Origin: Vitrella brassicaformis CCMP3155
Taxonomy: Eukaryota > Protista > Chromerida
Reading direction: 5' to 3'
DNA: 42,600 nucleotides
Assembly (NCBI GenBank): GCA_001179505.1
Contig: CDMY01000614.1
Coordinates: 1 to 42,600 of the forward strand
In this document: positions 1 through 42,600 of the stretch, one piece after another
Layout of the letters: every line of letters starts with the position of its first letter
How positions within the stretch are numbered: the first letter of the stretch is position 1
Made by a program: the position numbers and the translations under genes
The notes under the pieces: generated by a model
What the model saw: the letters and a program-made list of their open reading frames with translations, nothing else
What the model was told of the DNA's origin: nothing
The model's database searches: none

Positions 1-162
1 GCAGTGGTCGCAGCGTGCAGCGAGGCCGGGGGGGTGACGGCCGTAACGCATGTTGAGGGCATCTCGAAACTCCGCAGCATCAAGACCAGTGTTGTTGTCT
101 GTCGACGGGAGGGTGGTCAGCCAGCCGGACGTCTTGTACTCGGCGCTGCGGGAGAGGACGCG

Positions 163-3096
163 ATGGCGCCGAGACGGAAGGAAGAGCTGCAACTGCTCCT
201 CAAGGTATTCATTCTGAGTGTGTATTGCTGGGGGAACTGCTCGCCGTCTCATGCTCCCTGTTGTGCTTGCTGTTCCTCAACATGCACTGTCTGTGCCTCA
301 TTCTCATCTGTGTGCTCATGAAGGAGGCCCACAGGGTTCGTTCAGAGGTCGATGCGTTGACATGCCGGCTGGCGGCGCTCGAGAAGGGCGGAGTGAGCGA
401 GGTGGACCGGGACAGAATGGAGCAGACCATCACTGTCATGAAACAGGTGGGTGCACATACATAATGAACGCATGTGAGACAATCTATCTGCCTCCACTCG
501 GGGAGAGCCATACTGAGCGTGGTTGTCTCCGCCTGTTGGTTGGTATGCTGCACTGCAGCAGCTGCAGGTGCACACCGTGTTGATCAACGACGTCAAGCAG
601 CAGCTCGACGACCTCAAGGCGCGCACAGAGGAAGACGCCCAGCACAAGGAGGCCCGGGCAGAGATCAGGAGGTCGGCCCCCAACCTACCACCCATCCACA
701 ACGATGCACGGAGGCTGCGTCATTGTCTCTGTCTTCAGATTGCGCAACGAGATGAAGGGTCTGAGTGAGGTGCAGAGCCTTTTTGAGGCCACACGGGTTT
801 CCGAGGGCCGAGAAGCCGAGCGCCAGATGGCCAGAGTGGTCAAGGACATGGAGGCCATGCAGGCAGAGATGGGGCAGCTCAAAGGCCTTAAGGTCGGCCA
901 GGCAGGGGGGCTAGGATAACACACACATCCGTGATACTGGTTGCTTGCGTGGCATGGATCAAGCAGGCCGAGATGGCCTCCCTGCGTCAGGAGATGGGCG
1001 ACTTGTCTCGTGCTCACGCCAAGGTCGACACCGACGTCATGGCCTTGCAAGGCGGGCTGCAGCAGCTGCAGATGCACTGTGGACAGATACAGCAGATACT
1101 CACACAAATCAAGGCGCTGCAGGTACCCCCCCACCCCCACCCCCCCAGGAAGACACACAAACACCTCGGTTGATTGGTCGCTTCGTTCCTTCCTTCTTCA
1201 GGCGTCGCTGGACAGTCAGGGGGCCCGCGTGTCGACTGTCAGTGACAGCGTTGCAGACGTCAAGCAGATCACCAGCAGGCTGGCGCAGAAGCTGGACGGC
1301 CTATGGTCGAGCCACGAGAGAGATCACAGCGCACTCGAGGACCTCAGGAGGGACGTCAGGCACCTGCAGCAGGCACACGAGGAGCTCCAGAGACAAGTAT
1401 ATATATGAGCGGGCACTTCACACACATCTGTCTGTCTACCGTGGTGGTTCTTCGTCTGTCTGTATGTGTGTGTATGCAGCAGCAGGAGGCGGGAAATGGT
1501 GGCCGGCAGGAAGGGGCTGCTGGTGCAGCAGAGGACATGCTTGGCAGATGCATGCAGCAGATCCACAAGCTCTCCCTCTCCGTCACACAGCTGCAAGTGC
1601 GCAAACCATTCCAAAGTAATGAAAAGCCCATATGGACGGCTCTCTGCCTGCCTCAGGGCAAGATCCACCGCCACTTCGAGGCAACATCGTCCCACCGGTC
1701 CCCTTCTCTCGAGACGGAAGGCCGCCCCCCAGCCATCCCCGAGTGTGACGAGCTGTACGACTGCTCGCTGCCGCTGCCCCCGCCCGCTCTGTCTGCCACT
1801 GCGACCCACAAGCAGATGACAACACAGACGTCCCCCAGGCTGGCTGCAATGCTCGAGGGCGAGAGCAAGAGGGAGAAAGTGGGTGAGAGGAGAAGGTCGT
1901 CGCCTGACACCAAGGAAAGGTGAGTGAGTCGAGGGAAGGAGGAGCCACGCATTGCATTGACGGGAGAGATCTCGTGTGTTGTGTTGTTGTGTATGTGTGA
2001 CGTGTAGTCGGACGATCAAGCGGGCGTGGGGCTTTCTCAATCCGACACCCGCAACAACCACCGCGTCAGTCGTCACCCTCAACGACATTGGTGCAGCCAG
2101 CACGGACAACTAACACAGAACACATGCACACAGCTCGTCACATATATCACCTTTCCTCTGTTTCTGTCCCGCCAGACCGTCACTCTGACGACAGCCACTA
2201 CCGCACCTCATACCGCACCTCACACGCCTCACACACGACCTCACTGGACAACAGCGCCATTGTGCCGGTTGAAAGGCGAGCCCACTCGCCACTCAACAGG
2301 GCGGCACGAGCCACCGTGGCCGCGGCGGGGGCACAGCTGAGGGGCATCGGCAGCCTCGGATTCACCATGGTACGTGGACACTCAGAGAGAGAGAAAAGAG
2401 AGAGAGACGGACAGGCAGACACACGGTGACATGCAAGCGCAATGTCTGTCTGTCCTTGTGTGTGTCTGCCTCACTCTCTCAGGTTGCTCGTCGGCTGGAG
2501 GCGATGGTGAGCGGCGGCCATGGCGAGTCGGACACCGTGAGTGAGAGCAGCAAGGCGCACAGCGAGGGGGGCCGCAAGAAGGAGAAGCGGGTAAGCAAGA
2601 AGAGCAAACGGGCCAGTGGAGGAGGACAAGACGGGTGAAGCGCAAGCAAGGCAGGTCGACCGCAGCGAGTGGGGAGCGTGGTTGCCTAAGTGAGATGCGA
2701 CGAGACTGATACCCGCTGCAGTGATATGCATGATATGCATGATCAATGCGACGATGGTTTCGTGGCGACGATAGATCGATTGACAGTCCCCCATCCATCA
2801 CATGTCGATCGTTTCGCTGCAACCATGCATTGCGAGCAACGAGACAAAAACCAATGACTGACTGACCCAGAGAAGCAATTGACGAGCTCATCATATTGAG
2901 TGGTTCTGTGCATGGCTGAAAGCTTCGCTGTCGATATAATTGAAGACGGATCTTGAGAAAATGTCTCGGTGTCGCTGCAGGCCTTGACGCAATGTTTAGC
3001 CGCCTCAGGACTGAATGTCGGATGCAACCACCCGGCCCCACAGTTTGTCTGGGCCGGTCTGTTTGGTTGCCTCTGATAGGCCAGACCTACATCTAG
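163..3096 (+). CDS. Multi-exon hypothetical coiled-coil protein with low-complexity C-terminal half
   Basis: ATG at 163 (MAPRRKEELQLLLK|gtattc). A chain of GT-AG exons keeps phase and encodes heptad-rich helices (LQVHTVLINDVKQQLDDLKARTEE; LRNEMKGLSEVQSLFE; QAEMASLRQEMGDLSRAHAKVDTDVMALQGGLQQLQ; ALEDLRRDVRHLQQAHEELQRQ), followed by S/T/P-rich exons. The stop is either 2638 (no splice) or 3096 if GG|gtgaag at ~2635 is spliced to give EAIDELIILS(G)LDAMFSRLRTECQTYI*. Confidence 0.7.
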
Positions 3097-4176
3097 GCAC
3101 GTGCACACCGGCAAAGTCCATTGAGGTGTGTAAGTAGTGCCCAGAGATCTCGAGGCAGGTAGCCGAAAGAGATTCCTCGGCCTCTGTGCGCTAGCAGGAC
3201 GGCCGAACGGACCGTACGCGTTCAACGCAAAGATTTGTAGTCAATCGTCTCACAATGGCAGCCGCGCAGCACACTCAGTCACACAGCACAACCACGCCAC
3301 AGCCATGCGTCGCATCAACACAGCAAGAAGGCGAGTACACAAGCGCTAAAGCCACACAGACAGACAGACCGTGCTGGCCATACTTGCTGGTGGATCCCTC
3401 ACACACAGGCCCTCCTATCAACAGGGTGATAACCAGCAGGCAGAGACAGCGGGACGGGCAGGCAGGCAGACAGACGGAGAAGGAAGCGACAAAAAGGTCG
3501 CCCGAGAAGGAGGAGAGCGTTCACGCGTGCACATGTATCGTCTTGTTGGTTGCTGGGGTGTGAGTTGGGTGACGGAGTAGACAGTGCAGTAAGTCGTGCA
3601 GGCACTCGTTGGCCCAGTAGGGGTCTGTACTGGCCGCCTTATTGTGTGTGTGCTTTTGTGTTTTGTGTTTTGTGTTTGTGCTATCGACAAGGCAGAGCAG
3701 AAAGAAAGAAGAAACACAACTGCCAAACCCGCCAACCAGCCAATCAGCCGAGATCGATGCGATTCAAAACATGTCGTGTGTGTGTGTGTGTCTGGATGTG
3801 CGTGTGAGCATTCACCGGGCCGGACAACCAGCAAGAAGGAAGCACAACGCCCAGAGAGACAGAGAGAGAGAGAGTCGGGCGTCGGGGGAAGGTCTGAGTG
3901 TGTGTGTGTGTGTGTAGATAAATTGGCTCGTCTCTGGTTGCCACTTGCCTTTGCTTGCGGCCAGCAGACAGACAAGGCGGCGACATAAACCAGTGTTCAG
4001 GCAGGCAGGCAGGCAACACCGGATCCATCCCTTCTCTCTCCTGCGTCGCGAGTCAGAACTGGGTGGTGCGAGTGAATGCCAGTGGTACACAAACGCACAC
4101 ACAACCAGGAGCAGCAGCAGCAGAAGGTACGCACACACACATATAAGTGAGTGGATCGACACATGAGTCCCCTGGT

Positions 4177-4476
4177 NNNNNNNNNNNNNNNNNNNNNNNN
4201 NNNNNNNNNNNNNNNNNNNNNNNNNNNNNNNNNNNNNNNNNNNNNNNNNNNNNNNNNNNNNNNNNNNNNNNNNNNNNNNNNNNNNNNNNNNNNNNNNNNN
4301 NNNNNNNNNNNNNNNNNNNNNNNNNNNNNNNNNNNNNNNNNNNNNNNNNNNNNNNNNNNNNNNNNNNNNNNNNNNNNNNNNNNNNNNNNNNNNNNNNNNN
4401 NNNNNNNNNNNNNNNNNNNNNNNNNNNNNNNNNNNNNNNNNNNNNNNNNNNNNNNNNNNNNNNNNNNNNNNNNNNN
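4177..4476. other. Assembly gap (300 N)
   Basis: Run of n from 4177 to 4476. The right flank starts in (GCCA)n/(GACA)n repeats. Confidence 0.99.
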
Positions 4477-5683
4477 GCCAGCCAGCCAGCCAGCCAGCCA
4501 GCGAGACAGACAGACAGACAGACGGACGGACGTTCGGTCACACCAGTGGCTGGCTATCAAGTTGCAACCTACTTATACCTACCAGCGCTCGTGAGATCTC
4601 GTCTTGGTCAAGAAGCGGGCAAGCAGGCGCGCGAGTCTAATCACACGGAGAAGATGAGATGAGGTTAGACGGGAATAGCCAAGAGGACAAGAGAGAGGAA
4701 AGACTAGGAGCGACTATGCCCTCCCCCTAGCTACCTATCCACACGCACACACACACACAGAGAGCATAGAGGCACGCAGCCAGGCAGACAGGCAGACAGG
4801 AACGCGACGCGACATCCATAAAGCGCAAAGCGTAAAGTCCTGCTGGAAATATAATGAGGCAAACAATACAAACAGGCAAACAATACAGCCATCCGGGGAC
4901 ACGGACACACCCCCGCAACGCATGGCTGACCAGCCGGCGACCAGCACACAGAGACACACATGAGCAGGAAGATGGGCAGACAGACAGACAGACAGACAGA
5001 CACGCCTCACTCACTGACTACACGCTTCCTACCGACGGACGGACGGCCGTGCGTATGCAGGCCGCCGCCGCATAGAAAGCGACAAAAAACTTCCCTTCAC
5101 CCCTCCCAAGGCGATGGCTGATGGAACGGCACGACAGACGAGACGAGACGAGACGAGATGAGATGAAATGGGATGGCATGATGGCCATGGTTATACGCTA
5201 GAGACTATGATCTAGGTCTATCAACACAAGGCAAAGGCACACTGAGAGCGAGGGAGGGAGGGAGGGAGGGAGGGACGAACGAGTGAGTGGCAACAGAAAC
5301 CGACAGAGAGATACAGAGCCAAAGGGATGGGACGCACCAGCCAGCCAGGCAGCCAGCCAGGCAGCCAGGCAGCTAATGCGCACCACAAGCACCGCACCCA
5401 TAGCTTAAACTCCGATCCATCCAGCCAGCCAGCCCTTTCCCGTTCGCCGTGCATCAACCAACCAATGATTGGTCCAGTACTGTAGGAGAATAATCCCTTC
5501 CTTCCTCTGTTTGGCTGGCCGGCCCTCCCACCCGCTCCCCTCTCTGAAGCTGACGGATGACCTAGCGCTATGCATCAAATCAACCACACACAGACACACG
5601 CTCATGCAGCAGCAGGTGGCAGACATCCACATATAGGTAGAGGAGTGCGGCACCTCCTCTCATGTCTCATGTCCCAACCAACA

Positions 5684-5756
5684 CAGACAGACAGACAGAC
5701 AGGCAGACAGACAGGCAGGCAGACAGACAGGCAGACAGACAGGCAGACAGGCAGGC
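5684..5756. repeat. Compound (CAGA/CAGG)n tetranucleotide microsatellite
   Basis: cagacagacagacagacaggcagacagacaggcaggcagacag... read directly. Confidence 0.95.
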
Positions 5757-8700
5757 ATCACAGGCACTACGGTACCGACACACACATTGAGTGGAAGAGG
5801 GACACAAACAAGGCGACAGAGCCCCCCGTTGACACACACGTCCCGCCTTTCAAGAGAAGACACATGAATCTGCGTCGGTGGGCGCGGCGAGAGTGCCTCA
5901 GTGCCGAAGAGAACATGTGGCGAGAAAGTGCAAGCGTGGTTGAGAAAATGGGAATCAAGTGGACGGAACCTCACACAGACGAAAGCCAGCGACCAAGCCA
6001 TAGCATAGATCGAGGGGAGAAGGAGTGAAAAACATGCATGCCGCACACAGCTGCGCATTGCACCCCACACACAGTATGCGCTCGACTCGTCTCGTCCTCT
6101 TCTCCCCTACCCCCCGCCCCGCTCCGCCCCGCCCCACCAGACACACTCCCACACACACAGGCCCCTAGCACTCATTTTATCGTTCCTTCACAGCACCCAC
6201 TATGGTGCGTGCCCGGACACCCACTGCAAAAATCGGTTGGAGGTCCAGCCGCCGAACAGGCCAGGCCAATCACGTGCCTTCGCGTGACCAGCACACCATC
6301 CCCTCCCGCCATCCATCTCAGGGAGGCAGGCAGGCAGGCAGGCAGGACTTCCGTGTGTGTCACACCACAGGCAGGGAGACAAAAAGAGCGTCGGCCATGG
6401 TTGATGAGTCAGGGCATCATGGTGACTAGCCAGCCCGTCGTGGGCTGGCTGGCTTGCTTGAAACGATCGGCCGACACATCCATCCATCCATCCAGTAGGT
6501 AGTGCACGATGCAAGACAGTGTGTGTGGCGTGTCGTGCAGCAGCTTAAAGTGGGCAGCTGGTGGGTGGGTGGGGCGGTCCTTCCTTCCTTATTGCGATCG
6601 ATGAGTGAGTGAGTGAGTGGGCGCGTAGAGGCGAAAGAAGTGAGCAGATGCAACCAACGTCATGAATTCGTCTGTGTGTGTGTGTGTGTGTGTGGCGTGA
6701 CACGGCAACACCGCCGCAACACAGCCATGTGAGCATCAAGGCAACCAACAAACCAGCAGCAAACAAGCAGCAAGAGCGGGTCAGCAGCAGCAGCCAGCCA
6801 GCGAGCAGCTCACCCCCTGTCCTTCCTCCCTCGGCCGCACCGCAAATGCGGCCCCCCGCATCAGTTTGCCAGCTCGCATCTCCGCCCCAACTGCCCTGCA
6901 CACCCATCGGGTACCGCACCGCAGCGCACCGGGCACTCAGTGAGAAACAAGGACAGGCCCTGCCCGCCTCTGTCTGGGCGTGCAGCCTTGATCCAACAGC
7001 ACCGCCTCACCAGCCGCCCTTGCCGCATCAAACAAGTGTGCAGCTAGCCTCACTAGAGAGCCCCGTGTGCACCATTTCACCGCAATCGAGCAGCAGCCAG
7101 CAGCCAAGGAAAAAGACGAAAGTGACCGTCATTTGTCGTGTCGTCTGTCCGTCCGTCCTAAGCGCTAAGCACGAATTCCTAAGGATCTGATCTGATCTCA
7201 CCAACAACCAGAAAACAATACAATCCGGTCGGTAGTGTAATACGGTGCGATACGATTACGATACCATGCAGCCCTCTCCCCCCTCCCATAGGCACCCCCC
7301 CACACACACAGACAACCCTCCTACGAACGACTGGCTGACGAGAAAAGGAGCACACAGACAGCCCCTCCCCACCAAGGCCTGACGAGAAATATAGGTACCC
7401 TCCCCCAATCCCATCCCCCCGCCGCACCCCCTGACCCACGTACGTGCGTGGCGTGCGATGTGATGACGTGTCATGACTGACGGTGGATGGCGCTGGGCAG
7501 CGCAGAAAAATGCGACGAAGGAAGGACGGACGGACGGACTGGCAGCCGGCCGGCCGGCTGGCTGCACCAGCCGCAGCCAGCCAGCCAACCCGCTTGCCCG
7601 CCTGGTCGCTCTCACACTCTCACTCACTTCTCTCACTCATCAGACACTCTGACTGACAGTCTCCCTGACTCGGCTGCTACTGCTACTCTTCGCACACACA
7701 GACAGACAGACAGCTGGGGCCGCCCCTCCCTAGTGTCACTCACGAGACAGACGAGAAATAGATCCGTGAGATGGGGTGCGATGAATGGATGGCGGGATTG
7801 ATGGCGAAAGGGATGGCGACACACACGACAGACAAACAAACAAACCGGCGAAAAAGAAGAACAAAGGAAATGATGGATGGATGGACGTGTGAATGACAAG
7901 AGTGAGCTTAGCTCTAAAGATAAGATGCTCGTACCAAGGCTGGATGCACGCGCACACCACACCACACCACACCACACCGCTCAGCATAGAGGGAGGGACA
8001 CACACACACCGGTGGGTGTCCGGGGAGGGGCAGGCAGGCAGGAATGGGACAAAAGATGATAATACATGCATTGCAGGCAGGCAGGCAGGCGACGTGGTGT
8101 AATGAATGCGATGGCATGTGTGTGTGTGTGTGTGTTAGCCGCACCACATCACAACGGGCGTATGTCCGCTCCGCACATATTCGACAGTCAAGAAAGTCCC
8201 GAAAGGCACCGGCAGGGAATCCACCAATCCACCACGGCAGCACCGTCAGAAAAGCCCAACACAGACAGACAGGTGGGTATCCGCAGAGCATAGCATAGAA
8301 GCGATGTGTGTCGTGCACTCACTGACTCACTCAGCCCGTCTGTTCCCTCCCTCCCTCCCTCCCTCCCCCCCCTCATGCGCCACACAATCACCGTTCGAGA
8401 ACCGACGTAGAAAGTTCTGTTCGACCGACCGACTGTGCGTGTGTGTCGACAGTTCCAATTCGCAAACCAACGTAAAGACCGACAGGCGGACACGGGTGTG
8501 AAGGTCAACAAGTGGGTGAAGGAGTGAGTGAGTGAGTGAGTAGGCACGACCAAGCGGGGGTGGGGGAGCGAGTGTGTTCGAGTGCCGGCTCCAGTGTGCC
8601 CCCGTGATGAGCTCCCGTGAGCTGACTTGATAAACAACCAGCACAACACCCGTCAAGACACACACAGAGAGAGAGGGGCCCATCCCATCCCTGCCACCCA

Positions 8701-9454
8701 CATCCATCCAAACAAGGCATACAGCCCTCCCCCCCCCGCCGCCCGCCTCCCCTCCCAGTGTGCTTCATTGTCTGCTTGCGGTGCGGTGCGGTGCGCCCCA
8801 CGGATAAAAACATCGGGCGGCTGGGCTGTCCGACCCCCCGATGGCTGGCTGACCTGGATCACTCACTGCTGTCCGTCCGTCTGTCTGTCTGTCTGTCTTT
8901 GCCCTCTCACGCGCCATGCTTGACACGGGCCAATACAACGAACGACAGACTCACTTGACAAAAGACCATTTTCGGTCACACGCACACGCACGGCCGCACC
9001 GCACCCATCAGTCACACACAACGATAAAGTTGGCCAGCACCCTCCTCCCTCTCCTCTCGTCCCTCGTCCCGCTCCCTCGCTCAGCTATGCGTGTGTGGTG
9101 TCTGTGTGTCTGTGGTGTGTGCTGTGTCTGTGTGTAAGTATGGTGGCAAGCCGTGTGTGTCACGTGTGTGCAGTGAGTGCATCGGCCGGCCTCTGTCAGA
9201 CCAGCACGACACAATGCCGGCTGGCTGCTGACAAACAAGGCATGGCGAGGCAAGGCGGGGCGAGGTGGGTCTACAAATGGAATGGAATGAGATGGATGGA
9301 TGGATGGATCATTCAGCTGACAAGCCCCCACACAGCACACACAACATACAAAACCCATCTCACATCTCACATCTCGCCCACACGGCCTCTCAACCAACCA
9401 GCAAACAAACAGACCAACACCCCTCCCTCCCTCCCTCCCTCCCTCCCTCCCCCG

Positions 9455-10489
9455 TCAGATGTCCTCGGCGGCGAGAGGCGCGTCGGCGGCAGGGGTGTGC
9501 GTGCTGCACATCGGTGACTTGGGCGCCTTGCATCTCGCAGACGTCCCAGGGTGATGCACCGGCGTCAATGGGGCAACGCACTCGCACTGAACAACACAAA
9601 GGAGCGACGCCCAGTCACCATTCATCTGGCCGTGTCCGTGCCGTCATCCTTATCTCACCTCTCCACCGATGGCCTCTTCTCCCGTGAGTTTGGGGTATGG
9701 CGGCAGCCTCAGCGGACCCAACGACCGCACCACACCGCCACCACCCCCTGGCCGCTCACTGGGCGGCCACCGACCGTTGTCGATGGCGCCGTGGGCGACC
9801 AGCAGGGTGAGAATGGCCTCGTACACGGCGGCAGCCGACGGGTGGGAACGCATCAACCTGATTGAAACACAGCAGGGATTGGCATGGTGTGCTCGTGTGG
9901 GTGGGTGGTTGTGATGGTGTCTGTCGGTGTTGTCCAGTTAAGTACTTACGTGTGCGCGAGTTGGTACGGTGTGAGTCCCCCGCCCACGTCGGCCATGCCA
10001 CTGAGGGGGAGGTTGGGGTCCTCACCGCAAACCGACAACGCCTCGCGCGTGCCGTCAACGTCGCCGCGCAGGATCGAATCGTGCAGGCATGACACACGCC
10101 TGATGGATGACAAAACAACAACAAGACATCCGGTGAGCATGTGCACCGCCCTCCCTCCCTCCCTCCCTCCGACTCACTCACCTGGCACCCATGGGCGTCT
10201 TGGGCGTCAGTGGAGGCATCCCCTGCCTCCTCGTGGGCGTCACGAAGCCATCCCCCTCGCGAGACACACCCCACCCTCCACACCCAACACCGCTCCTCTC
10301 GCCCTCATGCTCATCGTCATCTGCCTCCACGCCCCACGTGTCCTCATGCACCACCGAGGGCGGCGGCAGCGTCTCGCGAGACAGGCTGGCCAGCGACGGA
10401 CGGGTGGCCGTCCTTATGCTGCTGCTGCTGGTGCTGGTGCTGGTGGTGGTTGTGGTGCTGATGGATGTGGTCCGTGCCAGTTGGTCCAT
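9455..10489 (-). CDS. Small protein with ankyrin-repeat-like segment (4 exons, ~265 aa)
   Basis: ATG at 10489 (MDQLARTT...). Exons are 10489-10182, 10099-9950, a third from ~9856 and a last ending at TGA 9455, with phase-compatible GT-AG junctions. They encode CLHDSILRGDVDGTREALSVCGEDPN...LTPYQLAHTLMRSHPSAAAVYEAILTLLVAHGA, an ankyrin-like pattern. Confidence 0.65.
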
Positions 10490-10901
10490 GGTGCGTGTGA
10501 GGCAGAGAGAGGGGAAGGGGAGGGGGAGGGAGGGCCCACTGGCCCGCGTGCATGAGTCAGTCATCGCCACTCGATATATGCCTGACTCGCCTCAGTGCTG
10601 TCGCTTTTCAGATCAGTCCTGTGGTCCGTCTGGCAGTCAGTTCGCCGCTGTGCGCATGAGACCAGGGAAGGCGCCGCTCCTCGCAGATGCGCTGTGGTCC
10701 TCCCTTGGATGGTGCGGCTCTATGCTCAGATGCGCCAGACAGGCGAAAGATGCGAATATGGTCGAAATACGAGAGATCGAGGCCTCAGGGAAAGAGAGAA
10801 GCGCCAGAGGTGCCCAAAGAGCCCGAAAGTTGAGCTCGCTCATTCATTTGGTGCTCCCTGCTGGTCCTTGGGAGTCGCGTTCAAGGCCAACGTGTGACCA
10901 A
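10490..10901. promoter_or_regulatory. Probable bidirectional promoter (ankyrin-like gene / AIG1-like gene)
   Basis: Divergent start codons about 410 bp apart. Inferred from gene geometry only. Confidence 0.45.
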
Positions 10902-12662
10902 ATGAGGCGTCCATTGGTCATGGTTCATAGCATCTTCCAGCATCTTTCAGGGGCTGAGCGGACCGCTGGTCTGAGGATGCTGCTGCACAGCAAACACACC
11001 CTGACACAAGCCAAGAAGCCCATCTCTTCTGCACATCTCGCGGTGACACCCACCGCCTCAACAGCAGCTCCTACATCCCTGCCCTCTGTTGTCATCCCAA
11101 CTTGCCAGCGCTCGGAGCTCCAATCATCATTCCATCGCCCTCAGCCTTATTGGTTGCCATTCGTCGGCGCCGCTGGGGCCTTATCGTTGGCTATGGCGAT
11201 GCGACGGCATTTGTGTCACTGTGAGGAAGCCGCTGCGGCCGAGTCAGATGAGCCAGCAGCAGCACCAGCACCAGATCCACCACCTGTTCAGTCCGACAAG
11301 CTGACGTACTTTCTGCGGCGCCCTGCACTGTGGGCTGAACGGACCATTCTCCTCATCGGTCTTGGGGACGTCAAGACCGGCCCCCTGGTGCAGCTGCTGG
11401 GCGCTGAGGGCGACAAGAAGGTCAAGAAGCACATGACAGAGTATGAGAAGGAGAGGGAGGCCGACAGGAGGCGACAGGCGGCCTGGCTGCCCGTGCACGA
11501 CAAGCGGTTTCACTTCCAGCTCATGTCGATGCACGTCGTGGGGGCCGACTACCTGCCCGACAAGGTCTTGGCGCACGAGGACAAGATGGCCGTGCTCGCC
11601 GAGGCAGCCAAGAGGGCGTCGGAGGGGCTCCACGCCATCGCACTTGTCGTGCCTGAGACCGTGGATGCCAGCCAGGTTGACGCCTACATCCACTACGCCG
11701 AGTCGATTACCGGCCAGGGGTCGCTCGAGCAGCACGGCGTCATCGTGCAGATGACCACCAGCGACAAGCCAGCCCCACCCCCGGCAGACATCCCTGAGAA
11801 GCTGCGAGCCAAGGTGAGCGGCCGGGTCATCCCGTTCCGCGCCATCCCGGCTGGCTCTGTCAACATGGACGGCTGGGTGTTCCGCACATGCCGCAGTGTC
11901 CCCGGCTGGGTGGCGAGTGTGGTGGCTTTCGTGGCCCCCCTGCCTCTGGTGCAGTACCTGTCGTCTCGGCACTCTTTGCTGTGTCAGCTGGGCCGCATCT
12001 GGCGGGCCAACTCTTACCACGCCGTCGACAACGAAGTGCTGGCCAAGGCGCGTGAGGTGATGGCTATCGTCAACGAGGAGGTAGAGTACCAGCGGCAGGT
12101 CGCCAGGAAGATCATCGAGAGCTACAGGCAGACGGCGAACCAGAAGACACGGGACGCGACGCACAACATCAACCATGTGGACCCTTCGGCTGTCTACGAC
12201 ACACAGAAGATTGAGCACAGGCGCAATATTAAGAAATGGATAGAGGAGATCGAGGACGCCATCGCCGACCCCGACGTGTCGCTGTCGCCGCGACTCATCG
12301 CCCTCGAGAGGGAGCTGCGCGGCCTCATTAAGACCCGCATGCCGTCCTATCTGGTGGACCACCCCGACTACCGCCCCCCAGAGATCGACACCCGCACAGT
12401 GAGGCAGGCGGGGGAGCTGACGTACTCCGACCTTGATAGAGTGGTCAAGTGGATGGCCAAGGCGCCCATCCCGGTGCCTGGGGAGGTCATGCACCGCGAC
12501 GTCTTCACGGGCGCGCTGATGCCGAAAGAGGACGGGTCGTTCCCCGACCGCTATAAGAAGCTGACGAGGGAGGAGATACTGGAGGCCAACAGGAGGGTCA
12601 ACCCAAACTCGAGGCACATCCCTGCACACGTTGAGGCTCTCGGTATGGGGGATCGTGCGTGA
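10902..12662 (+). CDS. Intronless AIG1/GIMAP-like (degenerate P-loop) protein with mitochondrial-type leader and TM segment, ~586 aa
   Basis: Uninterrupted ORF with coding-like codon usage. Motifs TILLIGLGDVKT, GLHAIALVVP, ITGQGSLEQHGVIVQMT and LRAKVSGRVIPF parallel the AIG1 consensus (RILLVGxTGxGKS, GPHAFLLV, IFGxxxxxHTIVLFT, LVEKCGNRYxxF). The start codon is uncertain because the frame is open back to 10191. Confidence 0.75.
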   Translation: MRRPLVMVHSIFQHLSGAERTAGLRMLLHSKHTLTQAKKPISSAHLAVTPTASTAAPTSLPSVVIPTCQRSELQSSFHRPQPYWLPFVGAAGALSLAMAMRRHLCHCEEAAAAESDEPAAAPAPDPPPVQSDKLTYFLRRPALWAERTILLIGLGDVKTGPLVQLLGAEGDKKVKKHMTEYEKEREADRRRQAAWLPVHDKRFHFQLMSMHVVGADYLPDKVLAHEDKMAVLAEAAKRASEGLHAIALVVPETVDASQVDAYIHYAESITGQGSLEQHGVIVQMTTSDKPAPPPADIPEKLRAKVSGRVIPFRAIPAGSVNMDGWVFRTCRSVPGWVASVVAFVAPLPLVQYLSSRHSLLCQLGRIWRANSYHAVDNEVLAKAREVMAIVNEEVEYQRQVARKIIESYRQTANQKTRDATHNINHVDPSAVYDTQKIEHRRNIKKWIEEIEDAIADPDVSLSPRLIALERELRGLIKTRMPSYLVDHPDYRPPEIDTRTVRQAGELTYSDLDRVVKWMAKAPIPVPGEVMHRDVFTGALMPKEDGSFPDRYKKLTREEILEANRRVNPNSRHIPAHVEALGMGDRA

Positions 12663-12934
12663 GATGCCTGACTTGACAGATGATCGATGGATGGATGGAG
12701 GGGTGGATGGATGTCATCGATGAATGCTCTGTGTGCGCCGCGCCCACGCCCTTCACATTCAGTCGGACGAAATGTCACTCACTCAGCCAGCCAGCCACCT
12801 CTTCAGCCGCACTTCAGTCAGTCAGTCAGGTCAACAAACACATATATCGACGGTCCGTGCACTGCACTCACTCACGGACCAACCAACGTGCACATGCTGG
12901 TTTATCTATCTCTTCATTCACTCGTTCAATTCAG

Positions 12935-15900
12935 TCATCGGTTGGCGGGCAGGTCGTGGAATGAGACCGACAGGCCCTGCAGGAAGGTGACGTAGTCGAT
13001 CTGCGTCAGGTCGGCCTGCGGCTGCACGAAGGTGATGCACCGCTCGACATCATCCAAAGGAAACTCGTAGCCTAGTAGACACTCAACAGACACACCGGCG
13101 TTCGTGTCTCCCTCCCTCCCTCCCTCCCTCCCTCGCTGTTGGTGTGACTGTGTGCTGTGCGTGCGGACCGACCGATGTTCTTCATGGCTTGTTGGACTTG
13201 CTGCGAAGTGACGTGTTTCTTGGTTGTCATCATGACAAACTCCTTCAGCAGCTTCGTCAAGGTCTTGTTGTGCGCATAAAACACCGACCTGCACAGCACA
13301 GAGAGAGACACATCCATCGAGGAAGGAATGGGACAACCAACCAGACAGACAGACAGGCAGGCGGGCTTACTGAATCTGCCTAACGGCGCTGCGTGTCTTT
13401 TGTGCCTCCTTCAGGTCGGCCGTCGACTGCTGCACCTTGTCAGCGTACTGCTCGTCGGGCTGGATGGCCATCGGCGACAGGCGACAGAACGCTCCATGGC
13501 TCATCTCATCTACGTGGCCATGCTTCGCTGGTTCATTGCCTACCGTGGTCCGCACTGGGAATTTTGTGTGTGTGTGGAGCATTTCGCTTGACCAGTCCTT
13601 GTCGAGCAGCACGTCACAGAACTCCGTGTACGTCACCTGGTTGGGTGGATGGAGGCATGATTGATCACTTGTGGAGAGAGAGAGAGAGAGAGAGAGAGAA
13701 TTGTTTCGACTGTTTGCCTGACCTTTCCGTCTTGGTTGAGGTCGAAGTGGCGCATGACGGCCTGGATCTCCTGCAACCAGACAAAACAGCACTCTTGTGT
13801 CTCTCTGTGTCTGTGTTATGTTGTGCGCGTCAGGCCCCCACGCACCTCATCAGGCAGGTTGAAGGCGAATTTCTGCATGCCCTTCTTGAACTCCTCAAAC
13901 GTCACCACACCATTCTTGTCCTGCACACACGCACGCATGTCAGCTACCCGACCGACCCATCGGTCCTCCCTCTCTCCTCCCTCCTCCCTGGCCTCGTTAC
14001 CTGGTCGAAGAGCCTGAACATGTCTCTGACAAGAGGTCGCTGGTTCTTGACGCCCTCCCGCAGCTTCTCCACCACCGATGTGACGTCGGTGTTGGGGTAG
14101 GGGGGCGGCTCCTCGTCCAGCCACTTTCGCGTGTACGTGTCCATGCCCTTGACGTCGAACCAGTAACCGCTCACCTTGACGCCGTCACTGCATCACACAC
14201 CACACACACACACACACAAGGCCGGCCGGTGGGAGCTGGGGCGGGTGCTGACCCTTCCTGGAAGTCGCGCGGTCCAAAGTTCTTGCCGGTTGCCTCGTTG
14301 AAGTACTTGCCCCGCTGCAGGAAGCGGCCCTGCACAATGCCAGAGTTCCTATACGCCACACATACAGGACAGGATGATCAGCCAACCACAGACATACAGA
14401 CAGACAGACACACAGATGTGATGTACCTCTTTGGGGGCTCGTGAATCATGAGAGTGTCGTCTGAGAGGTAGAAGGCGATCACGAACTCCCTCTCACGGTC
14501 CTCAGGCTTGGGGTCGCGCAGCTTGGCAGTGAACCGCAGAATCTACCATACCATCCACAACCACAGACACCCACTGGTCTCTCTCCCTCCCCGGTGTGCA
14601 TTGCATCATGTGTGTGCGTACAACGCCGTCGTTGTCCATCATCTTCTGGAGGTCCTTGCGGGGCGGTTTGGGCAGCAGCGACTTGACACATGCCAAGGAG
14701 TCCTCCTGAGTGCCGTAGCCGGTGGGCGGCGGGGTGGGGCGCCGCGGCCACGGCTGCTGCGGCAGGTCCATCTGGATGCGCGGCTGCAGCTCGACGCCCA
14801 GCTCCTCCCTGCAAGTTTGTGCTGTGCGTGTGTATGGGGTGTGTGTCTGTGTGTGGGTGTATGGGTGTGGCTATGTCTCTGGTTGATTGCCTGAAGTATC
14901 TTCTGGTGAACTCGTCGGCGTCGAAGATGTGGAACTCAAATTTGAGCAGCTTCATCGTCTTGCCCACCTGCCAAGCCACCACGGCACCCACCGATAGAGC
15001 GTCTGAGTGGTCATGTCTGTCCCCCATCCCTGTGTGTCAAGGTGGGAAGAGCTGAGCTGACCAGGAAGTCGGTGACCTTGACGTAGTCTTCGGCTTTGGG
15101 CATCGTGGCCATGGGACTGCCGAAATCCATCTTGTCTGAACACGGTGTGCAGCCATAAGGGAGACACACGTGAGAGCGGATGCAGTGCAGTGGTGCAGTG
15201 GTGCAGTGGTCACCCCTCGGGAGTTTCCGTCTTCGGAAGAATATGGGGAAGCTGTCACGGCCACAGTTGTTGGGGTACATCTCGCGAATTTCCACCGAAT
15301 TGTCGCTGCACGTTTAAACAACGGCATGGCGTGTTTGTCGTGCCAGTCAGTTCCACTGTGTGTGTGTGTGTGAGTGAGTGAGCGAGGTGCCCACTGACGC
15401 GAGGAAGTAGAGGATGACGAAGGGGCGTCTTTCGAAGATGGGGGTCGTGACGTCATCCATCATGGCGTAGAAGCGACACACCTATGAGACAGACGTGCAG
15501 GCAGGCAGGCCATCGTGACTGACGGTGTCTCCCTCTTTTTGTCTCTCCCGCTACACTGCCACGTGGTGTGCGCACTTTGCCGTCGAGCTCCAGGAACTGC
15601 TGCATGTTGGCATTGATGTGCCCGCCACCCAGCTGCACCTCTCGGTATCTGCACATCCGCACACACACACACAGACAGGCAGGCAGGCAGGCACAGAGGG
15701 AGACAGGGAGAGGGAGGAGAGGGATGTCATGATGGTTGGTGCCATGGTACTTGTCATCCGACCGACCTCTTTTCGTAAGTGATGGGCATGTGCGGGCTCC
15801 TCTTGTCGAGGAAGAGGCGCTTCTCAAGCACGGGGTCGCCCTGCATGGGCATCGACTCGGGCTGCGGGATGCCCTCGTGGATGTAATACGCCTGCAACAC

Positions 15901-16917
15901 ACACACAGGCAGGGGAGGGGCACTGGCGATGCCTCTCAAATAATGCCTCTCTCTCTCTCCCCGCTTGTGTGTGTGTCAGGCAATAAATACGCACCCTTGT
16001 GAAGTGGTCGCAGTCGGTGACCATAAATGTCTTTCCGTACACAGTGATGGGGCGGCCGATACGCAGGTCTTTAGGCGTGAAGTACCGGCCCGTCTTGTCG
16101 CTGTACGGAATCCTGTGCCTCCGCACCAGCACCCCCTGCACACAGAAGAAAGAAAGACCCATGTTTCCCTCCCTCCCTCCCTCCGATCCCTCCATTAACC
16201 AACCTGTGGAATGCCGCTGTTATCAACTTTGGGCTCGCCGATGTGCACGGTGTCGTCCTCGAGGTAGTAGAAGAAGACGCATCGCCGCACCCGCCAGTTC
16301 TCGAGGCCCGACTCGTCCACGGGTTCCTTGTAGTAGCCGTAGAACCGCAGCACCTGCTTGTCCAGCGCCTCCCACGCCGGCAGGTTGTCGTACTCCTTCT
16401 CGGCCGTGTTAAAGATGGCCCGTGTTGTCGACAAAGGCAGCTCCTCGCCATTGCGCCACTGGTTGGGGGGCCTGGCCATGCAGCCACACACAGGGAGGGG
16501 AGAAGCGTCAGTGCAAGGTTGCCGTATCGGTCTTGTGTTGTGCTGTGGCTCCTCTCTCTCTCTCTCTCCCTCTCTCTGACTTTGGGACTTGCACAAATCT
16601 TGGTCTGTCGTGTGTGTAGCCCTCGTCGAACTCCACCCGCTGGCCGCCGGCATAGCCCCACCGCTGCATCTTGTTGTTCTTCTGCAGCACCATTGAACCA
16701 ACACAACACATGCACCGACAATCCAGTCCTCTCCTGTCCTGTCCTTTTGCTCATTTGCACTGTGCGTGTGCACAGGAGCTGTGTGACGTACCTCTTTGTG
16801 TTGTGGGAGTGTGAATCCGGGGAGGCATGGAACTGCAGTGAGGTCGAGCGGCGTGGTGCCCGCGGTGCCGGGGCCCCTGGTGTTGGCGCCCGTCGGAGTC
16901 GGCACGTACTTGGCCAT
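12935..16917 (-). CDS. EFHC1: EF-hand domain-containing protein EFHC1/EFHC2 (Rib72) homolog: 3 DM10 domains plus C-terminal EF-hands; axonemal microtubule inner protein
   Basis: DM10-1 LPAWEALDKQVLRFYGYYKEPV...RVRRCVFFYYLEDDTVHIGEPKVDNSGIPQGVLVRRHRIP. DM10-2 QFLELDGKVCRFYA...ILYFLADNSVEIREMYPNNCGRDSFPIFFRRRKLP. DM10-3 NDGVVLRFTAKL...FVIAFYLSDDTLMIHEPPKRNSGIVQGRFLQRGKY. EF-hands DKNGVVTFEEF and DLNQDGKVTYTEF. EFHC1 versus EFHC2 orthology is not resolved. Confidence 0.93.
14809..14890 (-). other. GC-AG intron in EFHC1-like gene
   Basis: Exon ends TACTTCAG|gcaatc...aacttgcag|GGAGGAG, giving FTRRYFREELG. There is no GT inside the intron. Confidence 0.8.
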
Positions 16918-17544
16918 GGCGGAAACAGCACGCCTTTCAAAAGACGGGGGGCAAGGGGGGGCCGCGAGCGCGCCGAGCATCCCCCGCAGCGCAAATGCCG
17001 GCATGCATCCTCAGACAGCGTTAACTCAGAACTGGACGTGTAGATGAGTTCACAGGCAGAGAGACACATGCATCGACCACGGCCAAAAACGCGCACCATG
17101 CGCCATCTGCACGCTGCGGTCGCACTGACCGTCATCCACCCACCCAAGCAGCCGCTCAGCTGAGCCCTCACGCCCGCCCGGGTCGTACACACGCCCGTTT
17201 AGCTGCGCATGTGTGCCGATTGGCAAAGGCAGGCAGGCAGGCTGGCAGGCAGGCAGCCAACCAAAAAAAAGGAAAGATATCACTTCTTTCTCGTCGTCTG
17301 TGTCGTGCCACTGAGTCCCTTGCCATGCGCAACTCCACGATGAATGGACCGCGCCGAACGGCTTTGTCGCACACGGCCATGAGGCTCACTGGCGTGAGAG
17401 ACAGACAGACAGACAGAATCGGACCCCAAAGCATCATATCATCGCAACCAACGACACGACAGGAAGCTCTCAGCAGTACGACTGACTAAATGAGCACATC
17501 CTCAGCACTGCACACACACGCACACACACTGTCAGCCAGCCTTG

Positions 17545-18925
17545 CTACACAGACAGCCGTCCGCCTGTCGACCCAGCCCCCCTCGACCGCGGTCGCGACG
17601 CCGGCGTGCTCGCCACCCCACTGGCCGCCCGAGCCCGCCCCACCCCCTCGCCCCCCTGCTGCAGCGACATCGCCTGGAATGGCCCCTGCAGGTCTCTCAT
17701 TCTGCCGTTGTTGGTGTTATTGGTGATGTTGGCGTGTGGGTGCGGCACCATGGAAGAAGGCAGCAGGGCGGCCCGCAGCTCGTCCGCCGAGGAGTGCATC
17801 GGCTGCACTGGGACTCTGGGGGGAGCCACGAAGGGCACATAGGGGTTGACATACGACACCCCCGACTTCTGGCGGATTGGTGGCGGGGAGGCAACAGGGG
17901 GTGAGGCGCGTGGCTTGTCGCTGCTGGCAGAGTCGCCACGGATGAGGGCGTTGGACGTCGGAGGGGGCCGCGCGCCTGAGCGACGGAGTTGCTTCTCGTA
18001 GTTGCGGAGCTGCTTCATGAAGCCCTGGTTGGGGAGGGCCATGGGGCGGGTCTGACGGACTTGAGCCAAAGCCTTCACAGAAACATGGACACGAAGCGAG
18101 AATGTGTCGACTGTGCGCTGCGCTGATTGTGAGTGTTCTGGAGCTTGCCTGGTCGACGTCCAGCCCTGCAGTGCCGACCAAGTACCCAATAATGATCGAC
18201 ACGGAACGAGAACGGCCTGCAAAACTGATATGCAATGAACGAACACCGACACACACGCACAGAAGTCAACGTGGCGCAAGCAGTCACCTCCATTTTCTCC
18301 CCTCCCTCCCTCCCTCCCTCACTCACTCACCAGTGCACGAGCACCCTATGTGCGGGATGCCTCAGCGCCCTATCAATGAAGCGGACCGCGTCGGGCAGAA
18401 CCGCCATCAAATCAGCTGCATCGGTGTCAAGCAGCTCCACAGAGTGGTACACGAAGTCGCCAGGGAACGCCACGGGCACCGACGGCGTCGCAGACACGAT
18501 GTGCGTGATGCCCGCCGCGTGAAGTCGGTCCTTCGACAATGCGGCACCAATGGAACCGACGAACAAACGATCAGCAACCTGAGAACAGGACACGGAACAG
18601 TGAGAAATGGGGCTGGTGGTCCTGCCCGGCTCATCGTGCTGCCCACCTGATGGACTGCGTTGTCATACTTCGTCTTGTTCACCACCTGCAGCCAGGGAAG
18701 AAGCACACACGCATTTGTGCAGTGTCCGTTCCTCTCACATTCTCACGGGCACGGTGGATGTGCACATGTCAACTTCCACTTAGCCCAGACCGTCCTCAGC
18801 TCGTGCACACTCACCAAGATTCCCTGGATTATCTGCTTGAGGCCCTCAGCTCTTCGCGCGTCGCCAGGAGAAGTGGTGGTGGCATCGTCACGCGACCGGA
18901 TATTGACGAAGCTGTTGGAACGCAT
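17545..18925 (-). CDS. Dual-specificity protein phosphatase (atypical DUSP) with long low-complexity C-tail
   Basis: VADRLFVGSIGAALSKDRLHAAGITHIVSAT...VELLDTDAADL...AVRFIDRAL, spliced active site VLVHCFAGRSRS (HCX5R), then QALAQVRQTRPMALPNQGFMKQL. ATG at 18925, TAG at 17545. Confidence 0.92.
18073..18148 (-). other. GC-AG intron in DUSP gene
   Basis: GACCAG|gcaagc...ctgtgaag|GCTTTG. The 76 nt must be removed to keep frame, giving LDVDQALAQVRQTRP. Confidence 0.75.
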
Positions 18926-19160
18926 TCTTGACAGCACAAGCTATTGAGTTCAACAGGAGCGGTGCGGTCCAGGCCCTCCTCCCCCTCTTTTGACCCCCGA
19001 GTGGCGCGAGCTAAAAGCGCAAGGGTGCCCCCTTTCCCCTTTTTCTCGTTTCATCGGCATTCCCCAGGAATTCCTTCAGCCTATCAACATTGTCGGCGGC
19101 CCCAGCTGCTACCTGACCCTTCCTTCCCAGAGGCTTCTTTGTTGTGGCATCGAGGCATCG
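18926..19160. promoter_or_regulatory. Probable bidirectional promoter (DUSP / hypothetical)
   Basis: Divergent ATGs only 235 bp apart, with a pyrimidine-rich tract at ~19025-19055. Confidence 0.5.
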
Positions 19161-20498
19161 ATGGCCCTCAACGTCCCCAGCCCAGCGCCCCAGAGGCGCT
19201 CACAGCTCCTGTTTAGTCCGGCGGGAGTCGTGTCTGGCGGCGGAGATGCCTTGAGGATCCGCACATCCATTCTGGGGCAAGCGGGCATGGGCGTCGTCGA
19301 TGCCTCTGTAAGGCCGGAGGCAAGACATGTCACGGCCGCCCCTAGCGCCGCATCAGCTGCTGCCGCTGGTGCAGTAGCAGCAGGGGATAGGAGGGAGAAC
19401 AAGCACGTGACGGCAGCGCCGGGGATCCAGCTGCCTCTCCTGGCGGGCGGGAGGAGGGCGTCCATGGCGCGCGGCTCGATTGTGGGGGGATTGCTGCCGG
19501 GAGGGGTGATGCCAGCGCCTGACGATCAGACAAAGCCCAAGGACAAGCTGGAGGAGCTGAGGGACGGGTACGTTTCTCAGAAACCGGAGATCAGTGTGGT
19601 GAGTACGGCTGCGGAAGACAAGAAGCCCGACGTGGGCGGCACCGTGCAGCCAGGGGTGGCCCCGACGGCGAGGGTCGACAGTCTTGACGACCTGGAAAAG
19701 GTGACATGACACACACGAGGGAGGGCCACACGGGACGACCCAGTGGAAGACGAGCAACCAACTCTTTTTCCCCTTTTCTTGGTGTCTCCTTCCTGGTCGT
19801 TTCTTCCCCTTCATCTGTGTGCAGTTGGAAGCAGACAAGACCAACATCCAGAAAACCAGGCCAAAGGTCATGCAAATCGATCCATCTGACTTGACTAACT
19901 CGCAGGTTTATTCCCTCATGTGTCTCCTTTCTGCTCGTATGTGTCTCGTCGCTGCAGGTGATGACCGTCGAGCAGTTGCAGCAGATGGTCAACAGCTGCG
20001 CGGGGGGCAAGGCCAAGCAGCGGAAATGGATCGGCACGGGCGGCACGATGAAGCAGGGCAGCAAGGGCAGCCTCAACCCACCGATCGGGGCCACCATGGG
20101 CACCATGGGCACGATGGGATCGACCATGATGTCTCGCCAGTCCTCCCAGAACCTTGGCGGCTCTGCGTCGCCACAAAAGATGTCGCTACAGAAGCAGGGG
20201 AGCGGTGTGGGCTCGGCAGCGAGAAGCTCCTCGCCGCCACCACGGTGACCAACAAAAGAAAGGCTCTCTCCTTTCCCCAATATGTACGCGGCCAATTTCG
20301 CTTCTCGTGTCTCTCCATGTCAGTGCGCCATCGCCGCCCCCCCGGGCGCCATCGAATCTTCCCCGGAGCTCCTCCCCAGAGCGCAAGCCGCCCCCCAGCC
20401 CACAGAAGTCGTCGATAGCGTCCAAGGCGCCCCAGGCACAGGCACACGCGTCACGGTCGACGCTTGCCAAAGCTGGGGCTTCGCAGATGGCAAAGTGA
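19161..20498 (+). CDS. Hypothetical low-complexity (A/G/S/P-rich) protein, 4 exons
   Basis: ATG at 19161 (MALNVPSP). Phase-compatible GT-AG junctions EK|LEADKT, SQ|VMTVEQ and CG|T give RAPSPPPRAPSNLP...QMAK* at 20498. No recognisable domain. Confidence 0.7.
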
Positions 20499-20935
20499 TA
20501 TTGGTTGACGGGGGGAGAGGGACGGTCGCACATTGGAGGGGCTGCGGCGTGGTATGGGCAGGCAGGACGAAAACGAGTTCTGTCCCTCTGAGACGATGCA
20601 TGCACGTGTTCATGTGTGTGTATGTGAAATGAAGGCTGTGAGTGAGGCTGTCTTTTTGACTCTCCCCTTGGTCGCTCCGTCTCATGTGCGTGCACGCTGT
20701 GTTGCCAGCTGGTGAGACATCGAATGAGCCATTCATCTGCTGTGCGTGGCTTAATGGGTACAATTGAATGCATTTGTCATGAGCTGACGGCCATCCATTC
20801 GATCATCCACGAGAGTCGACAACAATGCAATGCAAGCCACTTGCGTCTTCCTGACTGACTGACTGACCATCCGTCACACACACAAACACGTGGCCACACC
20901 GTCCACCCACCCACCCACTCACCCACCCGATACCC

Positions 20936-23900
20936 TCATGCGGGCAAATCATCGTCCTCCTCATCCCTCACCACAGGGATCGTCCTCTCACTCATCCGCC
21001 GAGTGGTCATCGTCTGTGCGGGAGACGGGAACCCACCACCAGTCCCACTGGTGGGCTGCCAATGTGTGTGGGGGTGGCTGGTGGAGGCGTCGAGCATCAC
21101 GGACGCGTCGATGCGCCTCGCCAGGCCGTCGCAGAGCTTCTCCACCGGCTTGAGGCCGTTCTCGTCTTCCTCTGACGCATCGGCACCGTAATCGATCAGG
21201 ATCTGCACACCAAGAGAGAGGGGGAGTCACAATTGACGGCAGGGACACATTCGTTTTGGTTTCACCTGCGCCACTCGCCCGTGGCCCAATGCACATGCGA
21301 CATGAAGGGGCCGGCTTGACTTCGGGTGGATGAACTCACAACGGGGATTGGCCAGTCGCTACAGGCAGGCAGACAGACAGACAGACAGGACGGGTGGTGC
21401 GTACGCATTTTCTGCGTCCGTGCAAGTGTGTGGCCACCTGCTCGAGAATGAACTTGGCAACCTCATATTTGTTCAGCCTGCCAGATGCACATGCAGCAGA
21501 GACGCACACACGTCGATCACCAGCTGGCGTCTGTCTCCTCTCCCTCTGCTTGGATGGGTGTGCTGACTTTGCCGCGACAACGAGGGCCCCGTGGGTGGCC
21601 CGGATGAGCCCTGTGTCCAGCCTCAGCTCCATACACGCATCGGCCGACTCAGCTATGATCTGACGAGACGTCTGTATATGGCCCGGCCGCCAACACACAC
21701 ACACACACACACAAACACACACAAACACACACACGCGCGTGTATGCATAAGTGCGGGGTGTGTGGGTATGTGTGTACTCACATCGTCGCCCATGTCTCCA
21801 AGCCGGGAGAAGAGAGGCGGGATGACATCGCCCCTCTCCGGCAAACAACGACCTGCGCGTGTGCAGAAACAAGGCAATTGGAAGCACGCGTCACCACCCG
21901 TCACCCACCTGTCGTGAGCAGGAACCTGACCACTTCACGACGGTTGTTCTGTGGCTGACGGGGAAATCTGCACACACAAAAACAACGAGAGACGTCCTTG
22001 TCTCTGCCAGCCACCCAACCATGCCAACCACGCATCCAATCATTGACATACATTCTCACGAAGCTCAGCCCATCCCGTGCGTTAGTCGGATCAACAGCAG
22101 CAAGACACAGCGCGAGAGTCAGCGGCGTCCATCCCTCGTGTGTCTCAAAGAAATAGGGGTCCCCCTTCCGCCCCGGCCACGGCACCCTGCTGCTGATGGG
22201 CCCCCAATCGTCTGCCGTGCCGAGATCCGTGGGCAGTGCCGCCTGTGTCGCGGGGCCAGACCCCAAGGTGACCCTCGGCCGCGCCATGCCTGCGATTGAG
22301 CCCGGGTCGATCCCGCGCTCCTCCAGACGGCGGATGCGGGTCCGCTCAAAGGCCTCAGACTTGGTGATGCCCTTAGTGACGGCCTCGACAATGGGGACAT
22401 CCCCCTGATGGATGGATGGAGGCATCAGAGGATGCCCATCCTAATGTTGTGGCCAGGGGTTCCGTTCATTGAATGACCCACCCGTGCGATAGCGATGTGC
22501 AGGGGAGTGATGCGGGAGTCCTCACTCGACCAACGGTCTGCAGGGGACGGAAGCAACTCTACACAGGTATACAGACAGGAGCCACCAACAGAGTCCTGTC
22601 TCTTTCCCACGTTGTATGCTGTGCGTGGGAGCTGTCCTGTCACCCACCTACCTTTGCCCGGGAAGTCCATCATCCGCACCCCACGAACAGGGTCTGCTCC
22701 ATATGTCAGCAAGATCTGAACCACCTCCACATTCTACAAACAGACAGCCAGGCTCGTATTTGTTGACGTGTCTCTCCCTCCCTCCGCTCCGCCCCCCTTT
22801 CCCCCCGCACCGCACCCCTCTGGCAGCAGCGAGTGTGAGCGGCGTGTTTTGGTAGTCCGGCCGCCGGTCCACTGCGTTGACGACCTGTCTGCCCCCCAGT
22901 CGGCATATCTCCTGCACCAGCCGGGGGCTGCCGCTCCACACGGCGAAGTGCAGGGGCGTCCATGCGTGCCGGCTCGTCCGTATCGTCGGGCTGATGCCCG
23001 CCCTCAGAAACAACACCGCCAGACGCACATGGCCCCTGGTGGACACACAACACAGGTGGTTGATGGGTCTTATACGTATTGCCTTGTCAGCCATGTTTGT
23101 CGCCCACCCCATGCAAGCGAGGTGGATTGGCGAGAGGCCGGTGTCCCAGTAGACGGCCTCTGTGCCCTCGCTGGCCACAATATCACCGTCGAGGTGAAGA
23201 GGCACCACCCCGCCCTTGGCCGCCTCATTCAGACGCCGAGACTGCACAAACACGTCACCTGCACGGCCATGCATTGGGAGCGACAGCAATCGACGTGTAT
23301 GGCTGTGGTGAGGTGTTTATGCATGACCACCTGTGACAGCAAGCATGTCTGCCCCCGCCTTGATGAGCATGCCGGCGGTCTTCATCTTGCCACGAAGGGC
23401 ACACACATGCTAAAAAAACAAAAGACAGAGAGAAAAGGCGACAGTGTGTCGACGCAAAGGCCCATGGCCATGCCAGTCAACGCACCCACCAGGCAGGTCC
23501 AGTCATGGAAGCCGGTCCTCCTGCTTTTCGCGTTGAGGTTTGTGTTGGCATATTTCATGAGGAACTCAATGAATTTCCGCCCGCCCTCGGCACAGACGGG
23601 GGAGATGACTTCACACCCAACATGCAGCAGAGGGAAGCCGTCCAGCGAGTTGATGACGTCCTGCCCGTCGACCACCAGCTGACGCAATATCAGCTCCTCT
23701 CCGCGCAGAGACGCGCTCTGACAGGACAAACAGACAAGATTCAATGTGTAGATGCAGGAAGAAAGGCTGCGTCCGTCTGCATTTGCTCACGTGCAGGGCT
23801 GTCCACTGATCCTGGGGGTAGTGCGCAAAGACCAACGCACCGGCGCCGAGCAGACATGTCACGCAATCCGCCTGGCCCAGAGCGCATGCCAACCTACACG

Positions 23901-24214
23901 CCAGACAAAAAGACAGACACGCGGACAGACAGACAGACAGACAGACAGACAGAGAGACAGACAGACATCGAGCAGAGACAATCCTTATCATTGTCTGTCG
24001 TCATGGGCCTCCCTCCATCCCTCCGTGCTGACCTCAGCGGTGTCCTTCTCGGCACCAGCTCATCAACACTATACACATTGACGTTGGCCCCTGCCTGGAT
24101 GGCACCGTTGATAGCCGCGATGTCGCCCTGCTGGATGGCCACGAACAGTCGCGACGAGGCGTCCAGACTGAGTGGATCTTCGTCCAGGCGGATGGAATGG
24201 GCCGCCAGACTCAT
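20936..24214 (-). CDS. Multi-exon ankyrin repeat protein
   Basis: Several ankyrin repeats after splicing: LFVAIQQGDIAAINGAIQAGANVN; RTPLRLACALGQADCVTCLLGAGA; WTCLHVCALRGKMKTAGMLIKAGAD; WTPLHFAVWSGSPRLVQEIC; NTPLTLAAARGNVEVVQILLTYGAD; RPLHVACALGHGRVAQILIDYGAD. ATG at 24214 follows an apparent 5' UTR intron. Confidence 0.87.
21693..21733. repeat. (CA)n/(TG)n intronic microsatellite
   Basis: acacacacacacacacacacaaacacacacaaacacacacac, inside intron 21672-21781 of the ankyrin gene. Confidence 0.95.
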
Positions 24215-24692
24215 CTGAGCGATAGGCAGAGATCTCCACACACATGAGGAGGGGAGACGGGATGACACTGAGGCGTCTAAGGCGCTTACCTGACACGACG
24301 CTTTTCGAGGTCCTCTCGGTGCAATAAGGGCAGGGTAGAGAGGCTCCTGCCCGGCTCCTTATCGCAGCCGGCGAGCTTGTGCATGCAGAGCCCCCCGTCT
24401 CAACAAGACCCCCTCAGTAACGTAAGAGTAGCTTCTTATATGGATGTCGAGCCGTACGATTCGGTATGTGCCCACGACCTCTGCTCCCGCCCAGCCTCGA
24501 CCGCCTCGCACCGCTCCCGCACTGCCTCTGCGGGCGCAGCACTTCCTCGCCGAGCTGAGGTAACGATCAAAAGAACGAGATGGCATGCATGGCCTATAGA
24601 TCCCCCCTCTGGGCGTCTGTGTGTGTATGTGTGTGTGCCTGTGCAGCGGTGAGGCGCAGATATGGATTGAGGGCGACCGGGCGTCGAACAGG
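24215..24692. promoter_or_regulatory. Probable bidirectional promoter (ankyrin / coiled-coil), containing TGCATGCA at 24380-24387
   Basis: Divergent ATGs about 480 bp apart. The palindromic TGCATGCA is read directly. Confidence 0.45.
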
Positions 24693-26307
24693 ATGGCTCC
24701 GAAAAGACAGCAGCAGCCGGGCACGGTGCGGAAGGATGAGCGGCCGAGCAGCGCCAGGCTCACTGGAAGGCCGCAGGAAACGCTCAAGGGTCCGAGGGTG
24801 GGAGGAGGGAATGGTGATACTGCCAAGGGTACTGTTGGCGACCGGCTGGTGCAGCACGTGCGCCGGGATTTCGAGGCATCGACTGACAGGCAAAGGGAGC
24901 TGGAGGCCAAGGTGAGTGAGGGAGGGAGGGAGTGGCCGGATGGGTATGCTGCATTGCGTGCGTGGGCATCAGCATCAGTTGCGTGTGTTGATTTCTTTCA
25001 CCCAGGTCGCGTATCTGCGTAATGAGATGACGCAGATGCAGCAAAAGCTGCTGGACGAGAAAAAGGAGAACGACAGGCTAGACTGGGACAGAAGGTCAAG
25101 CGACCCACAGCATCAACAAACAGGAGACCCCCTTTATTTTATATACGTTTCTCGTGTGACATTCCTGGTATGTGTGATGACTGCAGGAGTGAACGGCAGC
25201 GCGCCAGTGAGATCGAAGGCCGCATGCGGTCGCTCGTGGAAGAGTAGGGGGAAGGACATGCAGCGATCCCAAATGGATGCGCCCATTGGATGTCTTGCAC
25301 AGGCGCGATGTGGCCTCTCGCGAGCGTCGGCGGCTGCAGGAGGAGCTCGATAAGAAGGACCAAGACCTGAGAAAGATGCAGCAGGTCAGCAGGACTGTCC
25401 ATCATGCCCCATCAGCTGCCGGTCTGATCTTGCCTCTCAGGCCCTGGAGGCCTCGAAAGAGGCTGACAGCATCGCAGCGGAGCAGCAGCAGCAGGCCGTC
25501 ATAGACCTTCACGTGCGTGAGAAGGAAGAAAAAACTTGACGACCGTCCATGGTTCATTCATTTGTGTGTCCATTGGCATTGGTCAGAAGAGCCAGGAGTC
25601 CCTCCGCAGCTCTCAGGCGCAGGTGGTGCGGCTGGAGGAGGCGCTGGCCAGCGAAGAGCGGCTCAAACAAAAGGCTATCGAGGAGCTATCACGGACTAAA
25701 GAGGAGCTCAGGAACGCACTCAAAAAGTACAAAACGACACAATGACGTGCAGCGCACTGACCGATTATCGGTTTCCTTCGTGTGACACGTGTATGTGGGT
25801 GAACAGGGTCACCAGTCTGACTGGTCAGCTGGTGGACGCGGAGCGGAGCATCCGGAAATACGACGAGGAGCTCAAGTCCAAGAACGCCAGACTGGGTAGG
25901 AGAAGGGGTATGCGCCACACCACACCAGACCACACACACACGACCATAGCAAACAACACGCCAGCCCGCACGAGGCTCACGTTGTTCACCTCCCTCCCTC
26001 CCTGACAGATGCGTTGCGTTCTGCGACGGCCAAGAAGCAGCGAGAGGAGGAGGTGCTCCAGACCAAGAAAGGAGAAATCATGCAGGTAAGTGCGCCATAC
26101 TCTCTGGTGGACGGCGTCACATCGGTCGGTGACATGACATGAATGATGTCTGTGTGGTGCTGTCTGTGTTGGCCTCCCTCCCTCCCTCCCTCCCCCCCAA
26201 GCAGCTTGAGCGTGCACTCACTGCTGCTGAGGTGGAGCTGCGCCGCCAGAACGATATGTACGTGACCGAGAACAGGGAGAAGCTGCAGGCAAGCGCAGAC
26301 ACACACG

Positions 26308-26338
<31 letters not shown>

Positions 26339-28235
26339 GAACGTTCTGTCGGTCAGGCCCGTGAGGAGCTCTCCACGACCAAAGCGGCGCTCGAACACAT
26401 GCAGTGCGTGAGAAACGCCCACACACATACGGCCGCACATCAGCACGCACACCATCTGAAGTGCAATGCACCGTCCTCCTGTTCGTTCAGAGCTCAGCTG
26501 GATGCCGCACACGCCGAAATACACCAGCTGAAAGAGGTGAAGAGCCCCACGCCCCATCCCCAGCCAGCCGACACGCACACCGCTCTGCTGTTGCTGCATC
26601 GGTCGGTCAGAGCCGTGACCTCCTTCGCCGTGAGGTGGATGCGTACGCGTCACGACCGGCGCTCCGCCACCGCTCCCCCAACCTGTCGCCCACACGAGGA
26701 GACGACGCCGGCGTGGCTGGCGCTGGTGGTGGTGTGGATGGTGAGATGCTGGAGAGCCTCAAGAAGGAGAACGCTGAGCTGCAGAGGAAATATCAGGTGC
26801 GGCAGAAGCTGGTGTCCCACCTTGTGGCTTCGATGATTGATGTTTTCCGTGTGTGTGCGTGTGTGTGTGTTGCAGGAGCTCCTGACGACCAAGACCAATG
26901 TGGATCGCAAGGCGTCGACCAACAGCCGGGCCCTCATGACGCTCAAGGCCACCAACCAACAGCTGCAGAAAGAGCTCGATGAAGCCCAAAAGAAGTGAGT
27001 GAGGGGACGATGCCCACACACATGCGTCAACTGGCTGATGCACCGACATGTATGTTTCAGAGCACTGGATGAGAAGAGGCTGCGCGAGCGGTGCCACTCG
27101 CAGACCATCGCCACACTCGAGAAGAATCGCCTTCTGCGCGCCAAGACGGAGAATCTCCAGCAGCAGCTCCAGGACAACGAGAGGCAAATCCGCAAAAGCC
27201 AGACGCAAGACTTCTACCGACACGTGTCGCGGCCCCTCTTCTCTTCCACGCGCAAGCCCCTGTCTCAGTCTGCGAGGCCTCCCTTGCCCCCAGCACGACA
27301 GAAAACATCAGCAGCGGGCAGCCCCGCCTTCTCTTCCCTGTCGGCATATCGCTTCCAGCTGGCCGGCGATGGCGTCACATCCCTCACCCCTTCACACGAG
27401 AGGGACCGCACCCCTGCAAGCCACCCGGCACTTGCAGCTGGTGAAGACGGCCCCCTGCCTCCCCCATTGAGACGACACACATATGACGAGGCGCATCACG
27501 TCAGCAGAGACGATGAGCACGTGTGGGTAGATGACACTGAGCCGGTGGCGCGGCCACCGCCAGTGCCAGTGCCAGTGCCGGAGAGCCAGACGCTGCTGGA
27601 GGCGGCGTCCAACTCGCCCTCGTCTATGCGGTCGCCTGTGTATCCCCCGCTCGATGGCAAGAGGCCCTTCTCCACTGGAGATGAAGATGGTGCAAAGGGC
27701 GAGAGAGCTGACAAGGACGGTGGGACGATCGGTGGTGTTGGTGTGCCGGGTCAGAGCCTAGCATTCTTGCGAGACTATGTGGAGAGGGAGGAGAAGAAAA
27801 AGGACCACATACGCGTCGCCAGGTACTTAGGGAGGCTCCACAACCAAACAAGCACGATTGATCCCCCTCCCTCCCAATCATTCATTCACTGAATGCGTGT
27901 ATGTTTCCTTCAGGGCGCCGGACCTTCCACCGTCCGCTAGCCGCCCCACGGACTCCCAGTCCCCTACCATCGTGGCCCAGAAGCACCACCGGCTCACCCC
28001 TCCCCCGTCCCCACACCTGGACCCTATCAGCGGCGACCTCTCTGAGCGGAGACCGCCCCTGCGCATCGGCATCGACCTCCCGCCACCGCCGCCAGAAATG
28101 GACAGCAAGGCGGCGGAGAGGTCAAGGCCGGTGCGTGCCGTTTCTGCTGCTGCTGCCGGTGCGTATGGGTGGGAGGGGGAGTCGGATCAGCTGCAGCAGC
28201 TGCTCAACTCGGAGCCTGCAAAGCTGAGAATCTGA
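24693..28235 (+). CDS. Long coiled-coil protein with P/S-rich disordered C-terminus (about 13-14 exons)
   Basis: ATG at 24693 (MAPKRQQQ). Successive GT-AG exons encode continuous heptads (YLRNEMTQMQQKLLDEKKEND; RRLQEELDKKDQDLRKMQQ; VVRLEEALASEERLKQKAIEELSRTKEEL; LLRAKTENLQQQLQDNERQIRK). Stop at 28235. Confidence 0.85.
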
Positions 28236-28491
28236 TGGGTGGCAACAGATCGATGGGATGGGTGGTGGACCAGGTGGAGCGGTGAATCGCTTTCTTGTGT
28301 GCTGTTTGTGGTGCATAGCTCTGCGGACCGTGCATGCACCTCTGCTGGCTTGACTTTCGATGTTCGGAAATCGACCAAAGCTCGCAGCTGCGATTGCGAA
28401 AAGAAACCATCGCGAGGCAGAACCGAAGCCTCCGGACAGATCAGCGGTGCAGCAACAAGCCCAAGGTCTGATCTCATCAACTCTCGCCATC

Positions 28492-30350
28492 ATGCTGTTG
28501 CTCCTGCTTTCCTGGCAGAGCCTGCTGTCCACTGGTGGAGCGCTCGTCAGACATGTCCAGAGTGGCTTCGTCCCCCTACAGCCGCCTCGGCGTCGTTTGC
28601 GTCCATCCCGACTCATCCCAGCTGCCGAGAAGGGACAGGGCGGTGCGTCTGTGTCGACGACAGTGAGCCGCGAGAGGGCCGCCAGAGTGGTCGACGCCGC
28701 CCTTTGCTACCTCAAGCTGCATGAAACACCCAAAAGCTTCGTTTCGGGGTTGAGCGACCTCGTTCCATCCCTCATTTCTCGCGGCAATACCACCACTCAA
28801 TGGTCTGTTCAGCCGGACTTTCAGCTGTCGGGAGCGCCATTCTCGCCACCCGACCTTCAAGCCGTCTATGAGATGCACGCCAGCCAGTCCCCCTTTGGCC
28901 TGAAAGACCAGACAATTGTCGATCCAGATGTGCGCAACAGCCGGGAATTGTCAGCCGACCAAGTGCGCCTGAGCAGTCGGGACGGCCGGTGGGAGAATGT
29001 GATTGAGGGAATCTGCCGTACGGTGGAGGAGGAGATGACGCCGGGCTATCGAGTGACAGCGGATTTCTACAAAACCCTTATCTATGCGGAGGGCGACCAC
29101 TTCCGCGTCCACAAGGACACGCAGCGCACCGCAGAGATGTTTGGCTCACTGTTGCTCTTCCTCCCATCTGACTACAAAGGCGGAGACTTCCTGCTCTACG
29201 ATGGGGACCAATTCCATGGCGAACGCTTCAACAACGAGACGCGAGCAGCTCTCGAGAGCGGGCAGTGTCGGTGGCTGGCCTTCTTGGCTGACATCCCTCA
29301 TCGCGTGATGCCCGTTGAGTCGGGCCATCGACTCGTGCTGGCTTACAACCTGCGGCGGGAGAAATTGGCAGAGCCCCAGAGAGGAAGGCCTGCCCCGCTG
29401 GCCGCACCGCTGCAAGATCTGGTCGATATGCTCACCGACTACTTCACGTCGACCGGCGAGGAGACACAAGGGGACAGAGAGGTAAGCGGCCATGCAGTGA
29501 GTGCACATGAGAAGAGCATGTGAGTGATGGCTGCTGTCCCTCTGTGCTTTGGGCCGTGTTGTGTTTGCAGAAGGAGAGTGCCAGGCGGTTCGTCTTTTTG
29601 CTCGATCACGACTACACGCCTTCGTCAATCGGGCCTGACTACCTCAAAGGTGCCGACAGCGCCTTGTATCAGGTGCTGGCACAGCACTTCAACGTCAGCT
29701 TTGAGATGCTCAATGAGTTCGTCTCATTCGACGACCCCGCTCAATACTCGCTGATCGACAATGAGACTGACGCGGCGGTTCTGCGGGCAGGCACGGCCAA
29801 CATCACAGACGAAGAGAAGGCCCAGGTATTTGGACCTTACTGGGAGACCGAGTTCTTCGATGAAAATGAGTTCTGCGAGTTCTTCGATCACTTGACATGG
29901 TACGAATACCGGGACAGTCCAGAGTCGAAGCACTGTGATTATGAATACTTGAAAGACGAGTATTTGAAAATGTCCGAAGAAGAGAAGCAAAAATGGAGAC
30001 AAAGGGCCATCGCCAGACGGAAGGAAAAGGCCATCGCCGATTGGCGTTCTTCTCTCGCTGACGGGCAAGCGTCTCGGGTAGGTGTGCTCACTCACGCACT
30101 CTCACGTCACTACAACCTGTTGTCTCTCTGTTGTGTGTGTCAGTGGGGCGACGATGATTGGGTCAACCTGATGGACCGCATTCGAGAGAAGGCATCGAGC
30201 AACGACGTCGACTTTGTCTTCCCGGTGCGGAAGCCCGGACAGTCCGCCTTCGCGAAGAAGCCACATGTCATGTGGGGAGGAAACCAGGAAGCCAACTGGG
30301 AGTATCAGTACATTTCCGTGTGTCTCCTTGTGAGCGGGCTGAGAGAGTGA
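28492..30350 (+). CDS. 2-oxoglutarate/Fe(II)-dependent dioxygenase (prolyl-4-hydroxylase-like fold) with signal peptide and transit-like leader; 3 exons
   Basis: SPFGLKDQTIVDPDVRNSREL; FYKTLIYAEGDHFRVHKDTQRTAEMFGSLLLFLPSDYKGGDF (HxD); WLAFLADIPHRVMPVESGHRLVLAYNL (distal H and R); C-terminal FLLDHDYT...LKGAD. Introns are ~29481-29570 and ~30079-30143. An alternative upstream ATG lies at 28360. Confidence 0.87.
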
Positions 30351-31083
30351 AGTGAGGGGCCTTCCTGGGCGTTTCAACAAGCCAGCTGTTGCCTTTATGG
30401 CGTTTCGTATAGGCTATCTGCCATGTTGCACAGCAGAGAGAAGCGGACATCAGCCGCTGGAGAGTCAGTGGTTTGACCGTTTATGTGTGACGTTTCATGT
30501 GATGTGACACACGTGCACAAGTGTGCCCGATACCATCAGTTCGTGACACTTGACCAAACCAGTGTTCTCACGTCCGTCCGTCGCTTACATACATAGCCAC
30601 ATGTGATTCCTCCCAGGTCGGTGTACCGTCCCGTGCTCCCGCCGGCAGATATGGTATAGTCTGTCGTCTATTCACCAACCGATACATACACTGGATGGTG
30701 CATACGTGCGTCGCTGTCTGTGCCCAGCCAGCCCCACACACATCGATCATACACACCCAGCTAGTGCAGTCATTCAGCCGTGTCCCTCGCCCTACTCGCT
30801 CACTCACTCGCTCACCCATTCCATCCATCCATCCACCCCAGCCCCCCCACACGACGATCAATCAACGAATTAAGCAAGTGCTTATGTATGTATGCTTTGC
30901 AATCGACACACTTACGTACACACCACACCACTAGCACTCAAAACCGACGTGGCACGGAAAAAGAGGAGGAAAAAGAGGTAGGTAGGGGGGGAGGGAGGGA
31001 GGGAGGGACCATGCTGCGCTGCGCCGTGCTGTGCTGTGCTGTGCCCGGTTTGCTATCTATCTGACTAAGCTCACACTAGCAGC

Positions 31084-31465
31084 TCAGCCCCAGGAGATCT
31101 TGGTGATGATGCGGTCGCTATCCACGTGCACGTTCAGCCTGCAGGAAGGAACAACCAACGACCAACAAGCAGATTCTCACACTCAGCCGCCCAGCTCATT
31201 TACCCACCCTCCCACCTGTCGGGTCGGTAGTCCATGGTCACGGCGCACGGCTCCGGGCCCAGCACACGGTTGGGCGTCGGCAGCTCGTTGTCATAGACTA
31301 CGTTGCTCTCGGTGTTGTCCATGGGACGCTCACCAGACTGAGGACATAGACAACACACACACGTGCCCTGGCTGCCTGTCCTTCGCGTGTGCGTGCCGTT
31401 GTGCTGCCCACCTTGAGCATCTTGCCAATGAGCTGCTGCTCGAGCTTCTCGTCGTGCATGTGCAT
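31084..31465 (-). CDS. Small serine-protease inhibitor, I78 / potato inhibitor I-like, 76 aa (3 exons)
   Basis: Exons 31465-31412, 31337-31216 and 31138-31084 with GT-AG junctions give MHMHDEKLEQQLIGKMLKSGERPMDNTESNVVYDNELPTPNRVLGPEPCAVTMDYRPDRLNVHVDSDRIITKISWG*. The LIGK...LP..NRVLGP...VTMDYRPDRLNVHVD..I..I..G pattern matches I78. Confidence 0.85.
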
Positions 31466-31991
31466 CGTGCCGACGTCGATAGCTATCTATCTGTCTTATC
31501 TTCCGACCGGCAGCGCAGCCAAATACAAAGGGCTCTTGTACCTTGTCTTGTACTAACACTCGACGAACGCCAAAGCAGTACTGCTTTCCCGAAGATGGAT
31601 GTTGTGGTGGAAGCTCGTCAGAGGAGTAGAAGCATCAACTTCCACATCCACTTCTCACTCCAGCCCGCGGCCCATCTACCTGTAGCTCGCACTTGATGGA
31701 GAGTATTGGAGTGTTGTATTGAGGGGTACTGATGGCGTGTGGCCATCCCCCTGTTACCGTTGTTCCTCATTTGAGCCTCGGCTGACTTCGGACGAGCGTC
31801 TCTGGGCCATCCAGCGCTGAGAGAGGGCCGGAGAACAGCTGAGAGGACACTCGTACCTGCTGGGGCATCTGGGCCTTCCTCTCTGCCACCCCTCTACGAT
31901 TGCTTTGGTCTGCCTGAGTGAGGCTGGTTGCCGTTCTGCACCATCCATCCGCCATCCATTCCATCGACGACGGCGTGCACGCAGATGAGTC
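31466..31991. promoter_or_regulatory. Probable bidirectional promoter (I78 inhibitor / MATH-RING gene)
   Basis: Divergent ATGs about 525 bp apart. The inhibitor appears to have a 5' UTR intron (~31483-31541). Confidence 0.45.
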
Positions 31992-32632
31992 ATGAACTTC
32001 CTGAAGCCCATATTCCAGATCTTCCAAGAGTATGCGGAGCTGCCGCCCCTGCTCGACAATGAGATTCAGTTTGTGGTCAAGAAGTGGCGGGACACACGGC
32101 CGTGCCAGCCGCTGAGGGGCCCCTCCAAGCGGATCAAGTCCTTCTTTAACTGCAGGCTACTCGTCTTCCCGCAAGGTACGTAGATGAGAGAGAGAAGGAG
32201 GCAGGCCAGCCAGGCGCTGAACGGCTTTGGGATCATCTGCTGCCTTCGTGTGTTATATGTCATATGTGTGTGGATTGATGGTTTCGTTGGTTGCAGGGAG
32301 TCAGTCGTCGATTGACAACGTTGGTGTGTTCCTCGAGGTGGTGCCTGAGAACTATCCCCAGCACTGGTGCTTCCCATCCGTCAAATGCGAAATCACGGTC
32401 GGTCCCTCAGGCACAAACAGCAGCTGTCCGGCCTAGTGTCGCTCACTTTTCTGTCTTTGCTGTATTGTATGTTTGCCCTCTCTGCAGGTAGTGAACTTTC
32501 ACCAGTACGAGGAGTCCCTCCGCAAGTCTGCCACCCTGTCGTTCAGCTCCCAAGTCCTCACCGCCGGTATGCACACGCATACACGCCAACACACATACAT
32601 CTCCCCCCCCCGATGGAGGACCACCTCCCATC

Positions 32633-32664
<32 letters not shown>

Positions 32665-35600
32665 TCAGGCAGCAGCACGTTCATCCCGATATCGACCGTC
32701 AAGGACCCCGAGCGCGGCTTCCTCAGCCACGACGGTGCGCTGGTGGTGCGTGCGTCGGTGGAGCTGCCGGCGGTCGACCTGCACCTGGTGGACTTCGGCT
32801 CCCGGCAGGGGCAGGGCGCCAGCGCCCTCTACCATGAGCTGGGGCACGTCTGGGACAGCGAGATACGGATGGTCATCAAGAAGTGGCACTCACTCTCGCC
32901 GCAGGTACGTCAGACAGACAGAAAAGTCGTTTGCGTGTGCGCCTTCTGATCATCCATTCATTGTGTTGGGTGTGTGTGTCCAATCCACTGCATACAGGTT
33001 CCGCTGGCGACCCCCTGCAAGAAGATGCGTCAGTGCACGTTCCGACTGCTGGTGTACCCCAAGGGCACCGAGCGATTCCCATCGCACGTGGGGGCGTTCC
33101 TGGAGATCATCCCCACGTCGGACCTGCAGCCCTCCTGGTGCTTCAACCTCAAGTACGCCATCACCATCGAGAACTTCCTCCTCGGCCCCAATGGCAACCT
33201 CTCCAAGAACGACACGTACGCCTTCTGCGAGACGGCCACCGACAGGGGCTGGGCCGACCTCATCCACTTCGAGGTCCTCACCACCGAAACCGGATTCCTC
33301 TCGTCGGATGGGTCGCTCTCCGTCAAGCTGACCATCCTCGAGCAGCCCAAGATGTCCCGGCTGCGGGGGCCGCCGGGTGCCACTGCGCCAGGTGCGCCAT
33401 TGGCCCAGCAGCAGGCGGCGCAGGAAGCTTTGCGTCTCGAGGAGCAGCGGCAGCAGCAGGAGCAGAGGGAGAGGGAGCGGCAGATGGCGCTCGAGAATGC
33501 GGCCACGTCGGGCATGTCGACGGGCCGGTCGGCTGCCACGCCGCTGGGGCAGTGCCGGGCTGACGAGTGCCGTAACCTGCAGGGGCCGTCGGTGTGGCTG
33601 ACCGACGAGCGGGTCGTGTGCGAGTAAGCACACACACACTTACACACACACAGAGGAGGAAGGGGGCAACGGGGGGCTGTGGTCATTTATCCTCATTTAT
33701 CCGTGGGGTGCCATATGTATGTGTCTGTGCAGGTGCAGCGAGCACTGCAAGATCTACTACCACGCTTCCTGTTTCAAGAAGCTGGCCAAGGCCATCGCAT
33801 CCGACCTCGAGGACCACATTTGCCTCACCCCAGACTGCGACGGCACCCTCTTCCGCGTCAACCTCATCGACAGCGACGGCCGGCTCGTCCGCAAGTACAT
33901 CGACGACGAGGCCATCCTGCAGGAGATCAGGCGCAAGAAGCAGCAGCAGGCCGACCAGCGGTCGAACCCTGAGACCCCACCCGCCGTCGACATCCCCGAG
34001 CACTCCCGAGGCCGCAACACCCACGCCCACGCCCACGCCCACACGCGCAAGGGCAGGAACTCAGAACCAGAGAGGGGCGGAGACAAGGATGCCAACACCA
34101 AGGCCGACGAGCGAGCAAGACGCGCCAACAGCTCACAGTCGTCCCACCCTGCCCCTGCCCCTGCCCCAGCAGCGGCAGTAGCTGCAGCTGCAGCTGCAGC
34201 AGCCGACCCCTACCCCGCGCCCACCGAGCCCACCACAAGAGGTGCCCGAGCGCCCAGGCACTCTGACGAGCAGCCAGCCAGCTCGTCTGCTGCTGCGGCG
34301 GCGGCTGCCGGCCCATCGGTGGCGAGCAAGAGAAGTGACGATGCCGATGGACCGTCACGGCCGGCATGGCAGGGGCAGCGGCGAGGCATCCTGGACCTCT
34401 CGAGGAGCCGTGAGGGTCTGTCGATGATTGAGGCGCTGCAGCAGTCCTCATCGGGTCACACGAGCGGTGACGAGCGGGACAAGCGCGGGGAAGAGGGCGA
34501 GGAAGATGAGGATAATGACGGTGACGATGAGGAGGACAACGTGACGTCGGATCGATACCGGTCGAGAGGCAGCGACTCGCCCTCTGCGTCGGCACAGACG
34601 CCTCGGTCGACCTCTGTGGGGTCGGAGCAGATGTGGGGACTGATTGAGGGGGAGCATGGCGACAGGGATGGGGAGGCTATGTCATCGCTGGCTGGGGGCA
34701 TCTTCCTTCGCAAGTAAGTGGGAAGGTGCAGTCGAGATAAGCGACGGCAGACAAACGCACGGGTGCTTCCTTCCATGATGTGTGTGGATTTCAGGGACGC
34801 CGATCCTGACGGCATGCGCATTCGGGGTGAGCACGCCAACGCGTCAGCGGCCGAGCGACGGCGCAAGCCCCATGGCAAAGGCAAGCAGGGCAAGGTGACC
34901 CTCAGCCTCTCCGAGTTCCACCAGCAGGTGCAGAGCCACCCTGCGCCTCCGCCCCCACCGCCCCCGCCCCCAGACTACTCCAACATACTGCGGCAGACGT
35001 CCACCAACACCAGGAGAGGCCCGGGGCAGCTGACCGCACCGTCGGCTCTGCCGCCCCCACCCCCACCCGCCCCTCTGACCATTGCCAGGAGGCTGCCGGT
35101 GACGCCCACCGTCACAAGGGCTCCCATGAGAGGGCGGGGGATACACACGGGAGGGGGCCTGGTGCCTCTGGGAGGGCCGGCAGCTGCTGCAGCTGCTGCA
35201 GCTGCTGGTGTGCCCAATCCGGTCATCCCCCCGCAGCCCTTCTCGCACGAGTTCCCCAAGCTGGCTGGGCAGCCGGGCTCGCGTATTGGTAGTGGTCTTG
35301 GTCTCCCTCTCCCCTCGTCCATGTCAATGGCGGCATCGTCTGCTGCAGCCCCGCCACCCCCGGGCAGCTCCCCGTCGCTCGGGTTCATGGAGTGTCCCCC
35401 ACCGCCTCCTGGCCCGCCCCCACAGGAGGCCTTGTCATCCATGTCCTCAATGCCCTCTCCCCCATCAGCGCGCCCGAGGCATGAGTTCCGCATCTTGACC
35501 AACACGAACCGGCGCGCCAATGCCACTTCGTCACCCAGCGCATCGCCACCCAGCGGCCCTGCACCCCCACCGCCAGCGGCGGCAGTTGCAGCTGCAGCCG

Positions 35601-38600
35601 TTGCTGCCGCAGCAGAGAGCATCCCGAGCTCGCCTCCCCCGCCCCCATCATCCTCTCAGTCGCTGGGCGAGGCGAGCGACGGGCCGCAAACGTATGATGA
35701 GGCGCCATTGTGCCCCGCTCCTTGTTCTCCAGCTCCTGCTGCTGCAGCTGCCGCCGCTGCCGCCGCTGCTGAGGTGCCGTTGTCGGTCATCGAGGAGAGG
35801 GAGAGGGCAATATCTTCCCCGCTCCCTCCACCAAGTGGTCCATCGGCACCATTGTCGGGTGGTACGTCAGAGTCGCCCGGCCTGGCGCGCTCTCTGACGG
35901 AGGACGAACGGGACGACGGCAGAGGCGGCGAGGCGGAGGAGCAGGAATCGGAGGAAGAGCTGGATCTGAGGGTGACGGAGGACCAGCTGGTGGAGACGAA
36001 CGAGCTCTCCCTCGGTAGGGGGCCCACCCGCGGGCTGTCGGCGTTCGACCTCGTGTGCAGCATCTGTCAGTGCAATGTGGTCTACCGCCCTCGGGTGACC
36101 CGGTGCTACCATCTCTTCTGCGGCGAGTGCATCGCACAGTGGTTCGAGAAGCACAACCCCACGCAGTTCGAGGGTGGCGGGTTCAAGTCGTTCCTCCAGG
36201 CCGCCAAGAAGAGCACCCAGGACGCCTCGCTGCGGCGCACTGCCCCCTGCCCCATTTGCATGCGGCAGCTCGTCTACAACAAGGACCTTGTCTCCCTCTT
36301 TCCCACCAACAAGGCCGTCCTCCGGTCAGACAGCCAGCTGCGCCGCTTCGTGGAGCGCATCAACAACCTCCACATTCGGTGCAAGCACCACGAGCGAGGG
36401 TGCAGCTGGCAGGGGCGGCATGCCGACTACCCCGCCCATCTGGAGCAGTGCGTGACCAACCAGCGGGACATGAGGAGGCGCCGAGCCGGTGCTTCTCCCT
36501 CCCCTCCCCCACAACCACCCCGTGTGCCGTCTCCTGTCCCACCCCCCAGTTCCCCCGGCCCTCCAGAACCCCCCACGCCCCATGCTGCTGTCGCGGCTCC
36601 GTCGGCCACCGTGGCGGCCGGCAGGAGACGGAAGGACAAGCGGAAGGCCACAGAGGAGATCCGGATCGGCCCGTTGCCCCGCTGCCCAGCGCCCAGTCCA
36701 CAGCAGATTGCCGCTCTGTACGGGCTGCCGCTGGGAAGATCGACGAGGGACAGTGGGATGGAGGCCTCCTTCACGGGCGGGGGCAGCGAGCGGCTTGGCC
36801 CGACTCTGTCGTTGTCGCTCGCCCCGTCTGTGGGGTCCACCTCTGCGTCGCCGGCGTTGTTTCCTGGTGGCGGCAATCGCACCACGCTCTCAGCCAGCTC
36901 CAAGGCCTTCCAGCCGTCGGGCTTCCTCTCCATGGACAACACGGAGGTGTCTGCGAGTGGCTGCCCCTCACCGGCACCCACACCCGTCCCCACCGCCATC
37001 AATGCCAAGAAGCCGGGAGGGCTCGTGCACATCAACGCGCCACGCAGATCACGCAGACCGGAGCCACGACCCAGCACTGCCCACCAGGGGCTGTCGGCAG
37101 GGCCACCCCCTCCTCCCCCTCCCTCGATTGGCACCCCGGCACTCTCGTCTGTGGGCCCGCCTGAACGCGACGACTTGCCCCCCGACAGCCTGTTGTCCAA
37201 GATCATCTTCACTCGGTCGCCATCGCCGTCGGTCGTGTCGCCGGGAGCCACTTCTGCGGCCATCTCCGACTCGGCGGTCGTGCCACCACCCCCTCCACCA
37301 TCTGAAGACGGCTCTCGCGCGCACGGACCGCTGCTCATCTCTTCTCTGGTGCCTGCTCCTACATCGACGCCTGCACCAACGAGCTTCCCCGGCCAGCTCA
37401 ATCCCATGGCGCCTGAGTTCATCCCGATGGGATTCAAGCCATCTGGGCAGGGCTTCAGGCAGGAGGGGCCGTCTGGTGGTGGGCGGGGCAAGGGGCACGA
37501 TCCGGCCGATGGGGAGAGGGCGAAGAGCTCGGGTGACCTGAGGTCGACCCTTGACTGCGGCAGAGTCCGCAGCCCCTCACCACCCGCATCGCAGCCTGGC
37601 AGAACCCTGCGGCCATCGTCGCTCTCCCTGGCGGTGCATGACCCCCTTGACGACCCGCCGTCACATCGCGGGGCTGAGGGCGCCTCTGATGTCGGCTCGG
37701 CATCGGACGACGTGGGGGCGAAAGACCACCTCGTCCCTCGCGAGCTCATGAAGATGCTGGATGGGGAGCAGCCCTCGGGCTCCGCCACCTTCCCGTCCTC
37801 TTCGTCGGCCGCCCCTGACGTCCCATCGCAGGCTGCTGACCACCTGGCGTCTCTCCCCTTCCTCCCCGTCACACCCGACCGCACCCACAGCCGCTCAAGC
37901 AGCCCACAGGGCGGCACAGGCGACCTCTTCTCCACCAGCAGCCCGGCGGCTCCCCTCACTACTCCGGGGTTCTCGCAAGGCGGCGGTGCAGACGAGGCGG
38001 CCGGCTCTGCAGCGATGAAGGGGCCTGTGCCTTTTGCTGGCCTGACGGGCCTCTGTGTGGCGGCTGCAGCAGCGGCAGGGCAGAGCAGCATTCCGTCTGA
38101 TGACGTCGAGTCGAATATGGATGCCCCCAGCGACCCGCAGATTGCCACGGACGAGGCGAGATCAGCGTCGCCCGAACCGGCTCCTGCGTCGCCGCCAGGG
38201 CCACCGCCGTTCGGGGAGGGAAGGGGTGACCATGAGTCGACCCCGCAGACGCCTGCAGTGGCGTCTGACAAGCCTCGTGGTCTGACTGCGGCAGAGATGG
38301 CGACAGTGCGGCGTCTGATTGATTTGATGGCGAGGAGCGAGGAGGACTGTGAAGGGCTGGAGGAGTCGATTCGGGCACTGGTGGACCAGCTGGGTGAGCA
38401 AGACGCGACACGCAAGACACGAATGCCGTTGTTTCCATTCACTGTGATCTGTCTGGCCATCCATCCCTTCATCCATCAGGTGAGGGCCGGCAGGAGCTGC
38501 GTCAGCACCGCCAGCGGCTCTGCCGCATCCGGGACGGCGAACAGCCCATGACGCAGGACAATCTCCCCTCGAACACGTCGGGCTCACTCTCATCGGCATC

Positions 38601-39009
38601 GCAGCCAAACCAGGCCGACATCCACGCGATCCCCTTCCCCTCACTCACCGCCCCCACACTCGCCAGTGCCCCGGCGCCATTATCGGGCGGTGAAGACGAC
38701 CCCTCACGCCCACCTGAATGCACCGCTGCCCCTCTCCAGCAGCAGCAGGAAGGGCAGGAACTCGACAGAGGGGACAACGGCGACACTAATGACGGGAGGG
38801 AGAGGGACGCTAGTGGTGGGTCGGTGATGCCTGCCGTTGGGACCGTGCAGCGGCTTGAGTCGAACGCCTTGCAGCTGTCGGAGACACTGACGAGGCTTCG
38901 AGTGCTGCTGGATGGGCTGCCCAACAGCAGCGACGTTCTCAGTGGGTGCTTGGGAGGCGATGGCGATGGCGAGCAGAAGGCCGGGGACGATACGAAGGAC
39001 CGGGACTGA
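31992..39009 (+). CDS. Large putative E3 ubiquitin ligase: MATH + MATH + TTC3/DZIP3-like Cys/His domain + disordered region + RING-HC + TRAF/SIAH-type Zn finger + PAM2-like motifs + C-terminal coiled coil
   Basis: MATH1 (CRLLVFPQG...VGVFLEV...FIPISTVKDPERGFLSHDGALVVRASV) and MATH2 (FRLLVYPKG...VGAFLEI...DRGWADLI...GFLSSDGSLSVKLTI). Cys domain CRADEC...CECSEHCKIYYHASCFKKL...CLTPDCDG. RING CSIC...CYHLFCGEC...CPIC. Zn finger IRCKHHERGCSWQG...HLEQC. Phase-compatible introns lead to the stop at 39009. The start codon is less certain. Confidence 0.88.
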
Positions 39010-39966
39010 GTGTGATGTGAGGGGGTGGCAGACAGCCACTGGCGTCTGCTTAGACACACGAGAATACACGACAAGGGAATGCAATGCATTGCAATGCACC
39101 AGCCAGGTCAGGTCAGGTCTTTGTATCAATGAGTATTTTTGTCGCCTCTGTGTGCCGTGTCGTGCCATACTGGGAAGGAAAGGTACATGGTTGTATGTGT
39201 GTGTGTTGTGTAATTGCCTAACAGCTCGGTCGGTCCTTGTAAGGTATTCTTGGGCCTTATGACTAACGAACTCCTCACTCACGGATTTTCGCCTTTGATT
39301 TTGCCGCACCTCTCTCTCTTTCTCTTTCTCCCTCCCCTCCCCTCCCCTCCTCTCTGTGCGTGTGTTTAGATTGTCGGCCTTGAAAGCTGGTACTAGCTCA
39401 CGCATGGCCAACATCTATCTATCTGATACACTTCGGTCGGTATCGACGTGTTTCGCTGTTTAAGAACAGTTCCACAATGTATGTCTATGTGTGTGTGTGT
39501 GTGTATGGTGTGATCAACACAGAGCCACTCACACGGACACTTGCCTGCCTCGACAAACACAGGCCTTCTCTAGGTCTTCGGGTGCGTGTGTGTGTGTGTG
39601 CGTGTGTGTGTGTAGGGGGGCGCTTTATCGGCTCTTTTGACGGGCGGATTGATGGCTGCCATACGGACGGCGGCACTTTTGGAGGGCAGACTACTGACTG
39701 CATGTGTGTTGCGTGACAATGAAATGAATGTATGTGTGTATCTATCTACCTATGCGGCGGAGGGCTGCAGCAAGCCATGCAGTCCAATCCAATCCAATCA
39801 CCGCCCAGTCATTGCGGCCAGATGGAACCCAGCTACTCTCAGTCCGCACACGGACACACACACACTCAGACACGCATCAACATCCACAGATACCATCCAG
39901 TGCCCTCGCCTCTCGTCTAGCCTGGCTACATCCATTTATCCATCCATCCATCCAACCAAAACTCAG

Positions 39967-42439
39967 TCAGTCCTCATGGCTGCGTTTCTTGCCGCGCCCC
40001 TTGCCACATGCACCCGAGACGCTCTCACCATCGCTCTCGCCAACGCCTTTGTTGAGCCGGTCAGACCGCCGCAGCTTCGCGGCGTACTCCGACAGCGACA
40101 TGCTGTCCTCCGAACCACCACCATCCTCCTCGTCTCGTCCACCGCTGTCAGCAGCCCTTCTGTTGCCACGTCGGCGAAGCTGCATGTAGGCGGGGTCGGA
40201 TCTGCTGCTATTGTTGTTGAGGCGATTGTTTGCCCAGCCGTTGATCTTGTCACGCGCGGACGACTTGGCTACACGGGCGGCTCGTGGGGGCGGGAGGGTG
40301 GGTGTGAGTGGCGGGGGCAGGGGTGGGTCGTCGGGTGCGGGGCTGCGATGGGGGTGGTGAGGAGCTAACAGGTCATCTGGCGTCGACTCGGACGCGTCGG
40401 TCTCGGGGGTGAGTTCTGGTGGAGGAACCACACCACAACACGCACACAGAGATGGTTTGGCTGATCGGTCCGTGTTTCTCGCACCTCTGTGTGCCTGGTC
40501 TGTGCGTGTGTGTACCTTGGTGCTTGCCCGGTGTGTCCTCGACTGTCTCGGTAGCGGTGCCCTTCTTGCCGCGAGGGCCCTTGGTGGCCACAGGACCTGC
40601 AGCCATGATAAAGGTGAGGTGCAGTGTGTCCATCCATCCATCCATCCATCCGTATCATGACATACATACCCATGTCGCTGCCGAGCTTCTCTACTGGATG
40701 CTGGTCGTAGAAGCGGGCCTGCACCTGCACCAGACAGCCTTTGGGTGTTCTCTTCGCCCACGAACACATAACATACCTGGTCGAAAAACCGCAGAGCCTT
40801 CCTCCCATCCGCCCTGGCAGCAGCCCCCTCACACACAATCGGATTTTTCTCACCTACATCTACAACACCAGCGGCAGCAGCGGCAGCAGCCGCCCCACCG
40901 ACATCTCCCTGCTCCCCATCAGCACCAGCCCCTGACTCGCCCTCCGCACCAGCGGGAGGCACCCCATTGGTAGGTGGCGATGGCGACCCGAAGTATGGAA
41001 ATGCGTGTGGCGGGTTGGGGAGCGACGGGGAGGAGCTCATCAGACAAGGAAGAGGGGCCGACTTGGCGGGGTCCAAACCACCTGATGGCAAATTCGGTCC
41101 GTATCTTCACTCTGCGTCTGTGGCTGCTGCATACCGCCTTCATCGGAGTCTCTGCGAAGCCGTGTTGGCGAGAGGGACAAGCGCTTCTTGTACCGACCCG
41201 GTTTGGGGGGCGTCGGTGGATTAGGCTCGTCCTCCCCGTCACCCGACACCACAGCACCGAACCGCTGCGGCCTCTCGTCCTCCTCGGCAGCCGCCTCCCC
41301 GTCATCCCCCTCACCGTCACCCATCACACCGATGGCAGGCGAACCGAACTCGGGTGTCGGCCTGACTAGCCGGTCGTCAGCGGCCGCACCGGAAGAGACC
41401 TCGCACGCAGTTGCAGACGCAGAGGCGGATGCCGACATGATGGCGCCGAAAGCGCTGGAGAGGCGGGGCGGGGGGAGAGGGTCCGGATCGTCGGCTGCAT
41501 CGTCGCCATTGGCAGGCTCGTCCTGGTCGAGGGGTGGCTCTGGTGTGGCTTCGGGTGTGGGGGGCTTCGTGTGGTCGATGAGGGGGAGAATCGTGTCGGT
41601 CGTGTCAGACACCTGCAGGCGCAGAACAACAACAAGCATGCACAGAGAGATTGCGACGCTCCCCATCCCACCCCTTCTCATCCTCACCCACCCATGCCTC
41701 CTGCATGGCGTCCTCTCCCCCACCACCCATCGTCGGGTCGACATCCGTCCCGGCATGTTCGTCCGCACAGTGGGTCAGCAGCTTGCGGCTGTCCGTGGTG
41801 AAGAAGCCGCACATGGGGGCCGGGCAGTGCCAGTGCAGAAACGACTCCTCGGGCAGCGTCAGGCCATCAGGCTGGGCTGCCTCGTCATCGAGAGGAGATG
41901 GCTGCTGTGTGGCCTTGGTGCGCTTGACGCCCCCGCCCTTCTTGCGCGGCCGGGGGATGCCTGCGAATGGGAAGCCGCTGCGGTCGTCCTGAAGGAAGCC
42001 ACATGCAGCACAGGGGCAGAGAGGTGACCGGCAGGATCCCTCTCGGCTTCGTCGATAACATGCTGACGTACTAATCCGCAAGGGAAGCACGTGTACTTGC
42101 CCACTCTGACGGTCTTGGCGAGATGGACGTCCGTGTAGTGCTTCAACACATCGGTCCACTTGGACTTGGGAGGGTAGATGCGCTTGTCGCACAGCGGACA
42201 CCTGCCATGCATCCGCCCAGTGCAAACAGCCCCTTCAGCCATCAGATCGGCACACTCAGCATGTATGTGTCAGTCCATACCTACCTGTACTTGGGATTGG
42301 TCTTGGCGCCCTGCCTGAGGCTGGGATGCTCGAGCGGGTGGTGGTAGAGCTCCGCTGTGAGGACGGTAGTCTGCGTCAGCAGCTGCATCTCGTCCGTCAC
42401 TCCAGCTTCAAGGCTTCTCGCGGGCTGCTCCCCAGACAT
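39967..42439 (-). CDS. C2H2 zinc-finger protein with large disordered C-terminal region
   Basis: ATG at 42439. Spliced YRCPLCDKRIYPPKSKWTDVLKHYTDVH and WHCPAPMCGFFTTDSRKLLTHCADEH, plus an isolated CFPC. A GT-AG exon chain ends GRGKKRSHED* at 39967. Confidence 0.75.
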
Positions 42440-42600
42440 GCTCACAGAACACGCAGCCGAAGGCTGCTGACGTGGCGAACGTAATATGGACGAACGTACT
42501 GTCAGAAGTGCAAGTCGGTCCAGGGTTTAGGGCCTAGGGTTCATAGACCGACGATCCACTGATCTGTGAGACAGGACGGCTGTTGAGTCTTTGTCCGTTC

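Follow-up and report, generated by a model that had tools for sequence, protein, structure and literature searches.

A Predicted Single-Chain RING Ubiquitin Ligase with N-Terminal MATH Domains and a PAM2 Motif in Vitrella brassicaformis

The chromerid alga Vitrella brassicaformis CCMP3155, a relative of the malaria parasites, carries an eight-exon gene (6,336 nt, 2,111 codons) for a predicted protein of 2,111 aa, in which two MATH domains, a TTC3/DZIP3-type Cys/His domain, a disordered region, a RING finger, a CCHC finger, a weak PAM2-like motif, a canonical PAM2 motif and a helical tail follow each other in this order. We propose with moderate confidence that a single expressed gene here encodes a RING ubiquitin ligase in one chain, made by domain shuffling, which would work by the mechanism outlined below. 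Within the restricted searches performed here the domain order appears to be unmatched in any other protein. The gene is located on the forward strand of contig CDMY01000614.1 (GCA_001179505.1), in the window comprising the whole analysed stretch of 42,600 nt (Table 1). Taken together, the gene model is well supported and the architecture unusual, while the function is predicted from the domains.

Table 1. Coordinates of the gene and of the features of its predicted product.
Feature	Residues (aa)	Position in the window	Strand	Basis and remarks
Whole coding region		31992..39009	+	8 exons; stop TGA 39007-39009
Exons 1-4		31992-32175, 32297-32397, 32488-32566, 32669-32904	+	Gene model
Exons 5-8		32998-33623, 33733-34713, 34795-38393, 38480-39009	+	Gene model
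Introns 1-4		32176-32296, 32398-32487, 32567-32668, 32905-32997	+	GT..AG
Introns 5-7		33624-33732, 34714-34794, 38394-38479	+	GT..AG
MATH1	12-165	32025..32799	+	Exons 1-4; split by introns 1-3
MATH2	182-318	32848..33351	+	Pfam, AF2, Foldseek; split by intron 32905-32997
Charged Q/E/R-rich helix	335-366	33400..33495	+	Read by eye; probably coiled coil or single helix
Cys/His module with TTC3/DZIP3-type domain	386-460	33553..33886	+	Split by intron 33624-33732
Disordered linker 1	461-1150 (~690 aa)	33887..36037	+	Pro/Ala/Ser-rich composition; holds intron 6
C3HC4 RING finger	1157-1224	36056..36259	+	Pfam and pattern; 39-aa insert between ligands 6 and 7
CCHC zinc finger, CKHHERGCSWQGRHADYPAHLEQC	1265-1288	36380..36451	+	TRAF/SIAH-like by pattern
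Weak PAM2-like motif, LSASSKAFQP	1432-1446	36881..36925	+	Loose pattern only
Canonical PAM2, QLNPMAPEFIPMGF	1602-1616	37391..37435	+	Exact LNxxAxEFxP match
C-terminal helical, heptad-like segments	1900-1955, 2053-2082	38285..38919	+	By eye; cross predicted intron 7

Gene model and transcripts

The reading frame begins with an ATG preceded by an in-frame stop 6 nt upstream, and is interrupted by seven introns of 81-121 nt, each with GT..AG ends. All eight exons display the GC1/2/3 pattern of coding sequence, i.e., a coding GC3 signal. The product is thus slightly longer than the roughly 2000 aa of the original prediction, and the order of its MATH, MATH, Cys/His, RING and finger domains is as described there. 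A repeat search within the window revealed no second copy of exon 1. An antisense open reading frame of 681 aa (36427-38472) was discarded as a side effect of the low-complexity, GC-rich exon on the sense strand.

Introns 1, 2, 4, 5 and 6 were directly confirmed by RNA contigs of two independent studies. A 1,760-nt X5 contig joins exons 1 to 6, its pieces and joints agreeing with introns 1, 2, 4 and 5; the removal of intron 3 is implied by the length of this contig alone, the stretch in question having been passed over as repetitive. The joint of intron 6 (34713>34795) is present in X5 and X6, which are runs of different studies. Intron 7, which lies past the stretch covered by the reads, is predicted from its canonical ends, its length of 86 nt, its GC content of 0.52, as in the other introns, and the coding GC1/2/3 pattern of the exon 8 frame. 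Spliced contigs tile exons 1-7 as one unit, and the X5 depth is even (~73-103), except for one contig at 19.5. The tiling comes from short-read contigs, none of which, nor any long read, spans the whole gene. So far as short-read contigs can show, the evidence supports one expressed transcription unit, in line with the earlier claim of one gene instead of separate MATH and RING genes.

The reading that stands against this one assumes two products, a short MATH-MATH-Zn protein ending in the Ala-rich part of exon 6, where an isoform or allele shifts the frame, and a separate RING product starting downstream, with the full fusion rare or absent. Such an arrangement would fit a low-depth X6 contig which has 24 nt of gaps and a 121-nt skip (34281-34401) with non-canonical GC..TC ends, since the skip shifts the frame and leads to a stop at 34425, ahead of the RING; it would also fit the break of all contigs at 34194-34416. 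The very same X6 contig, however, continues through exon 6 and is correctly spliced over intron 6 into exon 7, and the X4 contig covering 34165-34444 matches the window exactly. RNA and DNA-like contigs alike break at 34194-34416 and at 35362-35402, both low-complexity stretches, and because unspliced contigs break there too, the breaks are to be ascribed to repeats and not to transcript ends. In addition to that, the even X5 depth extends over both halves of the gene, and the exon 7 frame (1,199 codons) joins exon 6 in frame, with no in-frame ATG context of its own upstream. We therefore consider two products unlikely, and the gene is treated below as a single unit.

Domains and motifs of the predicted protein

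Two N-terminal MATH domains had been proposed, and both are corroborated. MATH2 scores 23.5 bits against Pfam PF00917 (cut-off 21.2), and its AF2 model reaches a pLDDT of 96, although the underlying alignment was built from MATH relatives and the model consequently leans to the MATH fold. The best PDB matches of this model in Foldseek are the TRAF-like domain of USP7 and the MATH domain of SPOP (TM 0.70-0.78). By the Pfam score and the modelled fold of MATH2 the protein belongs to the MATH/TRAF superfamily, which is defined by an eight-stranded antiparallel beta-sandwich that Pfam MATH recognises. MATH1 is 37% identical to MATH2 (E 6e-24) and matched many USP7-type MATH domains in local phmmer searches; among Pfam profiles it is matched by MATH_2 only, in the piece encoded by exon 4 (E 0.018). 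MATH2 retains a D-R-G-W loop (D-x-G-aromatic in the family, with DRGWH as the consensus of its relatives), whereas MATH1 has TAGS at that place. A HMMER search with exon 5 against 1.84 billion representatives gave 89 MATH matches, and the nearest sequence matches are of the USP7/UBP12 type (E 1e-12 to 1e-8, 25-40% identity), i.e., proteins with MATH, UCH and USP7_ICP0_bdg. As judged from sequence and model, MATH1 and MATH2 are of the USP7/UBP12/SPOP peptide-binding type and not of the TRAF-C type. The earlier label of a 'reverse TRAF' consequently holds for the layout, but not for the MATH domains, which are closest to USP7/UBP12/SPOP in both sequence and fold. UCH gave no Pfam match in any exon, which sets the protein apart from the USP7/UBP12 deubiquitinases.

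The Cys/His module contains a match to TTC3_DZIP3_dom (PF19179; E 5e-10, score 39.5 bits, cut-off 26.9). The match covers only profile positions 58-113 of 116, the C-terminal half, and lies entirely in exon 6; three more cysteines of the module are located in the tail of exon 5, a part with no Pfam match. Candidate ligands are C386, C391, C408, C410, C414, H419, C422, C439 and C444. The module has weak PHD/RING look-alikes: in the Atlas the half-domain gave RING/PHD-like leads only, with scores of at most 0.79, and the PDB sequence search with it returned nothing meaningful. Pro, Ser, Ala and Gly make up 43% of the whole protein, and linker 1 has no Pfam match. Further downstream, a basic stretch, RRRKDKRK (aa 1346-1353), resembles a nuclear localisation signal by eye.

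The C3HC4 RING is likewise borne out, with zf-C3HC4 scoring 22.0 bits against a cut-off of 21, zf-RING_2 matching at E 1.7e-5 and RING matches at E 7e-4 in the PDB sequence search. All eight zinc ligands of the cross-brace are in place, with the spacing C-x2-C-x12-C-x-H-x2-C-x2-C-x39-C-x2-C, and I1159, W1186 and P1222, read from the sequence, are the positions which we take to be the E2 contacts. The adjoining CCHC finger (C-x6-C-x11-H-x3-C, with a GC-x-W-x-G core) is found 40 aa past the RING. A TRAF/SIAH-type finger directly after the RING had been predicted, and the CCHC pattern at that place agrees with it; statistically, however, the assignment is not confirmed, as Sina_ZnF matches weakly (E 0.049, score 14.5 bits, cut-off 32) and TRAF5 matches the finger together with the RING tail at E 0.018. 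The finger alone found no match in the PDB sequence search, and zf-TRAF gave no Pfam match at E<=1. In the Atlas, look-alikes of the RING-finger region fall into clusters of the RING-only kind, and a TRAF-like cluster comes in tenth place (0.92); NRDP1, RNF151 and TRAF are structural neighbours of the top Atlas match and not of the Vitrella protein itself. The single-sequence AF2 model of this region had a pLDDT of 43, too low for a fold search.

Of the two PAM2-like motifs proposed earlier, one is strong and the other is a loose pattern. The sequence LNPMAPEFIP (aa 1604-1613) conforms to the consensus xxLNxxAxEFxP at all six specified positions, a match expected 7.5e-5 times from composition, and sits in a Pro/Ser/Ala-rich disordered region. 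The second motif, LSASSKAFQP (aa 1434), is expected 0.058 times in a protein of such composition. It is established that PAM2 motifs bind the MLLE domain of PABP (PMC6805484 and references therein). A lone short motif within ~1,300 aa of disorder can nevertheless be non-functional.

From domain and motif content we infer a putative ligase activity, substrate recruitment by the MATH domains, docking on PABP and a link to translation. The two USP7/SPOP-type MATH domains would bind short linear peptide motifs of substrates or partners, and the PHD/RING-like Cys/His module may offer a second zinc-bound interaction surface. The RING with its adjoining CCHC finger would recruit E2~ubiquitin, probably in dimeric form with the aid of the C-terminal helices. 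In TRAF RING dimers, ZnF1 is reported to affect activity (PMC5702613).

It is possible, though we lean away from it, that the gene does encode a single-chain MATH-RING ligase but that its PAM2 is incidental or secondary, and that the targets of the ligase are nuclear, chromatin or signalling proteins with USP7/SPOP-type degrons and no tie to mRNPs. The nearest MATH relatives are indeed of the USP7/UBP12 and SPOP types, and most known clients of these are regulators in the nucleus; the weak resemblance of the Cys/His module to PHD fingers and the signal-like basic stretch point in the same direction. Such a role would, however, leave to chance a motif that is exact at every specified position and that lies, as functional PAM2 motifs do, in a disordered region. 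The fullest form of the PABP-docking reading is a myzozoan-specific ligase, present in chromerids and at least some apicomplexans, which would be seated on PABP via PAM2 and in which the USP7-type MATH would choose as ubiquitination substrates degron-bearing mRNP proteins or nascent chains; it would then be a functional counterpart, made of unrelated parts, to the poly(A)-linked quality control of the MKRN1 type. This we offer as a speculation of rather low probability.

Relatives and origin

The one counterpart found is a fragment from the apicomplexan Cardiosporidium cionae (KAF8820089.1), to which MATH1 is 46% identical over 140 aa. The two have a phase-1 intron in common and fall into one clade (SH-aLRT 97), and the fragment is a probable orthologue of the N-terminal part. 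A profile search with the MATH1 alignment (candidates of 97-308 aa) yielded, apart from this fragment, only parts of USP7-like genes that encode MATH, in Effrenium and in a metatranscriptome. Past the MATH region, restricted word-index, profile and metagenome searches found no orthologue that extends over the RING or over the PAM2. None of the 89 MATH relatives has a RING by regular expression (0/89) or matches the model past aa 368 (0/89). A word-index search with the RING-finger region (candidates of 660-2098 and 702-2235 aa) gave no match, the gene's own protein included, and metagenome scans with the Cardiosporidium MATH1 and with the RING-finger region found nothing. The layout is also not described in the literature covered here on MATH, RING and PAM2 combinations, apicomplexan E3 surveys and Vitrella ubiquitin genes. 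The original prediction had not recognised the combination from any characterised protein, and this stands for the 89 MATH relatives and the restricted searches.

The failure to find a relative of the same layout among the 89 MATH relatives of the HMMER search would also be expected of a lineage-specific chimeric gene made by domain shuffling that is transcribed and has no selected function. The uninterrupted frame of 2,111 codons in eight exons, the coding GC3 pattern and the integrity of all zinc ligands speak against such a chimera, and the identity and common intron with the apicomplexan fragment argue for selection on the N-terminal module; we find it very improbable. The fragment further hints that the N-terminal module predates parasitism, and the family could bear on parasite post-transcriptional control. 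If the parts act as suggested, tethering of a RING ligase to poly(A)-binding protein would have been assembled a second time, independently, in this protein. To our knowledge there is no earlier example of a USP7-type degron reader in cis with a RING; if this holds true, one degron code could be read by both the ligase and the USP7-type deubiquitinases of the cell.

Comparison with known systems

Each of the domain pairings has a known precedent, RING with PAM2 in MKRN1 and MATH-directed ligases in SPOP-CUL3, TRAF and TRIM37, and the surprise is therefore smaller than the first reading put it. The MATH subtype and its N-terminal position are common to USP7/HAUSP and the plant or dinoflagellate UBP12/13, with a structural match at TM 0.78 and the loop kept in MATH2. 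In contrast to USP7/UBP12, the Vitrella protein has a RING ligase module instead of the USP protease, two MATH domains and no UBL tail. SPOP/BPM-CUL3 systems have the USP7/SPOP-type MATH as well, which in SPOP is the degron receptor for a RING-dependent ligase; however, SPOP recruits CUL3-RBX1 in trans through its BTB, whereas the Vitrella protein has its RING in cis and lacks a BTB.

Similarly to the TRAF family (TRAF6, TRAF2, TRAF5), the Vitrella protein has the MATH fold in one chain with helical segments and with a RING-HC that precedes a C-x-C-x11-H-x3-C finger. The order is inverted, however, with MATH being N-terminal, the MATH is not TRAF-C, there is one finger and not several, and ~690 aa of disorder separate the modules. 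The arrangement of the TRAF family proper (N-terminal RING, then TRAF zinc fingers, TRAF-N coiled coil and C-terminal TRAF-C MATH) is thus absent. NRDP1/RNF41 and RNF151 resemble the Vitrella protein in joining a RING to a finger, which in them is TRAF-like, but their RING is N-terminal. TRIM37 unites RING and MATH in one chain, with the RING at the N-terminus and the MATH at the C-terminus, past the B-box and coiled coil. RNF41, RNF151 and TRIM37 all lack both PAM2 and the TTC3/DZIP3 domain.

The latter domain, PF19179, is common to the Vitrella protein, TTC3 and DZIP3 (hRUL138), with only the C-terminal half of the profile matched. In TTC3 and DZIP3, both of them long, an N-terminal interaction module precedes the Cys/His domain, long linkers and a RING downstream; the animal proteins have an N-terminus of the TPR or another type, and their RING-H2 is C-terminal. 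N-terminal tandem MATH domains also occur in long, uncharacterised proteins with four MATH domains from the plant Protea (KAJ4958148.1) and the green alga Cymbomonas (KAK3259951.1), one of which has a weak match to the TTC3 helical domain (E 0.003). These differ from the Vitrella protein in having no RING, MATH domains that fall into a separate clade and no match past the MATH region. The link to poly(A)-binding protein is best compared to MKRN1, a RING E3 with a PAM2 that is recruited to PABPC1 on polyadenylated mRNA (PMC6805484). The MKRN1 PAM2 deviates from the consensus (PMC6805484), whereas that of the Vitrella protein is an exact match; MKRN1 has CCCH RNA-binding fingers and no MATH, and outside the RING the two proteins are unrelated in sequence.

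Gene structure and transcripts

GC content of the gene region is 0.57-0.69, and the reading frames are broken up like those of spliced eukaryotic genes. Linking the frames at GT..AG sites gave eight exons, which splice into a single open frame of 2,111 codons, bearing out the one hand-spliced protein of the original prediction. The seven introns are 81-121 nt in size, and an in-frame TGA lies 6 nt 5' of the ATG at 31992. Across all exons, in-frame GC at third codon positions is 0.73-0.92, and overall GC of the introns is 0.48-0.55. Exon 8 has the coding GC1/2/3 pattern solely in the frame made by splicing of intron 7.

Exons of the Vitrella gene and its probable partial counterpart in Cardiosporidium
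Feature	Location	Strand	Basis
Exon 1	31992-32175	+	GT..AG-joined model
Exon 2	32297-32397	+	GT..AG-joined model
Exon 3	32488-32566	+	GT..AG-joined model
Exon 4	32669-32904	+	GT..AG-joined model
Exon 5	32998-33623	+	GT..AG-joined model
Exon 6	33733-34713	+	GT..AG-joined model
Exon 7	34795-38393	+	GT..AG-joined model
Exon 8	38480-39009	+	GT..AG-joined model
IE077_003588 (partial gene)	Cardiosporidium cionae JADAQX010000484.1 10367-11634		MATH1 similarity, shared intron

Logan contigs of four public runs were compared with positions 31900-37899, intron 7 lying outside this stretch. A 1,760-nt contig of X5, a spliced RNA run, links 31920-32173, 32295-32396, 32674-32901, 32995-33623 and 33733-34194; introns 1, 2, 4 and 5 are therefore spliced out as modelled, and exon 3 is compatible with the 85 letters that separate the third piece from the second, where the stretch was skipped as repeat. 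The intron 6 joint (34713>34795, GT..AG) is present in X5 at depth 73 and in X6, spliced RNA of a different sample and study, at depth 6.5. Another X5 contig (3,484 nt) runs from 35402 beyond the end of the compared stretch and takes in both PAM2 sites as well as the RING and the finger. Depth of the main X5 gene contigs is 73-103; a 373-nt contig with a depth of 19.5 is the exception. Breaks in the contigs at 34194-34416 and 35362-35402 are common to the spliced runs and the unspliced run X4, and for that reason they are ascribed to Ala/Pro-codon repeats rather than to transcript ends. The predicted single transcript is thus supported as far as removal of these introns goes, and no single molecule covering the whole gene was found among the contigs of the four runs (31900-37899).

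Within the Ala/GCN-rich stretch of exon 6 (34212-34401), three substitutions and a 20-nt deletion (24 gap letters altogether) set an X6 contig apart from the window, and this contig also has a 121-nt skip at 34281-34401 with the ends GC..TC. If real, the gaps and the skip would shift the frame and lead to a stop at 34425. This form may be allelic, a rare isoform or an artefact of assembly; an X4 contig spanning 34165-34444 is identical to the window. At the 5' end, X4, X5 and X6 contigs join 31955 to 32038, skipping 82 nt including the ATG with non-canonical ends (CC..GG). Depth at 31900-32101 is 2-6 times that of the next bin, with loose ends that run into unrelated sequence at 31907 and 32101. 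The joint may reflect a second locus or allele having parts of the 5' UTR and exon 1 in common; a repeat search revealed no second copy of exon 1 inside the window.

An antisense ORF of 681 aa opposite exon 7 (36427-38472, minus strand) is most probably a side effect of the high GC content and low complexity of the sense sequence rather than a gene. Upstream of the gene, two long adjoining ORFs (28360-30350, plus strand; 387 and 276 aa) look coding and contain an H-x-D...H-like stretch. At approximately 4000-5000, GC falls to 0.39 and N letters near 4475 lie beside (CAGA)n and (CAGG)n microsatellites, probably an assembly gap.

Domains of the predicted protein

Both predicted N-terminal MATH domains were recovered. 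MATH2, on exon 5, matched PF00917 in a Pfam scan of exon translations (23.5 bits, cut-off 21.2). Its AF2 model, built from 80 aligned MATH segments, has a pLDDT of 96 and in Foldseek falls with the USP7 TRAF-like domain and SPOP MATH (TM 0.70-0.78); since the alignment consisted of MATH relatives, the fold is confirmed rather than discovered. Spliced MATH1 (aa 12-165), for which there was no single reference, was compared locally and shares 37% identity with MATH2 (E 6e-24). With a Cardiosporidium cionae protein it shares 46% identity over 140 aa, the alignment being unbroken across the three introns of MATH1. USP7-type MATH matches in phmmer were stronger for MATH1 than for MATH2. MATH2 keeps a D-R-G-W loop, the consensus of its relatives at this site, which corresponds to the loop (DWGF) through which USP7 and SPOP bind peptides; MATH1 and the Cardiosporidium protein have T-A-G-S at this position.

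The Cys/His module straddles intron 5, with C386, C391 and C408 supplied by exon 5 and C410, C414, H419, C422, C439 and C444 by exon 6. The TTC3-like assignment was upheld by TTC3_DZIP3_dom (PF19179; E 2e-8 on whole exon 6, and E 5e-10, 39.5 bits vs cut-off 26.9, on a trimmed piece), the match being limited to profile positions 58-113. The exon 5 tail gave no Pfam match, and secondary matches of the module are weak and PHD/RING-like. The predicted C3HC4 RING was likewise found on exon 7 (zf-C3HC4, 22.0 bits vs cut-off 21), with a 39-aa insert ahead of the final Cys pair. The CCHC finger, CKHHERGCSWQGRHADYPAHLEQC, a candidate TRAF/SIAH-type finger, lies 40 residues past the RING and has the pattern C-x6-C-x11-H-x3-C. 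It matched Sina_ZnF at E 0.049 and, together with the RING tail, TRAF5 at E 0.018; alone it had no match in the PDB. Atlas look-alikes of the RING-finger region comprise RING-only clusters and, at rank 10, a TRAF-like cluster; NRDP1, RNF151 and TRAF are structural neighbours of the top Atlas match only, not of the Vitrella protein. Single-sequence AF2 of this region gave an unusable model.

Of the two PAM2 motifs proposed, LNPMAPEFIP at aa 1604 matches LNxxAxEFxP exactly (expected 7.5e-5 times given the protein's composition), whereas LSASSKAFQP at aa 1434 fits the loose pattern only (expected 0.058 times).

Relatives

An HMMER scan with exon 5, run in full against 1.84 billion cluster representatives, retrieved 89 proteins (best E 1e-12; identity at most 42% in all). 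All 89 lack a canonical RING and show no similarity to the model past aa 368. Pfam scanning covered 22 of them: 14 combine MATH with UCH and/or USP7-specific domains and are USP7/UBP12-type deubiquitinases (Symbiodinium "ubiquitin carboxyl-terminal hydrolase 12" among them), six are four-MATH proteins of plants or green algae, one is a MATH-kinase, and the Cardiosporidium fragment gave no match. Another relative (P0015) is MATH-BTB-like by eye only, and two MATH fragments, from Effrenium and a metatranscriptome, lie directly upstream of UCH genes. The RING-finger region gave no match in two protein-length windows or in metagenomes. In these searches for the same architecture, with exon 5 and the RING-finger region as separate queries, the domain combination and order were not found in other proteins.

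The four-MATH proteins, such as Protea KAJ4958148.1 and Cymbomonas KAK3259951.1, are uncharacterised, 1,200-1,740 aa long, and carry the MATH domains N-terminally. A weak FancD2-like stretch occurs in some of them and a weak TTC3 helical-domain match (E 0.003) in one. They could be a distant architectural cousin.

The partial Cardiosporidium protein KAF8820089.1 clusters with Vitrella MATH1 (SH-aLRT 97), apart from a probable apicomplexan USP7 clade, and the two have in common a phase-1 intron, which splits the Gly codon following FP(Q/K). Its gene, IE077_003588, is probably an orthologue of MATH1. The gene runs out at the contig end, where it breaks off with a GT donor and then a CT microsatellite, and the remaining exons and protein are therefore missing from the assembly.

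A putative single-chain ligase

The best reading is a single-chain RING ligase that would have been assembled by shuffling. A duplicated USP7-type MATH pair would read degrons, followed by a TTC3/DZIP3-type, PHD/RING-like Cys/His module, a putative TRAF/RNF41-like RING-finger unit, a candidate PAM2 docking motif within long disordered linkers, and C-terminal helices that could aid RING dimerisation. From established properties of the modules we infer putative ligase activity, MATH clients and PABP binding. The observation behind the original prediction stands and its interpretation is supported in part.

The proposed "reverse TRAF" label describes the layout only. The Vitrella protein is not a member of the TRAF family: its domain order is inverted, its MATH domains are of another subtype and zf-TRAF gave no profile match. 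Each pairing of modules has precedent. MATH is joined to ligase function in SPOP-CUL3, TRAF and TRIM37, and PF19179 lies upstream of the RING in TTC3 and DZIP3. PAM2 and RING occur together in MKRN1, which is recruited to PABPC1 and takes part in ribosome quality control linked to poly(A) (PMC6805484).

Follow-up and report, generated by a model that had tools for sequence, protein, structure and literature searches.

The PF19179 domain (TTC3_DZIP3_dom) is common to the animal E3 ligases TTC3 and DZIP3/hRUL138. TTC3 is known from the Down-syndrome region and from Akt turnover, and both proteins are human ligases with disease links. To our knowledge, PF19179 has neither an assigned function nor a solved structure, and PF19179 or DUF5861 is mentioned in no paper found in the literature. 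The window analysed here is a stretch of 42,600 nucleotides from Vitrella brassicaformis CCMP3155 (contig CDMY01000614.1). The original prediction recognised in it a TTC3/DZIP3-type Cys/His domain, placed in a different domain context, and proposed an ancient E3-associated module rather than an animal innovation. Segment 33547-33898 is a genuine member of TTC3_DZIP3_dom, in a lineage and an architecture that are new for this family. Domain identity and ligase context, taken together, are considered likely.

Gene model and membership in PF19179

The gene lies on the forward strand, and its fifth intron interrupts the zinc module two residues ahead of the CSEHC motif. The gene and the features around this intron are as follows.

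31992..39009, + strand: whole gene, eight exons, 2,111 aa; introns all GT..AG, without internal stop
31992-32175, 32297-32397, 32488-32566, 32669-32904, 32998-33623, 33733-34713, 34795-38393 and 38480-39009, + strand: exons 1 to 8
33547..33623, + strand: N-terminal part of the zinc module, at the 3' end of exon 5; codes for G384 to C408 and two bases of E409; carries C386-x4-C391, the first pair of ligands
33624..33732, + strand: intron 5, 109 nt, GT..AG, phase 2, read from the sequence; absent from transcript contig X3 record 9
33733..33898, + strand: rest of the zinc module, the 5' part of exon 6; last base of E409, then C410 to K464, with the Pfam PF19179 match and the invariant columns of alignment A4
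33899..33961, + strand: short basic stretch, rich in K/Q/R, that follows the domain (IDDEAILQEIRRKKQQQADQR); in animal members a longer K/R-rich tail takes this place

Exon 5 ends at 33623 (...GTG TGC GA/gtaagc) and exon 6 starts at 33733 (...tgtgcag/G TGC AGC). The peptide across the joined exons reads CRADECRNLQGPSVWLTDERVVCECSEHCKIYYHASCFKKLAKAIASDLEDHICLTPDCDGTLFRVNLIDSDG, then ...RLVRKYIDDEAILQEIRRKKQQQADQ, identical to the reading originally given, and the intron, placed there at about 33624-33732, proved exact and is supported by contigs. The gene is spliced and expressed, as seen in assembled transcript contigs. A 1,760-nt contig of run X3 (record 9, depth 80) joins 32995-33623 straight to 33733-34194 and also joins 32175/32297, 32397/32488 and 32904/32998, while a second X3 contig joins 34713/34795. 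The contig junctions for introns 1, 2, 4, 5 and 6 are those of the eight-exon model. An artefact of the gene model, with the two halves derived from separate transcripts or the intron retained so that the domain is never made, might be suspected because none of the runs is recorded as RNA and the basis is assembled contigs, not raw reads. This is scarcely credible, as the 1,760-nt contig spans five exon junctions including 33623/33733, with canonical GT..AG, and X1 and X4, sister runs from one sample with X3, contain the DNA unspliced. Contigs of run X5, from a different study, are compatible with the same splice, and the eight-exon frame is open over 2,111 codons.

The second exon of the module alone matches PF19179 at 35 bits (E=1.3e-8, profile positions 58-113 of 116), above the gathering cut-off (GA) of 26.9 bits. 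A profile search against Pfam had been named beforehand as a check, and it places PF19179 far ahead of any PHD family. The spliced residues 384-464 score 48.5-48.8 bits against our own family HMMs built without the window row (match over 379/384-464), whereas shuffled versions of the spliced segment (n=2,000) reach at most 11 bits against the 48.5 observed. In a phmmer search of 1.84 billion proteins with the 60 aa of the second exon, a PF19179 protein was matched at E=1.6e-7. Seven matches were obtained at E<=1e-3 among these 1.84e9 representatives, five of them PF19179 proteins, including spider TTC3.

All eight ligands are kept, with the spacing C386-x4-C391-x18-C410-x3-C414-x4-H419-x2-C422-x16-C439-x4-C444. 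The exon 5 part (CRADEC...) aligns with the first Cys pair of the family, while the exon 6 part holds C410, C414, H419, C422, C439 and C444, then the terminal β-hairpin (TLFRVNLIDSDGRLVRK). In alignment A4, invariance is limited to the columns C, C, H, C, C, TPDC and G, all of which the window has; the first Cys pair is likewise conserved, and the ligand signature occurs exactly once per family member. C408 is not conserved across the family. The alignments also place all the non-ligand motifs in the window, namely CSE[HQ]C, YHxxC[WFY][KR], C.TPDC.G and the hydrophobic hairpin. Pairwise identity of the domain to the other members is 23-38%. Profile positions 1 to ~25, the 'LIKECENPP' helix of animal proteins, are missing here, and the match begins at HMM position 23. 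The protein P0005 also lacks this N-terminal segment (profile 28-112), so the segment is not universal in the PF19179 family. The K/Q-rich stretch noticed earlier after the domain was found at 33899..33961, with a K+R content of 18% compared with 27-40% in animal members.

Predicted fold and relation to PHD and RING fingers

The fold of the Vitrella segment is modelled on a spider homologue, to which it is 32% identical. The AF2 family model of the trimmed spider TTC3 domain, based on a 13-row alignment including the window row, has a pLDDT of 95.3 and compares with chordate DZIP3 models at a TM of 0.83. It superseded a first AF2 model (P0001, 10 rows) with a pLDDT of 68 and a disordered first Cys pair. 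Foldseek searches of the PDB with both models gave nothing at E<=0.001, a PDB sequence search gave no significant match, and the best solved-structure neighbour of the family model has a Z of 3.8. The weak solved neighbours are mostly RING/ZZ and include UBR4, Ubr1, HERC2 ZZ, Nbr1 ZZ, Rad5, TRAF6 and APC11. The combined AlphaFold and Foldseek check of the topology, as originally suggested, thus yielded a high-confidence family model and RING/ZZ neighbours, but no close solved relative.

The ligand spacing is C4HC3 and PHD-like, and two zinc ions would most likely be bound in a RING/ZZ/PHD-type cross-brace. Because no solved structure is strongly similar, this reading of zinc binding and topology draws on ligand spacing and on the weak neighbours. 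With cross-brace fingers of the RING, ZZ and PHD types the module shares eight Cys/His ligands and, in its C-x3-C-x4-H-x2-C core, the PHD spacing. It differs from them in the x4 spacing of the outer Cys pairs and in an added β-hairpin; no solved match exceeds Z 3.8, and no RING or PHD Pfam model is significant on the module.

It could be argued that the module belongs to the ordinary PHD or RING-type fingers and resembles TTC3/DZIP3 by convergence or chance. The C4HC3 pattern occurs in PHD fingers, a weak PDB alignment links the module to the ORTHRUS2 PHD finger (E=1.3), and the second-ranked Pfam models for family members are invariably of the PHD or RING kind, with weak matches to zf-HC5HC2H, PHD and zf-RING-like. 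The best PHD-type match of the module itself, to PHD_NSD, has an E of only 0.19, against which PF19179 stands seven orders of magnitude above any PHD family and over its curated cut-off. The motifs CSEHC, YHxxC[WF]KK and CLTPDC[DE]G and the hairpin pattern, none of them ligands, are common with the family. PHD and RING fingers space their Cys pairs by x2, and the C-x2-C outer pairs expected of a PHD finger were not found here, x4 taking their place; solved PHD and RING fingers are matched at Z <=3.8. An ordinary finger is thus very improbable, and the module is treated below as a member of PF19179.

Distribution outside animals and origin

The PF19179 domain is not an animal-only domain. Among the 1.84e9 representatives, phmmer matched only animal TTC3-like proteins, a pair of fragments whose origin is unknown, and P0005, which is encoded on a compact, intron-less, giant-virus-like contig. 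An LRR/F-box neighbour on this contig resembles Nucleocytoviricota clusters only (0.94-0.96). In BFVD, nine Pandoravirus proteins (UniProt S4VSV8, A0A0B5JAQ2 and paralogues) have the fold of the family model (Foldseek probability 1.00, TM by query 0.5-0.7); two of the nine are named TTC3/DZIP3 domain-containing. No paper found mentions Pandoravirus together with TTC3.

A second cellular non-animal member was not found in these searches, which are insensitive to divergent protist members. Word-indexed protein searches (exact 5-mer words, length windows) gave nothing for the second exon with region 1-75 or for the RING region of the large exon, and only other spiders for spider TTC3 region 575-700; all three are uninformative on distribution. 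No relative was found in the viral-contig scans and none in the prokaryote genome scan, and the metagenome scan gave animal-like TTC3 genes or exons only. One viral-contig match, L015, was rejected as a chance nine-residue match (PDCDGTLFR) in a 15-residue alignment to an unrelated GC-rich ORF. As to a wide cataloguing in protists, no other protist member was found in these searches; the non-animal members already in databases are viral.

The module may have reached Vitrella by horizontal transfer, from a giant virus or from an animal such as a coral host, and have been grafted into a resident MATH-RING gene, as opposed to being an ancient module inherited vertically. Transfer would agree with the patchy distribution among the 1.84e9 representatives, in which no other protist member turned up, with the nine Pandoravirus proteins and the viral-like surroundings of P0005, and with the host being a coral-associated alga. 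Any such transfer would be old, since the window domain is on a long branch, shows low identity to all members and is nested in no group. The domain is moreover split by a host-type intron, at a position that differs from those of the animal introns (after ...DFK and before DVLN.NC), and the insensitivity of the searches weakens the argument from patchiness. For the co-occurrence of PAM2 and RING as in TTC3, described below, common descent of a cassette is the easier explanation, convergence also being possible. Transfer is therefore judged a real possibility, short of a probable one. A tree built from 13 domains has long branches and an unresolved topology and points to no donor; for this reason, and as no second cellular non-animal member was found, vertical antiquity and horizontal transfer are not told apart. 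The proposal of an ancient module has thus held in part: the domain occurs outside animals, in the window, in Pandoravirus and on the P0005 contig. Its antiquity did not follow, given the missing protist members and the unresolved tree.

The host protein, its proposed function and known systems

The order of domains in the host protein is MATH-MATH, zinc module, disordered region, split RING, TRAF-like finger, PAM2 and coiled coil. The features other than the zinc module are as follows.

32061..33339, + strand: tandem MATH; MATH1 32061-32814, MATH2 32860-33339, introns in both
36056..36271, + strand: split C3HC4 RING, CSICQ...CYHLFCGEC, an insert of ~40 aa, then CPIC; Pfam zf-C3HC4 24.3 bits, above GA 21
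36374..36457, + strand: TRAF-type-like finger (CKHHERGCSWQGRHADYPAHLEQC), C-x6-C-x11-H-x3-C, a pattern read from the sequence
37391..37435, + strand: PAM2 motif (GQLNPMAPEFIPMGF), Pfam PF07145, 25.2 bits, above GA 20, E=1.1e-5

MATH2 matches Pfam MATH at 23.5 bits (GA 21.2), and MATH1 and MATH2 form an internal repeat (37% identity, E=1e-22). The zf-C3HC4 match covers the first half of the RING only, the second Cys pair following after the insert of ~40 aa, and the split RING scores marginally above or below various cut-offs. The TRAF-type-like finger has no Pfam match. The PAM2 motif sits outside globular domains.

In Pfam scans of the exon translations, no TPR, wHTH_TTC3, TTC3 helical domains, HEPN_DZIP3 or C-terminal RING-H2 was found; spider TTC3 proteins, by contrast, show the TTC3 domain set including the C-terminal RING-H2. 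The host protein is, judged by its domain content, not a TTC3 or DZIP3 orthologue, which bears out the different domain context noticed earlier, here tandem MATH, split C3HC4 RING and TRAF-like finger. The supposed E3 association is also upheld, in that the zinc module lies within a predicted RING ligase.

Human TTC3 is among the listed PAM2 proteins (PMC7356810, fig. 1; PMC12898128). The seven full-length spider TTC3s all carry a PAM2-like LNPDA[RKQ]EY.P, and a single TTC3-like protein from a metatranscriptome has LNPNASVFNP. The association with translation, part of the original prediction, is reinforced because the PAM2 motif in the window exceeds the Pfam cut-off, PAM2-like motifs recur in spider TTC3, and human TTC3 is listed with PAM2.

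In the proposed function, the zinc module would be a non-catalytic binding module of a predicted E3 ubiquitin ligase. The tandem MATH domains would select peptide substrates, and the split RING and TRAF-like finger would recruit the E2. Through PAM2 the ligase would bind the MLLE domain of poly(A)-binding protein (PABP) and so be docked on mRNPs, with the C-terminal coiled coil probably oligomerising the ligase. The zinc module and the adjacent basic stretch are guessed to bind a partner on the mRNP, either a protein or an RNA. Ligase activity and PABP docking are predicted from the domain content, and the specific role of the zinc module, including its binding target, is put forward tentatively, as one that may well prove wrong.

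More speculative still, and rather unlikely, is the idea that zinc module, PAM2 and RING form an old PABP-tethered ligase cassette that was already present before alveolates and animals diverged. The heads would have been added later (TPR/HEPN in animals, MATH in the alga), and giant viruses would have captured the zinc module from such hosts. If this were true, reading some feature of the mRNP would be the task of PF19179, as the conserved part of the cassette, and its function would be tractable in a unicellular system. With an alveolate member, the PF19179 module extends beyond animal biology, its conserved core is narrowed to ~80 residues with eight ligands, and the shared context points to PABP-bound mRNPs. 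The novelty is lowered because databases already label giant-virus proteins with the domain. The gain is limited further, as the origin may be old inheritance or transfer and the function is conjecture.

The Pandoravirus 'TTC3/DZIP3 domain-containing' proteins resemble the Vitrella protein in being non-animal carriers of the same fold. They differ in being viral, with a length of 480-960 aa, and are only 16-26% identical to the spider domain, which was compared in place of the window domain. Within the PF19179 family as a whole, the window domain has in common the eight ligand columns, CSEHC, YHxxC.KK, C.TPDC.G, the hairpin, the basic stretch and a RING in the same protein. It departs from the family in the missing N-terminal helix, in a loop, from the first Cys pair to CSEHC, that is shorter by four residues, in the extra, non-conserved C408, H413 and H437, and in its non-animal host.

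Like the TRAF/SPOP MATH E3s, the protein has MATH, RING and a TRAF-type finger on a single polypeptide. The order is reversed relative to the TRAF family, with MATH-MATH at the N-terminus and the RING far downstream, and we know of no PF19179 or PAM2 elements in TRAFs.

Animal TTC3 (spider P0004 and P0007, metatranscriptome L002 and L004) is distinguished by TPR, wHTH_TTC3 (PF24812) and the TTC3 helical domains (PF24525, PF24905), none of which was found here. TTC3 has a C-terminal RING-H2 preceded by PAM2, whereas here a split C3HC4 RING in the middle of the protein is followed by the TRAF-like finger, PAM2 comes after the RING, and the N-terminus is tandem MATH. Both proteins nevertheless combine zinc module, PAM2 and RING with long disordered or coiled-coil regions, and both presumably act as ubiquitin ligases on PABP-bound mRNPs.

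Splicing and family membership of the zinc module

The zinc module is encoded by exons 5 and 6 of an eight-exon gene model on the forward strand (31992-39009), comprising 2,111 codons with no internal stop and exclusively GT..AG introns. The original prediction had read a TTC3/DZIP3-type Cys/His domain at 33553-33900 after removal of an intron at 33624-33732, and the sequence is as it described:

33623, forward strand: 3' end of exon 5 (…GTG TGC GA / gtaagc)
33624-33732, forward strand: intron 5 (109 nt, phase 2, GT..AG)
33733, forward strand: start of exon 6 (…gtgcag / G TGC AGC)

The joined exons encode the peptide CRADEC…VVCECSEHCKIYYHASCFKKL…HICLTPDCDGTLFRVNLIDSDG, followed by RLVRKYIDDEAILQEIRRKKQQQADQ. 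This splice is confirmed by contigs of public sequencing runs. A 1,760-nt contig of run X3 lies on 31920-32173, 32295-32396, 32674-32901 and 32995-33623, and continues directly with 33733-34194. The junction 34713/34795 is present in a second X3 contig. Runs X1 and X4, from the same sample, contain the unspliced DNA, and X5, from another study, has contigs with ends near 33617 and starts at 33733. Since these are assembled contigs and no run is recorded as RNA, they establish the existence of the spliced form, not its abundance. The G+C content of 59.7% and intron lengths of 81-121 nt are compatible with a non-animal protist.

Three further observations concern the surroundings. In one X5 contig, 20 nt are missing at 34212 and the segment 34281-34401 (121 nt, GC..TC ends) is skipped; these gaps, within 34212-34402, fall inside an Ala/Ser-rich disordered region and may reflect strain variation, assembly collapse of low-complexity repeats, or a non-canonical splice. 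A short contig in all four runs (214 nt long in X1 and in X4) agrees with 32038-32101 apart from three differences and connects it to 31955, skipping the piece that holds the start codon. It probably comes from a related copy at another genomic site, because the long X3 transcript contig is unbroken across 31955-32038. At 28360-29523, a 387-aa ORF has a domain of the 2OG-Fe(II) oxygenase type (PF13640, E=1.5e-8), and its identical product is also predicted on a Logan contig from run ERR558200.

On its own, the exon 6 translation hits PF19179 (TTC3_DZIP3_dom) in Pfam at 35 bits (E=1.3e-8; curated cut-off 26.9 bits). The match spans positions 58-113 of the 116-position profile, and PHD_NSD, the family ranked next, lies at E=0.19. 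Against HMMs built from the other members, with the window's row left out, the spliced peptide scores 48.5-48.8 bits (residues 379/384-464), compared with a maximum of 11 bits among 2,000 shuffled versions. The proposed membership of the TTC3/DZIP3 family is correct. When 1.84 billion representative proteins were searched by phmmer with the 60 exon-6 residues, seven hits reached E<=1e-3. Five are PF19179 proteins: spider TTC3 (Trichonephila and Stegodyphus) and three proteins without a name; the other two are false, repeat-driven matches.

The residues contributed by exon 5 (CRADEC…) line up with the first Cys pair of the family. The invariant columns of the family alignments are exactly C, C, H, C, C, T-P-D-C and G, and together with the conserved first pair they give the signature C-x4-C…C-x3-C-x4-H-x2-C…C-x4-C, present a single time in each member. 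Its residues in the window's protein are C386, C391, C410, C414, H419, C422, C439 and C444, whereas C408, H413 and H437, also in the originally predicted string, are not kept across the family. A literature search for PF19179 returned no paper naming the domain; a 2013 HEPN survey names no more than a 'Zn-ribbon' among the DZIP3 fusions and describes that family as mainly animal (PMC3710099).

Predicted fold

An initial AlphaFold model (P0001, 10 rows) had a mediocre pLDDT of 68. A second, trimmed model covering residues 602-692 of spider TTC3 reached a pLDDT of 95.3 and a pTM of 0.84; built from 13 alignment rows including the window's exon 6, it stands for the family and not for the window's spliced segment. 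Its secondary structure comprises short strands and a hairpin, a helix that follows H-x2-C, another short helix and, at the end, a beta-hairpin, and it superimposes on ESM-Atlas chordate DZIP3 models with a TM of 0.83. Among solved structures, Foldseek found nothing at E<=0.001, and exhaustive structural alignment gave no chain above Z 3.8. Conspicuous among these weak rows are RING and ZZ cross-brace fingers (UBR4 hemiRING, Ubr1, Nbr1 ZZ, HERC2 ZZ, Mind bomb, KCMF1, Rad5, Slx1, TRAF5/6, RNF4 and APC11), and among family members every second-best Pfam hit is PHD- or RING-like. On these grounds we infer that the domain is a distinct cross-brace finger, binding two zinc ions, to which a hairpin is appended.

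Distribution and origin

Several members lie outside animals. P0005, a protein of 279 aa with a C-terminal PF19179 domain, is encoded at 2252-3091 of L001, a Logan contig of SRR8569139. This contig is compact, intron-less and of 40% G+C, and carries paralogous LRR/F-box genes and a gene for an EGF-rich membrane protein; the LRR/F-box neighbour of P0005 resembles only giant-virus (Nucleocytoviricota) clusters (0.94-0.96). L001 probably belongs to a giant virus that has the domain. BFVD contains nine Pandoravirus proteins, 480-960 aa long, with a match to the family model m0b2065093174 at probability 1.00 (TM by query 0.5-0.7). They look like a paralogous family, for which a literature search found no paper; two of the nine already bear the name 'E3 ubiquitin-protein ligase TTC3/DZIP3 domain-containing protein' in UniProt. 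The domain also occurs in P0002, an unassigned fragment of 69 aa.

The metagenome scan yielded no non-animal cellular member, only TTC3-like genes (TPR and RING-H2) or animal-like exons, and scans of viral contigs and prokaryotes gave no real relative. The animal-like genomic copies, on metagenome contigs of 40-46% G+C (L006, L007, L008, L011, L012 and L013), have introns after ...DFK and before DVLN.NCLTPDC, whereas the window's intron lies just before CSEHC, at neither animal position.

Given the Pandoravirus and giant-virus-like members, the domain is, strictly speaking, no animal invention; the gene described here may have inherited it or acquired it. Of the original proposal of an ancient module rather than an animal innovation, the occurrence outside animals holds (this gene, Pandoravirus, P0005), but great age is not demonstrated: a tree of 13 domains gave no resolution, with the window, 23-38% identical to all others, on a long branch. 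Non-animal presence was already known from the database labels of the virus proteins; what is new here is one more member of this known domain family, in a lineage and an architecture not previously recorded for it.

Host protein and comparison with TTC3 and DZIP3

The host protein is arranged as follows, from N- to C-terminus on the forward strand:

N-terminal to the zinc module: tandem MATH domains (37% identity, E=1e-22; the second copy exceeds the Pfam MATH cut-off)
Residues 384-464: zinc module (PF19179)
After the zinc module: low-complexity sequence of ~690 residues
After the low-complexity stretch: split C3HC4 RING (zf-C3HC4, 24.3 bits, cut-off 21)
After the RING: TRAF-type finger C-x6-C-x11-H-x3-C (sequence pattern only)
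37391-37435: PAM2 motif LNPMAPEFIP (PF07145, 25.2 bits, cut-off 20)
C-terminal: helical region

This architecture most likely represents a RING ubiquitin ligase. The PAM2 motif would dock it on poly(A)-binding protein (PABP), and the MATH domains would select substrates. The zinc module is presumably a non-catalytic interaction domain that, with its basic tail, may contact an mRNP protein or RNA. What the analysis shows is the sequence matches; binding of zinc, ubiquitin-ligase activity, docking on PABP and the partner of the zinc module are inferences.

The different domain context foreseen for the module is evident in the MATH-MATH, split RING and TRAF-type finger arrangement. TPR, wHTH_TTC3, TTC3 helical, HEPN_DZIP3 and C-terminal RING-H2 domains are all absent from the window's protein, whereas the spider TTC3 proteins show all TTC3/DZIP3-specific domains. 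Judged by domain content, the host protein is therefore not an orthologue of TTC3 or DZIP3. The basic tail after the domain is also shorter (K+R 18%) than the K/R-rich tail directly following it in animal members (27-40% over 60 residues).

Animal TTC3 and the window's protein have the zinc module, PAM2 and RING in common. Downstream of the zinc module, LNPDA[RKQ]EY.P is present in all seven full-length spider TTC3s, and LNPNASVFNP in one metatranscriptome TTC3-like protein. PAM2-like motifs in invertebrate TTC3 proteins are located at:

P0004 (spider TTC3), position 1002
P0007 (spider TTC3), position 417
L004 (metatranscriptome TTC3-like) ORF, residue 832

Human TTC3 is likewise listed among PAM2 proteins (PMC7356810, figure 1; PMC12898128). 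With PAM2 above cut-off in the window's protein and conserved PAM2-like motifs in invertebrate TTC3, the zinc module, PAM2 and RING travel together in both lineages. This recurrence of PAM2 and RING makes the different context more interesting than originally stated.
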